A stretch of DNA of 64,000 bases from Fibrobacterota bacterium (GTDB lineage Bacteria > Fibrobacterota > Chitinivibrionia > Chitinivibrionales > Chitinivibrionaceae): NCBI GenBank assembly GCA_051745065.1, contig JBNJDQ010000001.1, positions 4,816 to 68,815 on the forward strand. The letters run 5' to 3'. Below the pieces are notes generated by a model. It had not been told where the DNA came from, searched no databases, and saw nothing but the letters and a program-made list of their open reading frames with translations. Shown here in pieces: positions 1 through 64,000 of the stretch (position 1 is the stretch's first letter; every line of letters begins with the position of its first letter). A program made the translations under genes and the position numbers.

Positions 1-423
1 GGCGACGAACTGGGGGCCCTGGAAGCTCTTCACGCAACCGTTGCCCTTGCCCCCCGTCTGAGCCGCCGTTTTGATCTGCCGCCCTTTCCCATCGAATCGG
101 CCCTGAACCGCTCTATGCGAATTGCCGTGGGCACGGAAAGCTGTGCGCACAGTCCCACAATCAACCTTCTCGATGAACTCTTTGAAATTCACAAAAATCA
201 CCCCGCCCTGGAACCGCAGCACCTGCTGAATATGGTTACGCAAAACCCAGCCCGCGCCCTCGGAATGGAATCAGCACTGGGGAAACTTGCTCCGGGATAT
301 TTGGCCGATATGACCGGCATACGTATTGATTCCCTTTCAAAAAATCCCCTCTCGGATATTATTTGCGGGAATAATTTTGTCGAATTTGTTATAATTGATG
401 GTGATCCGATAATCGTACCCTAA
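1..423 (+). CDS. Amidohydrolase-superfamily protein, C-terminal part (5' end outside window)
   Basis: Frame is open from base 1 to the stop at 421-423. The motifs VTQNPARALG and GKLAPGYLADM are typical of the amidohydrolase C-terminus. Confidence 0.75.
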   Translation, partial: GDELGALEALHATVALAPRLSRRFDLPPFPIESALNRSMRIAVGTESCAHSPTINLLDELFEIHKNHPALEPQHLLNMVTQNPARALGMESALGKLAPGYLADMTGIRIDSLSKNPLSDIICGNNFVEFVIIDGDPIIVP

Positions 424-438
424 CTTCCGGAGTCAGCC

Positions 439-1224
439 GTGAGACAGTACCTCTTTCTTATTTCCATTCCCGCAGTATTTGCCTGCACTCCCGCACCACA
501 GAAGGACGTTCTCTCTCCACACTATAACATTGAGGAAATCCAGGCCCAAACCCAGCAGAACAGCACTGATCTGGAGAAGACCCAAAAAACCCTGGAAGAG
601 CTTAATTCCAATATCCTTTCAACACGAAGTAATCTCCAGGATCTCACCGTGCAAACGTCCATGGTGTCTGCCGCGCGCATAGAAGAACTTGAAACTCGCC
701 TTGCCCTGCTCATAGAAGCATATCGTGATCTCTACAGCGACGTTGCATCCATCCGCGTGCTTCCACAGGTCAAAACGGCCAAAACCACAGCCAAAAAACC
801 GGAAGGATTTTCCTCCGCATCAGTCATGACTGACATCTTCGGGGGTTCGGAATACACGATCTACAGTAAAGGGCTGCAGGCATACCGAAATCAGTTTTAC
901 GAGAAAGCCCGCAGAATTATGGGGCACTTAATTGAAACGCATCCGGAATCGGACTATATCGGGGCCGCCCATTACTGGATCGGAGCTGCACAGATGGAGT
1001 TAAAACGCTTTGATAAGGCCGTAACAAGCCTGGAGCGTGCAGAAAAGGCCCCCGGTTCTGACAAGAAGGATCATGCAGCTCTCAAGCGCGCACAATGCTA
1101 CATCGCTCTCAACGATACATCCCAGGCCAGGGAAACGCTCACCTACATCCTCGAGCGGTATCCCGCAACGATCTATCGGGATATTATCGAACAAACCCTT
1201 GCCGATCTTTCGGATAATGACTGA
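439..1224 (+). CDS. CpoB/YbgF-like lipoprotein (coiled coil + TPR)
   Basis: Lipobox-like VFAC after a hydrophobic N-terminus, a coiled-coil stretch, and C-terminal TPRs (AHYWIG, AALKRAQ, ERYP) as in tol-pal YbgF. Confidence 0.7.
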   Translation: MRQYLFLISIPAVFACTPAPQKDVLSPHYNIEEIQAQTQQNSTDLEKTQKTLEELNSNILSTRSNLQDLTVQTSMVSAARIEELETRLALLIEAYRDLYSDVASIRVLPQVKTAKTTAKKPEGFSSASVMTDIFGGSEYTIYSKGLQAYRNQFYEKARRIMGHLIETHPESDYIGAAHYWIGAAQMELKRFDKAVTSLERAEKAPGSDKKDHAALKRAQCYIALNDTSQARETLTYILERYPATIYRDIIEQTLADLSDND

Positions 1225-1445
1225 GCAGATGAATCCCCCATTACTGTCCCTGGATGCACCATTCCCATTTCTGTTTACATTATAATCATTATTCAGTCAA
1301 CCTACGCATTTTCTGTCCATCGGCCCTTTCTGCCGAAAGAATAACGGATGACAGAAGGTCCAGTGAAGAATGGTGTTCTTTTTTTCTGCAACAAACCTGA
1401 ATATTTCTATATTGTAAGGAAACGGATAATCAAAGGATAGTGCAA

Positions 1446-1889
1446 ATGCAGTTACCAAAGAACCGACGCAAGCAGAAACGCAGGGAGAAGCGCTGTCAAT
1501 ACGTGGACCCCAAAACCGGGGAAAAATGCAACCACCTTTTTTTCGGTATTCATATCTCCAAATACTGCGAAGAACATCGAAAAGATAAATACCGAATTCG
1601 CAAAAGGACAGCCCCCGAGGATATCAACAAGAAGAACCAGACCATTAAGCACAGCTACACCGAAGTGATGACCATGGAGTCAACCTGTTCACTTCACGGC
1701 TGCAACGAAAGTTTCGAGATCAAGATATTTCCGCGGCAGTATGTATATCCCAAATACTGTCCCAAACATCGCAGTGAGTACCGCCGTGTCCGCCATCTGA
1801 CCAACATCGGACGTGAGGATCTTATCGAAGAAATGAAAGCCGGGGGTGAAACAAAGGAACTGGACATGACCGACGAACACGATGAATAA
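1446..1889 (+). CDS. Hypothetical basic protein with two Cys/His clusters (putative Zn-binding)
   Basis: AAAGGA RBS before ATG 1446. Two similar units: C-x9-C...KYCEEHR and C-x4-C...KYCPKHR. Confidence 0.7.
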   Translation: MQLPKNRRKQKRREKRCQYVDPKTGEKCNHLFFGIHISKYCEEHRKDKYRIRKRTAPEDINKKNQTIKHSYTEVMTMESTCSLHGCNESFEIKIFPRQYVYPKYCPKHRSEYRRVRHLTNIGREDLIEEMKAGGETKELDMTDEHDE

Positions 1890-1897
1890 ATACCGTC

Positions 1898-3445
1898 TCA
1901 GTCCTCTATCTTTTTACTGAGATAGAGGACATTACCCCGATCATTATACTTAAAATCATAATCATAAGCTTCGAAAATCCGAATACCCCGCCCCGAATCA
2001 AGCAGATAATGGCGACTCTCTTCTTTTTGTTTTTTCAGGTGACTCTTCCAATCAAATCCGCGGCCTTCATCCTCAATACGAATTTTCAGGTATGCCCCCT
2101 CAATGCAGATCGTAACGGCCACTCGGGCCGCAACATTCTCACGGCATCCGTGAACAACAGCATTCCCCAGGGATTCATACAAAACAAGCTTAAAACTGTA
2201 AATATCGAAGGATCTCCCCGGATCATCGGGAAGATCTTCAATTATCCGGTGCAGACATGGATCGATAAGCCGGCGGATTGCATTGAAGGTATATTTTCTG
2301 CACCCTCCTTCTTCCGAGACAGTAATGCCCGGTGCCTGGCCGGGAAAATCCGCGGTAAGAACCATGACATCATCGTCCACGGGACCGCGCTGATCCTCAG
2401 TCAGGGTGTACAGCCGGCGAATCAGCTCATCCTTATCTGATATATTGCGCACTTCGTGTACTTTTTTCACGAGATCCCCTGTCTCCGCACTCCATACGCG
2501 CTCCCCTTCTATCAACCCATCCGTATAGATAAGGATTCGGTCTCCGGGGTACATGTCCACTGAATATTTACGGAATACCGCCTGATCAAATACCCCGAGA
2601 ATATCACCGCCGCGACCTATTTCACGAATATTACCGATCCCGGGAATAAAGATGAGGGGAGGATGCCCCATGCTGATAACAGTCAGAGTATTCTTTCGTC
2701 TGTCGATAACAGCATAGCAGGCAGTCATATACTGTCCGATACGCATTAGTTTTTCCAAAACGGAATTGATAATGCGCATACTTTCAATGGGCGTATTATA
2801 GGACGTACAGTTTTGGTGTAACAAAGCCTTTACAGAGGATGTCAGAAAACTTGTAGATATCTGATGTCCTGCAAAGTCACCGACGAAATACCCGTATACG
2901 TCATCGCTTATCTGAATGATATCGTAAATATCACCACCGGCAGCATGCAGGGCCTCGTAATAAACGGAAAAGTACGCCTCCGGCATATCTTCCGGGCGTT
3001 TGAGCAGTGAGTTCTGAGCTTCGTTGATCTGTTTGAGTGTATCTGCCTGCGCATTCGCCAGAGACTTAATTGTGGAATAAAGTTTAATATGCGCTTTGAG
3101 GCGGGCGCGGACCTCCAGTTTATTAAAGGGCTTGGTAATGTAATCCACCGCCCCCAGTTCAAAGCCTTTTGCGAGTGATTCCGGCCCTTCTCTGCCCGTA
3201 ATAAAAATAACGGGGATCTCCGCGGTTTCAGGCTGTGACTTCAATCGGCGTATTACCTCAAATCCGTCCATACCGGGCATAACAATATCAAGAAGAATGC
3301 TGTCAAAATCGCCTTCCCTTGCATTTTCCACAGCTTCTGCCCCTGAATGGACAGAGACAGTATCGTAACCGTTTTTCTCCAGAATAGAACTGAGTACCGC
3401 CGTATTAACAGGCAGATCATCTACAATCAGAACGCGGTGCTTCAT
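1898..3445 (-). CDS. Response regulator fused to PP2C (SpoIIE-like) phosphatase and RsbW-like HATPase
   Basis: REC (ILLDIVMPGMDG, YITKPF), PP2C motifs (GGDIYD, VGDFAGH, YTDGLIE, DDDV), and a C-terminal ESLGNAVVHG...DEGRGF...SGRGI. Confidence 0.85.
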   Translation of the reverse strand: MKHRVLIVDDLPVNTAVLSSILEKNGYDTVSVHSGAEAVENAREGDFDSILLDIVMPGMDGFEVIRRLKSQPETAEIPVIFITGREGPESLAKGFELGAVDYITKPFNKLEVRARLKAHIKLYSTIKSLANAQADTLKQINEAQNSLLKRPEDMPEAYFSVYYEALHAAGGDIYDIIQISDDVYGYFVGDFAGHQISTSFLTSSVKALLHQNCTSYNTPIESMRIINSVLEKLMRIGQYMTACYAVIDRRKNTLTVISMGHPPLIFIPGIGNIREIGRGGDILGVFDQAVFRKYSVDMYPGDRILIYTDGLIEGERVWSAETGDLVKKVHEVRNISDKDELIRRLYTLTEDQRGPVDDDVMVLTADFPGQAPGITVSEEGGCRKYTFNAIRRLIDPCLHRIIEDLPDDPGRSFDIYSFKLVLYESLGNAVVHGCRENVAARVAVTICIEGAYLKIRIEDEGRGFDWKSHLKKQKEESRHYLLDSGRGIRIFEAYDYDFKYNDRGNVLYLSKKIED

Positions 3446-4212
3446 GTATTACTCTCCACAGAATTTGAGAACATAACAGAATCAAGACACCGCAGCGAGT
3501 GGGTATCAAGATTAAAGAGTGAACGAAATACGGGCTCTCCAAGTGCGCAGGCGCATAATATATCAAGGGAAATATTCATATCCGGCGAATCAAGGTCGCC
3601 AACGGTATCCGTATCAACTTCACAGTGAATTATTTCCGAAACAGCAAGGATCTCTTCAATTACCCCTCCGGGATAGAGCCCTTTCTCCTGAATATCGTGT
3701 ATCATATCGTAATGTATCAGAAAAACATGCTTTCCCCCGCGGTAAGACTGCTGCATATCGCGAATCAGCATTCGTGATATTTCCCAGCTTTTTTTCGGGG
3801 AGACCGCAACAGTCAGAATCTCCTCTTCTCCTCCTGAACACATTTTGTCAAGCCCCGCGATTACGGCTGCTGCTTCGGGGCCGGATTCCGTATCAGTTTC
3901 AAGAAGATTCTGCAGCAGATCCCGTCCGCTGAGCAGCAGATCAATAGTTTCTGCCCCAAGGGATATTTTTTGGGCCCGAAGCAATCCAAGGACATTTTCC
4001 ATTCGGTGTGCGGTTGATACAAACTGAGAAAGACCGAGGAACGATGCAGATCCCTTAAGATTGTGAATATCCCTGAAAAGACCGTTCAGCCCTGCCGGCA
4101 TTTGCTGATCAACCCTCCGGCCGGAAAAGAGAAGAAGTATCTCTTCAATTCGATCAAGCCTCTCAAGGGCGTTCTCTTTGAAGGCAGCAAAATCATCATC
4201 GTGAAGAGTCAT
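3442..4212 (-). CDS. Stand-alone Hpt protein resembling the CheA N-terminus (P1 + following domain)
   Basis: LFRDIHNLKGSASFLG and TAHRMENVL CheA-type Hpt motifs; no kinase domain. Confidence 0.8.
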   Translation of the reverse strand: MTLHDDDFAAFKENALERLDRIEEILLLFSGRRVDQQMPAGLNGLFRDIHNLKGSASFLGLSQFVSTAHRMENVLGLLRAQKISLGAETIDLLLSGRDLLQNLLETDTESGPEAAAVIAGLDKMCSGGEEEILTVAVSPKKSWEISRMLIRDMQQSYRGGKHVFLIHYDMIHDIQEKGLYPGGVIEEILAVSEIIHCEVDTDTVGDLDSPDMNISLDILCACALGEPVFRSLFNLDTHSLRCLDSVMFSNSVESNT

Positions 4213-4217
4213 TATAT

Positions 4218-4496
4218 CTACTCGATTTCGATATGCTTATCAAGACGCATCACCTTAAACATACGAATAATATCGGGATTAACATTACGCAGGCTGAGCA
4301 GTCCGCCGTCCTTCTGGAGACTGTTCTGTACCTTGATAATAAAACCGATCCCCGTTGAATCAATAATGTCAACCTCGGACATATCAAAGGTAATATGCTG
4401 AACACCTTCAGCAATAATATCACTCACCTCTTCATGGAGATGCCCCACCGTGGATGATACGATATCTTCACGTATCTCAATGATTTCTTTACTCAT
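4218..4496 (-). CDS. STAS-domain anti-sigma factor antagonist
   Basis: FDMSEVDIIDSTGIG motif with the phosphoacceptor Ser; GAGGTG RBS before ATG 4496. Confidence 0.85.
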   Translation of the reverse strand: MSKEIIEIREDIVSSTVGHLHEEVSDIIAEGVQHITFDMSEVDIIDSTGIGFIIKVQNSLQKDGGLLSLRNVNPDIIRMFKVMRLDKHIEIE

Positions 4497-4518
4497 GATC
4501 TTCACCTCAACCTTTCTC

Positions 4519-5841
4519 TCAGCGTAATACTCCCTGAATTATATCATTGAGCTCTGTCATATCAAAGGGTTTATTTATTACTGCATGAAATGATGCCCGG
4601 TCAACCCACGGATCACTGCGCGCTTCTTCCTGTGTCGTCACAAGAACGACGGGCACCTCCGGACAAAGAGAACGGGCTTTTTCGGCAAATTCAACACCGT
4701 TCATTCCGGGCATATTAAGATCTGCAAAAACAAGAGTGGGAGTTTCCCTGCACAGGCGGTCAAGGGCTTCTTCCGCACGCATGAACGTCTCCAGGGGATA
4801 GCCCATTTTAACAGCAAAACGTTCGTATTTTTTCAAAATAAAACGCTCATCATCAACAGCCCAGATAACCCCCCGGGAGCTGTGGACCGCGTGGGTCAGG
4901 GGGATATCATCTTCAAAAAGAGAAAGGTATCTCTTCCGGTAAGCCTCCATTCCCCGGTGCTGTAGCAGCTCACGCAGAGCTGTGCGGAAGGACTCATGCC
5001 CTGAAAGGGATTCCACGATGGATTCACAGTTTGTGAAAACAAGAACCTCCGCCAGACGGCCAGCGGGATACACGCCGCTTTCAAGCATATTGTACATACC
5101 CGCAATAAGGGCTTTATCGGATTCATTTTGTAAGCCGTTGCCGACGGCAAAGGCAACCTCATCACTCCCGTCAAAGAGCCCGTCTGCCAGGAGAGCACTG
5201 TTTTTCTTCGGTGCAATTCTGCGAAGTGTTGCGTATGCCACGGCCCGAACATTCTCACTCTTCGGCGTGACCTGTACAACACGGCGAACATAGGGTTCCG
5301 CTTCGGAAATTTTAAGACTGCCGATAATATCCAGAATCGAAATAATCATGTTCGGATGATCAATATGTGAAAGCAGCTGATCAAACAGGATGGAATAGAA
5401 ATGCTCATTCATGATTCGTTTTATCTCAGCCTTGATGAAATCACGCAGGCGCACATCCTGAACGGCAAGTTTTTCCAACAACAGTTTTACTGCCGTGGCA
5501 GTGCCAGTATCAGCAACCTTCTTGACCAAAAGAAAATCATTCTGATCGTCTCCGCCCAGGGCGTTGATCAGCAGCGTTTCCCCCTGCTCACTTTGAGCCA
5601 TCTTTTCGATTGCCCCCACCTGCACAGAACGACTGCCAAGAGACAGAAGCTTTTGCAGATGTCGCGAAGGAATCATATCATTTTCAAGCAGATAAAAAAG
5701 CTGATCCTCTCCCGCTGCGTCCAGCGCCTCCGTGAGCCCCGGGGCACCGGTGGAATCTTTCAAAAGCTCATGCAGCAGAGTGTCACGCTCTTGAGTACGA
5801 TGATTATGCATTGAATCTGTTCCCTTTTTTGTATTAGCCAT
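4519..5841 (-). CDS. HEAT-repeat protein with C-terminal receiver domain
   Basis: Helical HEAT-like N-terminal region (ENVRAVAYATL, DEVAFAV), then REC (AVDDE, FADLNMPGMNG, VINKPF). Confidence 0.75.
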   Translation of the reverse strand: MANTKKGTDSMHNHRTQERDTLLHELLKDSTGAPGLTEALDAAGEDQLFYLLENDMIPSRHLQKLLSLGSRSVQVGAIEKMAQSEQGETLLINALGGDDQNDFLLVKKVADTGTATAVKLLLEKLAVQDVRLRDFIKAEIKRIMNEHFYSILFDQLLSHIDHPNMIISILDIIGSLKISEAEPYVRRVVQVTPKSENVRAVAYATLRRIAPKKNSALLADGLFDGSDEVAFAVGNGLQNESDKALIAGMYNMLESGVYPAGRLAEVLVFTNCESIVESLSGHESFRTALRELLQHRGMEAYRKRYLSLFEDDIPLTHAVHSSRGVIWAVDDERFILKKYERFAVKMGYPLETFMRAEEALDRLCRETPTLVFADLNMPGMNGVEFAEKARSLCPEVPVVLVTTQEEARSDPWVDRASFHAVINKPFDMTELNDIIQGVLR

Positions 5842-5912
5842 ACAAAGTCCCCTGTAAAATCTGATACCCTATGGTAGCTTATTTTTTCAGGGAGTTCAAG
5901 GGATATTATGCA

Positions 5913-5937
5913 GGAGAGAGGGAAAACCCCTCTCTCC
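5913..5937. terminator. Strong hairpin downstream of ppdK (no U-tract)
   Basis: GGAGAGAGGG-AAAAC-CCCTCTCTCC perfect 10-bp stem just past the ppdK stop; the lack of poly-T weakens an intrinsic-terminator call. Confidence 0.4.
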
Positions 5938-5945
5938 CGGGAATA

Positions 5946-8648
5946 TTACTTATTCTCAATTACTGCCTGAGCAGCTGCAAGACGTGCAATAGGCACACGA
6001 TAGGGAGAACAGGAAACATAGTTAAGTCCGATGTTATGAAAGAACTTAACCGATTTCGGCTCACCGCCGTGTTCACCGCATACACCGCATTTCAGGTCTT
6101 TCTGAGCAGAACGGCCTTTTTCGACACCGGTCTTCACGAGCTGACCAACACCTTCCTGATCAATCGACTGAAAAGGATCTTCCTGAAGGATCTTCTTATC
6201 CAGATAATCAGGCAGGAAAGAGCCGACATCATCCCGTGAATATCCAAGTGTCATCTGTGTCAGGTCATTGGTACCAAAGGAGAAAAATTCCGCTCCACCA
6301 TCTACGGCTGCAACCTTGTCAGCAACAAGTGTTGCCCGGGGAATCTCCATCATCGTTCCAACCTGATACTTCAGATTTGAACCGCGTTCTGCAATAATTG
6401 CATCAGCTGTTTCACGGATGATCTTTGCCAGATAATTAAACTCTGTTTCGTTTCCGATCAGAGGAATCATTATTTCAGGCTTAACCGTAACACCGGCATC
6501 ATCCATATTGCAGGCAGCTTCAATGATTGCCTGAGCCTGCATCAGGGCGATTTCCGGAAACGTAATGGAGAGGCGGCACCCGCGATGACCGAGCATGGGG
6601 TTCATTTCATGCAGAGAGTCGATCTTCTGCTGAACCTTTTGCTCAGAAATATTCATGCGCTGAGCCATCTCTTTGACGCCTGCCGCATCGCCGGGAACAA
6701 ATTCGTGAAGGGGCGGATCCAGCAGACGGATAGTTACACCGTAGCCGTCCATTGCTTTAAAAATGCCTTCAAAATCCTCTCGCTGATAGGGCAGAAGCTC
6801 GTTAATTGCCGCCTGACGGTCTTCCTTGGTTTCAGCAAGGATCATCTTACGAACAGACCATACGCGGTCTCCTTCGAAGAACATGTGCTCTGTACGGCAC
6901 AGGCCGATACCATGAGCGCCGAGGGACCGGGCAACTTCCGAATCACGGGGAGAATCGGCATTGGTGCGAACATCAAGTGTCCGAATGCTGTCGGACCAGT
7001 CCATAATGTCAGCAAACATCTTGTAGACTTCAGACTTCTGCGCGTCCGCATTCCCTTCGACAAGGCCGGAGATAACAGGAGAAGACGAAGAAAGGACTTT
7101 CCCTGTAATGATCTCACCGGTTGTTCCGTCAATTGCAACAGGATCGCCTTCATTAATGACTGCATCACCGTTTTTGATTGTCTTTGCAGACGCATCGATT
7201 TCAATATCACCGGCGCCTACCACACAACATTTACCCCAGCTTCGGGCAACAACCGCTGCATGAGATGTCATACCACCCGTGGAGGTGACAACAGCTTCGG
7301 CGTACGCCATACCGGCAACATCTTCCGGGGACGTATCACGACGGAAGAGGACAACCTTCTTACCGGCTTTGGCCCATGCAACTGCATCATCAGCAGAAAA
7401 TACAACCTGACCGGAGGCAGCACCGGGTCCGGCGGGAAGACCTGTGGAAAAGAGCCGGCCTTCATCAATAGCCGCCTGTTTTTCCCGGGGGGCAAGAATG
7501 GGGAAAAGCAGCTGATTGAGATGATCACCCTGAATACGGGACAGAGCTTCCTCTTTGGAGATACGCCCTTCCTTTACCATATCCCAGGCGATTTTTACCG
7601 CTGCGAGCCCCGTGCGCTTACCTGTACGTGTCTGAAGAAGATAGAGATTTCCCTCTTCAATGGTAAACTCAATATCCTGCATATCACCGTAGTGATCCTC
7701 AAGCTTTTTGCGAATATCAGTCAGCTCTTTGTAGATATCGGGCCAGAGATCACCCATTTCATCAATGGATTTGGGCGTACGGATACCGGCAACAACATCC
7801 TCACCCTGTGCATCCACAAGGAATTCACCGTAGAAATGGTTTTCCCCGGTTGACGGATTACGTGTAAAAGCCACACCTGTACCTGAACTCTTACCCATAT
7901 TACCAAAAACCATGGCCTGTACATTAACAGCAGTACCCTTGAGGCCGAAGATTTTTTCTTTCTGACGGTAAAGCTCAGCACGGGGGGTCATCCACGATTT
8001 GATAACCGCCATAATGGAGAGATCAAGCTGCTTGCGGGGATCCGTGGGAAAATCTTCGCCCACAGCGTCACGGTATACGGCTTTGTAATCTTCAACGACG
8101 GTTTTCAGCTCATCAATGGTAAGTTCGTTGTCAAAGTCGCGGTTGAATTTAACCTTCGCGGCTCTCAGCTTATCTTCAAATTTTTCATGAGCTACACCCA
8201 TGACAACATCACCGAACATGTTGATGAAACGACGGTATGAATCCCAGGCCATACGCTCATTACCGGTCTTTTTTGCAAGACTTGCAACAACGTCATCATT
8301 AATTCCGAGATTCAGAACAGTATCCATCATCCCGGGCATGGACTGTGCTGCACCGGAACGAACCGATACAAGGAGCGGGCTCTCGGCATCACCGAATTTT
8401 GCACCCTTTGTTTCCTCCAGACGGTCCACATGTGCATTCAGTTCTTCTGCAAGAGTTTCCGGCATGGTTTCGCCGTTTTCATAGTAATACTCACACACAT
8501 CTGTGGTAAGGGTGAATCCCGGCGGAACGGGAACACCAATGCTTGACATCTCTGCAAGGTTTGCACCTTTACCGCCAAGCTCAAGTTTCATAGAACGATC
8601 GCCTTCCGCCGTTCCTGCACCAAAGGAGTAAATATACTTCTTTGCCAT
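5946..8648 (-). CDS. ppdK: Pyruvate, phosphate dikinase
   Basis: LGGKGANLAEM, GMTSHAAVVAR (phospho-His), FFSFGTNDLTQ and CGEHGG motifs; GGAGG RBS before ATG 8648. Confidence 0.97.
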   Translation of the reverse strand: MAKKYIYSFGAGTAEGDRSMKLELGGKGANLAEMSSIGVPVPPGFTLTTDVCEYYYENGETMPETLAEELNAHVDRLEETKGAKFGDAESPLLVSVRSGAAQSMPGMMDTVLNLGINDDVVASLAKKTGNERMAWDSYRRFINMFGDVVMGVAHEKFEDKLRAAKVKFNRDFDNELTIDELKTVVEDYKAVYRDAVGEDFPTDPRKQLDLSIMAVIKSWMTPRAELYRQKEKIFGLKGTAVNVQAMVFGNMGKSSGTGVAFTRNPSTGENHFYGEFLVDAQGEDVVAGIRTPKSIDEMGDLWPDIYKELTDIRKKLEDHYGDMQDIEFTIEEGNLYLLQTRTGKRTGLAAVKIAWDMVKEGRISKEEALSRIQGDHLNQLLFPILAPREKQAAIDEGRLFSTGLPAGPGAASGQVVFSADDAVAWAKAGKKVVLFRRDTSPEDVAGMAYAEAVVTSTGGMTSHAAVVARSWGKCCVVGAGDIEIDASAKTIKNGDAVINEGDPVAIDGTTGEIITGKVLSSSSPVISGLVEGNADAQKSEVYKMFADIMDWSDSIRTLDVRTNADSPRDSEVARSLGAHGIGLCRTEHMFFEGDRVWSVRKMILAETKEDRQAAINELLPYQREDFEGIFKAMDGYGVTIRLLDPPLHEFVPGDAAGVKEMAQRMNISEQKVQQKIDSLHEMNPMLGHRGCRLSITFPEIALMQAQAIIEAACNMDDAGVTVKPEIMIPLIGNETEFNYLAKIIRETADAIIAERGSNLKYQVGTMMEIPRATLVADKVAAVDGGAEFFSFGTNDLTQMTLGYSRDDVGSFLPDYLDKKILQEDPFQSIDQEGVGQLVKTGVEKGRSAQKDLKCGVCGEHGGEPKSVKFFHNIGLNYVSCSPYRVPIARLAAAQAVIENK

Positions 8649-8666
8649 CAATTCCTCCAATTTATC

Positions 8667-11651
8667 TTACTGGTTATTCTTCTCTTTTTCTGTTGATTTA
8701 TCCCCGTAAATATCCAGGTACACCGGCCCCAGAATACCCGATCGTTCCGCACTGAGACGGTTGATAACATCCAGGGTATTCCGTACTGACACGACAAGGT
8801 TATTGCGTTCGTTCGTGCGAACATAGTCGGTAATATCAATACGGTACGGAGACCATTTCAGGGGATCAAAGGTTACATCGTTCAATCGCACTCCGGCGCT
8901 GCCGGAAAGGCGGGTAAAATTCAGATAGATTTTTTCAAATAGCTTGGGAACCTCAAACGTTATGGCATATTCCCCGGTACCGATGAGGTACGGATAGCCA
9001 CTTTTCCCCCATTCATGGACATCGCTCTTTTTGTTTTTCCTGATCGTCCAGACCTTGCCGGATTTTTCCACGGGCATATCAACAGCCACAAAGGGCGGAT
9101 ACTTGACCGGATCAGGAAGATCGCTCTCCCCGCTTGATAAGATCAGTACCCGATTATTACCCTTGATAAGGGCCCGGGAAAGATCATACACAAGAAGAGT
9201 GGTGGAATCGTCGAAGAAGGCCCTGCTGCGCTGGGGGACGGCGGAACTTCGGGTAATTGGACTAAGCTCATTCCCGTTTACGGACACCTTAAAACGTTTG
9301 GAAAGCCCCTCTTTGGATTCGGGGATTGTATTGAGAAATACAAGATAAGCCTCAGTACATTGATCGTTCGAGACAAAATGCCCTTCACTGTAATAGGTCA
9401 GGCGTCCGTTATTTCGATTTATCCCGATTTTGCTGCTCCAGCGGGAAAGGGGAAAACTGTTAAGAGATGCCGCCTGAAACTGCCAGCGATCTTCTTTCAG
9501 TTTAATGCGGTATTTATTAACGTATTCCCCGCGTCCGGTCTCTGCGTCTTCATCAAATGAGATAAAACGCGATTCCCCGGGAAACAGGGTGTACACATCA
9601 CGGTTATGCGTATCCAGCTCTATGGGCTCTGTCACCTGTTGACTGATATCGTATGAAATATATCGATCTCCATCTTCATCGTCGTCGGTATTTTCGTAGG
9701 GGTAGAAAGCAATCACAACATCCTCCGTACCACTGTTGAAAAACCAATACCCCTCCACACCGTTTATGGCAACACTCTTTTTCCAGAGATCCGAGGGATT
9801 ACTCAGCCCCTTTGTTTTCATATCACCGCGATAATCATCCCCTGCAAGAAGACGGGCCAGCTTTTCAACGGATCCGCAGTCGACCTGCTTTGATTTTGCC
9901 TGTATCAATTTCCCCACACGCTTTATAAAGCTCGGGCTGTGACCGTCATCAAAACTGCCCTCCGGCGCATCATCCATAAAAAAGAGGGCGACCTTCTTTT
10001 TAGCCATCTGCTCAAGCTTAACAAAGAAAGAGTTATTAATCAATCGGGCATACGGAAGAATAACCCCGGTGAATCGGGAATATTCATCATTTTCTTTTAT
10101 CCGCACCCCCTCTGCAGTGATATCACACTCCAAAAGCATCTGCTCATCAACTATTTCAAAGTTGACGCCAAGCTCCTGCAGCACGTGCACAGCCTCGCTG
10201 ATATTTTTAAGGGTTGCCTGCACTGCACCGGAAGAACTGAAGCAGAAATCAGACATAATTGACGTTGAGGGGTAGACCACTGCCACATATTCGCCGTACC
10301 GTTCACACAGACGGGAAAAGGCAATATTACGGTTTATCAGGGAAACCAGTTCCGGCAGAACAGTAAAGTCGGGGTTTCCAAAGGAAAGCGCCTGAGGGGA
10401 AAGCTCTTCGTACCGGTAGTTTCTGTTGAATTTAACACCGTCAATAAACAGTTCCTGCGCTCCGTTACAGGCATGAAAAAGAGCGTCCTGCTTGATATCA
10501 CCGATTGAAAGACCGGTCATGGCATTACTGCGACCAACAATTGCAAAAACGGGAAAATCATCCTTGCGGGCCCGGGAGTACAGGCTCAGGGCAGCGATCT
10601 CATTGACGCGGCGCCCTCCGGACGCAGCAGTTCCGACGGAATCAAACTCTCCGCCGGGCTGAGAAAACAGACATGGCAGCGCCGTGGACGGAGAAACCCG
10701 GTCCGACTCCACACCAACAGCCCATGTTTTGAGCGTGTTCTGCTTTGCCCATTTATCCACAACCGCGGGAAAACGATCGTACAGGGTATCCTGAAGAAAG
10801 CTGTACACATGGGGGCGGTACTTCACTTCGTTATCAGCAACATCGTAAAAGAGAGACGGTATTGTTTCTATGAGATTACGTTTATACCGGGAGCGGTACT
10901 TGGATATCAGCAGATCATCATCCCAGGGGACCCCCTGCTCAGAGGGAAGGATCGCAGGTACTTCCAGAAACACACCTTTGAAAACATCCTGATACTCAGG
11001 AAGAGTTACGGCTTTCAGGGGGTCAAGCACATGATTGACGTAGGACTGGCCGGCCTTCATACTGAAGAAATTGGGAATACACCGTCCATCAAAGTTACGA
11101 TCATATCGCACGCGGAAGATAATAACCTTCCAGTGTCCATCCCCAACCTTCCACGAAACAGGATCTGAAAGTTCTTCTCCGTCGTAAAGCGTACGGGAGT
11201 CACCGATATATATCTTTCGTTTATTCCGTTTAACCGCAACAACATATTCCGTCACCCCCCGCTCGGGCTGATACCGGAAATGGTCTCCGCGTTCAAGGTT
11301 CACCTCTTCCTTAACCGTGAGACGGGCGGCACGGTAATTCTGGCGGCTGCTTATTTCCGACAGATAAAGCGATTCCCCCAGACGGGTAAAATCGTCACCG
11401 AGCAGAACCTGTATTCCGTGGTCCCGGCATTTTCTGAGAAGATATCCGAAAAGATCCCAGAATTCATCTGAGAGATACAGCGGATACATATCTGAAGCCG
11501 GACGAAGGACCACTCCGATGATCCCCGAATCAGCAAGCCTGGCAAGCTGAATACGGATCTCCTCTTCAGTTATTCTTCCGTTCCATGACCATATTACCCA
11601 CACGGCAGAACTGAACGTACTGCTTTCTACATAAGCGGAAACACTTTTCAA
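8667..11651 (-). CDS. Large GH106 (alpha-L-rhamnosidase)-like protein with degenerate motifs
   Basis: N-terminal WSWNGRITEEEIRIQL...YLSDEFW...LLGDD pattern and a C-terminal GH2-type sugar-binding beta domain (WSPYRIDITDY, NNLVVSVRNT); no signal peptide. Confidence 0.55.
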   Translation of the reverse strand: MKSVSAYVESSTFSSAVWVIWSWNGRITEEEIRIQLARLADSGIIGVVLRPASDMYPLYLSDEFWDLFGYLLRKCRDHGIQVLLGDDFTRLGESLYLSEISSRQNYRAARLTVKEEVNLERGDHFRYQPERGVTEYVVAVKRNKRKIYIGDSRTLYDGEELSDPVSWKVGDGHWKVIIFRVRYDRNFDGRCIPNFFSMKAGQSYVNHVLDPLKAVTLPEYQDVFKGVFLEVPAILPSEQGVPWDDDLLISKYRSRYKRNLIETIPSLFYDVADNEVKYRPHVYSFLQDTLYDRFPAVVDKWAKQNTLKTWAVGVESDRVSPSTALPCLFSQPGGEFDSVGTAASGGRRVNEIAALSLYSRARKDDFPVFAIVGRSNAMTGLSIGDIKQDALFHACNGAQELFIDGVKFNRNYRYEELSPQALSFGNPDFTVLPELVSLINRNIAFSRLCERYGEYVAVVYPSTSIMSDFCFSSSGAVQATLKNISEAVHVLQELGVNFEIVDEQMLLECDITAEGVRIKENDEYSRFTGVILPYARLINNSFFVKLEQMAKKKVALFFMDDAPEGSFDDGHSPSFIKRVGKLIQAKSKQVDCGSVEKLARLLAGDDYRGDMKTKGLSNPSDLWKKSVAINGVEGYWFFNSGTEDVVIAFYPYENTDDDEDGDRYISYDISQQVTEPIELDTHNRDVYTLFPGESRFISFDEDAETGRGEYVNKYRIKLKEDRWQFQAASLNSFPLSRWSSKIGINRNNGRLTYYSEGHFVSNDQCTEAYLVFLNTIPESKEGLSKRFKVSVNGNELSPITRSSAVPQRSRAFFDDSTTLLVYDLSRALIKGNNRVLILSSGESDLPDPVKYPPFVAVDMPVEKSGKVWTIRKNKKSDVHEWGKSGYPYLIGTGEYAITFEVPKLFEKIYLNFTRLSGSAGVRLNDVTFDPLKWSPYRIDITDYVRTNERNNLVVSVRNTLDVINRLSAERSGILGPVYLDIYGDKSTEKEKNNQ

Positions 11652-11694
11652 AAGAACCTACCCATCTGTGCATTTTACCCTGATTATAATTCGG

Positions 11695-12033
11695 CTATAC
11701 TGCCGCTGCTATCTGCTCCACGCTGCTGCTGCCTTCTATTACGACATCTTCTGCAGCAGGCTCACGCCCGTCCAGACTTTTAAAGCCTTCCGGCGTATTA
11801 TGAAACAGGATCGCAACATTTCGCAATTCCGTAACTGTTCCGAAATATGAGTACATCGCCTCACCGCGGAACCAGCTGCGGACATCTATAACGATTCTGT
11901 CAAAGGAATCTTTCAGGGCATCCATAAAAGTTCCGCTGTCACGGCAAAGGATAACCTCATGTCCGGCCTTTTCAAGGGCTTTTTTAAGATTATCCCTGAA
12001 ATGTCGTTCTTCTTCCAGTAGTAGCAATTTCAT
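11695..12033 (-). CDS. Small atypical receiver-like protein
   Basis: REC-like start (KLLLLEEE...LEKAGHEV...IVIDV), but the conserved T/S and K are not evident. Confidence 0.55.
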   Translation of the reverse strand: MKLLLLEEERHFRDNLKKALEKAGHEVILCRDSGTFMDALKDSFDRIVIDVRSWFRGEAMYSYFGTVTELRNVAILFHNTPEGFKSLDGREPAAEDVVIEGSSSVEQIAAAV

Positions 12034-12054
12034 TTAATATCCTCCGTAGTGTAC

Positions 12055-13062
12055 TTACTCATCGATTGGAAACTCCACCGTAAACTGTGCTCCGCGTCCC
12101 GGCTCTGATGAAAAGGCAATATTCCCTCTCAGGCTTTGCACATAGCGCTTTAATACAAACAGACCTGTTCCCCGCCGCTTGTATTTGGTTGTAAAGAATG
12201 GTGCGAATATATCTTTCTGAACAAGATAGGGAATGCCCTGACCGGAATCGCGTACAGTCAGTACAAGGGTTCCCTCCCGCACGGAACAGGAAAGATGAAT
12301 TCTGCCGCCTTTTTTGGCATCACCGAAAGATTCAAAGGCATTCGACAAAAGGATATCGACCATTTCGTTCCACACAGCCTCACTTACGGGCAGATAAACA
12401 TCTGCGGCAATATCCTCGATCAATTCCACCCCGGAAAGGGAAAAGACACGGGCCGTCCGACCAACTTTCCGGCGCAGTGCAGATGGTACAGAGCAGGTAC
12501 CCGATTCCATGAGAAAGGCCTCATTGCGGTACAAAGACATAACATTCCGGCTTTCCCGGTCATAATCACTGATCACCTTGAGTATTTCCCGCAGATTGTT
12601 CTGAATTTCTTCGTTGCTGCCGGCCTCTATCTGACTCAACTGAACCAAACCGCTGATACCACCGAGAACATTGCGCAGTTTATGATAGTTAATCCCCAGC
12701 ACGCGTATTGCTGCGCAGGCTGCTTCACGGACGGCGGTCTCGCGGGCATCAACTTTCTCTGCAAAGAGCTGGGCCGCCGCATCGGCAAAGACCTGCATTT
12801 CATCACCGGCGCCATGCAGCACAAGCCTGCTGTCAAAATCGGAAACGATACCCTTGCCTGCATCGGGATCATCGTCCCGGGCCGGCCGAATACCCGCAGC
12901 ATCAATATTCAAAACAGTCTCACCCCAGACAACCCGAAACGAGACAGAACGGGACCACTGATTTTTCAGGGATTGTGCCACTGTATGAAGAAAAGAAAGT
13001 CCGTCACCGGCGGTACGGGCGCCTGTAATCAGGAGCAGCAGTACAGAAGCATCAGTCTTCAT
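12055..13062 (-). CDS. Sensor histidine kinase
   Basis: H-box variant YHKLRNVL, N-box ILLSNAFES, G1 VRDSGQGI, F-box FAPFFTTK, G2 GTGLF. Confidence 0.85.
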   Translation of the reverse strand: MKTDASVLLLLITGARTAGDGLSFLHTVAQSLKNQWSRSVSFRVVWGETVLNIDAAGIRPARDDDPDAGKGIVSDFDSRLVLHGAGDEMQVFADAAAQLFAEKVDARETAVREAACAAIRVLGINYHKLRNVLGGISGLVQLSQIEAGSNEEIQNNLREILKVISDYDRESRNVMSLYRNEAFLMESGTCSVPSALRRKVGRTARVFSLSGVELIEDIAADVYLPVSEAVWNEMVDILLSNAFESFGDAKKGGRIHLSCSVREGTLVLTVRDSGQGIPYLVQKDIFAPFFTTKYKRRGTGLFVLKRYVQSLRGNIAFSSEPGRGAQFTVEFPIDE

Positions 13063-13071
13063 GCAACTCCT

Positions 13072-13749
13072 TTACCCGTCACTGCGCGAATAGGAAAGCT
13101 CGGCAAGGAGTCCCCTGGCTTTTCCTTCCGTAACAGGATCCACGCGATCCATGGCGAGAAGGGTATTACAAAAGCGTTCTGCCGCTTCAGCATTCCCCCG
13201 GGAGAGTTCCAGATACGCCATTTTCAGATATACTGCCGCGGATCGAAAAGACTCCCGGGCTCCGGTTAAATCCTGATAGACATCCATAGCTCTGTCAAGT
13301 GAATCCATCGCTTCGTATACGGCGCCGGTATTTTCGTGCGCCATATCACTGATTTCCTTAAAACGATTTCCTTCCGCTGCGGTTTCAAACCAATGCATCG
13401 CACTGTCATAGCGACTGTCTTCCATATAAATCTGGCCAAGTTTCAGGGCACTGAGATACGCATAGGACCCCTCGGATGCATTATGGACAGCCGTAAGATT
13501 CTGTACAATCATCGCTGAATCAGACTCGAGGGCCTGCAGGTACTGCTGCTTATGGGCAAGACGCTTTTGCTCTGCCGTGTACCGGTACGACAGTACAGAT
13601 ACCGCTGCAACGGCAACAATCGCTGCCGCGATGATTATCATATTTCGGTTGTTATTCCAGAATGACGTAAGTTTTTCCAGATCTTTCGAAGCACCTCGTG
13701 CTGAATCTGCACCTTTAACCACAAAACCTCCAAGTTTACGCGCTTTCAA
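13072..13749 (-). CDS. YfgM-like single-TM TPR protein
   Basis: Short N-terminus, one TM helix (IIIAAAIVAVAAVSVL), then TPR helices. Confidence 0.65.
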   Translation of the reverse strand: MKARKLGGFVVKGADSARGASKDLEKLTSFWNNNRNMIIIAAAIVAVAAVSVLSYRYTAEQKRLAHKQQYLQALESDSAMIVQNLTAVHNASEGSYAYLSALKLGQIYMEDSRYDSAMHWFETAAEGNRFKEISDMAHENTGAVYEAMDSLDRAMDVYQDLTGARESFRSAAVYLKMAYLELSRGNAEAAERFCNTLLAMDRVDPVTEGKARGLLAELSYSRSDG

Positions 13750-13884
13750 GCCGTTTTAAAATATATAGTTTTACTCAATACTGTAAATGAGTAAATATGA
13801 TATTTGAAAATTATTTTATGCCGCATGATTAAAGGGCATTAAACTACTTTTACCTGTAAGAAACAATATGAGAAAGGCCTCGAT

Positions 13885-14538
13885 ATGAAAACAGATGCAG
13901 TACTTTTCGATCTGGACGGAACATTGCTGGATACCCTTGATGATCTTTGCTGTTCTTTAAACGGAACCCTGCGTGATGCAGGCTACCCCCAGCGCAGCCG
14001 CGAAGAAATCCGGCAGTTTATCGGCAACGGAGTCCGCCACCTGGTTCAGAAGGCTCTTCCCGATGACATTTCCGACGATCCGCAGACCCTGGAATCATTT
14101 CTTGCCGCATATCTTGAAAATTACGGTCATGTGGAAAACCCGAAAACTGCCCCCTACCCGGGAATACCCGCTCTTTTGGCAGAACTGTCCCGACGGCAGG
14201 TGCCCATGGCCGTTGTAACCAACAAACCTCACCACAAGGCCCGTGCCGTTGTTGAATCTTTCTTTCCGGGAATATTCGCCTGTATCGCCGGGCAGCATGA
14301 CGGTATGCCCCGCAAACCCGCACCGGACCAGGCCCATGCCGCCTCCAAAGAACTCGGCATACCTCCGGCGGACACTCTTTTTGTTGGTGACTCCGAAGTT
14401 GATCTGCTTACAGGCAGTAACGGCGGCTACACCACCGGGGCAGTCCTCTGGGGCTTTCGCACAGCCTCCGAACTGGCTCCGTACCATAAGGATTACAGCT
14501 TTTCCACTCCCGCTGAAATCCTGGAGTTTCTGTCATAA
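13885..14538 (+). CDS. gph: HAD-family phosphoglycolate phosphatase-like hydrolase
   Basis: LFDLDGTLLDT, VVTNK, RKPAP and FVGDSEVD HAD motifs I-IV. Confidence 0.8.
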   Translation: MKTDAVLFDLDGTLLDTLDDLCCSLNGTLRDAGYPQRSREEIRQFIGNGVRHLVQKALPDDISDDPQTLESFLAAYLENYGHVENPKTAPYPGIPALLAELSRRQVPMAVVTNKPHHKARAVVESFFPGIFACIAGQHDGMPRKPAPDQAHAASKELGIPPADTLFVGDSEVDLLTGSNGGYTTGAVLWGFRTASELAPYHKDYSFSTPAEILEFLS

Positions 14539-14571
14539 GCGATGACTGTTAATAACCTGTTGACAATTGTT

Positions 14572-14596
14572 GAAAAGTGCGGGGATTTCCCGCACT
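14572..14596 (-). terminator. Intrinsic terminator after leuA (between convergent gph and leuA)
   Basis: AGTGCGGG-GATTT-CCCGCACT stem; followed by TTTT on the minus strand. Confidence 0.6.
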
Positions 14597-14600
14597 CAAT

Positions 14601-16145
14601 CTATATGGAATCAAGACGTTCCTGCTGTTTCCTGCCCACCCGCTCAATGCGGGCAACCTTGTTGACAACTTCAAGATACGCCAAAACGGAAGCCTCCACA
14701 ATATCTGTGGAATTTCCGCTGCCCACAAAGGCACGTCCCCGGTACGCAGCATCAATACGTACCTTACCGATTGCTTCGCTGCCCTTGGTAACCGCCTCAA
14801 GATGAAAATGATCAATGGAAATATCATAAGGGACGATACGATTAATCGCCGTTGTGGCCGCATTGACCGCACCGTCACCAACCGCGGCCTCCTTATAGCG
14901 CCGGCCGTCATTATCTATAAGGACAATCGTTGCCGTGGGCACTGTTCCGCTGGAGATATTAAAATACTCAAGTTTCCAGATATCCTCAACATTATCCCCG
15001 CCCAGCTCCATCAATACAATAAGATCATCGTCGTAGACAGTGCCTTTTTTGTCAGCCAGCTCAATAAAGCGATCGTAAAAGGTGGCAATATCATAGTCTT
15101 CCTCGCGGTACCCGAGTTCTGCAAGACGGTTACGCACCATGTGCTTTCCTGAGCGGCTTGTCAGATTCATCTGATTTTTCTCAAGCCCCACAGACTGCGG
15201 CGTCATTATCTCGTAGGTATTCTGCGCTTTCAGTACTCCATCCTGATGGATACCGGAACTGTGAGCGAAGGCACTTGATCCAACGATTGCCTTATTCGGC
15301 TGTACGGGCATATTGCAGAGATCCCGTACCAGTTTACTGGCGGCGGTAATCTCCTGCGTAACGACACCGCACTCAAAGGGAAGATAATCATTACGCACAT
15401 TAATAGCCATAACAACCTCTTCCAGGGCACAATTACCCGCCCGCTCACCAATACCGTTTACGGTGCACTCAATCTGGCGCGCTCCGTGTTTGACCGCGGT
15501 TATGGAATTCGCCGTGGCCATGCCCAGATCATTATGACAGTGAACTGAAAGAACAGCCTGGTCAATATTGGGAACCCTGTTGCGCAGATCATCAATAATA
15601 CTGCCGTAGAGCTCCGGTATCGTATATCCCACGGTATCGGGAATATTGATTGTCCGTGCCCCCGCACGGATCGCTTCCTCCACAATGCGGCATAAAAAGT
15701 CCGGTTCTGTCCGGCAGGCATCCTCTGCTGAGAACTCCACTTCATCACAGAGATTGCGCGCAAAGGCAACATGCTCCCGGGCAAGAGCGACCACCTCATC
15801 TTCGGTCTTACGAAGTTTTTGAAAAATATGAACCGGCGATGTCCCGACAAAGGTATGGATACGGCTGCGCTCAGCCCCGGCAAGGGCCTGGCCTGCGCGC
15901 TCAATATCCTTTTTTACGGCCCGCGCCAGGGCACAAACAGTACTCCCCTTCACGGTTTCCGCAATGGCCTTCACCGAGCGGAAATCCCCCGGTGAGGAAA
16001 CGGGAAACCCCGCTTCAATCACATCAACGCCGAGACGCTCCAACTGCTTTGCAATACGAAGCTTATGATCAAGGGAAAGGGACGCGGTCAAAGCCTGCTC
16101 TCCATCACGAAGGGTTGTATCAAATATTACTACTTGTTCTGACAT
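14601..16145 (-). CDS. leuA: 2-isopropylmalate synthase
   Basis: FDTTLRDGEQ, HCHNDLG, GERAGN and HSSGIHQDG motifs plus the regulatory domain; start moved to ATG 16145 (GGAGG RBS). Confidence 0.95.
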   Translation of the reverse strand: MSEQVVIFDTTLRDGEQALTASLSLDHKLRIAKQLERLGVDVIEAGFPVSSPGDFRSVKAIAETVKGSTVCALARAVKKDIERAGQALAGAERSRIHTFVGTSPVHIFQKLRKTEDEVVALAREHVAFARNLCDEVEFSAEDACRTEPDFLCRIVEEAIRAGARTINIPDTVGYTIPELYGSIIDDLRNRVPNIDQAVLSVHCHNDLGMATANSITAVKHGARQIECTVNGIGERAGNCALEEVVMAINVRNDYLPFECGVVTQEITAASKLVRDLCNMPVQPNKAIVGSSAFAHSSGIHQDGVLKAQNTYEIMTPQSVGLEKNQMNLTSRSGKHMVRNRLAELGYREEDYDIATFYDRFIELADKKGTVYDDDLIVLMELGGDNVEDIWKLEYFNISSGTVPTATIVLIDNDGRRYKEAAVGDGAVNAATTAINRIVPYDISIDHFHLEAVTKGSEAIGKVRIDAAYRGRAFVGSGNSTDIVEASVLAYLEVVNKVARIERVGRKQQERLDSI

Positions 16146-16158
16146 ACTGCCTCCCGGC

Positions 16159-16656
16159 TTACTGTTCCTGTACTTTCGGTTTTGCCAGCGCCACAGGGCC
16201 GCTGCGGGCAATTTCTTTGATTCCGTACGGGGTCACCATGGCGATAAAGTCGTCAAGAACCGCCGACCGCTCGCTCAGTTCCACAACAACCTCCCGTGCA
16301 GACAGAGCAAGAACCTTACCGCCGTAAATATCCAGAAGCCCCACAAGCTCATGACGATTGCGGTTGGTAACATTGATGTTGGCAATCAGCAACTCCCGGT
16401 CAACGCAGTCATTCTCGGAAAAATCGAAGACCTTAATCACATCGATTAAGCGGTTCAGCTGTTTATTGATCTGTTCGATAATCGTATCATCACCGAGTGT
16501 TACTATTGTCATACGGGATATTCCCGGATCTTCCGTGGGGGACACGGAAAGGCTGGTAATATTATATCCCCGCGCTGAGAACAGCCCGGAAATACGGCTG
16601 AGAGCACCACTGTGGTTCTCAACAAGAATTGATATAGTATGGCGTTTATTCATCAT
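16159..16656 (-). CDS. ilvN: Acetolactate synthase small (regulatory) subunit
   Basis: VENHSGALSRISGLFSARGYNI, KQLNRLIDVIKV and EIARSG motifs. Confidence 0.95.
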   Translation of the reverse strand: MMNKRHTISILVENHSGALSRISGLFSARGYNITSLSVSPTEDPGISRMTIVTLGDDTIIEQINKQLNRLIDVIKVFDFSENDCVDRELLIANINVTNRNRHELVGLLDIYGGKVLALSAREVVVELSERSAVLDDFIAMVTPYGIKEIARSGPVALAKPKVQEQ

Positions 16657-18406
16657 TCAACTCCTCATCTTCAATAATCTCATCCAGGGCGGCACCGGGG
16701 GCAACCATGGGAAACACGTTCGCCTCGGGAGAAACCATAAACTCAAGCAGAACGGGACCTTCCGTCTGTTCTGCCCAGCGCAGTGAGCTCTCAACATCGG
16801 CGGGATCTGTCACGCGCCGGGCGGGAATACAGTAGCTCTCGGCAAGCTTAATAAAATCCGGCGTATATTTCTCATTTACGTCACAGCTTCGCTCAAGGCC
16901 AACACCGGTCACGGCTTCTTTCGCCTTCAGATCAACTGAACTGTAGCGTTTTTCAAAGAATATATCCTGCCACTGACGAACCATCCCGAGATAGGTGTTA
17001 TTCAGGATAATTGCCTTCACGGGAAGCTTATTAATCTTGATTGTGGCCAGCTCCTGCAGATTCATCTGGAAACCGCCGTCTCCGGAAATACTCCAGACAG
17101 GTTCTTTGGCAGCGGCAAAGCAGGCGCCCATGGCGGATGGAAGTCCATACCCCATCGTACCAAGCCCTCCCGAGGTCAGCCATTTTCGCGGCTCGTTAAA
17201 AAGATAATACTGCGCCGCCCACATCTGATGCTGCCCGACATCGGTACTGACGATTGCATCACCGCCGGTCAGGGCATACAATGACTCAATCACATACTGA
17301 GGCATAATGATATCAGTTTTGTTCTTATATCTGAATCGCCCCTTTGCCATAAACGCAGAAAGATATTCTTTCCATGCGGGATTATTCTTTGCAGCAACAC
17401 AGCGGTTTATCTCTGTCAGTATTCTCCGTGCATCACCGACAACGGGGATGTCAACATTAATAATCTTGGAGATTGACGCCGGATCGATATCAATATGAAT
17501 AATATCAGCATGGGGAGCAAACTTTGTCACATCCCCCGTAACCCGATCATCAAAACGCGCCCCGATGGAAATAATAAGATCGCTCTGCTGCAGGGCCGTG
17601 TTGGCCGCCTTGCTTCCATGCATACCGGGCATTCCGAGAAAGAGCTCATGGCCACCGGGAAATCCGCCAAGCCCCATGAGAGTAGCGGTCACAGGGGTAT
17701 CAATCTTTTCAGCAAATTCAAGCAGTTCACGCTGGGCTCCGGATATGACAATGCCTCCGCCTGCATAAATCAAAGGTTTTTCCGCCTTTGCCACAGCCGA
17801 ACAGGCCCGTTTTATCTGCCCCGGATGCCCTTCCATATTCGGGCGGTAACTGCGAATATCGATATGCTCCGGATAGGAATAATTCTCCAGGGTTGCCGTA
17901 GTTACATCCTTTGGCAGATCAATAAGAACCGGCCCCGGTCTGCCGGAATTGGCAATATAAAAGGCTTTTTTAATCACCCCGGGAAGCTCCTCAATGGTTT
18001 TAACCAGAAAGTTATGTTTTGTTATGGGACGGGTCACACCAACCATGTCAGCTTCCTGAAATGCATCAGTTCCCAACAGCGGTGTTGCCACCTGTCCACT
18101 GATAGCAACCATGGGAATGGAATCCAGAAAAGCCGTTGCAATCCCCGTTACCAGGTTTGTCGCTCCTGGGCCGGACGTGCCAAGACATACACCGGTTTTT
18201 CCGCTGACCCGGGCATAGCCGTCCGCCGCATGAGCTGCCCCCTGCTCGTGCCGAGTCAGTACCACTTCAATAGACTGACATCCGTACAATGCGTCATACA
18301 GGGGAATCAAAACCCCGCCGGGATATCCGAACAGGGTATCAACCCCTTCTTTCTCAAGAGCATCGATGAGAATCTCCGCCCCTGTACAGTTTTTTTTCTC
18401 TGCCAT
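16646..18406 (-). CDS. ilvB: Acetolactate synthase large subunit
   Basis: GYPGG, RHEQGAAHAADGYAR, GQHQMWAAQ and GDGGFQMNLQEL (TPP) motifs. Confidence 0.95.
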   Translation of the reverse strand: MAEKKNCTGAEILIDALEKEGVDTLFGYPGGVLIPLYDALYGCQSIEVVLTRHEQGAAHAADGYARVSGKTGVCLGTSGPGATNLVTGIATAFLDSIPMVAISGQVATPLLGTDAFQEADMVGVTRPITKHNFLVKTIEELPGVIKKAFYIANSGRPGPVLIDLPKDVTTATLENYSYPEHIDIRSYRPNMEGHPGQIKRACSAVAKAEKPLIYAGGGIVISGAQRELLEFAEKIDTPVTATLMGLGGFPGGHELFLGMPGMHGSKAANTALQQSDLIISIGARFDDRVTGDVTKFAPHADIIHIDIDPASISKIINVDIPVVGDARRILTEINRCVAAKNNPAWKEYLSAFMAKGRFRYKNKTDIIMPQYVIESLYALTGGDAIVSTDVGQHQMWAAQYYLFNEPRKWLTSGGLGTMGYGLPSAMGACFAAAKEPVWSISGDGGFQMNLQELATIKINKLPVKAIILNNTYLGMVRQWQDIFFEKRYSSVDLKAKEAVTGVGLERSCDVNEKYTPDFIKLAESYCIPARRVTDPADVESSLRWAEQTEGPVLLEFMVSPEANVFPMVAPGAALDEIIEDEELNDE

Positions 18407-18439
18407 GTATTTCCTCCACATTCCATTTTGTTCAACAAT

Positions 18440-18469
18440 AAAAAAGCCCGTCTCTTAGGGAGACGGGCT
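18440..18469 (-). terminator. Attenuator terminator hairpin upstream of ilvB
   Basis: Minus strand AGCCCGTCTC-CCTAA-GAGACGGGCT followed by a T run, about 35 nt upstream of the ilvB start. Confidence 0.85.
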
Positions 18470-18499
18470 GATATTTTCAGGCAATATGAACCCGCCTGT

Positions 18500-18562
18500 T
18501 CACTTTCCTCCAGTGAGCAGCACAAGAACAGTTACGACGACAGTTATATTCATATTGCACAT
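18500..18562 (-). CDS. ilvL: ilv operon leader peptide MCNMNITVVVTVLVLLTGGK (20 aa)
   Basis: AGAGGA RBS, ATG 18562 (or 18553), TGA at 18502-18500; run of Ile/Thr/Val/Leu codons directly upstream of antiterminator and terminator. Confidence 0.85.
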   Translation of the reverse strand: MCNMNITVVVTVLVLLTGGK

Positions 18563-18636
18563 TTTACACATCCTCTTTACTTTTAATATAATAAAAGCTC
18601 AAAGATAAAAGAAGAGATTTCTCATTTTCCCCGGTT

Positions 18637-19596
18637 CTACTCAAGAACACGATCAACGGACATGAGGTCCTCTTCGTCAATATCGAAGAACTTACGCGCA
18701 TCAGGACCGTTTACAACAGTCTTGACAGAAAGAGGCGGCTGCGTCTCGCCATTGCGAAAGACCTTCCAGTCATTGTACATAATATCGTAGATAAGATTTG
18801 CCGCCTGATTCCCCAAGGCTATATTGTCAGGGACCACAGCATAATTTCCAAAATGGAACTTCGGATTCACCAGGGATTCCACACCAACAATCACCGGCAG
18901 TTTATTCTTCTGCACAAAGGGAATCCACTCGTTAACAATAAGTTTCTGCGAAAGAAGAACGTTATCATTGGCAACCCACAGGGCATCGATATCACGTTTC
19001 CTCAAAGAATTTAATGCATCGCCCACTTCCTCTGCATCGGAAACCACCTCCGTCGCAAGATCTATTCCTTCACTGTTACAGAAGGCGCGGTTTTCTTTCA
19101 CAAAATCATTCAGATACGAACGGTGGACAATCCCGATTTTCTTGATATCCACACTGAAAACACTGCGCAGACCAACAGCACTGGTTACAATGGGGATTTC
19201 ATATTCAATGGCGGCACAATTCTTCATACCGTCAATATACCCATCAACAGAAGCGGCCATAAGGCTTACGGAAGGCACATACGTATCCACATCCAGGGAC
19301 TTCTGATACGAACGATACGCATCGATCTGCGTATTATTCATAAGGACAACCACCTTGGGGCCAACATTTTCCATGAGGCTTGCTATGGCATCCTTTGTAT
19401 TTTCCTCAAGAACGGTATCAACAATGGTAAACACCGCATCCAACTCGTACCGAAGTCCTGTAACAACTTCCTGAAAATCATCGCCGGCACTGCGAATAAT
19501 CAACAGACTCTTTTCCTCCGATTCTTCCGCCGCAACAGAAATGCTGCTCAGAATTACGAGAAAAAACACAATATATTTCTTAAGTATTACTTCCAT
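18637..19596 (-). CDS. Exported ABC substrate-binding-like protein (ABC_sub_bind type)
   Basis: Signal peptide (ISVA-AEE); C-terminal IDALWVANDN...LPVIVG...ALGNQAA pattern typical of ABC_sub_bind proteins. Confidence 0.6.
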   Translation of the reverse strand: MEVILKKYIVFFLVILSSISVAAEESEEKSLLIIRSAGDDFQEVVTGLRYELDAVFTIVDTVLEENTKDAIASLMENVGPKVVVLMNNTQIDAYRSYQKSLDVDTYVPSVSLMAASVDGYIDGMKNCAAIEYEIPIVTSAVGLRSVFSVDIKKIGIVHRSYLNDFVKENRAFCNSEGIDLATEVVSDAEEVGDALNSLRKRDIDALWVANDNVLLSQKLIVNEWIPFVQKNKLPVIVGVESLVNPKFHFGNYAVVPDNIALGNQAANLIYDIMYNDWKVFRNGETQPPLSVKTVVNGPDARKFFDIDEEDLMSVDRVLE

Positions 19597-20294
19597 TCTA
19601 CTCCCCCTAAGATATAATCAGGCAGTTTTTTACTGATAACTTTCGCTGCCTCAAGGCTTGCCGACGCATCCCCTCCCTTGCTTACAACCTGGGCCACAGC
19701 CCCTTTCTCAGAAAGAGTGGTAACGGCAAATGACTGATTTGACTTACCCTGGAAATACGCAACACGGGCCTTGGGAATAAGCACAGCCTGAGCCATACGA
19801 AAGGACAGAAGGGGCAGCAGGTCATCGATTTTCGTAACGTGCTTCACACGCACTTTTTTACCGACAAACCCTTTCACATATTCATTCATTTCATTACGTC
19901 CCATAATATCCACAACACCAATTACAGAAGCCTCGGTAAGATCAGCCGGTGTGACCGCCTCTCCGATGGACAAAAGAACATATTCGATCTTTTCTGCACC
20001 ATCCTTTTGGGCTGATGCCACGGTGGAATACCCCTGGGACTTAAGGGTGCGGGCGGTTTCAGTGGGACATAACAATGCTTCCGGTTCATCGGCCTTTACC
20101 TTAAGAGCAAAATCCCGGTACTTTCCGAAAACCGTAACGTCCACATCACTTATTTCCCCCTGCACCATCTGCTGTACCACATTGGAACGAATCGGCGAGG
20201 GATAGAACATATAAAGGCTTTCTCCGCCGAAGGAGGCAGCTGACATGACTGCCACAAGAAGCAGAGCGCACATAGTCACGTTTTTTTTCAACAC
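19587..20294 (-). CDS. Exported periplasmic-binding-fold-like protein of unknown ligand
   Basis: Signal peptide (LLVAVMSAASFG); alternating beta/alpha pattern; stop overlaps the next gene. Confidence 0.5.
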   Translation of the reverse strand: MLKKNVTMCALLLVAVMSAASFGGESLYMFYPSPIRSNVVQQMVQGEISDVDVTVFGKYRDFALKVKADEPEALLCPTETARTLKSQGYSTVASAQKDGAEKIEYVLLSIGEAVTPADLTEASVIGVVDIMGRNEMNEYVKGFVGKKVRVKHVTKIDDLLPLLSFRMAQAVLIPKARVAYFQGKSNQSFAVTTLSEKGAVAQVVSKGGDASASLEAAKVISKKLPDYILGGVEWK

Positions 20295-20331
20295 AACTTC
20301 TCCATATTGTTTTTAAAGAAGAATAATTCTC

Positions 20332-20712
20332 TTATTCGAACACTTCATTAAGCGTCGCCTTAAAGTCGGTCACAAAATCCGCATCCTTGAGCTTCAGAGG
20401 TTTTTCAACATACCCCGAAGCACCATTTGCCATGCACTCCAGCATAGCATCTCCACGCACAGCAGAAATCATCAGTATTTTTGCATCGGGATCCTTCTCA
20501 ATGATTTCCTCCATTGCATCCTGTCCGTCTTTACCCGGCATTGTAATGTCAAGAGTAATAAGATCGGGCTTATGCTCTTCATAGAGAGTAACGGCTTCCT
20601 CACCGTCATGCCCGATAGCAACAACTTCGTAGCCCATTTCTTTTTCCAGAAACTTCTTGATCTGTTTTGTCAGAAATTTTGAATCATCAACAACCACAAC
20701 TCGTTTTGACAT
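20332..20712 (-). CDS. cheY: Single-domain response regulator (CheY-like)
   Basis: VVVDDS, ITLDITMPGKDG, MISAV, YVEKP; all REC residues intact. Confidence 0.8.
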   Translation of the reverse strand: MSKRVVVVDDSKFLTKQIKKFLEKEMGYEVVAIGHDGEEAVTLYEEHKPDLITLDITMPGKDGQDAMEEIIEKDPDAKILMISAVRGDAMLECMANGASGYVEKPLKLKDADFVTDFKATLNEVFE

Positions 20713-20743
20713 AGTCAGCTCCTCACTAAATCTTTCAGCTCTT

Positions 20744-21220
20744 TCATATATTAAGAAGGGTCATAAAGCCGCGAATCGCAAAGCCGACCCTGATATACAC
20801 GTCATCCTCTGTGACAACACTGCCACTGACCGCTGCAGCACGGGGGAAAAAAGTCCTGTCCGCAGCGTACATGGGTATCGCCTGGGAAAGTATGCCGATT
20901 TTCTCCTTCACCCGGTCCTGGTCCATGAGCATGCCGCAGTAGGTATTGGCAATCTCCCCGAAGATATCCACGACCTCTTCATGGGTATCCGCATACTGAT
21001 GCGCCCCCTGATCACCAACGGCAATCATAATCACCCCCTGATAGTCAGAGTTGGAACAGCCGAGGGTAATAATATGATCATACATCCCCGTCAGGCGCTC
21101 TTTTACCTCCCAGTCATCGGCAATACTGCAATCCACCATGAGCAAACTGCTGATGGTCCTGGATGCTGCAAGACTTATGTCATCCCTGATTTCAGAAAGA
21201 GTATCTTCCATTTCCGCCAT
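20744..21220 (-). CDS. cheX: CheX-like phosphatase
   Basis: E-x-x-N motif (FGEIAN) and a CheX-like C-terminus (LSQAIP...IRVGF). Confidence 0.7.
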   Translation of the reverse strand: MAEMEDTLSEIRDDISLAASRTISSLLMVDCSIADDWEVKERLTGMYDHIITLGCSNSDYQGVIMIAVGDQGAHQYADTHEEVVDIFGEIANTYCGMLMDQDRVKEKIGILSQAIPMYAADRTFFPRAAAVSGSVVTEDDVYIRVGFAIRGFMTLLNI

Positions 21221-21242
21221 ATCCTACGCCCCTTATCTTCGG

Positions 21243-23654
21243 CTATCTCGGCAGACTTATAATAAAAGTCGTACCAAGATTCACCTGTGATTTTATATCT
21301 ATAGTTCCATTCTGCTTATCGATATTCTCCCTCACGACATCAAGACCAACGCCGCGCCCCGCAACATCACTGAGGCTGGCAGCCGTGGAAAAACCGCTCT
21401 CAAAAAGGAACATAAAAACATCTGAGTCACTCATCTTCTCACCGTCTTCAGCGGATACAAGACCTTTTTCCACGGCTTTAGCGAGAACTGCCTCACGGTC
21501 GATACCGGCACCGTCATCAGAAACGGTAAAGATCCGCTTTTCATCATCAAAATCCACGGAAAACACTATCTTTCCGGCCCCTTTGTTCTTTTCTTCGCGA
21601 AGGTTCGCATTCTCAATCCCATGGGCAACAGCGTTGCGCACCACATGAATCAGAGACTCATCAACCCCCTGAAAAATATCGTTGGGGACGAGCTTGTTTT
21701 CATCCGCAAAAATAAACTCCACGTCCTTCTTCAGCGACCGGGCCGCTTTCATGACAGCCTTCTGATACTTGCGCCCCTGTGAAGCAAAGGGCTTCCAGGA
21801 AAGCATCTGAACCGTATCTGCCAGCTTTGCGGCAATCTTTTCGTCTTTATGCTCATGCCACAGCTCCCTGCTCAGGTGCTGAATATACTCAACGCGCTCT
21901 GCAGGAACACTTACGTACACGGCATCCTTAGAACCGTTTATCATCTTGATTTTTTCATCAATGAGGGAATACTCTTTCCCAATAGACTCGATCAGCGTCA
22001 TAAGCGAGGAGAGAGTATCACTTCGGCGAACAGAAACGGGCGTCTTAAGCTCTTCAAGACGATCCTCTGCCTCATGGGCATACCGTGAAAACAGATCAAA
22101 ACCATAGGAGCCTCCATTCCCCTTAAGCGTATGAAGATCACGGTACAGAGACTGTACATCTTCCGGTGGAATACGGTACTGAGCATCCTGGTCGGGGTAT
22201 TCTTCACGCTCTTTGCGCACTCCGTCAAGATGGGCTTTTACCTTTTCCCTCAGAGCTTCAATACGGGTTTTGCTGTCCTTCATAAAATCAAGAATCTCCT
22301 CCTCCGGAGTGTGAGCAACACCGAGGATCGTTTTCATCTCGTTCTCATGCTGAAGCCGTTCCTTTTCCATCTGCATTTCACGCTCACGGGCTTCAGTTAC
22401 ATCCTTGGCAAGAATCATCAGCTTGGAAAGTCCGCCATCTTTATCAAATATCTTCTGATACGATATATTAACAAATTTTTCCTTCGTTGTATCGTCCTTC
22501 TCATCGGCCGCAGCTTCAAACTCAAGCTCATGAACCGGCGCAAGTTTTTCGATCTTTCTCCACCGCTGTTTTGTATGCATCTTTTTCACCAGGTTCACCC
22601 AGGTTTCAAACCGCTTTTTACCGGCATTATCAAGACGCAGCAGAGAATACACGTCTTCATCAGCAACATCTTCAACATTGAGAATATCATTGGACTTAAG
22701 GGAATACTCTTTACCCACAGTGCCGTCAAAATTGACCGTTACAAGCCCCTGATCAATATTGTTGAGAATATCCTTTACCTGGCGCATCTTTTCGTCAATA
22801 AGCTCCTGTAAGTGCTCAGTGTACTTCTTGATGGTTTGACGCATGTCATCAAAGGTATCCGACAACATACCAACTTCGTCGTTGCTCTGACTCTTCACCT
22901 CGACATTGTAATTCCCGTCGGAAATGACCCGGGCCGACTCCACAAGATCGATAATGGGGGAACTGATTTTTACAGCTATGGGAGACAGAACAAAATAGGC
23001 CAGGGCAAAGGCACCGATCATGAGAATTGCAAGGAGCAGAATCATCATTCGAATTTCGCGCGCAGCCTCTGCTTCAGCCTGGGCAATTGCACTTCTGAGA
23101 GGTTCCGCAGAAAGGGTGTATCGAATATAGCCGAGGGTGGCATCTGTTGTCGGATCAACTACGGGGGCGGCAAATTCAAATACATCAATGGAATCAAGTT
23201 CCTGTCCGGCTGTGTAGGCGGTATCAACAACATCAACCTTATTGGCTTCAAACCAGGAAACCACCCACTGCGACAGGCCATCCTCAAGGGGGTCATAGCC
23301 GACATCCGTCTTTTTTCCGGCCACGGCATAGGCCATTGGTATTCTGCCTGAGTTCATGCAAATACCACGCACAATACTGGAATCACCGTTCACCGTCGCT
23401 GCGACAAGATCCTTGATAGCAGTAAATGAGTTATCTGCAATCATTCCCCGCAGGGCGGTGCTGTTATTCTTTGCAAGGATCTGCCCCTTGGCCTTGATAT
23501 TTGCAATTATCTCCTCTTTGTTGTTTTCCAGGGCACGCTGATTGCGCGTAATATTCTGAAAAAGAAGGACTGCAAAAATAACAACGAAAATCACAGCTAT
23601 CATCAGCATAACGCTTCTGATAATCTTCTGCTTAATTCCGACAAATTTACTCAT
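21243..23654 (-). CDS. Membrane-bound CheA-like histidine kinase: TM-periplasmic-TM-HAMP-PAS-Hpt-HATPase, no CheW domain
   Basis: Two TM helices, HAMP (SNDEVGMLSDTFDDM), PAS-like (ILNNIDQGLVTV), Hpt (YRDLHTLKGNG), CheA-type HATPase (HVVRNAVAHGIE, GFSTA, GRGVGLDVV), ending at ISLPR. Confidence 0.85.
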   Translation of the reverse strand: MSKFVGIKQKIIRSVMLMIAVIFVVIFAVLLFQNITRNQRALENNKEEIIANIKAKGQILAKNNSTALRGMIADNSFTAIKDLVAATVNGDSSIVRGICMNSGRIPMAYAVAGKKTDVGYDPLEDGLSQWVVSWFEANKVDVVDTAYTAGQELDSIDVFEFAAPVVDPTTDATLGYIRYTLSAEPLRSAIAQAEAEAAREIRMMILLLAILMIGAFALAYFVLSPIAVKISSPIIDLVESARVISDGNYNVEVKSQSNDEVGMLSDTFDDMRQTIKKYTEHLQELIDEKMRQVKDILNNIDQGLVTVNFDGTVGKEYSLKSNDILNVEDVADEDVYSLLRLDNAGKKRFETWVNLVKKMHTKQRWRKIEKLAPVHELEFEAAADEKDDTTKEKFVNISYQKIFDKDGGLSKLMILAKDVTEAREREMQMEKERLQHENEMKTILGVAHTPEEEILDFMKDSKTRIEALREKVKAHLDGVRKEREEYPDQDAQYRIPPEDVQSLYRDLHTLKGNGGSYGFDLFSRYAHEAEDRLEELKTPVSVRRSDTLSSLMTLIESIGKEYSLIDEKIKMINGSKDAVYVSVPAERVEYIQHLSRELWHEHKDEKIAAKLADTVQMLSWKPFASQGRKYQKAVMKAARSLKKDVEFIFADENKLVPNDIFQGVDESLIHVVRNAVAHGIENANLREEKNKGAGKIVFSVDFDDEKRIFTVSDDGAGIDREAVLAKAVEKGLVSAEDGEKMSDSDVFMFLFESGFSTAASLSDVAGRGVGLDVVRENIDKQNGTIDIKSQVNLGTTFIISLPR

Positions 23655-23728
23655 AGTTTCATCTCCGACAATACAGCTGTCCATAGGGTATGTTCTATTT
23701 TACATTAGTTTCAATGAAATTCAACAAG

Positions 23729-26700
23729 TTATTTGTTTTTCCCGCAATTCTCCTTCAGTCTCTTAAGCACCGCGTTATCGGGGAATTTTTTCAGCCCTCT
23801 CTGAATCCACCGCTGCGCCTTCTCACAGCCTTCGTGTGTTTGAATCAGCTCCGCCAGATTAATATACCCTTCGGCAACATCTCCGCCAAAACGAACAGCA
23901 TGCCTGAAAGCATCAATCGCATTTTCGTAATCTCCGCGGTCCAGATAAATCACCCCGAGATTATTCCACGCATGGCGATGACGCCGGTCTGCATCAAGAA
24001 CCGCCCGATACACCCCTTCCGCCCGCTCTGTTTCTCCCTGGCGATGCAGGGATACTCCATGGTTGTACAAACTGTCCACATCTGAGGACCCTGAATCAGA
24101 TTCAAGCGAGTCCTCCCGGGAATGGACATTCACACGCCTGGTGTACCAATCTTCAATCTCCCTGTTTTTCAGGTGGGGATCATCTGAAACAGCAAGCTGA
24201 TAATAGTGGTACGCATTGTCCGGTTCATTCAGATGATAACAGGCAACAGCACAGTTATAGGCATCCCGCGCAGCCCTGCTCAGACGGTACGCTTCGGAAA
24301 ACCAGGTAAAAACCCCGTTCCAGTCTTCTTTTTTCACCGCGCAGTTTCCCGCAAGACGCAGTACATCAACCCGCCTGCTTCCCGAATACTGCGACAACCA
24401 GGTCGACGCTTTCTGCAGAAGTTCATCACAGCGCGAAAGCTCATACAGCAAATACATATGCGTATAACCGCCCTCTGCACCGGAACCATCCGTAAGAGCA
24501 AGGGCCCGCTTGTAATCGCCGCGTGCGGCATACACCCTGCTCTGGATGTGGGAAAGCCCCTCGCAGAGCGAATCTCCGGCCCGGGCAGAATCAAGATATT
24601 CCTGCGCTTTAGAGATATCGTCAAGCTCCAGATATGAGCGGGCAAGCGCCCGGTATACGGCGCAATCCATGGGCGTGACCTGACGTAACCACTGCACAGC
24701 CTTTTTATAGTCATCACGGTTGAGAGCATGTGTACCGTAGAGATAGGGGAATTCGCCCTCCTGAGACTGCAGCAGAGAAACGAGGGAATCCTCTTTCCCG
24801 GGCTCACCGCGCCTGCGGGCCAGATAGGCACGCCCTGCCAAAGCCGCCTGAACGAGAGAATCAGGGGCCGACGCCTTCTCTTCAACCAGGGCATAAAGAC
24901 GGCGGGCCCTGGAGAGGTCCCCTCCCCGTCGGGCAAGATCAGCCAGGTGCAGAGCGACATCACGGCGCGAACTGTCCCGGGAAAGAGCGGAATCATACAA
25001 TGCTTCTGCCACTTCACTGCGACCGGAACGCTCATTAATCACTGCCAGATTGGAGAACACCCAGGGATTATCCGTGCCCTCCCCGGCCAGATCTTTCCAC
25101 AGCTGCTGTGCCCGGGCGGTATCGCCCACTTCACTTGCCGCAAAAGCCAGAACAAAGCGAAGAGAACGGGCGGTGTCGTTGACCTGATAGGCCCGCTCAA
25201 GAAGGCGCAATGCCTGGTGCCTGCGTTGCAGGCGAAGATAGGAAAAGCCCGCAGCGTAGAGCGCCTTCCAGTCATCCCGCACCAGTCCGCCGTGAGTTTC
25301 ATACAGAGAAGCAGTCACTTCAAAAAACTGTCCTTTCGTCATATCATACAGCACATCTCCCACAACGGATGAGCCTGCACGGGAAATAAATTCACTGCTC
25401 ATTCTGTACAGAGCATCACGGGCATTGCTTCGCTTTAAAACACCGGCGAGGAGGCGGTACTCCTCTATGCTCTGCGGATCCACGACAGCAGCCTTTTTTG
25501 CAGCATCTTCGTGATGGCCTGACCGATGAAGAAGATAGATATATCGGAGACTGTCCCTGCGTTCAGCCGCGGGACGCTGCAGGCGCGCGGCTGTCTCGTC
25601 AAGCAGATCACCGGCGGAGGAATCCGTCTCCCCCCGAAGCAATTCAAAACGGGCTGCATAATGAGATGAATCCCGGGCAAGGGCTTTTTTAAACTGCAAC
25701 CGTGCCTCTTCTTCTTTGCCCATTTCCCGATAGATAATTCCAAGAAGGGTGTAATACGAGGGCCTGGTTTCGTAAAAAAGGGCAGAGCGAATTGCATCGA
25801 GGGCATCCCTTTGATCCCCCCGCTCTTTTGCTGCAACAGCCCTGGTATACCAATACACCCCGTCCCGCTCCTTTTCGGGAACCGTATTCAGAACATTCCC
25901 GGCGGAATCATACTTATCCTGTTGAAGATATCGCCCTGCAAGAACAGTGCGCAAAGAACTGTAGCGATCCTGCGATGCCCACCGGCGCAGCCATTCAATG
26001 TAGGCGGAATCATCACTCTGTTGGGAATAGGCATAGGAGATGTTGTGAATCAGGGATGGAGGAGCAGTACTGTCACAGTATTTACCCAGGGAAACCGCTT
26101 TTTCATACTGTTCCTGCTCTGTATAGATATGGACAAGATAATCCAGTACAGACTGATCATAATAGTATTCCTCCTTCGCCAGCAGGGTCAGCGCACTGTC
26201 GCGGTCTCCCTGCAGAGCAAAGAGCTTCCCCCGCAGAACCTGCCCCTCACGAAAAGGAGTATCCTCAAGCACGGATATCGCTCCGGCAGTATCCGTATTT
26301 TTAAGCAGAGCAAAAACATATTCCTCCAGATATGTATAGGATAGCGGTTTTGATTCATGGAGCTTTCGAAAATGCTCCAGGTGCTTCTCATGGAGCCCAA
26401 GTTCAGCAGCGCTTCGGCCTGCCATGAGCCGGGCCTGGGCAAATCCGCTGTCCCGCAGCCGGAGAGCACGGGTAAAATAATCGTATGCCCGCTCATACGC
26501 CTTGACATCATATGCAGCATGGCCAAGATTATACCAGCTCAGTTCATAGGTGTTATCCCGCTGGAGAATACCGCGCCACACCGCCTCAGCACTGTCCCGT
26601 TTCCCCTGGCGATACAAGGCAAGGGCATAGTTGTTTTTTGCATCGTGGTACACCGGCAGCATGGCATCGGCCCGCAGAAATATCTCCTTCGCCCGTTCAA

Positions 26701-26881
26701 GATGCCCCTCCTCCAAAGCAGCAAGGCCAGAATCATTGACATCATAGGCGGCTTCGGTTTTACGCATCACCGCTGCAGTCATGGGGTCAGTCTCGGAGTA
26801 ATCAAGGGTTAGATCAAAGGTCTTTGCCCGGGAAAGAGAAAACAGCATTACCGCAAAGAAAAGTATTTTTCTCTTAGTCAA
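23729..26881 (-). CDS. Very large exported TPR-repeat protein (~1050 aa)
   Basis: Signal peptide and many TPRs (SWYNLG, YYTLLGIIY, AWNNLGVIY); probable TTG start at 26881 after a GGAGG RBS. Confidence 0.75.
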   Translation of the reverse strand: MTKRKILFFAVMLFSLSRAKTFDLTLDYSETDPMTAAVMRKTEAAYDVNDSGLAALEEGHLERAKEIFLRADAMLPVYHDAKNNYALALYRQGKRDSAEAVWRGILQRDNTYELSWYNLGHAAYDVKAYERAYDYFTRALRLRDSGFAQARLMAGRSAAELGLHEKHLEHFRKLHESKPLSYTYLEEYVFALLKNTDTAGAISVLEDTPFREGQVLRGKLFALQGDRDSALTLLAKEEYYYDQSVLDYLVHIYTEQEQYEKAVSLGKYCDSTAPPSLIHNISYAYSQQSDDSAYIEWLRRWASQDRYSSLRTVLAGRYLQQDKYDSAGNVLNTVPEKERDGVYWYTRAVAAKERGDQRDALDAIRSALFYETRPSYYTLLGIIYREMGKEEEARLQFKKALARDSSHYAARFELLRGETDSSAGDLLDETAARLQRPAAERRDSLRYIYLLHRSGHHEDAAKKAAVVDPQSIEEYRLLAGVLKRSNARDALYRMSSEFISRAGSSVVGDVLYDMTKGQFFEVTASLYETHGGLVRDDWKALYAAGFSYLRLQRRHQALRLLERAYQVNDTARSLRFVLAFAASEVGDTARAQQLWKDLAGEGTDNPWVFSNLAVINERSGRSEVAEALYDSALSRDSSRRDVALHLADLARRGGDLSRARRLYALVEEKASAPDSLVQAALAGRAYLARRRGEPGKEDSLVSLLQSQEGEFPYLYGTHALNRDDYKKAVQWLRQVTPMDCAVYRALARSYLELDDISKAQEYLDSARAGDSLCEGLSHIQSRVYAARGDYKRALALTDGSGAEGGYTHMYLLYELSRCDELLQKASTWLSQYSGSRRVDVLRLAGNCAVKKEDWNGVFTWFSEAYRLSRAARDAYNCAVACYHLNEPDNAYHYYQLAVSDDPHLKNREIEDWYTRRVNVHSREDSLESDSGSSDVDSLYNHGVSLHRQGETERAEGVYRAVLDADRRHRHAWNNLGVIYLDRGDYENAIDAFRHAVRFGGDVAEGYINLAELIQTHEGCEKAQRWIQRGLKKFPDNAVLKRLKENCGKNK

Positions 26882-27734
26882 AAAAGCCTCCAAGAACAAT
26901 ATTATCTATCAGGCGCACGCCGCTCTCACCCATGCGGCATGCCGTCGATACCAACGCACCTTCAGCAGGAACCTGATCCAGATCACGACACAGGCGATCC
27001 GTGATTGCAATGTATTCCGGGTGAATCAGAGGCTCTTCGCCATACAGGGCGCGGGCCTCTTCCAGCAAACAGTACGAACTGCGTTCCCCCTGACTCCACA
27101 CAGACTGAATTCTCTGCAATCCCCGATATATCAGCGGAGCAATGCGGTACTCCTTCTCCGTCAACAGGGAATTGCGCGAACTCAGGGCCAGGCCCCTGTC
27201 GTCACGAACAGTGGGAATGACCCGTATCCGTATGGGAAAATTCATATCCTGAACCATCTTTTTGATTACCAACACCTGCTGCGCATCCTTCTGTCCGAAA
27301 AAGGCACTGTCAGGCATGATACTGTTAAAGAGCTTTGCCACCACCGTTGTGACGCCATCAAAATGCCCCGGCCGGTGGGCTCCCTCAAGGCGTGTTGTCA
27401 GAATGCCGCATGAAAGGGTTGTATCAAAGGAGGATGGGTACAGAACATCAGTGGTCGGTGCAAAAAGGAGATCACACCCCCGATCAGCGAGGACCTGGGC
27501 ATCCTGCTCAAAGGTCCGCGGATATTTTTCAAAATCCCGGGTCTCATTAAACTGTATGGGGTTAATAAAAACGGAGGCGACACAAAAACCACCGTCTTCC
27601 CGGGCGGCATCAATCAAAGATAAATGACCTTCATGAAGAGCCCCCATGGTTGGAACAAAGGTTATTCTTTTTCCGGCGGCTCTCTGCGCATCCAGATGAA
27701 GACGAACGGATTCTATGGTTTCGCACTGCTCCAT
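26874..27734 (-). CDS. panC: Pantoate-beta-alanine ligase
   Basis: FVPTMGALHEGH, SVFINPIQF, RPGHFDGV, FFGQKDAQQ, LALSSRN and RLIDN motifs. Confidence 0.96.
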   Translation of the reverse strand: MEQCETIESVRLHLDAQRAAGKRITFVPTMGALHEGHLSLIDAAREDGGFCVASVFINPIQFNETRDFEKYPRTFEQDAQVLADRGCDLLFAPTTDVLYPSSFDTTLSCGILTTRLEGAHRPGHFDGVTTVVAKLFNSIMPDSAFFGQKDAQQVLVIKKMVQDMNFPIRIRVIPTVRDDRGLALSSRNSLLTEKEYRIAPLIYRGLQRIQSVWSQGERSSYCLLEEARALYGEEPLIHPEYIAITDRLCRDLDQVPAEGALVSTACRMGESGVRLIDNIVLGGFFD

Positions 27735-27763
27735 GAAAACTCCGGTTAAAAAGTAAATATAAT

Positions 27764-27787
27764 AAAAAAAGCCCGAATACGGGCTTT
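27764..27787 (-). terminator. Intrinsic terminator after the small 54-aa gene
   Basis: Minus strand AAAGCCCG-TATT-CGGGCTTTTTTT. Confidence 0.75.
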
Positions 27788-27828
27788 CATATTGGTGAAA
27801 CGAAAAAATAGGGATCCGCCTTACGTGA

Positions 27829-27993
27829 TCAGACCTTTGCCAAAAAGGCCTCCATCGTTTTTTCCGTATTCAGAAGAATTCTGAGATTCAGAATGTCATC
27901 ATGGGTAATAATGCGCTCCCGCTGTGGTTTTTTCTCTTCAGAAAACGTGTAGTATCTGACGTCATAGGGGGTTTCTCTTTTTTTATACCGCAT
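27829..27993 (-). CDS. Small protein (54 aa) absent from the ORF track: MRYKKRETPYDVRYYTFSEEKKPQRERIITHDDILNLRILLNTEKTMEAFLAKV
   Basis: Read by hand: ATG 27993 to TGA 27829, GGGAGG RBS, its own sigma70-like promoter and terminator. Confidence 0.8.
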   Translation of the reverse strand: MRYKKRETPYDVRYYTFSEEKKPQRERIITHDDILNLRILLNTEKTMEAFLAKV

Positions 27994-28032
27994 AGGGCCT
28001 CCCGGTTAATGGGCATTTTCCCGTCTGTTCTT

Positions 28033-28061
28033 ATTATAGTATATCGGTTTATCAATGGCAA
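28033..28061 (-). promoter_or_regulatory. Sigma70-type promoter for the small gene
   Basis: TTGCCA-17 nt-TATAAT on the minus strand. Confidence 0.7.
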
Positions 28062-28078
28062 TTATTATACCAAAAAGA

Positions 28079-29110
28079 TTATTTGTCACGATTCCTTGCT
28101 GCAAGCTGACCACATGCGCCTTCGATATCCTCACCGCCGCTGATACGGATTGTTGCTGTAAGACCATGTTTTTCAAGATAAAACCTGAATGACTGAATAC
28201 GTTCGTGGGGAGGGCTTGCAAGAGATGAATCACTGCAGCTGTTTAAGGGAATGAGATTCACTTTGAAAGGACCGCCCTGTAAAAGTGAAACAACCTCTGA
28301 TGCATTTTGCATCGAATCAGTCTTTCCATGAATAAGAACATACTCAAATGTTACGGAACGCCCGCGAAAACGGGCATATTTCCGGGCAGCGGCAACAAGA
28401 TCTTCAAGGGGATACTGCTGGTTGATGGGCATCAGGGCGGAACGCTCCCGATCATTGGAAGCATTCAGGGATATGGCCAGTTCAACATCAATCTTCTCCT
28501 GGATAAGACGGGTGATACCCGGTACATAGCCCGCCGTAGACACAGTGATTCTGCGCCGCCCTATGGCAAATGCAGAGTCCTGGCTGAAGCCCCTGAGAGC
28601 CTGGCGAAATGCATCGAAATTGAGAAGGGCCTCCCCCATACCCATAAACACGATATTGGTAATGCGTTGTTCGGGTATATCTGCCTGAACAGCAGCGGCC
28701 TGCGCGAGAATCTCACCGGCACTCAGATTACGGACAAATCCCATACGTCCGGTTTCGCAGAAAACACACCCCAAAGAGCAGCCGATCTGTGAAGACACAC
28801 ACAGAGTGTTTCGTGCCTGCTTTCTCAGAAGAACCGCCTCATACAAATGGCCTTCATCGCTTTTAAAAAGATACTTCCGCGTTCTGTCTTGAGGCGACTC
28901 CCGGCGTGAAACGACCTGCGCCGGAAAAAAAGCAATCCGCTCAGCCAGTGCGTATCGCAGAGCACGGGGAATATTGCGCATTTCTTCGAAAGAGGAAACA
29001 CGTTTTTTATAGGCCCATTCCAGAATCTGTGTACTGCGGAATTTTTTTTCTCCCATGCTGGCAATCAGGTCTTTCAGCTCGGATGGGGTGAAGTCAAAAA
29101 ATGATTTCAT
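28079..29110 (-). CDS. rlmN: RlmN-family radical SAM RNA methyltransferase
   Basis: LCVSSQIGCSLGCVFC, FMGMGEAL, TFEYVL and GACGQL; both catalytic cysteines present. Confidence 0.85.
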   Translation of the reverse strand: MKSFFDFTPSELKDLIASMGEKKFRSTQILEWAYKKRVSSFEEMRNIPRALRYALAERIAFFPAQVVSRRESPQDRTRKYLFKSDEGHLYEAVLLRKQARNTLCVSSQIGCSLGCVFCETGRMGFVRNLSAGEILAQAAAVQADIPEQRITNIVFMGMGEALLNFDAFRQALRGFSQDSAFAIGRRRITVSTAGYVPGITRLIQEKIDVELAISLNASNDRERSALMPINQQYPLEDLVAAARKYARFRGRSVTFEYVLIHGKTDSMQNASEVVSLLQGGPFKVNLIPLNSCSDSSLASPPHERIQSFRFYLEKHGLTATIRISGGEDIEGACGQLAARNRDK

Positions 29111-29126
29111 ACTCTTTCCCGTACGT

Positions 29127-29154
29127 AAAAAAGGCCTCTCCGAAGAGAGGCCTT
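29127..29154 (-). terminator. Intrinsic terminator of the tpiA-secG-tRNA unit
   Basis: AAGGCCTCTC-CGAA-GAGAGGCCTT stem with a T run on the minus strand. Confidence 0.85.
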
Positions 29155-29157
29155 GTA

Positions 29158-29245
29158 TGGTGCGGCCGGCCGGAGTTGAACCGGCACAGAGTTAACCTCC
29201 ACAAGATCCTTAATCTTGCGCGTCTACCAATTCCGCCACGGCCGC
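29158..29245 (-). tRNA. tRNA-Leu, anticodon AAG (class II, encoded CCA)
   Basis: Acceptor stem GCGGCCG/CGGCCGC-A-CCA; D-arm TGGCGGAATTGGTAGACGC; anticodon stem CAAGA/TCTTG with loop TT-AAG-GA (anticodon at 29211-29209); long variable arm; T-arm GCCGG-TTCAACT-CCGGC. Confidence 0.93.
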
Positions 29246-29254
29246 AATAGTATT

Positions 29255-29707
29255 TTATTCAGCATTATCACCGGAACCGGGAAGATCTTTCACTTCCGGA
29301 ACAACAGGCTCAGAGGGATCCTCTGACTGATTGTCCGCATCATCAGTTTCTTCGGCGGCACCTTCAAGATCTTCCGGAGTGACAGTTCCCATGGAAGAAC
29401 CGGACTGTTCCGGAGCATTTTGCTCAGAAGAAGATTCGATTTCAGTATCGAGTATCCCCTTTGAAGTGCTGCTGCTTGAAGACATTACAAAGAGCGTCAA
29501 AGCGAGCATAAAATATATTATGGCAAGAAAAGTAGTGCCTTTTGTTAAAATATTTTCTGTATTTTGTGCTCCAATGGCTGAATTTGCACCACTCAGACCA
29601 CCGCCCACGGCTCCGGAAATACCACCCCCGGTATCCGACTGAACCAACACAAAAAGGCCCAGAAGCAAACATACAATTACAAAAACCACTATTAAAAAAC
29701 CAAACAT
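29255..29707 (-). CDS. secG: Preprotein translocase subunit SecG (with acidic tail)
   Basis: Two TM helices, LVQSDTGGGISGAVGGG and ENILTKGT; classic tpiA-secG-tRNA-Leu order. Confidence 0.9.
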   Translation of the reverse strand: MFGFLIVVFVIVCLLLGLFVLVQSDTGGGISGAVGGGLSGANSAIGAQNTENILTKGTTFLAIIYFMLALTLFVMSSSSSTSKGILDTEIESSSEQNAPEQSGSSMGTVTPEDLEGAAEETDDADNQSEDPSEPVVPEVKDLPGSGDNAE

Positions 29708-29724
29708 ATTCTTAACTCTCTTCC

Positions 29725-30480
29725 TTATCGGGGAGAAACAACACCCTTAAAAAGATCTGCCTTAAGGGACGCACCACCAATGAGACCACCGTCAATATCA
29801 TTCTGCGCAAGAAGCTCTTTCGCATTGGCAGGTTTCATACTGCCGCCGTACTGAAGCCGCACCTTTTCAGCGGTATCTGCGTCGTACATTTCTGCAACAA
29901 GGCTGCGGATTTTTCCGTGAACCTCCTGTGCCATTTCAGGGGTAGCCGTTTTACCGGTACCAATTGCCCACACAGGCTCATAGGCGATGGTCGTATTTTG
30001 GAGATCCGCTGCACTGACACCATCAAGGGCGCCGTTTATCTGGGATTCAACAACAGTGTCCGTAACATTGGACTCGCGCTGCTCAAGGGTTTCACCTACA
30101 CAGAGAATGGGCTTAAGGCCATTGGCCAGAACTGCCTTCATCTTCCTGTTTACTGTTTCATCGGTCTCATGGAAATATGTACGCTGCTCGGAATGTCCAA
30201 GAATAACGTATTCCACACCGGCACTCTGCAGCATTGCACAGGAAACCTTCCCGGTAAACGCACCGGATTCCTCCCAGTGAACATCCTGAGCACCGAGTTT
30301 AATCGGCGTACCATCGAGAACACGGGCAACTTCGGTCAGGGATGTATAGGGCACACAAATTGCCACATCAACACCGGTTACACCGTCAAGCTCTTTTACG
30401 ACGTCCGACGCAAGCTCCACGGATTCCGAAACGGTTTTATTCATTTTCCAGTTACCGGCAATAAAGGGTTTTCTCGACAT
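29725..30480 (-). CDS. tpiA: Triosephosphate isomerase
   Basis: IAGNWKMNK, ILGHSEQR, AYEPVWAIGTG, YGGSMKP and LIGGASL motifs. Confidence 0.97.
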   Translation of the reverse strand: MSRKPFIAGNWKMNKTVSESVELASDVVKELDGVTGVDVAICVPYTSLTEVARVLDGTPIKLGAQDVHWEESGAFTGKVSCAMLQSAGVEYVILGHSEQRTYFHETDETVNRKMKAVLANGLKPILCVGETLEQRESNVTDTVVESQINGALDGVSAADLQNTTIAYEPVWAIGTGKTATPEMAQEVHGKIRSLVAEMYDADTAEKVRLQYGGSMKPANAKELLAQNDIDGGLIGGASLKADLFKGVVSPR

Positions 30481-30540
30481 TGTAATTCGCCTTTCATTTC
30501 AAAAGTAACGGCACAAAAATAGATATAATTAATACAAAAG

Positions 30541-31788
30541 TCAACTCTTTTTTTCCGGCCCGTCTCCTTTTACAACCAGGAGAAAAAAGACACCGAGAAC
30601 GAGAGTGGCCCATGTCCCCCATTCAAGCAGAGTCTGTGCGCCGCGCAGTTCAATAATCCGCCCGCTTGCCCATCCGGCAAATGAACCGGCAATAACAGAA
30701 CGTACAACCGTAGTTACCCCCATGTACGTGGCGCGCATTTTCGGGTTGGCACTGCGGTCAACAAAGTCAATCAGCGCGAGGAAATACATGCCGAAAGCCG
30801 GACCGTGAATCAGTACCGCCGCAAATTTCATCCAGAACGGTGTCTCAGCCGTAAAAAGAGAGAAAAGAAAGAGCTTCACTGCAGTCAGAGCAAGGCCGAT
30901 CACCATAAGCCAGCGATTTCCGAAAAAGGCAATCAGTTTTTTGGAGAAATGCATCACCGGAAACTCAAGTGTTGTCCAGAATCCAAACATCAGTCCCAGT
31001 TCGAGGGGGGATGCGGTAACATCGTCCAGATAAAACCCAACATACTGCATACCGATGCCATTATTGATGGCACCGGCACCGAAAACAAAAATCAGAAACA
31101 GGAAAAAACGCCGGTCATGAAAGAGCTTTTCCCAGGGGATTTTAATCGCCCTGGGCTTCGCTTCGCTTTGAGAGAATAGTGAAAGTATTGAAAAGAGCAG
31201 AAGCGAAACCGCCCCCACGTAAAATATATAGGAATACCTCACCCCTCCGTCCGGATTGGGAGCAAATGTCAGCAGGGCCCCCACAAAAACGGTAATAATT
31301 GCCCAGCCGAAAGTCCCCCATATCCGGTACTGGCCGAAGAGTGTCCGATCCCGGTTGCGATTCAGAAATCCGAGGGTTTCAGAATCGAGAAGTGTGTTAA
31401 CCGGTTTTGAGAAAAAGTTATGCACAAGAAAAAACAATGCAGCGTAAAAGAAACGCACATCCACATTTTTCTCCATAAAGAACGGTTCTCCCGTAACGCC
31501 GACCATAACAGCCGGTATGACAGCACATATACTGAGAACCGTAACAATCCGCCGGCCGAGACGGAAGGAATCGGAGATGACCCCCGTGACAATATTTGCA
31601 AAAAACACCACCAGCGGTACCGCAGCCATAATAAACTGAATTTTTCCCATCTGCGGTTCACCATTCGTATCCACAAGCACTTTCTTAAAAAACACCGATG
31701 CAAAGGGCCCCACGGCTCCCATGGCAAAGAAAAGCACAAGATACATCTGCTTGAGAATCCGCGATTCCCGCTGAACTGCTTTATCCAT
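30541..31788 (-). CDS. MFS transporter (nucleoside/oligosaccharide:H+ symporter-like)
   Basis: About 12 hydrophobic helices; FGQYRIWGTFGW motif. Start at 31788 overlaps the upstream stop. Confidence 0.8.
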   Translation of the reverse strand: MDKAVQRESRILKQMYLVLFFAMGAVGPFASVFFKKVLVDTNGEPQMGKIQFIMAAVPLVVFFANIVTGVISDSFRLGRRIVTVLSICAVIPAVMVGVTGEPFFMEKNVDVRFFYAALFFLVHNFFSKPVNTLLDSETLGFLNRNRDRTLFGQYRIWGTFGWAIITVFVGALLTFAPNPDGGVRYSYIFYVGAVSLLLFSILSLFSQSEAKPRAIKIPWEKLFHDRRFFLFLIFVFGAGAINNGIGMQYVGFYLDDVTASPLELGLMFGFWTTLEFPVMHFSKKLIAFFGNRWLMVIGLALTAVKLFLFSLFTAETPFWMKFAAVLIHGPAFGMYFLALIDFVDRSANPKMRATYMGVTTVVRSVIAGSFAGWASGRIIELRGAQTLLEWGTWATLVLGVFFLLVVKGDGPEKKS

Positions 31789-32818
31789 TCTGTATTCCAT
31801 CCTTTGTTGCAAGTTGGCCGCAGGCCGCTCTCAGTTTATCCCCCCGGGATTCCCGGACAAACGCCCTCAGTCCCAGCTCTTCGAGCATGCGACGGAAGGC
31901 ATACATGCTTTCCCGGCCCACAGAACGAAATGTTCCTTCTCTGCCATTATAGCTGAGGATATTTACCCTGCAGGGAATCCCTGCCAGATACTGAGCCAAA
32001 GCGCCGGCATCACCAGCACTGTCATTGATCCCTTTGAAGAGCGTATATTCGATCAAAAAGAGCTCACGTTTTTTTAAAGGGGCATTCTGCATAAAGGAGC
32101 GGAGATCCTTTAGAGAATTGGTTCCGGTGATGGGCATAATACGACGGCGTACACCGGGGTCAACACTGTGCAGGGACAGGGCAATGCGGAGGTTGCAGAA
32201 GCCTTCATTCATGAGACGCCGCAGATTGTCAATGCGCCCTGCCGTGGAGACAGTAACCGATGAAGGCTGAATATCAAAGCCCTGTTGCTGCTGAAGTACC
32301 CGCAGGGACTGCACCAGCACATCGTAATTATCAAGGGGCTCGCCCATGCCCATAAACACAACACTGTCTACGTTTGAGGCAAGTATAAAACGGGCGGCAT
32401 ACACCTGCCACAGCACCTCGGACACGGAAAGATTGCGAACAAACCCCATGTCACCGGTGGCACAAAAGGCACATGCCCGCGCGCAGCCGACCTGTGTTGA
32501 AATACAGAGGGATTTACGCCGTCCGTAATCAATAAGGACGCTCTCAACAGAAGCCCCATCAGCCAGGCGGGAAGTAAATTTTTGTACTGAATCCCCCTGC
32601 TGACATGACTCCACAGAGATTTCAGGAAGAATGCACTCATCACGAAACCCTCTGAGGAGATGGCCGTTTTCCGTAAAGGCACGGGTCCACTCAATATCAG
32701 ATAAATTATTCTGAAAAAAAGACCGGTACCATGCGTCACTGTACCATGGCCCTTTATTGATTCGCTCTTTCACAGCCACGCGGAAGTCCTCCAGAGTGCA
32801 TGAAAGGATATCAATCAT
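31781..32818 (-). CDS. Second RlmN-family radical SAM methyltransferase
   Basis: LCISTQVGCARACAFC, FMGMGEPLDN, LSLHS, IEYTL and AACGQL motifs. Confidence 0.85.
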   Translation of the reverse strand: MIDILSCTLEDFRVAVKERINKGPWYSDAWYRSFFQNNLSDIEWTRAFTENGHLLRGFRDECILPEISVESCQQGDSVQKFTSRLADGASVESVLIDYGRRKSLCISTQVGCARACAFCATGDMGFVRNLSVSEVLWQVYAARFILASNVDSVVFMGMGEPLDNYDVLVQSLRVLQQQQGFDIQPSSVTVSTAGRIDNLRRLMNEGFCNLRIALSLHSVDPGVRRRIMPITGTNSLKDLRSFMQNAPLKKRELFLIEYTLFKGINDSAGDAGALAQYLAGIPCRVNILSYNGREGTFRSVGRESMYAFRRMLEELGLRAFVRESRGDKLRAACGQLATKDGIQNG

Positions 32819-32834
32819 GCTGCATGCCCCCAAC

Positions 32835-32856
32835 AAAAAAGCGGCCCGCAAGCCGC
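32835..32856 (-). terminator. Terminator-like hairpin after nagB
   Basis: Minus strand GCGGCT-TGCG-GGCCGC-TTTTTT. Confidence 0.65.
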
Positions 32857-32865
32857 CCTGAAACA

Positions 32866-33651
32866 TTATCGAAAATCTTCCCACTCCGGCTCGTTATTAA
32901 AAATCCAGTCATAGTAATCACGCATTCGCAGATACTTCGCGGCAGCCTCGTCAACAACAATGGTGCAGCGTTTATGCAGCTGCAATGCCGACGCAGTCAC
33001 TATGGAAGTCAGGGGTCCTTCAACGGCCTTTGCTATGATCTCAGCCTTGCTTTCCCCCGTTGCAAGAAGTACCGCCCGCTTACTTTTCAGGATAGTATCA
33101 ACCCCCATGGTAATAGCACGGCGGGGCATCATCTCCGGCTTGGGAAAAAGGGGACTGTTCTGAGCGATTGTTTCCGGATTCAATGCCTTCACACGTGTCA
33201 GGGAACGAAGGGCGGAAAGGGGCTCGTTAAAACCGATATGTCCGGAACTGCCGATCCCCAGAAGTTGAAAATCAATACCTCCGGCACCGCGGATTGCCGC
33301 CTCATACATGCGGCACTCTTCTTCCAGATTTTCCGCCATACCGTTGGGTATATGAGTTTTTGACTTGTCAATATTGACACGATCAAAAAGATGGTGATTC
33401 ATATAAGAACGATATGAATTGGTATCACTGGGTTCAATTCCGACATATTCATCAAGGTTAAAGGAGCTTACAAGGGAAAAATCAATCTCGCCGCTTTCAT
33501 ACTTATGAACGAGATTGTCATACACGGCCTCCATGGTCCGACCTGTTGCAAGGCCCAGCACACTGGTCGGATCCTCACTGATCTGCTTAACAACAAGGCG
33601 GGCAACCAGTTCGGTTGCCGCGTCCTTGTCTTTTCGTATAATGACTTCCAT
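32866..33651 (-). CDS. nagB: Glucosamine-6-phosphate deaminase
   Basis: LGLATGRT, FNLDEYVG, LGIGSSGHIGFNEP, AITMGV and SALQLH motifs. Confidence 0.95.
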   Translation of the reverse strand: MEVIIRKDKDAATELVARLVVKQISEDPTSVLGLATGRTMEAVYDNLVHKYESGEIDFSLVSSFNLDEYVGIEPSDTNSYRSYMNHHLFDRVNIDKSKTHIPNGMAENLEEECRMYEAAIRGAGGIDFQLLGIGSSGHIGFNEPLSALRSLTRVKALNPETIAQNSPLFPKPEMMPRRAITMGVDTILKSKRAVLLATGESKAEIIAKAVEGPLTSIVTASALQLHKRCTIVVDEAAAKYLRMRDYYDWIFNNEPEWEDFR

Positions 33652-33662
33652 GAGCGTCTGAC

Positions 33663-34748
33663 CTACAGACCAAACTGCTCTTTGGTTTCGTCATGGTCGA
33701 AAGAGGGCATTACCTTTTCTGTCTTCAGCTTTGCCTTAAACTCTTCGACTTCGTTCCGTCCGCCTTCAAGGGGCAGGGCAACCTGACCACCGTCAAGAGC
33801 AGAACGGTACATTGCCTGCCAAATGGAGAAGTTCTCCCAGGCATTTTCGAAATTACAGGGATGATCCTTTGTACCGTTGAGATCATCAGCAATATCCTGA
33901 ATATAGCCGGGCATATCCTTATGATAGTCCATGGCACCTTCACCTTCAATAACACCTTCCGGAGTTACCGCTTTATACCCGCCGTTGGTATACACCTCGG
34001 CATAGCCTTTGGTACCTTTTACACCGATTCTGTTCTTACCGAACCACTTGGCAACATGCTTCACATCGGGCTGACCGGCACCGACTTCATAGACACCGTG
34101 AACGCCGTTTTCGTAATTGACGATACCTGCAAGGTAGTCAGGCGAGAGATGGCGATCCGGAGATTCAAGTTTCTTTTTACCGGAGGCATTCCCGATTGCC
34201 CAGGCACCCTTGGGGTTTCCGGCAAACCAGCGGGAGTAATGCACCATGTGCGTAAACATGTGCGCAGGCCACCCCATGGCATTGGCGTAGATGTCCGTCA
34301 CTTCACCGATCTTACCGGCATCAACAATATCCTTCACGGCCTGGTAATGTGAGCCGTAACGATGCTGATAAGAAAGAACAGCCTTCAGGCCGCTTTTCTC
34401 GACAATTTCCTTCACTTCAAACCCTTCTTCAGTTGTCAGGGAAACAGGTTTTTCAAAGGCAACCATCTTTGCACCACAGTCTGCAGCAAGCTGAATAAAC
34501 ATCTTACGGATATTGGGCAGGGTCATAAAAGCAAGAACATCAGGTTTCGCTTCCATGGCCACAGCCTTCGCATCAGTACCTTTCACAACAGAATCACCGA
34601 GATTCTGTTCTTCGGCAACCTTATTCATCTGCTCTTCGTTAATATCACAAATTGCGGTAACTTCAAAGTCGGGGTGAGCATTAAAATGCTGAACATGGTG
34701 TCCGCCGCGTTTACCGAGACCGATTACCATAACACTGTATTTCGCCAT
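33663..34748 (-). CDS. Gfo/Idh/MocA-family NAD(P)-dependent oxidoreductase
   Basis: VIGLGKRG Rossmann motif, FEKPVS and YQHRY; start moved to ATG 34748. Confidence 0.85.
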   Translation of the reverse strand: MAKYSVMVIGLGKRGGHHVQHFNAHPDFEVTAICDINEEQMNKVAEEQNLGDSVVKGTDAKAVAMEAKPDVLAFMTLPNIRKMFIQLAADCGAKMVAFEKPVSLTTEEGFEVKEIVEKSGLKAVLSYQHRYGSHYQAVKDIVDAGKIGEVTDIYANAMGWPAHMFTHMVHYSRWFAGNPKGAWAIGNASGKKKLESPDRHLSPDYLAGIVNYENGVHGVYEVGAGQPDVKHVAKWFGKNRIGVKGTKGYAEVYTNGGYKAVTPEGVIEGEGAMDYHKDMPGYIQDIADDLNGTKDHPCNFENAWENFSIWQAMYRSALDGGQVALPLEGGRNEVEEFKAKLKTEKVMPSFDHDETKEQFGL

Positions 34749-34785
34749 TTTTTCCTCTTTCTTTATTTTTGGGTTTTCGGGGAAC

Positions 34786-34821
34786 AAAAAAGGCACCCTC
34801 CCTGTAAGAGGGGAAGATGCC
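34786..34821 (-). terminator. Terminator-like hairpin between aminotransferase and oxidoreductase
   Basis: Minus strand GGCATCTTCCC...GGGAGGGTGCC-TTTTTT (with G-U pairs). Confidence 0.55.
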
Positions 34822-34847
34822 ATAGTATATCACTTTTACAGTGAGTA

Positions 34848-35984
34848 TTAACGCTGTGCAGCGTATTTCTTAACAACGTCGATTGTAGTCTGAACTTCTT
34901 CATCAGTAAGCTCAGGTACAAGGGGAAGAGTAATGCAGGAGTCTGCATTGGCTTCCGCATTGGGAAGGGGACCATCAACACGTGCATCCTTACCCCAGGG
35001 GAATCCATCCTGACGGTGGATTGCAATAGAGTAGTGAGTCTTGGCTTCAACACCGTTTTCGTGAAGGAAGTTAAGGAACGTATCACGCTCGGAGGGATCA
35101 AGAGTCTCAACTACGTAGCAATGGAACACATGACGGTATCCGGCAGGTACGTAGGGAAGACGAAGCCATCCCTTGGCAGCATCAGCAAGCTCGCTGTTGT
35201 ACTTATTACCGATTTCGATACGCTTATCAGTGAACTCACCGATTTTCTTAAGTTTAACAGAAAGGATAGCCGCGTGAATATCATCCAGACGGCTGTTGAA
35301 ACCGTATGAGTGAACATTACGGGCACCGGAACCGTGGTTACGAAGCTTACGTACACGGTCATTGATGAACTTGTGATCAGTAAAGATCGCACCGGCATCA
35401 CCATATGTACCAAGGTTTTTCTGAGTGATAAAGGACGTACAAACAGCGTCAGAAAGCTCACCCTGCTTAAACGTATCACCGTGACCGTCGATTGCCTGAG
35501 CGTTATCTTCGATTACGTAAAGACCGTACTCATCAGCGATTTCGCGGATAGCCTTCATATCTACAGTCAGGCCATAGAGATGAACAGGAACAATCGCACG
35601 GGTCTTATGAGTAATTGCCTTTTTAACTGCTTTGGGATCGATATTACGTGTTTCGGGATCACAGTCAACGAGAACTGCAGTTGCACCGGCAATCCACATA
35701 GCTTCGGCAGTTGCGAAGAAGGTGTTGGCGTTTGTGATCATTTCGTCACCTTTACCAAGACCAAGAGCCATGAAAGTCAGCCAGAGAGCATCAGTACCGT
35801 TACCAACACCGATGGCATATTCAGTACCCATGTACTCTTTCAGCTCTTCTTCGAACTTTGCAAGAGCAGGCCCCTGAACATACTTACCGCTCTGGAATAC
35901 TTCTTCCATAGCAGCTGTCAGTTCGGGTTTCAGGTTTTCATACTGACGCTGGTGCGTATAAAATGGAACTTTCCAATCAGCCAT
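34848..35984 (-). CDS. DegT/DnrJ/EryC1/StrS-family PLP sugar aminotransferase
   Basis: VGNGTDAL, VPVHLYG, IEDNAQA, SFITQKNLGTYGDAG (PLP Lys), NSRLDDIHAA and ITLPL motifs. Confidence 0.9.
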   Translation of the reverse strand: MADWKVPFYTHQRQYENLKPELTAAMEEVFQSGKYVQGPALAKFEEELKEYMGTEYAIGVGNGTDALWLTFMALGLGKGDEMITNANTFFATAEAMWIAGATAVLVDCDPETRNIDPKAVKKAITHKTRAIVPVHLYGLTVDMKAIREIADEYGLYVIEDNAQAIDGHGDTFKQGELSDAVCTSFITQKNLGTYGDAGAIFTDHKFINDRVRKLRNHGSGARNVHSYGFNSRLDDIHAAILSVKLKKIGEFTDKRIEIGNKYNSELADAAKGWLRLPYVPAGYRHVFHCYVVETLDPSERDTFLNFLHENGVEAKTHYSIAIHRQDGFPWGKDARVDGPLPNAEANADSCITLPLVPELTDEEVQTTIDVVKKYAAQR

Positions 35985-36028
35985 TTTACTATTCCTCCGT
36001 AGTTAGGTATTAAAATTTTCTTTATTTA

Positions 36029-36056
36029 AATATAACATGGCACCCTGTGAGGTCAA
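36029..36056 (-). promoter_or_regulatory. Candidate sigma70 promoter for the aminotransferase
   Basis: TTGACC-16 nt-TATATT on the minus strand, followed by a GGAGG RBS. Confidence 0.45.
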
Positions 36057-36064
36057 GGGCTTTG

Positions 36065-37261
36065 TCATTTATTCTCGCCACCTGAACCTGTTTCAAGGAG
36101 CTCTTCAAACAGATCGACAGCCCGGTGAATATCTCTTTCTGACACTGTCAGGGGCGGCATAAAGCGCACCGTATTGTTCTTTGCCTTGGCCAGAAGCAGC
36201 CCTTCTTCACGGGCGGCAGCCATGAGCGGTGCGGGATCAAACTTCAGACGCACCCCGGCCAGCAGACCGATACCGTAATAGCCGGATACTTCATCGTGGC
36301 GTTCAACGCAGGAGCTCAAACGTTTCTTCAGCACCTCACCCTTGCGCCGGACATCACCGAGAAAGGCCGGATCCGTGACTGCATCGAGAATAACCTCCCC
36401 AGCCGCACAGGCGACAGGATTCCCGCCGAAGGTCGTTCCATGATCCCCCGGCGATACGGCCCGGGCGATATTTTCACGCACCAGAACAGCCCCGAGGGGC
36501 AGACCGCCGCCCAACGGTTTGGCGCTGGTCAGTATATCCGGCTCCACGCCGGCATGCTCATAGGCCCAGGTCTTCCCGCTGCGCCCGAGACCACACTGAA
36601 TTTCATCATAAATCAGGGAGGCGCCGTTTTCGTCACAGAAGCTTCGCAGAAACTGCAGAAACTCCGGACTGCAGCTTGTCAGACCGCCTTCACCCTGCAC
36701 CGGCTCCACAATAATTGCGGCAAAATCGGCTCCTTCCAGAACCTGCTTTGTCCCTTCAATATCGTTGAGCGGTGCATAGTGAAATCCTCCGGGAATGGGA
36801 TGAAAGCCGCGGTGAAACATCTTCTGCGCCGTTGCGGTCATGGCTCCGTAGGTTCTGCCGTGAAAACAATTGTAAAATGAGAGAACTGCCGTTTTGGACG
36901 AACTGTCCGCAACCGCCCGTTTGCGCGCAAACTTTATTGCCGCCTCGTTAGCCTCAGTTCCACTGTTGCAGAAAAAGACACGGTCGGCAAAACTCGCACC
37001 CACAAGCTTTTGCGCCAAAGCAATCTGCGGCCGTGTGGAAAAAAGATTTGAGCAGTGGATCAGCTCTGACGCCTGTTTCACCACGGCCTTCTCCAGGGCC
37101 GGATTTGCATACCCGAGAGCATTTACGGCAATTCCCGAGACAAAGTCGAGATACTGCCTGCCCCCGTCATCGTAGAGATACGATCCTTCACCGCGCACCA
37201 TGAGGGGCATTTCCGCACGCCCATAAGTATTTACAAAAAGTGAATCCTGAACATCGGCCAT
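36065..37261 (-). CDS. argD: Acetylornithine aminotransferase
   Basis: YLDFVSGIAVN, FCNSGTEANE, FHGRT, YDEIQCGLGR, SAKPLGGG and HGTTFGGNP motifs; downstream of argB. Confidence 0.9.
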   Translation of the reverse strand: MADVQDSLFVNTYGRAEMPLMVRGEGSYLYDDGGRQYLDFVSGIAVNALGYANPALEKAVVKQASELIHCSNLFSTRPQIALAQKLVGASFADRVFFCNSGTEANEAAIKFARKRAVADSSSKTAVLSFYNCFHGRTYGAMTATAQKMFHRGFHPIPGGFHYAPLNDIEGTKQVLEGADFAAIIVEPVQGEGGLTSCSPEFLQFLRSFCDENGASLIYDEIQCGLGRSGKTWAYEHAGVEPDILTSAKPLGGGLPLGAVLVRENIARAVSPGDHGTTFGGNPVACAAGEVILDAVTDPAFLGDVRRKGEVLKKRLSSCVERHDEVSGYYGIGLLAGVRLKFDPAPLMAAAREEGLLLAKAKNNTVRFMPPLTVSERDIHRAVDLFEELLETGSGGENK

Positions 37262-37281
37262 TGGTTCTCCTTGTTTTCCTG

Positions 37282-38058
37282 TTACTGAATAATCGTTCCC
37301 CGGTGGTCATGTGCGGAAAGCTCTCCGCGCAGAGTATGTTCTCCGTACCATCCGGTAATATGAATTCGCTGAACCCCGCGCTGCCGGCAGTCCGCCGCCG
37401 ATCTGAGCTTGGGAATCATCCCTCCCGTAATCTCTCCGGCCTCAATCTGCCTTTCAATATCATCCACACCGAGAACGGAGACGGTCTCTGTGCCAATACG
37501 CACCCCCGCCACATCAGATATATAGATAAGATCATCCACACCGCGGGCAACGGCGATCTCCGCAGCCGCATCATCGGCATTGACGTTGTAGAGCGCCCCT
37601 TCACGATCGCGGGACACCGGCGAGATAACCGGAACATATCCGGCGTCTTCAAGAATATCCGGCAGCGCACCGTCCACCCGATGAATACGACCGACAAAAC
37701 CGATATCCCGGCCTGCAGCGCTGATCCGTTCAGCCTCCAGCATGGCACCGTCCACGCCGCTGATACCGACAGCAGGCACGCCGGCAGTTTCCAGGACATT
37801 GACAATCCGCTTGTTCACCCCGCCGCTCAGGGCCCGCTGAACGGCATCAACGGTATTTGCATCGGTCACCCGCAGACCCTCAACAAACTCAAAGGAGCGC
37901 CCCAGACGTTCAAATTCAGCGGCAATATCCTTGCCACCGCCGTGAACGAGGGTTATTCGATGTGTTTCTTTCACCTCGTGCAGTGAACGGGCCAACTCTT
38001 CCAGAAAACCTTCGCTGTTCACCGTTGATCCGCCGATTTTTATTAATACATTCCGCAT
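37282..38058 (-). CDS. argB: Acetylglutamate kinase
   Basis: LIKIGGS, VHGGGKDI, GLRVTD, YNVNADD and GGMIPKL motifs; start at ATG 38058. Confidence 0.92.
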   Translation of the reverse strand: MRNVLIKIGGSTVNSEGFLEELARSLHEVKETHRITLVHGGGKDIAAEFERLGRSFEFVEGLRVTDANTVDAVQRALSGGVNKRIVNVLETAGVPAVGISGVDGAMLEAERISAAGRDIGFVGRIHRVDGALPDILEDAGYVPVISPVSRDREGALYNVNADDAAAEIAVARGVDDLIYISDVAGVRIGTETVSVLGVDDIERQIEAGEITGGMIPKLRSAADCRQRGVQRIHITGWYGEHTLRGELSAHDHRGTIIQ

Positions 38059-38059
38059 T

Positions 38060-38686
38060 CTACCCCTGCTCCCCCTGTTGATCCACCGCAAACATCAAGC
38101 TGTTCAGCTCCCCCTCCACACAGTAGCTGGTAACCATGCAGCCCGCAATGGGACTGAGTATGATAGGGGCAAAATTCAGCACCCCGGCAATCCCTGCATC
38201 AGCCATGAGCCGATATGACTCCTGGGCCACCCGCTCGGGAACGGCAAGAATACCGATCTGAGCCCCCGTATCCCCGACAACGGTCTTCAGATCGTTCAAG
38301 TGATACACGGGCACCGCTCCATGGGGAGCGATCTTGGCCGGATCGATATCAAAGGCGGCACAAACTTCGATATTCTGCTTATGAAAACCGTTGTAATTGG
38401 CAAGGGCACTGCCGATTCGCCCATAACCAACAATCACCACCCGCCGGGGGACGTCGTTACGAAAGATCTCGTCCATGCGGTCAACCAGTTCACCGATAAC
38501 ATATCCGGCCTTTTTGTTGCCTTTAATGTTAAAAAGAGAGAAATCCTTGCGCACCTGGGAAGACGTTACACCGAGACGCTCGGCCAGGGTATCTGAATAA
38601 ATACGGGTTACCCCGTCCTCCTGCAGACGCAGAAGGAGGTTTTTATAGTGGAAAAGACGCTGAACAGCTTTTTTGTTAACCTTCAT
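38060..38686 (-). CDS. rex: Redox-sensing transcriptional repressor Rex
   Basis: RLFHYKNLL, SSQVRKDFSLF...GY winged helix, VGYGRIGSAL Rossmann motif, GVLNFAP. Confidence 0.9.
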   Translation of the reverse strand: MKVNKKAVQRLFHYKNLLLRLQEDGVTRIYSDTLAERLGVTSSQVRKDFSLFNIKGNKKAGYVIGELVDRMDEIFRNDVPRRVVIVGYGRIGSALANYNGFHKQNIEVCAAFDIDPAKIAPHGAVPVYHLNDLKTVVGDTGAQIGILAVPERVAQESYRLMADAGIAGVLNFAPIILSPIAGCMVTSYCVEGELNSLMFAVDQQGEQG

Positions 38687-38826
38687 GTATCTCTGACTGA
38701 ACTGAATAATTATATTTGTAAAAAATAGTTTCTGCTGAAGTGAATATAAAAAGAGAAAAAATATTCAGCAGGAGAGCATGAATAACTTATTTTCAATTGA
38801 TTTCTATTTTATAACAAAAGGGTTAG

Positions 38827-39285
38827 ATGCAGCCGTATCTTGCAGTTCCCGTTATTGCCGGCCTGACAGCAGGAGCCGGAATTGTGGTCGGAGCACACCG
38901 TCTGCTGCAGGCGTTCCTGCGCAAACGGCGCCGCCAGTCCGAGGAACAGACAATAAAAAATACAACATTCATCCTGAAAAACGACATCACTGCAGGTCAT
39001 CTCCGGGAGGATCTCTTTGCCCTCTGTGAAGACAGGCGGACAGGTGTCTTTCACCTGACCATCGGCAGACGCAAGGGGTATCTGGTTTTTCGGGACGGTT
39101 CCGTCCTGGATATATATTACCGTGAATCCAAAGGGCGTCCGGCCCTGGCGCGCATTCTCTCGCAAAAAGAGGGGAAATATTATTTCGAACCGCGGGCAAT
39201 TCACCATCCCGATGTCTTCCACGAAGATCTTCGGGAACTCATATCTCTATATAATGAGAGTACAGGTAAGTTTCAAATAAAATAA
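38827..39285 (+). CDS. N-terminal TM + DUF4388/PATAN-like domain protein
   Basis: TM helix followed by the RRTGVFHL...GYLVFRDG...EGKYYF pattern. Confidence 0.55.
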   Translation: MQPYLAVPVIAGLTAGAGIVVGAHRLLQAFLRKRRRQSEEQTIKNTTFILKNDITAGHLREDLFALCEDRRTGVFHLTIGRRKGYLVFRDGSVLDIYYRESKGRPALARILSQKEGKYYFEPRAIHHPDVFHEDLRELISLYNESTGKFQIK

Positions 39286-39296
39286 AAGGATGAAAC

Positions 39297-40244
39297 ATGT
39301 TTGGAGAGATGAAGATTTTCTCAGGCAGAGCAAACCCGGAACTGGCTGAATCGATCTGCCGTCGTGCCGGTGTCACCCCCGGCGAGATCGAAATCATGAA
39401 GTTCAGCAACGAAAACCTTAAAGTGTCCTTCAAGGAAAGTGTTCGCGGCAAGGATGTCTATCTTGTCCAGCCTTCGTGCACGCCCGTCAACGAAGGGCTC
39501 ATGGAACTGTTGATTATGATCAATGCCGCCAAGCACGCCAGTGCCGGGCGCATTACTGCAGTGGTTCCGTATTTCCCCTATGTCCGTTCGGACAAAAAGG
39601 ATGAGCCGCGCATTGCAATTACGGCAAAACTGGTAGCGGACCTGATTCAGACTGCCGGCGCCGACCGGGTGATGACCATGAACCTTCATTCTCCGCAGAT
39701 TCAGGGGTTCTTTAATTTTCCCTGCGACCATCTTCTGGCCGGCAAGATCCTCTGTGATGCCTGCACAGATTTCGGCACCGAAAACGGTGTTGTTGTCGCC
39801 CCCGATGCGGGCAGTGCAAAGCATGCCGGACATTACGCCCGACGCCTGAATCTTCCCCTGGCAATACTTGACAAACGCCGGTCGGACGATTCTGAATCCC
39901 CGGTTATGGAAAACATCATCGGTGATGTCGAAGGCAAGAAGGCCTTTATTTTCGATGACGAAGTTGCTTCCGGCGGCTCCCTGATTGAAGCGGCGGAGAT
40001 GCTTGAAAAGAACGGCGTAACTGAAATCATCGCCCTCTGTGTTCACGGCGTACTCTCCTCAAACGCCAAGGAGCGCATCCTCAACTCGGGTATCCAGAAA
40101 CTGGTTGTCACGGATACCGTCCATATCGCCGATGAGAAAAAGCATGAAAAGCTCGAAATTGTCACCGTGGCGGAACTTTTTGCAAAAGCAATAATGTATA
40201 CCAACTCGGGACGCTCAATCAGCGGGCTTTACACCCAGTACTAA
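39297..40244 (+). CDS. prs: Ribose-phosphate pyrophosphokinase
   Basis: PYFPYVRSDKK, VAPDAGS, LDKRR and FDDEVASGGS motifs. Confidence 0.95.
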   Translation: MFGEMKIFSGRANPELAESICRRAGVTPGEIEIMKFSNENLKVSFKESVRGKDVYLVQPSCTPVNEGLMELLIMINAAKHASAGRITAVVPYFPYVRSDKKDEPRIAITAKLVADLIQTAGADRVMTMNLHSPQIQGFFNFPCDHLLAGKILCDACTDFGTENGVVVAPDAGSAKHAGHYARRLNLPLAILDKRRSDDSESPVMENIIGDVEGKKAFIFDDEVASGGSLIEAAEMLEKNGVTEIIALCVHGVLSSNAKERILNSGIQKLVVTDTVHIADEKKHEKLEIVTVAELFAKAIMYTNSGRSISGLYTQY

Positions 40245-40292
40245 ACCATAGATGCGGGGGCGCACCCCGCATCTGCAAACAGGACAGACCAC

Positions 40293-40907
40293 ATGGAACA
40301 CCTTCAGGTTCACCCGGAAACACCGCAGGACCGGATTATTACTGCCGCCGCCGATACAATGCTGCGCGGCGAAGGCATTGGTATATACCCCACGGATACC
40401 GTCTACGGCGTGGGGTGTACTGTCAGCAACCATAAGAAGATTAAAGAAATTGCAAAGATTTTGCACAAAGATCGGGAGCGAAAATTCTCTTTTCTTCTTC
40501 CTTCAATCTCCCAGGCCAATGAATATGCCGAAATAAGCACCGCCAATTTTAAAATACTGAAGCGCTGCACTCCCGGCCCCTTTACATTCATTCTTCCGGC
40601 ATCGCATTTTGTAAAGAAACGTATCTCCAAGAAACGAAAATACATCGGCCTGCGAATTCCGGATAACACCGTACTGCAGCGTCTTCTCCACGAAGTGAAG
40701 GCCCCCCTGGCAAACATTTCCCTCAACACTCCCGGCGAAAACCGGGGGGATCCGGAGCGCTTCATGACACCGGAAGTACTCAACGGCGTCGACTTTCTTC
40801 TTGATGCCGGAACACTGCCCGAAGCAGGGCCGTCAACAATCATTGACCTGACCGGTACGGAACCGGCTCTTCTCAGACAGGGAAAGGGAGTATGGCATGA
40901 GCAGTAA
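40293..40907 (+). CDS. Sua5/YciO/YrdC-family protein (TsaC-like)
   Basis: YPTDTVYG, PGPFTFIL, IGLRIPD and STIIDLT motifs; YciO-like subgroup. Confidence 0.85.
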   Translation: MEHLQVHPETPQDRIITAAADTMLRGEGIGIYPTDTVYGVGCTVSNHKKIKEIAKILHKDRERKFSFLLPSISQANEYAEISTANFKILKRCTPGPFTFILPASHFVKKRISKKRKYIGLRIPDNTVLQRLLHEVKAPLANISLNTPGENRGDPERFMTPEVLNGVDFLLDAGTLPEAGPSTIIDLTGTEPALLRQGKGVWHEQ

Positions 40908-41682
40908 TCTGGAGCGTCTGCAACAGATTGTGGCAGACCTGCGCCACCCCGAACGCGGCTGCCCCTGGGATATTCAGCAAACCCATGCCTCAATTCTGGA
41001 AAACCTCATCGAGGAATCCTACGAATTCATCGACGCCGTGGAGCAGGCTGATACGCATCACATGCGCGAGGAACTCGGGGATATTCTCCTGCAGATTATG
41101 CTGCACACCCGTATGGCCGAAGAATCCGGCTCCTTCACCCTTGATGATGTGGCACGGGAGATCGCCGATAAACTGGTTCGCCGTCACCCCCATGTCTTCG
41201 GCACGGCAGCGGCAGATTCCACGGAAGAGGTCCTGAAAAACTGGGACGCAATCAAAGCAGCGGAAAAAGGCAAGGAACACCGCCGCTCCGTCCTTGACGG
41301 TATTCCCCGCCATCTTCCGGGCCTGCAGAAGGCACAGAAAATTCAGAAGAAAGCCGAAAAAACAGGCTTTGACTGGGAAGACGCAGCTCCGGCCCTGGAT
41401 AAGGTCGAAGAAGAATTCGGCGAATTTCGCGAAGCCCTTGCAGAAGGTCGTCGTGAGAAAGCAGTTAAAGAGTTTGGTGATATTCTTTTTTCCCTTGTAA
41501 ATGTGGCCCGCAAGGAAGGGTTCTCCGCTGACGAAGCCCTGCGTGCATCATCGAAAATCTTTGAACGCCGATTTCGCGCCATTGAAGACCATTTTGAATA
41601 TGACCATTCCGCAATGAAACAGGCGGGCCTGAAAGAACTGGATGCTCTCTGGGATGCAATAAAGAAAAGCGAACAACCGTAA
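40897..41682 (+). CDS. mazG: Nucleoside triphosphate pyrophosphohydrolase MazG
   Basis: GCPWD, EESYE, EELGDILLQ, KLVRRHPHVF and second domain EFGDILF. Confidence 0.95.
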   Translation: MSSNLERLQQIVADLRHPERGCPWDIQQTHASILENLIEESYEFIDAVEQADTHHMREELGDILLQIMLHTRMAEESGSFTLDDVAREIADKLVRRHPHVFGTAAADSTEEVLKNWDAIKAAEKGKEHRRSVLDGIPRHLPGLQKAQKIQKKAEKTGFDWEDAAPALDKVEEEFGEFREALAEGRREKAVKEFGDILFSLVNVARKEGFSADEALRASSKIFERRFRAIEDHFEYDHSAMKQAGLKELDALWDAIKKSEQP

Positions 41683-41946
41683 TTGCCCGCCTTTCATCAA
41701 CCGATGTAATCTTATGCTCAAGGAGATATCAATACTTCTAAGATACATCAGGCATCATAAAATTTCTGTGCGGTACGTCACACAACACTCGTAATAATTA
41801 TTTTTTTCAGTCACTCCCCGGTCAAAAACCACTTTCATTATCAGGCATGGTCAATAATATCTACTTTTTCGCCAAAAAAGCAAAGTTTCCTCATGGAAAA
41901 AAGCAGTTCCTGCGAACAGCCTGAATGCTTCCGGAATCCCCACCCC

Positions 41947-42012
41947 TTACTCTTCCGGACGAAGGAGAGGAAAGAGGACCACCTTACGCACGGTCTTTGC
42001 ATCCGTAAGGAA
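41947..42012 (-). repeat. Diverged duplicate of the lysS 3' end (probable attachment-site scar)
   Basis: Encodes FLTDAKTVRKVVLFPLLRPEE* versus lysS LLTDAKTLRDVVLFPLLRPEE* (42639-42704); 56/66 nt identical. Confidence 0.85.
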
Positions 42013-42585
42013 ACATCTGTCAAAAATGAAACACCATGCCCTACACGGTTACCACCCCATACTATACCCGAAATAAACACATTAAAAAAACCTGAAATAT
42101 AAAAACAAAGCAAAAACAGTTCCGGAATTCAAAAGACAGGGCATTTTTTTCTGTAAACTACGAGCTGTCTATAGAATTTCACGGGGAGCGTGACCATCGT
42201 AAAAAACAGCGGGCCGGACATGATATTAATTCAAAGAATCCTCAGCTCCCTTCATCTGCGACACTCGGAAAAAGGGGGCAGGGACACCGAATGAATTTGA
42301 AGAAATTATTTTCCAGGATGGCACCCCATGTTAAAGATTCTGCTATCATAACAAAATCAGGCATTTTCTTATGAACTCCACGGAGAAGTTACAGATTGTT
42401 TTCAAGTGTTTTACCATTGTTTAATGCAGGGTGTTGTGGTGGAAAGGGCTTATCAAATCAAAGATGGTTCATTGGGTCGCATGGCGCCCTCCGCGCTTCG
42501 CAGAGCCATTAAGACCCTCATACCAACCACCAATCACCCAAAACATTTCACAGCATCTGGGGCAATCCTCTGAACACGTCCCCAT

Positions 42586-42613
42586 AAAAAAGGACTGCCC
42601 AAAGGACAGCCCT
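42586..42613 (-). terminator. Intrinsic terminator of lysS
   Basis: Minus strand AGGGCTGTCC-TTT-GGGCAGTCCT-TTTTT (10 bp including G-U pairs). Confidence 0.75.
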
Positions 42614-42638
42614 GAAACAGATTCGATACCGCTCTCTC

Positions 42639-44114
42639 TTACTCTTCCGGACGAAGCAGGGGAAAGAGCACCACATCACGCAAAGTTTTTGCATCCGTGA
42701 GGAGAGCAACAATACGATCAACCCCCATTCCCCACCCGGACATGGGAGGCATACCGTACTCCATACAGTGCAGGAAATCCTCATCGATATCCATGGCATC
42801 CTCATCACCGGCCTCGCGGGCGGCAAGCTGCTGCTGAAAGCGCCCGCGCTGATCCACGGGGTCAACCAGCTCGGAGTAGGCGTTTATCACCTCCCAGCCG
42901 TTAATAACCAGCTGGAAACGATCGGTCTCCTTCTCGTTGTCATCACTCTGACGGGCCAGGGGGGACAGATCCAGGGGATGCTTAATAATAAAAAGCGGAT
43001 TGATAATCGAAGGACGGGATACCTTTTTATACAGCAGATCAATAAGCGTTCCGCGGCCGCAGGTATCGATATCCGCGTCATCATCAAGGCGGATATTCTT
43101 CTCTTTCATGGCGGCAAGAATATCCTCGCGGGTCGGGCACTCATAGATATCAATGCCGCAGTCACGCAGGATAAGATCACGAAAAGAAACCCGCGGCCAC
43201 TCACCGCTGAAATCGATCTTCTTTTCGTCATATTCAACCTCAAGAGAGCCCTTGATCTTTTGCACAAGATCCTTCATGAGCTTTTCCGTAAAGTTCATAT
43301 TATCTTCATAGTTCCAGTAGGAAGCATAATACTCCAAAAGGGTAAAATCCGGCAGATGAGATGCATCAACACCTTCGTTGCGAAAGGAGCGGGCAAATTC
43401 ATAGACCCGTTCAAAGCCCCCCGCCGCCGCACGCTTGAGATAGGTTTCGGGGGCAATACGAAGATACACATCGATATCCAGAGCATTGTTATGAGTCACA
43501 AAGGGGCGGGCCATTGCCCCGCTGGCTTTATTGGTAAGCACCGGCGTATCTATCTCAATGAAGTCATGGGAATCAAGAAAGTTGCGAATTGTTTTAATAA
43601 CCTTTGAGCGGGTTTTAAAGCGCTGCATTACTTCTTCATTGCTGATCAGCTCAAGATAGCGGCGGCGCAGCTTCAGTTCAGAATCGGTCATGCCGTGAAA
43701 TTTTTCCGGCAGTGGGCGCAGGGCCTTGGAGAGGAATTTCCACTCCCTGACATTCAGGGTTTTCTCACCGGTACGGGTAATCATCATTTCCCCCTCCAGG
43801 CCGACAAAATCCCCGAGATCCGCAATCTTTTTAAACTCCCTGAAGCGCTCTCCAAGAACTTTTTTCTGCATGGCAAACTGAATCTTACCTTCAAATCCAA
43901 AGATATGGGCAAAGATCAGATTCCCCATCTTGCGCATGGCAACAATCCGTCCCGCAAGGCGGACACCGACGGTACCTTCCTCCAGCTCATGGGCCTGCGC
44001 TATGGAGTGGGTCACCTCATACCGGTCTGCGTAGGGATGCTCGCCGATCTCTTTGATTGTATCAATTTTATCAAGACGGATACTCATCTGTTCGTTCATT
44101 TTTTCTCTGGCCAC
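42639..44114 (-). CDS. lysS: Lysyl-tRNA synthetase class II
   Basis: LRIAPETYLK, FRNEG, YEFAR, EVINAYSEL and YGMPPMSGWGMGVDR motifs. Confidence 0.97.
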   Translation of the reverse strand: MAREKMNEQMSIRLDKIDTIKEIGEHPYADRYEVTHSIAQAHELEEGTVGVRLAGRIVAMRKMGNLIFAHIFGFEGKIQFAMQKKVLGERFREFKKIADLGDFVGLEGEMMITRTGEKTLNVREWKFLSKALRPLPEKFHGMTDSELKLRRRYLELISNEEVMQRFKTRSKVIKTIRNFLDSHDFIEIDTPVLTNKASGAMARPFVTHNNALDIDVYLRIAPETYLKRAAAGGFERVYEFARSFRNEGVDASHLPDFTLLEYYASYWNYEDNMNFTEKLMKDLVQKIKGSLEVEYDEKKIDFSGEWPRVSFRDLILRDCGIDIYECPTREDILAAMKEKNIRLDDDADIDTCGRGTLIDLLYKKVSRPSIINPLFIIKHPLDLSPLARQSDDNEKETDRFQLVINGWEVINAYSELVDPVDQRGRFQQQLAAREAGDEDAMDIDEDFLHCMEYGMPPMSGWGMGVDRIVALLTDAKTLRDVVLFPLLRPEE

Positions 44115-44342
44115 GAAACACCTCGTTTTTTGTATTTTCCTTTCGTATAAAATACGTTATGTCTTTAATAAATTAACACTCTCCTGAAGATTTATCCAAT
44201 CTCATGATTTGTATACGCCTACACCATCAGGGCGCAGACGGTTTCAGAAAGGGACGGCAATTTCTTTTTTTTATGATATACTATCTCTTTGGAATTGAAA
44301 TTATGTATACTATTACTATAGTACAAAAAACCAGGAGGTTCA

Positions 44343-44948
44343 ATGGAAGGTAAAATCTCTCAGCTTGCTGAGAAACTTCTGAACGAAGGTGTAAAAGAGG
44401 GGGAAGACGAAAAAGAAAAGATTATCGATTCTGCCCGTACCGAAGCAGAGTCCATAATCGATCAGGCCCATAAGAAGGCTGCGGAGATCACGGACACGGC
44501 AAAAAAAGAAGCTGACGAAATGAAGAGCAATGCCGAATCGGAAATCCAGCTTGCGGGAAATCAGTTTATCAGCACGCTGAAACAGAAAATCACCGGCATT
44601 ATTACCTATCGCACCGTGGATGAGCCTGTTCAATCCGCTCTTTCCGATGACAGTGTCATGGCCGAATACATCAAAAGTGCCCTGGCAAACTGGCAGGGTG
44701 ACGAAAGCTCTCTTGACCTGATCCTCCCGGAAAGCACCAAGGCAGAGATGGAGAAAAAGTTGGTTCCGGCCCTTCAGAAAGAGCTTGATTCAAAGGTTGA
44801 GATCCGCTTCTCAGAGGATCTCAAGGGTGGTTTTCAGATTGAATCTGCCGACGCGGGATACAAGATTACCTTTTCCACGGCGGATTTTGCTCAATTCTTC
44901 GGCGAATACCTCCGCCCGAAAATCCGCAACATCCTTTTCGGCGAGTAA
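44343..44948 (+). CDS. atpE: V/A-type ATP synthase subunit E
   Basis: Coiled-coil N-terminus, GGFQIES...YKITF, YLRPK; first gene of the operon. Confidence 0.85.
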   Translation: MEGKISQLAEKLLNEGVKEGEDEKEKIIDSARTEAESIIDQAHKKAAEITDTAKKEADEMKSNAESEIQLAGNQFISTLKQKITGIITYRTVDEPVQSALSDDSVMAEYIKSALANWQGDESSLDLILPESTKAEMEKKLVPALQKELDSKVEIRFSEDLKGGFQIESADAGYKITFSTADFAQFFGEYLRPKIRNILFGE

Positions 44949-44952
44949 GCCT

Positions 44953-45750
44953 ATGAGCAGCAGCTACTATTACCTTGTTGCAGGGTTGCCGGATATTATT
45001 CGGGGCGGCGGCAAAAAAAAGGTTCCCTACGGTGATCTGCGCGAGCTTATCGCCTCGCAGGTATCGGAGGAAGACAAAAGGGCCGTGGCGTGGGTCAGTC
45101 ACCGCTACGACAACGACAACCTTCTTGCCCTGCTGCGGGAAAAATCCTTTTTCGACCCCCGGGGGTTCTACTCACGGGAAGTGCTGGAATTCCGTCTGGA
45201 GAACCCCGACACCCTCCCGCAATACATGCAGGATTTTCTTGCTGCCCGCAAGGAGGATCGCCAGATATTTCCGCATTTGGAAGAGGACGAGCAGCTTGCG
45301 GCGCTCTACTTTTCGCAGCTGAAAACACAGAAAAACACGTTTTTGCGCCGCTGGGCGGAGATTGAACTGAATCTGCGCAACTTTACGGCGGGACTGAACG
45401 CCCGGGAACTGGAACTGCCCCTGGAAAAGAGCGTTCTCCCTGTGAACGAAACATCAGAACGGATACTTGCAAGCAGCTCCTCTGACTTCGGCCTTTCGGG
45501 GCAGTTTTCCTGGGCGGAAGAGATACTATCGAAACTCAATCAGCCCATCGCCCTGGAACACGCCCTTGACAGCACCGTTTGGAATGAACTGGAAGAGCTG
45601 ACTGAAGGGCACTGGTTCAGTATTGAAGTGGTTCTCTCTTTCCTTATCCGCCTGAATACAATACAGAGATGGCAGAATATCGACCCCGAAACGGCGCGGA
45701 AAAAACTGGACAGCATACTGAAGAATATTAAGTCTGCGGTGCAGCTGTAA
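44953..45750 (+). CDS. V/A-type ATPase subunit C-like protein (DUF2764)
   Basis: YYYLVAGLPD start and FSIEVVLSFLIRL end; lies between subunits E and A as in Bacteroidetes/spirochaete-type operons. Confidence 0.75.
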   Translation: MSSSYYYLVAGLPDIIRGGGKKKVPYGDLRELIASQVSEEDKRAVAWVSHRYDNDNLLALLREKSFFDPRGFYSREVLEFRLENPDTLPQYMQDFLAARKEDRQIFPHLEEDEQLAALYFSQLKTQKNTFLRRWAEIELNLRNFTAGLNARELELPLEKSVLPVNETSERILASSSSDFGLSGQFSWAEEILSKLNQPIALEHALDSTVWNELEELTEGHWFSIEVVLSFLIRLNTIQRWQNIDPETARKKLDSILKNIKSAVQL

Positions 45751-45778
45751 CTGAAAATCAACGGAAGGAATACAATAC

Positions 45779-47620
45779 ATGGGAACAAAAGGTACTATTA
45801 AAGCGATTGTATCAAATCTTGTAACCATAGAAGTGGACGGTCCGGTCGGGCAGAACGAGATCTGCTACATCAACCACCGGGGCACAGATCTTATGGCTGA
45901 GGTAATCAAGGTGGAAGGGGAAAACGTTTCCGCCCAGGTCTTTGAATCAACCCGCGGTCTTGTTGTGGGTACCCAGGTGCGCTTCACGCGGGAAATGCTT
46001 TCAGCAACTCTCGGGCCCGGCCTGCTTTCCAAAACCTATGACGGCCTGCAAAATGACCTGAAAAAGATGGACGGCGTCTTTTTAAGCAAAGGCGACTACA
46101 CAGATCCCCTTGAAGGGGACAGAAAATGGGAGTACGCCCCGCTTGCTTCTGCAGGAGATACGGTGGAAGCCGGATCGTGGATTGCCAAAGTCAAGGAAAA
46201 CTGGCTTGATCATAAAATCATGGTTCCCTTTAATTTCACCGGAAAGGGCACCGTAAAATCAATCATCCCTGCCGGCGAGTACAAAGCCGACGACGAGATT
46301 GCCGTGGTGACCGATGCTGACGGCAAAGATCATTCCCTGACCATGATCATGCGCTGGCCCGTGAAAGAAAGTATCAAGGCCTATAAGAACAAGCCACGCC
46401 CCAAAAAGCTCTTCAAGACGGGGGTGCGTGCAATCGATACGCTCAACCCCATCGCCGAGGGTGGAACCGGCTTTATCCCCGGTCCTTTCGGCGCCGGTAA
46501 GACCGTTTTACAGCATGCCCTGTCCATGCACGCCGAAGCGGATATCATCGTAATGGTGGCCTGTGGTGAACGGGCGAACGAGGTTGTGGAAATCTTTACG
46601 GAATTTCCGGAGCTGGAAGACCCAAAAACCGGGCGCAAACTGATGGAACGGACAATCATTATTGCCAACACCTCAAACATGCCCGTCGCCGCCCGTGAGG
46701 CATCGGTTTATACCGGTATGACCATCGCCGAATACTATCGTTCCATGGGCAAAAAAGTGCTTCTTCTGGCGGATTCAACGTCCCGCTGGGCTCAGGCCCT
46801 GCGGGAGATGTCCAACCGAATGGAAGAACTTCCCGGACAGGACGCGTTCCCCATGGACCTGTCAGCAATTATCTCCAACTTTTATGCCCGTAACGGCTAT
46901 GTTGATCTCACCAACGGAGAAGCCGGTTCAATCACCTTTCTGGGAACGGTCTCCCCCGCCGGCGGTAACCTGAAGGAGCCGGTTACGGAATCCACCAAGA
47001 AGGCGGCCCGCTGTTTTTACGCCTTGGTTCAGGAGCGCGCCGACAGTAAGCGATACCCCGCAATCGACCCCATCGAAAGCTACTCCAAGTATCTGGAGTA
47101 CCCCGAAGTTGCCGCCGATATGGATGAGCAGATTCAAAATGGGTGGAGTAATATTATCGTGGAAATGAAGGATATTCTTCTGCGAAGCAAAGAATCCCGT
47201 GAACAGATCAACATCCTCGGTGATGACGGCGTCCCCATTGAGTACCATGTTATCTTCAACAAGGGCGAGCTCATTGACTTTGCGATTCTTCAGCAGGATG
47301 CCTTCAATGAGATTGATGCATCCACTCCGATAGAACGGCAGTCGTACATGGTAAACATTGTTATGAATATCTGCCGTTTCTCCTTTGATTTCGACAATTT
47401 TGAAGATGTGGGCAGTTATTTCAGGAAGCTGATTAACTACCTCAAGCAGATGAATTACCAGGAGTTCAAAAGCGATGAATTTTTACGCCTGAAGGGTGAG
47501 CTGGAAAAGCTGGTGGCATCACGGAAAGTCAACTTCTCCGATAAAGAGAAACAAGCCGATGAATCACTTGAACTTGAGCTTGAGCTCGAGGGAAAAGAGT
47601 ACGGAGGTACTGACAAATGA
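45779..47620 (+). CDS. atpA: V/A-type ATP synthase subunit A
   Basis: Walker A GPFGAGKT, ACGERANE, DSTSRWAQALRE and RYPAID motifs. Confidence 0.96.
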   Translation: MGTKGTIKAIVSNLVTIEVDGPVGQNEICYINHRGTDLMAEVIKVEGENVSAQVFESTRGLVVGTQVRFTREMLSATLGPGLLSKTYDGLQNDLKKMDGVFLSKGDYTDPLEGDRKWEYAPLASAGDTVEAGSWIAKVKENWLDHKIMVPFNFTGKGTVKSIIPAGEYKADDEIAVVTDADGKDHSLTMIMRWPVKESIKAYKNKPRPKKLFKTGVRAIDTLNPIAEGGTGFIPGPFGAGKTVLQHALSMHAEADIIVMVACGERANEVVEIFTEFPELEDPKTGRKLMERTIIIANTSNMPVAAREASVYTGMTIAEYYRSMGKKVLLLADSTSRWAQALREMSNRMEELPGQDAFPMDLSAIISNFYARNGYVDLTNGEAGSITFLGTVSPAGGNLKEPVTESTKKAARCFYALVQERADSKRYPAIDPIESYSKYLEYPEVAADMDEQIQNGWSNIIVEMKDILLRSKESREQINILGDDGVPIEYHVIFNKGELIDFAILQQDAFNEIDASTPIERQSYMVNIVMNICRFSFDFDNFEDVGSYFRKLINYLKQMNYQEFKSDEFLRLKGELEKLVASRKVNFSDKEKQADESLELELELEGKEYGGTDK

Positions 47621-48939
47621 AGACCAAAGCATTCAAGAAAATCTATACAAAGATAGAAAATATTACCAAGGCAACCTGCACAATCCGCGCCACGGGAATC
47701 GGGAATGAGGAGATGGCTTATGTCGGAGGGAAACCGGCACAGGTGGTGAAAATAAAAGGGGACGAAGTAACCCTGCAGATTTTTCCCGGAACCATGGGGA
47801 TCGCCACCAATACAGAAGTTGTCTTCACCGGTCAGGCACCGACTCTGAAGGTCTCGGAGGAACTTCGTGGGCGCTTCTTCAACGCCTACGGTGAACCTAT
47901 TGACGGCGGTTCCACCGTGGAGGGGCGCGAGATTGAGATCGACGGTCCTTCTGTAAATCCTGTGCGCCGTAAACAGCCCTCGGAATACATACCAACGGGC
48001 ATTGCCGGCATTGACCTGAACAACGCCCTTGTTACCGGACAGAAGATTCCCTTCTTTGCCGACCCCAACCAGCCGTACAATGCGGTTATGGCCGACGTCG
48101 CCCTGAAAGCGCAGGCGGATATGATTGTTCTTGGCGGCATGGGGCTCTCCAACGATGACTACCTCTTCTATAAAGCCCGCTTTGATGAAGCCGGTGCCCT
48201 CGACCGAATCGTCAGCTTTGTCAACACCACGGAGGATGCTCCCGTGGAGCGTCTCCTCGTACCGGGGATGGCCCTTTCCACAGCGGAATACTTCGCCGTG
48301 GAAAAAAACATGAAGGTGCTGGTGCTGCTGACCGATATGACTCTCTATGCAGACGCCCTGGCCATTGTCTCCAACCGCATGGACCAGATCCCTTCCAAGG
48401 ACAGTATGCCCGGCTCACTGTACTCCGATCTTGCGCGAAACTACGAAAAGGCCGTACAGTTTCCCGACGGCGGATCCATCACAATTATCGCCGTAACCAC
48501 CCTCAGCGGCGGAGATATTACCCATGCGATCCCCGATAATACGGGCTACATCACGGAAGGGCAGCTCTATCTGCGACGTGATACGGATATCGGTAAGGTT
48601 ATCGTTGACCCCTTCCGCTCACTCTCCCGGCTGAAGCAGCTGGTGATCGGCAAAAAAACCCGCGAGGATCACCCGCAGGTAATGAACACCTGTGTCCGGC
48701 TCTACTCCGATGCGGCCAACGCCAAAACCAAGCAGGAAAACGGCTTTGATCTGACCGATTTTGATGAACGCTGTCTCTCCTTTGCATCGGAATACTCCGA
48801 GAGGCTCCTGGCGATTGATGTAAACATTGACAGTGAGAAGATGCTTGATGTCGGCTGGGAAATCATGGGAAAATACTTCTCCCGTGAAGAAGTCGGTATC
48901 AAACGTGATATTATGGATAAATACTGGAAAGCAGAGTAA
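47617..48939 (+). CDS. atpB: V/A-type ATP synthase subunit B
   Basis: GQKIPFF, SLYSDLA, PDNTGYITEGQ and SLSRLK motifs. Confidence 0.95.
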   Translation: MKTKAFKKIYTKIENITKATCTIRATGIGNEEMAYVGGKPAQVVKIKGDEVTLQIFPGTMGIATNTEVVFTGQAPTLKVSEELRGRFFNAYGEPIDGGSTVEGREIEIDGPSVNPVRRKQPSEYIPTGIAGIDLNNALVTGQKIPFFADPNQPYNAVMADVALKAQADMIVLGGMGLSNDDYLFYKARFDEAGALDRIVSFVNTTEDAPVERLLVPGMALSTAEYFAVEKNMKVLVLLTDMTLYADALAIVSNRMDQIPSKDSMPGSLYSDLARNYEKAVQFPDGGSITIIAVTTLSGGDITHAIPDNTGYITEGQLYLRRDTDIGKVIVDPFRSLSRLKQLVIGKKTREDHPQVMNTCVRLYSDAANAKTKQENGFDLTDFDERCLSFASEYSERLLAIDVNIDSEKMLDVGWEIMGKYFSREEVGIKRDIMDKYWKAE

Positions 48940-48974
48940 ATCCGTATCACTGAACAGACCGGAAAGAGGTTTAT

Positions 48975-49574
48975 GTGGCACTAAAATTTCAGTATAATAA
49001 AACGGAGATGCAGCGTCTTGAAAAAGAGCTGAAGATTCGGGTGCGCGCTCTGCCGACACTGAAAGCCAAGGAGACAGCCCTGCGCCTGGAAGTTAAACAG
49101 GCAAAGCAGGAACTTCGCGAGGCTCAGAAAGTGTACGATGAGCATTACGCCAGCATGCTTCAATTCGAAGCTCTCTGGGGTGAATTTCCCGAAGATATCT
49201 TCCGCGTTGACGATGTTTCCCTCGACTTCAGGAAAATTGCCGGTGTACGGATTCCCGTGGTCGAGAACATCTCCTTCAAAATAATGCGTGAAGGGGTTTT
49301 TACCCTCCCTGCGTGGATCGGCTCGGGGATCCGGATTCTAAAGGATGCTGCCCGTCTGGACATAGAAATAGAAGTGGCGAAGCAGAAACTGAAGATTCTT
49401 GAATATGCCCGCAAGAAAACAACGCAGAAAGTGAATCTCTATGAAAAAGTACAGATACCTGAATATCAGGGTGCTCTGAACAAGATCAAGCGATTCCTGG
49501 AAGACAAGGAAAATATTGCCAAGGCGGCGCAGAAGATAACCAAGAAGAAACTTGCAGCGGCGGAGGCATCATGA
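48975..49574 (+). CDS. atpD: V/A-type ATP synthase subunit D
   Basis: ALPTLKAKE and RKTTQKVNLYEKVQIP motifs. Confidence 0.92.
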   Translation: MALKFQYNKTEMQRLEKELKIRVRALPTLKAKETALRLEVKQAKQELREAQKVYDEHYASMLQFEALWGEFPEDIFRVDDVSLDFRKIAGVRIPVVENISFKIMREGVFTLPAWIGSGIRILKDAARLDIEIEVAKQKLKILEYARKKTTQKVNLYEKVQIPEYQGALNKIKRFLEDKENIAKAAQKITKKKLAAAEAS

Positions 49575-51460
49575 AAGAACAGATGAAAAAAATTGAGCTC
49601 CTTCTCTTCCATCGCGAGGGAGAGCAATTTCTGAAAGATCTTCGCCGTGCCGGCGTAGTCCATATTGATACGGACAAAGCCGATCTCAGCCAGCGCGGTG
49701 AGTCTCTGCGTTCCGAGCTGATCCGCGTTGACCGGATTCTGCGGGATCTGGGGCGCCTCAAGATTGAGGAAAAAACGGGTTCGACCCAGGACGATGCGGC
49801 AAAACTTATTGATGAAACCGAAGAGATTAACCGGCAGTATGAAAGCTGCAGTACAGAGATCGCCACTCTGCAGAAGGATGCCCTTCAGCTCAAACACTGG
49901 GGAGATTTCGACCCCGCGCTTCTCGATCAGCTTGAAGAACGTTCTGTCTACACCTTCTTTTTTGATGTCCCCGCAAAGGATATGGACAGTCTGGACGGTC
50001 AGACCTATGCGGTTATCCAGGACATGGGGGCGTCAAAATACGTAGTGGTCTTTTCCCGTAAGGAAACGATCAATCTGCCCTATCTGGAGCCCCTTGCCGT
50101 CCCCCGCCTCTCCCTGAAAGAGGTAAAGGCAAAAATTGAGGATCTCGCCCAAAAACGGCAAAAGCTTATGGCCCGCAAAAAGGAAATTGCTGCCCGGGCA
50201 CAGATCATTCGTGCCTACGGCACCGGCCTGGAAAATGACCTGCGCTATGAGCAAACCCAGTCCTCCATGCAGGGGCTCACAGCCGGGCGGATACTGCATC
50301 TGACCGGATGGATTCCCCACTCGGCGTTGCCCACGGTGGAAAGCCTTCTGGAAAACTATTCCTGCTGGTACGAAACGGCGGATCCCCAACGCGAAGACCG
50401 GGTCCCGGTAAAGATGAAAAACCCCGGCGGATTCAAACTGTTCGAACCCATTACGAAGATCTTTGATCTTCCGGATTACTTCGAACTTGATCCGACTCCA
50501 TTTTTTGCCCCCTTCTATGCCCTGTTCTTCGGGCTCTGCCTCGGTGATATCGGCTACGGAGCAGTGCTGCTGGTACTGTCCCTGGCAGCCGGTGCTAAAA
50601 TGAAAAAGTCTCTGAAGCCGATATTCAACCTCGGTGCTGTTCTCGGGCTGATGACAATGCTCAGCGGCGTTCTGCTGAACACGTTCTTCGGTGCGCCCCT
50701 TTTTCCCGGCGGCCAGGAACAGGCTCTGCTCAGTTCCGGCGGCGGATTTGCTCTTCTGCAGAACACCGTTGTTGACGGGAAAACCGTGTATCCCGCCATG
50801 GCCTTTTCGGTCTACCTTGGTATCATTCAGATAATTCTGGGGATGCTCCTGAAGTCATGGAACAGATATCACGCGGGCGGCCCGCTCCATGCCGTATTCC
50901 CTTTCGGCACGATTGCTCTGACAGCCGCTACGGTTCTTGCTCTGATCAAGATCAACTTTCTCGATATGGCGACCTTCTTTCAGGTTGTCTCGGGCGGTGA
51001 TATTTCCGCAGCTGCTGTGATGTCAGCCCTGTCGTGGACGACGGTTCAGGTTATGGGTGGCATTGGTCTGGCGCTTCTTTTTCTGTTTAATAATCCGGAC
51101 AAAAACGTGGGTATTCGCCTGCCCCTGGGCCTGTGGGAACTCTATCAATTTGTTACAGGCATTATGGGGGACGGCCTCTCCTATATTCGTCTCTTTGCTC
51201 TCGGCCTTGCGGGGGGACTTCTGGGAAATGCCTTTAATCAGATTGCCTTTATGGTTTCCGGTGATGATAAACCGGCAATCCTTTTTGCCGCAACCATTCT
51301 GATCCTGATTCTGGGGCATACAATTAACTTTATCCTTGCAGGACTGGGCGCCTTTGTTCATCCCCTGCGACTGACCTTTGTAGAATTTTACAACAATCTT
51401 GAATTCAAGGGCGGAGCAATCCCCTTTTCACCTTTTAAGAAATTAGAAAACCCAAAATAA
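49571..51460 (+). CDS. atpI: V/A-type ATP synthase subunit I
   Basis: ELDPT...GLCLGDIGYG, LSYIRLFALGLAG and HPLRLTFVEF motifs. Confidence 0.93.
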   Translation: MKEQMKKIELLLFHREGEQFLKDLRRAGVVHIDTDKADLSQRGESLRSELIRVDRILRDLGRLKIEEKTGSTQDDAAKLIDETEEINRQYESCSTEIATLQKDALQLKHWGDFDPALLDQLEERSVYTFFFDVPAKDMDSLDGQTYAVIQDMGASKYVVVFSRKETINLPYLEPLAVPRLSLKEVKAKIEDLAQKRQKLMARKKEIAARAQIIRAYGTGLENDLRYEQTQSSMQGLTAGRILHLTGWIPHSALPTVESLLENYSCWYETADPQREDRVPVKMKNPGGFKLFEPITKIFDLPDYFELDPTPFFAPFYALFFGLCLGDIGYGAVLLVLSLAAGAKMKKSLKPIFNLGAVLGLMTMLSGVLLNTFFGAPLFPGGQEQALLSSGGGFALLQNTVVDGKTVYPAMAFSVYLGIIQIILGMLLKSWNRYHAGGPLHAVFPFGTIALTAATVLALIKINFLDMATFFQVVSGGDISAAAVMSALSWTTVQVMGGIGLALLFLFNNPDKNVGIRLPLGLWELYQFVTGIMGDGLSYIRLFALGLAGGLLGNAFNQIAFMVSGDDKPAILFAATILILILGHTINFILAGLGAFVHPLRLTFVEFYNNLEFKGGAIPFSPFKKLENPK

Positions 51461-51472
51461 CCTGGAGGAAAA

Positions 51473-51931
51473 ATGGATATTGGAACAATTCTGGCACTTA
51501 CTGGTATCGGCCTTATGATCGGACTTTCCGGCGCCGGCTCGGCAATCGGGACGGCAATCGGCGGTTCATCAGTTATCGGAATGCTGAAAAAGAAACCCGA
51601 AGCATTCGGTAACGGCATGGTTCTGGCTGCACTTCCCGCAACGCAGGGGCTGTACGGTTTTGTCGGATTTATCATGTACAATGGAAAACTGGGCGGTATG
51701 AACGGAGAAATCACATCCTTTGAGGGTGGTATTGTTCTTGCGGCCGGTATTGCCATCGGCATTGCGTCTTTAGTCTCTGCAATCCAGCAGGGTAAAGTGT
51801 GTGCAAACGGTATCTCCGCCATCGGCAGTGACCACGATGTCTTCGGGAACACTCTTATTCTTGCAGCCTTCCCGGAGTTCTATGCAATTCTTGCCCTTGT
51901 TGCGGCAATTCTGATGCAGAATCTTATTTGA
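51473..51931 (+). CDS. atpK: V/A-type ATP synthase subunit K (4-TM proteolipid)
   Basis: LPATQGLYGF, AIQQG and FPEFYAIL motifs. Confidence 0.93.
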   Translation: MDIGTILALTGIGLMIGLSGAGSAIGTAIGGSSVIGMLKKKPEAFGNGMVLAALPATQGLYGFVGFIMYNGKLGGMNGEITSFEGGIVLAAGIAIGIASLVSAIQQGKVCANGISAIGSDHDVFGNTLILAAFPEFYAILALVAAILMQNLI

Positions 51932-51971
51932 TAAATTTCTGCGGGAAACAGGTGCAGTACGGAAAAACTGC

Positions 51972-52001
51972 AAAAAAAGAGTTCTCCGGAACTCTTTTTT
52001 T
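51972..52001 (+). terminator. Intrinsic (bidirectional-type) terminator after the ATPase operon
   Basis: AAAAAAAGAGTTC-TCCG-GAACTCTTTTTTT. Confidence 0.85.
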
Positions 52002-52024
52002 ATTGCCTCTGAACCGTGGATATC

Positions 52025-52060
52025 ATAGAATTATCTTTTTATATAGAATTATCTTTTTAT
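52025..52060. repeat. Perfect 18-bp tandem duplication (ATAGAATTATCTTTTTAT x2)
   Basis: Units at 52025-52042 and 52043-52060, directly upstream of the GGAGG RBS of cheX. Confidence 0.9.
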
Positions 52061-52067
52061 TCGGAGG

Positions 52068-52559
52068 ATGACCATGACCCAGATCGGTGAAAAGCTGAAC
52101 GAATTGACAGATACAATCAAAAACACTGCCGCGGAATCCGTGGAATCACTTCTTATGGACGATGTCGCCGCAGTGGGTGAATGGAAGCATACTGCAGGCA
52201 CGCTTTTGAAAAGCGACCACATTCTTTCTGTTTCAAGCTCTAATCACGCATATCAGGCAGTAATACTCTTTGGAATCTCCAACGATGCCGCTTCGGAGTA
52301 TGCCGAAGACAAAGATGAGATTCAGGATCTTTTCGGCGAAGTTGCAAACACCTTCTTCGGCCTTATCGCGGACAACACTGCATTCTCCGAATACTTTGGA
52401 TTCCTTGAACAGTCCATCCCCATTTATTCGGTCGAAGAAAGTGCCTGCCACAAGGTTGACTCCCTCGTGGGGGAACTGGAAATAGAAGGCGGCAGCAGAA
52501 TGAAAGTTGTCTTTGCCGCCCGTAAAAGCAGAGAAGCAAAAAAGGATGAGAAACAGTGA
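52068..52559 (+). CDS. cheX: CheX-like phosphatase (second paralog)
   Basis: FGEVAN E-x-x-N motif and LEQSIP; similar to the protein at 20744-21220. Confidence 0.7.
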   Translation: MTMTQIGEKLNELTDTIKNTAAESVESLLMDDVAAVGEWKHTAGTLLKSDHILSVSSSNHAYQAVILFGISNDAASEYAEDKDEIQDLFGEVANTFFGLIADNTAFSEYFGFLEQSIPIYSVEESACHKVDSLVGELEIEGGSRMKVVFAARKSREAKKDEKQ

Positions 52560-53188
52560 TTGAAACGAACACTCTTACAGATTATTTTACCTCTCTTTAC
52601 GGTGAGGAAAACTACGGGAAAATCCGCAACACTCATATCGGTATCGGCGGAGCCGGCGGACTGGGGTCAAATTGCGCATTTAACCTTGTCCGGGCGGGAT
52701 TTCGCAAATTCACCCTATATGATTTTGATTTTGTGGAACTGTCCAATCTTAACCGGCAGTTTTATTTTGCTGATCAGATTGGACTTCCAAAAGTGAATGC
52801 CCTCATAACAAATCTGAAACGAATTACCCCGGATCTCTCCATTAGGGCAGAACAGTTGCGCCTGACACCGCAGAACATTTCTGAGAAATTCGCCGACGCC
52901 TCGGTTCTTGTGGAAGCCTTTGATACGGTTGACGCCAAGCGTATGATGGCCGAAGAGTTTATGCAGAAAACGCCCCTTCTTGTTTCTGCATCGGGCCTTG
53001 CCGGCTGGGGACATCTGGAAGATATTACGATTCGCCGGGTAAATGACAGTTTCATCCTCATCGGAGACGGCACACGGGGTGCCAGCGCAGAAAGACCGCC
53101 GATTTCACCGCGGGTAAACGCCGTTGCAGCCATGCAGGCTGACATCATACTTGAACACGTTCTGCAACAAACCGAAACCAATTACTAA
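52556..53188 (+). CDS. thiF: ThiF-family sulfur-carrier adenylyltransferase
   Basis: IGGAGGLGSN, DFDFVELSNLNRQ, VEAFD and SPRV...AAMQA motifs of short ThiF proteins. Confidence 0.8.
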   Translation: MIETNTLTDYFTSLYGEENYGKIRNTHIGIGGAGGLGSNCAFNLVRAGFRKFTLYDFDFVELSNLNRQFYFADQIGLPKVNALITNLKRITPDLSIRAEQLRLTPQNISEKFADASVLVEAFDTVDAKRMMAEEFMQKTPLLVSASGLAGWGHLEDITIRRVNDSFILIGDGTRGASAERPPISPRVNAVAAMQADIILEHVLQQTETNY

Positions 53189-53197
53189 GGAGCAGAA

Positions 53198-54754
53198 ATG
53201 TTCGATGCCGATACGCCGACCCATTCCGCTGCGGATACCTCTGAATTGTATCGCGCTGTGGTTCACCTCTTTCCCCGGGCGCAGGATGTTCTTGCCCCGC
53301 ATTCTGCTTCAGTTAAAGAGATTACCGCCTTTCTCCTGAATGCATCCCGGGATGAAGATGATTCCCTCAGGTCAGTACATCAAATCTCCCGGGCCATGAA
53401 TGCATCTGCGGCATCCCTGACGCAGGAAAGCCGAACCGTACGTGACAATACCCGGCAGATTCGCGGGGAAACCGCGGTAATCGATGAAAAAACCCTGGAA
53501 ATGACATCGAACATGAACACCGTCTCCTCGGCGACGGAGGAACTCAGTATAAACATGGGAACCATCTCAGATACTGCAGCGCATTCGGAAGAAATGATTC
53601 GCAGCCTGACAGACAGTGCGGGCTCGGTAACCCGGGAATCCCGCCGGATTTCTGAGATCACCTCCTCTGCTGCAGACACCACCCGTGAAACAGAAGAAAA
53701 AACCCAGAGCAGTACAGCGCTTATGCACAGTCTGGAAGAAGCTGCCGGTGCCATCGGCGATGTAACCACCACCATTGCGGATATCTCGGATCAGACAAAA
53801 CTCCTTGCCCTCAATGCCACCATCGAGGCTGCCCGCGCCGGTGAAGCGGGACGGGGATTTGCCGTGGTTGCACGGGAGGTAAAGGAGCTTGCCCAGCAAA
53901 CAAACAATGCCACCCGGGATATTAACACCCGCATTGAACATATACAGGATGTGACACAATCCGCCGGCGCGGTAATGCGGGAGATCGGCACATTCATCGA
54001 CACTCTGAGTACGCAGATGGAGCAGATCACAAACTCAACACAAACACAGTCACGGGAAATGGAGACCCTCCTATCCTCGATAAATGAAAACCGCACGCGC
54101 ATCGGCGAAATGGCGGAAAATGTCGAGCAGGGCGCCCGGGCAATTCAGGATGTCAACATCAGCATGAACGAAACCTATGCCCTTTCAGAAACAATCCGCA
54201 CGATGATTTCCGACGTACATACCCATACGGACAGCCTGGAAAACCGCTCGCTGAAGAACTATGCCCTGGCCCTGGAAACGGAAAGTCAGAATATCACGGT
54301 TCTGCAGCTGTTGGAGCAGAACTCCCGCCATACCTCTTCAAAGCAGGCGAAGCCCCGGCTTGCCCATTTCACCCGGGTCTTTGATGTGGGGCTTACACTC
54401 TTCAACGACGAACACCGGAAAATCTTCACGTATATCAATACCCTGCATGAAATGATAAAAGAGCGCAAACCGCCAGAGGATCTGCTCAAGACTCTTCACG
54501 ATTTTGCAGCCTTCACAACACAGCATTTTGCCGATGAAGAGGAGCTGATGAAGGAGAAAGAGTACCCCCGCCTCCATGAGCACCGTCGCATTCATGAACA
54601 TCTTCTCAGCACAGTGAAAGAAAATATCACAGCCATTGAAGAGGGCGGTCAGGCGGATCTGTTTGATCTTCTGACATTTTTAAGGGATTGGCTGTATACG
54701 CATATCCTGAAAGAGGATATGAAATACAAATCATTCTTTTCGGGTGAGAAGTAA
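53198..54754 (+). CDS. Soluble methyl-accepting chemotaxis protein with C-terminal hemerythrin
   Basis: No TM helix; MCP hairpin [27 protein letters not shown]; hemerythrin ligands EH, HF-x2-EE, HEH-x3-H, HI-x2-ED. Confidence 0.9.
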
Positions 54755-54767
54755 CGTGGGCGGCGCA

Positions 54768-57700
54768 ATGTCAGAGCAGGATCAGGAGGTATTTCAGCTG
54801 TTTCTTGAAGAGTCCGCGGAATATCTTGAAGATATCGAGTCTCTTCTTCTGGAAGCCGAAGAGGGCAATCGGGATGAAGATACGGTAAACACTCTTTTTC
54901 GCGCAGTCCACACCATTAAAGGCGGTGCGGGCTTTTTTAATCTGGACGCCGTCAACAGCCTTGCCCATGCGATGGAGGATATGCTCGGCCAGGTACGGGA
55001 TAAAACAATCCCCTTTGACGACAGAATTATCACAACCCTCATTGCAGGGCGCGATCTTCTGGCAGAGATGATCTCTGCCCCGGATGAAGCCGACACAATC
55101 CCCTCTGCTGCAGTTCTTGAGGAAATTCAAAAGATAATGGATAATCCTGCAGAAAGCGATCACGGCGGTACGCCCCCTGCGACGGGGGCCGGTGCAGACT
55201 ATCTCACTCTTGTTGACAGAGACGGCAGGGAGTTGCTGTATGCGGCCAAAAAAGCGCTGAAAGATTCCCAGGAAAAATCTCCCGGCGGTCCGAATGTTTA
55301 TCTCCTCTGCATTGATCTGCAACGGGATATCGAACAAAAACACCTGAAAATCATGGAAGTAATCAAAGAGCTGGAAAGTCTTCTTGATATTATCGAGAGC
55401 CGGTTAATCTATGACCCGGCGGATCTGGGGCACGCTCCGGCGGAAAAGGATATGAATCTGCAGCTCTACATCCTCTGCAGTACGGTCATGGATCTTGATC
55501 TCATGCAGGAATTTACCGGGCTGCCGGGAAAAAACATCGTTACCGTTCTTTCCCACACCATCAGGGATAGAGCAAAAATCCCCGACACAATGGAAACAGA
55601 TTTTACCGGCGAACCGGCCACGCCGGAGAAATCCGCTCTTTCACGGCACGCGGAATCGGCCGCAGAAACATCGGCCGCTGAAAAAAAGCCCTCGGCAAAG
55701 GCAGGCAGGCAGGATCCCCTCAGGGATAAACAACATGCCTCCCCGTCATCATTGACCGGGACGAAGGATCGCTCCATCAGGATCGGCCTGAAAAGCATTG
55801 ATCGTTTGATGAACCTGGCTGCGGAACTTGTTCTTACACGCAATGAATTTCTGACCCGTATCGGAGGCGAAACCTCCACTCAGCTTGCCGCTACAGCCCA
55901 CCGCCTCGACGAGATTACCGGTGAGATTCAGGATGCCGTCATGCAGACCCGTATGCAGAGTGTGGGCATTGTCCTGAAAAAGTTCAAACGTGTTGTCCGG
56001 GATCTTTCGGCAAAGCTGGACAAAGAGATTGATCTCACCATCACCGGAACCGAAGTCGAGCTGGACAGAACCATAATCGAAGCCATTGGTGACCCTCTGA
56101 CTCATCTGGTGCGCAACTCCGTGGATCACGGTATCGAAATGCCCGACGTGCGGCAAAGGGCCGGAAAGGAAGTTACCGGGAAAATCACCCTTGCCGCCGT
56201 GCAGGAAACAGACAACGTGCGCATTGAGATTCGCGATGACGGTGCCGGCATGGATACGGAAAAAATCGGTACCTCTGCGGTCAAAAAAGGCATCTGCACA
56301 GCACAGGAGCTGGCACAAATGTCGGCGGATGAAATCCGCGAGCTCATCTTCAGCCCGGGCTTTTCCACGGCGGAGGAAATCTCGGATCTCTCCGGCCGCG
56401 GTGTAGGTATGGATGTGGTAAAGCAGAGCATTGCCAAAGTGGGCGGCATCATACGTATCTCCTCGGAAGTGGGGCGGGGAACCACCACGTCAATCAAACT
56501 GCCCCTGACCCTTGCCATCATCCCCGGGCTGCTGGTCCGCCTGGGCACCAGCCGGTTTGCAATTCCCCAAAACAATGTTATCAAACTGCTGCGGATTCCC
56601 GCTGACAGAATTCAGCACGAGGTCTACCGGGTTGGTGATTCTGCATCAATCCGCTTTAAGGATCAGCTGATTCCCGTCGTGTCCCTGGGCAGAATTCTGG
56701 AAATCCCTTCACAGCGAATCGATGCAGAAGGCACCGTACGTCCGGACCGTCGAAGCCGTATTGCCGACCGCCGTTCTCCCCATATCTCCCGGGCCGTTGC
56801 AGAGGACCTCCCCGCCGCAGCAGAGGAGAATCGCCGCAGCAGGGAACGGCGCCGCGCCGGAGAAAGCCACATGCGTATTGCCGTCGTCCAATCGGAGGAA
56901 AGTATCTTCGGGCTTATCGTGGACGCCCTGGATGACTCCGAGGAAATTGTGGTAAAACATCTCGGGGCCCATCTGAAGAATGCCCCCTACTATGCCGGAG
57001 CAACGATCCTCGGAGACGGCTGCATCGCCCTGATAACGGATATTGATGCAATCCGTCAACACCCTCTTGTGCGGGGAACCAGCCGTGACATTTCCCGGAC
57101 AGTACGAAAAAAGCAGGACAGTGATGAAACCGGACCGGACCGCCACGATCTTTTAACCTTTTCCAATGAGGGAGACCCGACACATTACGCGGTCCCCATG
57201 GATATTGTCCGCCGGATCATTCGAATATCCCCGCAGGAGGTTGAACGGGTCGGCACGGTGGATCTGATCCGCTCCCTCGGTGAAACAATCCCCCTCGTCC
57301 GCCTCAGCGAGGCCCTGGGGACTCCACCCATTCCGCGGGGTACAAAACAGCTTTACTGTATTATTTTCAATACGGAAAAACGGCCCGCCGCCCTTGCTGT
57401 CACCCATATCGATGATATCCGGTCCATAACCGAAAATATCGATACGGATACGTACCGTGCACCGGGAATCATCGGCACCACCATGATTGATGACCATCTG
57501 ACAGCCATGGTGGATCTCTATGAAGTACTTGTGCAGAACCGTCCGGATCTTGCTCCGCCGGATACCGCACGGCAGGGAGCAGAGAAACAGACCGTCCTGG
57601 TGGTTGACGACTCCCCCTTCTTTCGCAAACAGATGGGCTCCATTGTTACGGATACGGGGTATACATTGATAACCGCCGGGGACGGCGAGGAAGCTCTGGA

Positions 57701-57947
57701 AGTACTTGAAAAAGAACAGGTTGATCTTGTTCTTACCGATATTGAGATGCCCCGCATGAACGGCCTTGAACTCACCCGCAAAATCCGACAGGGGCCGAAA
57801 GCGCATATTCCCGTTGTGGCCTGCACAACCCTTTCCAAAGCCGAGGACCGCAGCAAAGGCTACGATGCCGGAGTAAATGAATATCTGATAAAGATCGACC
57901 GCACACAGGTTGTTCAGAGTTGTACCAAATACCTACACGGAAAATGA
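54768..57947 (+). CDS. cheA: Chemotaxis histidine kinase CheA with two CheW domains and a C-terminal receiver
   Basis: FRAVHTIKGG (P1), HLVRNSVDHGIE, GFSTA, GRGVGMDVV, two CheW-like segments, and REC (VVDDS, LTDIEMP, YLIK). Confidence 0.93.
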   Translation: MSEQDQEVFQLFLEESAEYLEDIESLLLEAEEGNRDEDTVNTLFRAVHTIKGGAGFFNLDAVNSLAHAMEDMLGQVRDKTIPFDDRIITTLIAGRDLLAEMISAPDEADTIPSAAVLEEIQKIMDNPAESDHGGTPPATGAGADYLTLVDRDGRELLYAAKKALKDSQEKSPGGPNVYLLCIDLQRDIEQKHLKIMEVIKELESLLDIIESRLIYDPADLGHAPAEKDMNLQLYILCSTVMDLDLMQEFTGLPGKNIVTVLSHTIRDRAKIPDTMETDFTGEPATPEKSALSRHAESAAETSAAEKKPSAKAGRQDPLRDKQHASPSSLTGTKDRSIRIGLKSIDRLMNLAAELVLTRNEFLTRIGGETSTQLAATAHRLDEITGEIQDAVMQTRMQSVGIVLKKFKRVVRDLSAKLDKEIDLTITGTEVELDRTIIEAIGDPLTHLVRNSVDHGIEMPDVRQRAGKEVTGKITLAAVQETDNVRIEIRDDGAGMDTEKIGTSAVKKGICTAQELAQMSADEIRELIFSPGFSTAEEISDLSGRGVGMDVVKQSIAKVGGIIRISSEVGRGTTTSIKLPLTLAIIPGLLVRLGTSRFAIPQNNVIKLLRIPADRIQHEVYRVGDSASIRFKDQLIPVVSLGRILEIPSQRIDAEGTVRPDRRSRIADRRSPHISRAVAEDLPAAAEENRRSRERRRAGESHMRIAVVQSEESIFGLIVDALDDSEEIVVKHLGAHLKNAPYYAGATILGDGCIALITDIDAIRQHPLVRGTSRDISRTVRKKQDSDETGPDRHDLLTFSNEGDPTHYAVPMDIVRRIIRISPQEVERVGTVDLIRSLGETIPLVRLSEALGTPPIPRGTKQLYCIIFNTEKRPAALAVTHIDDIRSITENIDTDTYRAPGIIGTTMIDDHLTAMVDLYEVLVQNRPDLAPPDTARQGAEKQTVLVVDDSPFFRKQMGSIVTDTGYTLITAGDGEEALEVLEKEQVDLVLTDIEMPRMNGLELTRKIRQGPKAHIPVVACTTLSKAEDRSKGYDAGVNEYLIKIDRTQVVQSCTKYLHGK

Positions 57948-57955
57948 GGTGAACC

Positions 57956-59587
57956 ATGGTGGAAGCAGAAAATCCGGAACATAATGAGAGCCGGACAGCA
58001 GATGTAAAGGAACAGGAAGACCGACCTGGCGAGACTCTGTCACCGCGGGAAATTGATACGATGAAATCAATTATCCGCCGAATGGCAGCAATGGATTTTT
58101 CCGTTTCTCCCGATACGACAGAAGACTCAACAGGACTTCTGGCTGAGCTTGTACTGTTGCAGAAAAATCTTGAAGAGCGCTTTGCCGATACCCTCGGCGA
58201 TTCCGCCGGGCTTTTGAAATCTGCAGAGGAACTCAACACGGGCAGTCGATCCATTCGCGACCGCAATATCCGGATATTCCGTGATACGGCCTCCGTTGCA
58301 GCATCCACCAATGAGATGAACGGAAATATGAACACAGTCTCTTCGGCAACGGAAGAGCTGAGCATCAATATGAACACCATTGCCGACGCATCCCGTGAAA
58401 GCCGCGAAAGCATCAGCTCCATCTCCGACAGTACAAAAGAACTCACCACTGCAGCCGACGAGATTGCCCGCAGCACGGAAACAGCCACGGAAATCACGGC
58501 CCGCGCCCTGACAAGCGCCGAAGAATCGTCGCGTACAGTAAACGAACTGGAGGAAGCCGCCCGGGACATCGGTGAAGTAACGGTAACAATCTCCGATATT
58601 TCCGATCAGACAAAGCTTCTTGCCCTCAATGCCACTATCGAAGCAGCCCGTGCCGGGGAAGCGGGGCGCGGTTTTGCCGTAGTTGCCAAAGAGGTAAAGG
58701 AACTGGCCCTGCAGACAAGCAGCTCCACGGGAAATATACAGAAGAAAGTGGATATCATTCAGCGGGCGACAAACCGTACCATTACGGCCATCGGTTCAAT
58801 TCGCGATGTTATCAACGAAGTAAATGATGTGGTAACAACTATTGCTTCTGCTTCGGAGGAACAGTCCGCCAGCACCGGTGATATTGCTGACTACATTCTG
58901 AAAACCACGGAGCGCATTGACTCCATGGCTGAAAGTGTTCAGCAGGGAGCCCAGGCCGTGCAGGATGTGAATGTCAGCATCAACGATACCACGGAGCTCT
59001 CCAACCGGGTCACCGAATCAATCAACCGGATTCAGGAGGAAAGCGAAACAATCAAGAACCTTTCTGTAAAGAACTACATTACCGCCCTGGAAACCACGGG
59101 ACAGGGAGAAGCTCTGCACGACAGCTGTGCCGCCGTGGCCCTGCCTGCCGGAAAAAAGGAGAAAGCCGAAGAAGAGGCACCGGTGTTCTGTAAGTTCTCT
59201 CCCTCCTATGATGTACAGGTACCCAAAATGAACAGCGACCATGACCGGATTTTTCAGCTGATCGATGCTGTCAGCAAAACGGTAAAGGCCGATGCTCCCC
59301 GAAAGAATCTGGTGCAGGATCTGCAAAACCTTCAATCCTTCACGGAAGAGCATTTTGCCCGCGAGGAAAAGCTGATGCAACAGCGGGAATACCCGGAATA
59401 TCCCGCGCAGAAAAAGGCCCACACCAAACTTCTCGATACGGTGGCACAGATTATTTCCGACGTTGAGCAGGAGAAGGAAGTGGATCTTATTGAAATGATG
59501 GTCTTCTTTCGTGAGTGGCTGGTAAAACATATTCAGGGAATGGATAAAAAATACGCCCCCTGGCTGAAAGACGGAAAGGACGCCTGA
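57956..59587 (+). CDS. Second soluble MCP with C-terminal hemerythrin
   Basis: No TM helix; the same MCP hairpin; hemerythrin motifs DH, HF-x2-EE, AQKKAH, HI-x3-D. Confidence 0.9.
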
Positions 59588-59589
59588 CA

Positions 59590-60045
59590 ATGGATGAACG
59601 CAGCAATGAACTGCCCGCGGAAGTTCTGCTCTTTTCCATCAGAGGTACTCTCTGCGCCATGGATATCCTTTCAGTGCGGGAAATTCAGCGCACCGGCGAT
59701 ATTACACCGGTCTTTGGCGCTCCAAAGGACATTGCCGGAATTATCAACATCCGCGGGCAAATCCTTACCATGATCAATCTGCCTGAGCGTTTTCCCGGTT
59801 CCCCGAATGCATCGACCCAGGGTGGCAAAACGATTATTGTTCCCTGGCACGGGGAGGATGTGGGCCTTCTTGTGGACCATGTTGAAGATATAATCCCCCT
59901 GGATGAACAGAATGTATTTTCCGTTCCTTCAAATCTGCAGCCGGAATTCAGTCGATACTGCAGTCGGGTCTACCGCTTTGACGACCGGATGATACCGATC
60001 CTTGAACTTGAAGATCTTTTGCAGCAGGAGGAGCTGAGCAAATGA
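59590..60045 (+). CDS. cheW: Chemotaxis coupling protein CheW
   Basis: VREIQ, GIINIRGQILTMINL and VGLLVDHV motifs. Confidence 0.92.
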   Translation: MDERSNELPAEVLLFSIRGTLCAMDILSVREIQRTGDITPVFGAPKDIAGIINIRGQILTMINLPERFPGSPNASTQGGKTIIVPWHGEDVGLLVDHVEDIIPLDEQNVFSVPSNLQPEFSRYCSRVYRFDDRMIPILELEDLLQQEELSK

Positions 60046-61073
60046 AGCGCGTACTCATCGTAGATGACTCCCTGGTATACCGTCGAATCCTTTCCGGAAT
60101 AATCAGTGAAATTCCCAATCTTCGTGTTGCCGGCCAGGGGCGAAACGGCCGGGATGCTCTGCGTAAAGCAGAACTGTTGAAACCGGATATTATTACGCTG
60201 GATATTGAAATGCCCGTCATGGACGGCATTGAAGCGCTGGACCACATTACACAAAACTGGCCGGATGTCCCCGTGATCATGCTCAGCTCCACAACAAAAT
60301 TCGGGGCTGATGCCACAATCACCGCCCTGAACCACGGAGCATTCACCTTCATCGCAAAACCGGCGATCAGCGGTGATGCCGCGCGGGAAGAACTGGTAAT
60401 GCATCTGAGCCGCGCCTTTCGCGAAATTGAACGAAGTACCGCCGGAAAAGAACCACTGCCGCATACAGAACACCCGCCGGCGCCGAAACCGCATAAAAAA
60501 GGATTTTCCCGCCCCGAGGTGGTTGTCATGGGCGCTTCCACGGGCGGCCCCAAAGCACTGTCCGAAGTAATTCCCGCATTACCGGGAACTCTCGGCTGTC
60601 CCCTGCTTCTTGTACAGCATATGCCGGCAGGTTTTACCCGGTCCCTTGCAGAATCCCTGAACCGGCGCGCCGCCCTTACCGTAAAAGAAGCGACTGACCG
60701 GGAAACTCTTCGCCCGAATACCGTCTACATCGCCCCGGGAGGACGACACATGAAAGTGCATGCGGGACAAATCATTCTGACCGATGATCCGCCGGAACGG
60801 CATTGCCGCCCCTCCGTTAATTACCTCTTTCGTTCCGCAGCACGGGAATACGGCGACCGCCTGTGCGCAGTAATACTGACGGGCATGGGTGATGACGGGA
60901 CAGAAGGTTTGCGGGCAATCAAGAATGCAGGAAACCCCAAAGTAATCGGACAGGACGAAAACACCTGCGTGGTGTACGGCATGCCCCGTGAGGCCTTTCG
61001 CGCCGGTGTGGTGGATGTACAGGTCCCGCTTTCCGCCATTGCTGCCGAGATCGGAGCTTCACTCAGACCATGA
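60042..61073 (+). CDS. cheB: Chemotaxis methylesterase CheB (REC + esterase)
   Basis: TLDIEMP; catalytic GASTGGP, QHMP and GMGDDG; YGMPR. Confidence 0.95.
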   Translation: MKRVLIVDDSLVYRRILSGIISEIPNLRVAGQGRNGRDALRKAELLKPDIITLDIEMPVMDGIEALDHITQNWPDVPVIMLSSTTKFGADATITALNHGAFTFIAKPAISGDAAREELVMHLSRAFREIERSTAGKEPLPHTEHPPAPKPHKKGFSRPEVVVMGASTGGPKALSEVIPALPGTLGCPLLLVQHMPAGFTRSLAESLNRRAALTVKEATDRETLRPNTVYIAPGGRHMKVHAGQIILTDDPPERHCRPSVNYLFRSAAREYGDRLCAVILTGMGDDGTEGLRAIKNAGNPKVIGQDENTCVVYGMPREAFRAGVVDVQVPLSAIAAEIGASLRP

Positions 61074-61885
61074 ATATTTCTGATGACGATTTTTCCACGC
61101 TTCAAAAGATCCTCTACGACGAAAGCGGCATATTCCTGCCCGAAACAAAAGACTATCTACTGCGCACACGCCTCACCGGCGTCATGCACCGTGAAGGAAT
61201 CGGCTCCCTGGAAGAGATTATCCGCCGCATTCGTACGGAACAGGCTCTCCGGCACATCTTTGTCGATGCCATGACCACAAATGAGACGTCTTTTTTTCGG
61301 GAACGGCCGGTTTTCAAGGCCCTGGCGGGCACGCTTCTGCCCGAACTTCTTGCACACAGAAACGGCCAGATACGAATTTGGTCTGCCGCAGCCTCCACGG
61401 GGCAGGAAGCTTACAGTCTCCTCATGGCGGTGGAAGAGGAAGGAGATATCACCGATTCTGCACGCCTTGAACTGGTGGGTACAGATATCTCCCGCAGGGC
61501 CGTGGAAAAAGCCGTGGAGGGTATCTACAGTTCCTTTGAGCTGGGGCGCGGCCTCACACGGATTGAACAGGATCGCTACTTTACGAAAATCCGCCCCACC
61601 ATGTTTCAGATCCGCAGGGATCTTCGCCGGCGCGTCAGCTTTCGCCGCACAAATCTGCTCCGCCCCGCTCAGGTGTACGGCCCCTTTGATCTGGTACTGT
61701 GCCGAAATGTTGCCATCTACTTTAATGATGAAGACAAAAGACGGCTTTTTTCTGCGGTGGCACAGCGTATGCATCCCGGTGCGATTCTTGTAATCGGCTC
61801 CACGGAGCAGATCCCCTACATGGCTGACATTTTTACCAAAGTCAATCATGCAGGCATTACTGTATACCGGAAAAAACTGCGGTAA
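61070..61885 (+). CDS. cheR: Chemotaxis methyltransferase CheR
   Basis: TTNETSFFRE, WSAAASTGQEAYS, GTDIS and CRNVAIYF motifs. Confidence 0.95.
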   Translation: MNISDDDFSTLQKILYDESGIFLPETKDYLLRTRLTGVMHREGIGSLEEIIRRIRTEQALRHIFVDAMTTNETSFFRERPVFKALAGTLLPELLAHRNGQIRIWSAAASTGQEAYSLLMAVEEEGDITDSARLELVGTDISRRAVEKAVEGIYSSFELGRGLTRIEQDRYFTKIRPTMFQIRRDLRRRVSFRRTNLLRPAQVYGPFDLVLCRNVAIYFNDEDKRRLFSAVAQRMHPGAILVIGSTEQIPYMADIFTKVNHAGITVYRKKLR

Positions 61886-61960
61886 AGCGTTTCGCCCAGC
61901 GTCCCTGAGCTGACAGGGGCCCACGTATAACACGGCAATTGAATGCCTTCTGCCATATAC

Positions 61961-61988
61961 AAAAGGAGCGCTCCTTCCGGAACACTCC
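61961..61988 (-). terminator. Intrinsic terminator after hsp20
   Basis: Minus strand GGAGTGTTCC-GGAA-GGAGCGCTCC-TTTT (with G-U pairs). Confidence 0.7.
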
Positions 61989-62018
61989 TCTTTAATTGTT
62001 TGAATGAAGGAATCCCGC

Positions 62019-62435
62019 TTATTTCACGGAGATATCAATCTCCCGGGATTTTTTCTCACCGCTTTTCTTCAGGTCAATTTCAAGCACTCCGTTCTTCATC
62101 TTCGCGGTGGTCTTGTCTCCCTGAACATCATCGGGCAGACGGAACTCACGTTTGAAGCTGCCGAAGCTCCGCTCGGAATAATGATAGCCCTTTTCGTCAG
62201 TGGTGGTCTCATCTTTGCGTTCACCGCTGATGCGCAGCATATCATTCTCAACGGTTACGTTGACATCTTTCTTCTCCATGCCGGGAAGATCAACACTGAT
62301 CACGTAGGAATCATCATTCTCCCGAATGTCCACGGATGGATTCATAACCGCTGCGCGGTCCAGGTTGTAATTGTTACCGAAAACTTCATCCATGAGAGAA
62401 GAAAACGGATTGGATGAACGTACAATATTTGACAT
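62019..62435 (-). CDS. Small heat-shock protein (Hsp20/alpha-crystallin)
   Basis: PSVDIRE, VDLPGM, ERSFGSFKREF and NGVLEI motifs. Confidence 0.93.
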   Translation of the reverse strand: MSNIVRSSNPFSSLMDEVFGNNYNLDRAAVMNPSVDIRENDDSYVISVDLPGMEKKDVNVTVENDMLRISGERKDETTTDEKGYHYSERSFGSFKREFRLPDDVQGDKTTAKMKNGVLEIDLKKSGEKKSREIDISVK

Positions 62436-62507
62436 AACTACCTCCTTGAAATGCAGTTAAATTCGCTGCTCAATCTTTTTGCACGATATCTTTTTCACCA
62501 TCTCACT

Positions 62508-62523
62508 TGCAAGAGCCGTGCCA
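62508..62523 (-). promoter_or_regulatory. Sigma54 (-24/-12) promoter of hsp20
   Basis: TGGCACG-GCTC-TTGCA, a perfect match to TGGCACG-N4-TTGC, about 70 nt upstream of the start codon. Confidence 0.8.
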
Positions 62524-62662
62524 AAACGGGAAATGCCCGTGCACAGACGCTATATCGTACGAGATAAAAACAATTGTTTAAATCTATAACGGTGCAGAGC
62601 GTTCAATAATAAAACAGGAACAAATACCACTCTGCAGGAGAAATCCGACCGGAAAGATGCAC

Positions 62663-63622
62663 CTATGAAACCAGATGACAGCGAACCCGACGGCCGCAGG
62701 ATTTTTCCTCCATCACAGGAGCAGTACGGGTACACAGATTTTCTGCACGGGGACAGCGGGGATGAAAGGTGCAGCCCCGCGGTGGATCTGAGGGAGAGGG
62801 AAGGATATCATTACGCAGCTCCAGGGGTGCGCGCTGCCCGGCTATATCCGGTGCGGCGGCAATAAGGGCCTGTGTGTAGGGATGGCAGGGATTGCTGATA
62901 AGGTCCCGGCGGGTACCTTCCTCCACGACTTCCCCCAGATACATCACCATAACGCGGTCACTGATATGATTGATAACAGCAAGATCGTGGGATATAAAAA
63001 GCAGGGAGATTTTCTTTTCTTCCCGAATCTCCCGGAGAAGATTCAGGATCTGGGCCTGCACGGACACATCCAGGGCGGAAACAGCTTCATCGGCAATAAT
63101 CAGGGCCGGATCCAGAGCAAGAGCGCGGGCAATGGCAATGCGCTGACACTGACCGCCGGAAAACTGATGCGGCAGACGCTGCATCTGATCGGCGGCAATT
63201 CCCGTGCGTTGAAGCAGGCGTAGGGCCCGCTTCCGAATAGCTCCGGCACTGTCCCGGGTATGAATCCGCAGGGGTTCCTCCACGGATTTAATCACAGGAA
63301 TCCGTGGATTCAGGGAACTGAGGGCATCCTGAAAGATAATCTGCATATGCCGCCGGGCTTTGCGCAGATCCGTGCGCTTCATGGCAGTTACTTCTTCCCC
63401 ACGCAGAAAAACCCGTCCCGCCGTTGGTGCCAGAAGGCGCAGAATTGTGCGGGCAAGGGTGGATTTTCCACACCCCGATTCACCGACAACACCAAGAACT
63501 TCGTTTTCCCCCATGGAAAATGAAACATCATGCACCGCCCGTATTTCCTCCTGTACCCGCCCTGTAATAAGACTGCGGCTCAGGGCAAAGTATTTACTCA
63601 GATTCTGTACTGTCAGCACCAT
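62663..63622 (-). CDS. Oligopeptide/dipeptide ABC transporter ATP-binding subunit (OppF/AppF-like)
   Basis: GESGCGKST, FSGGQCQRI, IADEAVSALD and HPYT motifs plus a Cys-rich C-terminus. Confidence 0.9.
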   Translation of the reverse strand: MVLTVQNLSKYFALSRSLITGRVQEEIRAVHDVSFSMGENEVLGVVGESGCGKSTLARTILRLLAPTAGRVFLRGEEVTAMKRTDLRKARRHMQIIFQDALSSLNPRIPVIKSVEEPLRIHTRDSAGAIRKRALRLLQRTGIAADQMQRLPHQFSGGQCQRIAIARALALDPALIIADEAVSALDVSVQAQILNLLREIREEKKISLLFISHDLAVINHISDRVMVMYLGEVVEEGTRRDLISNPCHPYTQALIAAAPDIAGQRAPLELRNDILPSPSDPPRGCTFHPRCPRAENLCTRTAPVMEEKSCGRRVRCHLVS

Positions 63623-64000
63623 GGTGTTCCTCATCTAAAAGAAAACAGTGTACAATATGCCCCGTCCTGCCGAACGCCGGAGGTGTCTCCCGCCGGCACC
63701 GGGCAAACACGCGGGGACAGCGATTGGCAAAAGGACAGCCCACGGCTTCCTGCAAACGCGGCTCAACCTGCCCCGGAACTGCCGCAAGGGGCCGGGCCGC
63801 ATCCTCTGCATTCAGGGTGGGAACCGCCCGCAGCAGTCCCTGAGTATAGGGGTGAGCAGGAGCATCCAGGATTGTCCGCACCGGGCCGGACTCTGCAACG
63901 CACCCCGCATAGAGCACGGTGACACGATCGGCAATCCTTGCAACAACCCCCAGATCATGGGTAATAAAAAGAATTGAGAGGTCCATGGTATCCCGCAGAT
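63594..64000 (-). CDS. Oligopeptide/dipeptide ABC ATP-binding subunit (OppD-like), 3' part only
   Basis: ILFITHDLGVVA, VLYAG, HPYTQGLL and GCPFANRC motifs; runs off the window end. Confidence 0.85.
   Translation of the reverse strand, partial: LRDTMDLSILFITHDLGVVARIADRVTVLYAGCVAESGPVRTILDAPAHPYTQGLLRAVPTLNAEDAARPLAAVPGQVEPRLQEAVGCPFANRCPRVFARCRRETPPAFGRTGHIVHCFLLDEEHHGADSTESE

Follow-up and report, generated by a model that had tools for sequence, protein, structure and literature searches.

A tRNA-Leu(AAG), probably edited to inosine at position 34, replaces tRNA-Leu(GAG) in a clade of the Fibrobacterota

The replacement of tRNA-Leu(GAG) by a tRNA-Leu(AAG) that TadA edits to IAG has been described in Oenococcus and Streptococcus, and is a clade-wide feature of the Lactobacillales (PMC8072771, PMC11472039, PMC13249217). 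Bacterial Leu(AAG) genes deposited in GtRNAdb come almost entirely from Bacilli, with further cases in Mycoplasma and Prochlorococcus (PMC13249217), which agrees with the statement in the initial annotation of the locus studied here that these tRNAs are known mainly from some Firmicutes. An A+T content of 60–70% is reported for the genera in which A34 tRNAs have become fixed (bioRxiv 10.64898/2026.05.15.725136). The TadA of S. pyogenes, with consensus YUAMGRA, edits both Arg(ACG) and Leu(AAG); that of E. coli edits only Arg(ACG), and not the Leu(AAG) of S. pyogenes (PMC11472039). Binding of the anticodon stem-loop requires the C-terminal helix of TadA, with contacts limited to nucleosides 32–38 (PMC8216470). 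In our literature search, we found no paper tying Chitinivibrio or the Fibrobacterota to tRNA-Leu(AAG).

The window analysed here, that is, the whole 64-kb stretch of DNA, belongs to a soda-lake-type species of Chitinivibrio (Fibrobacterota, class Chitinivibrionia). The only tRNA gene that ARAGORN identifies in it is a tRNA-Leu(aag), at 29158–29245 on the minus strand, and the features of the locus are as follows:

29158–29245, minus strand: tRNA-Leu(AAG) gene, type II, with a long variable arm, A73 and an encoded CCA (ARAGORN, Rfam RF00005 and the sequence itself)
29207–29213, minus strand: anticodon loop, U32 U33 A34 A35 G36 G37 A38 (read from the sequence)
29131–29154, minus strand: intrinsic terminator directly 3' of the tRNA, a 10-bp stem with 6 G-C pairs followed by a T run
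29255–29707, minus strand: secG, 150 aa (TIGR00810, 47.1 bits)
29725–30480, minus strand: tpiA, coding for triose-phosphate isomerase, which opens the tpiA-secG-tRNA-Leu run (TIGR00419, 224 bits)
28079–29110, minus strand: rlmN, the next gene past the terminator, given for context and with no part in the mechanism (TIGR00048, 373 bits)

The Rfam tRNA model spans the gene from end to end and scores 56.4 bits, well over its gathering score of 29, and the sequence and the covariance-model alignment show all the features of a type-II tRNA-Leu, namely the long variable arm, A73, and G37 after G36. As initially annotated, the anticodon is AAG, because the loop UUAAGGA (29213–29207) lies between the stem halves CAAGA (29218–29214) and UCUUG (29206–29202) of the minus strand, and ARAGORN gives the same anticodon. 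The assignment of A34 to base 29211 is likewise right when the minus strand is read, with U33 at 29212, A35 at 29210, G36 at 29209, G37 at 29208 and A38 at 29207. The tRNA starts 9 nt after the stop codon of secG, in the same orientation, and appears to be expressed as the last gene of a tpiA-secG-tRNA unit.

Two neighbours of the tRNA have features of their own. The SecG model, of 73 positions, matches only residues 4–75 of the SecG in the window, which leaves the C-terminal half as an unexplained extension. There are also two genes of the RlmN family of radical SAM proteins within 4 kb, at 28079–29110 and 31781–32884, both on the minus strand; the second scores 234 bits, under the RlmN cut-off of 290, and shows weak matches to the Cfr family too. 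RlmN makes m2A37 in tRNAs, including Arg(ICG) of E. coli.

The assembly of the window genome (2.43 Mb in 196 contigs, 51% G+C, 96% complete) contains 43 tRNA genes, with leucine tRNAs AAG, UAG, CAA and UAA. The initial annotation had called for a search for a separate Leu(GAG); none is present among the 43 tRNAs, nor did we find one anywhere in this 96%-complete assembly. The only other A34 tRNA is Arg(ACG), present in two copies. We did not find Leu(CAG) in the assembly either, although CTG makes up 40% of the leucine codons; this is probably an assembly gap, because both congeners (G001 and G002) and further relatives carry Leu(CAG).

We then searched all 81 genomes of the order with a pattern made up of the D arm and the anticodon arm. 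Being fixed, this pattern may miss some loops; it found AAG in 11 genomes, GAG in 63, both in none and neither in 7. ARAGORN runs on the fetched loci were consistent with these counts, which are distributed by family as follows:

Family f1: AAG in the window genome and 6 of 7 others; GAG in 0
Family f2: AAG in 3 of 4; GAG in 0
Family f7: AAG in 1 of 1; GAG in 0
Family f3: AAG in 0; GAG in 7 of 8
Family f4: AAG in 0; GAG in 4 of 4
Family f5: AAG in 0; GAG in 7 of 7
Family f6: AAG in 0; GAG in 43 of 46
Family f9: AAG in 0; GAG in 2 of 2

Within the order, AAG is thus limited to families f1, f2 and f7, whose two genomes without any match are only 68–69% complete. One of the AAG genomes, G001, is of the same genus as the window genome, and its TadA has exactly the sequence recorded at NCBI for Chitinivibrio alkaliphilus; this cultured species has tRNA-Leu(AAG). 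In a tree of RpoB plus RpoC from 41 genomes, the three families form one clade (SH-aLRT 100), with the GAG families f4 and f9 as its sister, so that the pattern is explained by a single change from G34 to A34 at the root of this clade. The AAG state is old and has been kept stably, as RpoB identity between the families of the clade is only about 64%. The slot downstream of secG holds tRNA-Leu(GAG) in the sister families and in other Fibrobacterota, which bears out the earlier statement that this is its normal occupant, and the synteny tpiA-secG-Leu(GAG) is found in loci of Fibrobacteria, KSB1 and Latescibacterota.

Several genomes of the order show peculiarities around these genes. Three f1 genomes carry tandem duplicates of tRNA-Leu(AAG), 100–135 bp apart (G003:C620, G004:C3 and G007:C6). 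The sole f7 genome, G013, has its AAG tRNA on a 6-kb contig, and this MAG may be mixed, because two rpoB pieces, on contigs C645 and C320, cover the same region. In four GAG-type genomes of family f5, tadA is located ca. 4.5–5 kb from tRNA-Leu(GAG) on the same contig (G025:C72, G011:C1, G030:C1 and G036:C9); this linkage is absent from the window genome, with the tRNA on contig C1 and tadA on C65.

Extending the search to 296 genomes from the whole of the Fibrobacterota, we found one further AAG case outside the order, in genome G242 from another order (G242:C323, locus L193:8995-9079). G242 is sister to G250 in the RpoB plus RpoC tree, with a support of 99, and four of the five other genomes of its family contain GAG. 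Mis-binning of the contig with the AAG gene was considered and ruled out by three observations: its G+C content (40%) matches that of the rpoB contig of G242 (39%); its tpiA is divergent, with an identity of 65–68% at most to any copy from Chitinivibrionales; and the synteny is native, with ORFs of 334 and 398 aa (the sizes of gap and pgk), tpiA, a secG-sized ORF and the tRNA. G242 thus represents a second, independent G34-to-A34 switch.

The anticodon loop changed at a second position. The loop is UUGAGGG in each of the 65 GAG genes that the pattern matched within the order and in all four of the family of G242; the GAG loop of other orders is UUGAGGU. Position 38 is A in 13 of the 14 AAG gene copies of the order, the one gene that keeps G38 being that of G013 (family f7). 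The AAG loops are UUAAGGA, with CUAAGGA in G003 and CUAAGAA in G007, and that of G242 is again UUAAGGA; the change from G38 to A38 therefore accompanied that from G34 to A34 in both origins. The loops UUAAGGA (that of the window tRNA), CUAAGGA and CUAAGAA all fit YUAMGRA exactly, the consensus of the Lactobacillales enzyme from S. pyogenes, and within the window genome the arm of Leu(AAG), ..GA-UUAAGGA-UC.., can be compared with that of Arg(ACG), ..GA-CUACGAA-UC... The Leu(AAG) loop of G007, CUAAGAA, differs from this Arg(ACG) loop, CUACGAA, at position 35 alone. Both tandem copies of G007 have A37, and have thus lost the G37 that is typical of CUN-reading leucine tRNAs. A38 could also tune the 32–38 pair for decoding, and not for the binding of TadA.

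The window genome has one tadA, outside the window on contig C65. Its 172-aa product carries both the HAE and the PCxxC motif and scores 136.6 bits against NF008113, under the cut-off of 150 of that model; the nearest solved structures are the TadA of E. coli (1z3a, the best at 1e-34), of the Salmonella type and of S. aureus, and the best named relatives are C. alkaliphilus and MAGs labelled Chitinivibrionales or Chitinispirillales. The assignment of the window to Chitinivibrio comes from these TadA relatives and from the TadA of G001; the MAG contains no 16S gene, and TPI proved too conserved among its relatives for placement. tadA is single-copy in 75 of the 81 genomes of the order. Two candidate explanations for an extended specificity were discarded: a second TadA paralogue in the AAG genomes, as the search of the 81 genomes gave one match per genome; and a C-terminal extension like that proposed for S. 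pyogenes, which occurs in some f1 genomes and is absent from the window genome and from f2.

When TadA proteins of the AAG clade (13) and of GAG relatives (28) were compared, three alignment columns stood out, numbered by the protein's own positions:

Position 120: S or N in the AAG clade; P in 23 of 28 GAG relatives
Position 157: I or V in 9 of 13 of the AAG clade; L in 28 of 28 GAG relatives
Position 158: Q in 12 of 13 of the AAG clade; mostly K, T or S in the GAG relatives, with Q in 4 of 28

In E. coli TadA the residue aligned with position 120 is A109; positions 157 and 158 sit in the C-terminal helix. The TadA of G242 has V157 and Q158, versus L and K/K/R in its three GAG kin, so that the second origin repeats the changes at 157 and 158 but not that at 120. 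We take the changes at 157 and 158 as a lead, not as proof, for an extended specificity, because there are only two origins, some GAG sisters also have Q158, and shared ancestry is a confounding factor. A minimal co-evolutionary path, in which each of the two switches required G38-to-A38 together with the same pair of changes in the TadA helix (L to I/V at 157 and K/R to Q at 158), is conceivable on these alignments, but we hold it only tentatively.

The initial annotation had also noted, as support for its reading, that CTT is frequent in highly expressed genes. The observation stands: the aminotransferase gene at 34848–35984 (minus strand) has 19 CTT versus 3 CTC, and among 28 genes of the str-S10-spc-alpha cluster CTT reaches 42% of the leucine codons (CTG 28%, CTC 17%, CTA 0.3%), versus 28% in 1,341 long ORFs (CTG 40%, CTC 23.5%, TTG 5%, TTA 2%, CTA 0.8%). 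As support, however, it fails, because the shift towards T is not specific to leucine: in ribosomal-protein genes it amounts to +0.16 for Leu and to +0.15 to +0.26 for Gly, Ala, Ser and Thr, whose boxes are read by G34 tRNAs, and the CTT preference in highly expressed genes is therefore not diagnostic. Moreover, the residual of CTT/(CTT+CTC) in the window genome, relative to the value predicted from the T/C usage of the other four-fold boxes, is 0.00. The mean CTT residual of AAG genomes is +0.09 and the standard deviation among GAG genomes 0.056 (37 genomes), and the only CTT excess that stands out is that of genus g3, of about +0.2. We consequently dropped codon usage as AAG-specific evidence.

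What codon usage does bear on is the state of A34. For this, the initial annotation had proposed either a TadA with extended specificity, producing I34, or decoding by an unmodified A34; these are the right alternatives, and the evidence favours I34 without proving it. We consider it likely that TadA converts A34 to inosine in this CUY-reading tRNA-Leu, as in Lactobacillales. CUC is a major codon in a genome that has no G34 reader for it, which favours inosine, a good pairing partner of C, rather than unmodified A. The presence of TadA by itself proves nothing, because the E. coli enzyme rejects the Leu(AAG) of S. pyogenes.

If A34 were instead left unmodified, CUU would be read by Watson-Crick pairing, and CUC by a tolerated A-C wobble, by superwobble or by tRNA-Leu(UAG). 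We regard this as unlikely, although it stays alive because engineered A34 tRNAs of four-codon boxes work unmodified in E. coli, where they are neutral or beneficial (bioRxiv 10.64898/2026.05.15.725136). [quoted passage not shown] Against this, CUC accounts for 23.5% of all leucine codons and for 17% in ribosomal-protein genes, a heavy load of A-C pairs. The loop has also evolved repeatedly towards the TadA motif, gaining A38 in each of the two origins and becoming CUAAGAA in G007, which would be needless in an unedited tRNA; and, rather than an unusable TadA or an unrecognisable loop, we found a TadA together with a loop that matches its motif.

It is less probable still that editing is partial or dependent on conditions, such that a mixture of AAG and IAG tunes the rates of CUU and CUC decoding. 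The TadA-dependent editing of mRNA in S. pyogenes does vary with the condition, but both A34 tRNAs of this species are fully edited in every growth phase (PMC11472039); the G38 retained in G013 suggests an intermediate, poorer substrate, in favour of partial editing. An artefact of assembly or binning, or a dispensable or pseudogene copy, as might be feared from a draft genome of 196 contigs, has a negligible probability: assembly error is excluded because A34 recurs in 10 further genomes of the order, each assembled independently, including G001 with its TadA identical to that of C. alkaliphilus, none of the AAG genomes has a GAG copy, and the cloverleaf and the terminator are intact. The initial annotation had said that its reading would fall if reads showed GAG, or if the relatives all had GAG while an intact Leu(GAG) elsewhere made this copy dispensable or unexpressed; neither holds, as the relatives share AAG and a GAG copy exists in none of them.

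Returning to editing by TadA as the preferred reading, the data can be arranged into the following model. The G34-to-A34 change became fixed in an ancestral secG-linked tRNA-Leu(GAG) gene before three families of Chitinivibrionales diverged, among them that of the genus Chitinivibrio. AAG has been kept since then, in place of GAG, and is the functional leucine tRNA with which the lineage reads CUY. The tRNA would be transcribed with tpiA-secG, or just after them, with transcription stopping at its own terminator. The single TadA, which must necessarily already edit tRNA-Arg(ACG), would also deaminate A34 of tRNA-Leu(AAG) to inosine. What the genomes show directly is the gene with its conservation, its exclusive occurrence in place of GAG, a TadA, and a loop resembling that of TadA substrates; the deamination is the step that we infer. 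The mature tRNA, with anticodon IAG, would then read CUU and CUC, and CUA weakly, whereas tRNA-Leu(UAG) and tRNA-Leu(CAG) would serve CUA and CUG.

Bacterial TadA and eukaryotic ADAT are set apart by the expansion of wobble inosine to tRNAs other than tRNA-Arg, and experiments on this step have so far been confined to Lactobacillales. A deep clade in an unrelated phylum is an independent case, with a cultured member, C. alkaliphilus, a balanced base composition and heavy use of CUC, and with a younger second origin nearby in the same phylum. Such a case helps to tell the requirements of inosine editing of tRNA-Leu, A38 and the residues of the TadA helix, from traits that are particular to lactic acid bacteria or driven by A+T content. 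If the co-evolutionary path outlined above holds, the Fibrobacterota would have run one natural experiment twice, showing how TadA of a bacterium can acquire another tRNA as substrate, and this in a genome not rich in A+T; C. alkaliphilus would allow it to be tested. As a warning for annotation, Leu(AAG) in these genomes is not an error.

In all, what we describe is probably the rare decoding trick of lactic acid bacteria in a new phylum, with A34 edited to inosine. As in the Lactobacillales (Oenococcus oeni, Streptococcus pyogenes, S. mutans, Lactobacillus and Lactococcus), A34 replaces G34 and no genome combines the two; TadA is encoded once, the anticodon loop conforms to YUAMGRA, the trait is ancient and shared throughout the clade, and relatives of the window genome have the same set of five leucine tRNAs. 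Unlike them, Chitinivibrio belongs to the Fibrobacterota, class Chitinivibrionia, with 51% G+C and with CUG, not UUA, as the main leucine codon; the phylum shows two independent origins, each with G38-to-A38; and, whereas the tRNA is edited in Lactobacillales, here it is probably edited. In E. coli, tRNA-Leu(GAG) is encoded by leuU, downstream of secG. The slot and orientation are the same as in this secG-leuU arrangement, but the tRNA of Chitinivibrio has A34 and A38 instead of G34 and G38, and the 31–39 pair of family f1, as compared with leuU, is A-U, as in tRNA-Arg(ACG). The arm is similar to that of tRNA-Arg(ACG), the universal bacterial substrate that TadA converts to ICG, except that position 35 of Leu(AAG) is A and not C, which is unacceptable to a TadA of the E. 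coli type (PMC11472039). Finally, the A34 lies in a four-codon box, as in tRNA-Thr(AGU) of Mycoplasma, the Thr and Ser tRNAs of Oenococcus and the engineered ANN tRNAs of E. coli, in all of which A34 is unmodified; unlike those systems, the Chitinivibrio lineage has a TadA, a loop that mimics its substrate, and retained U34 and C34 isoacceptors.
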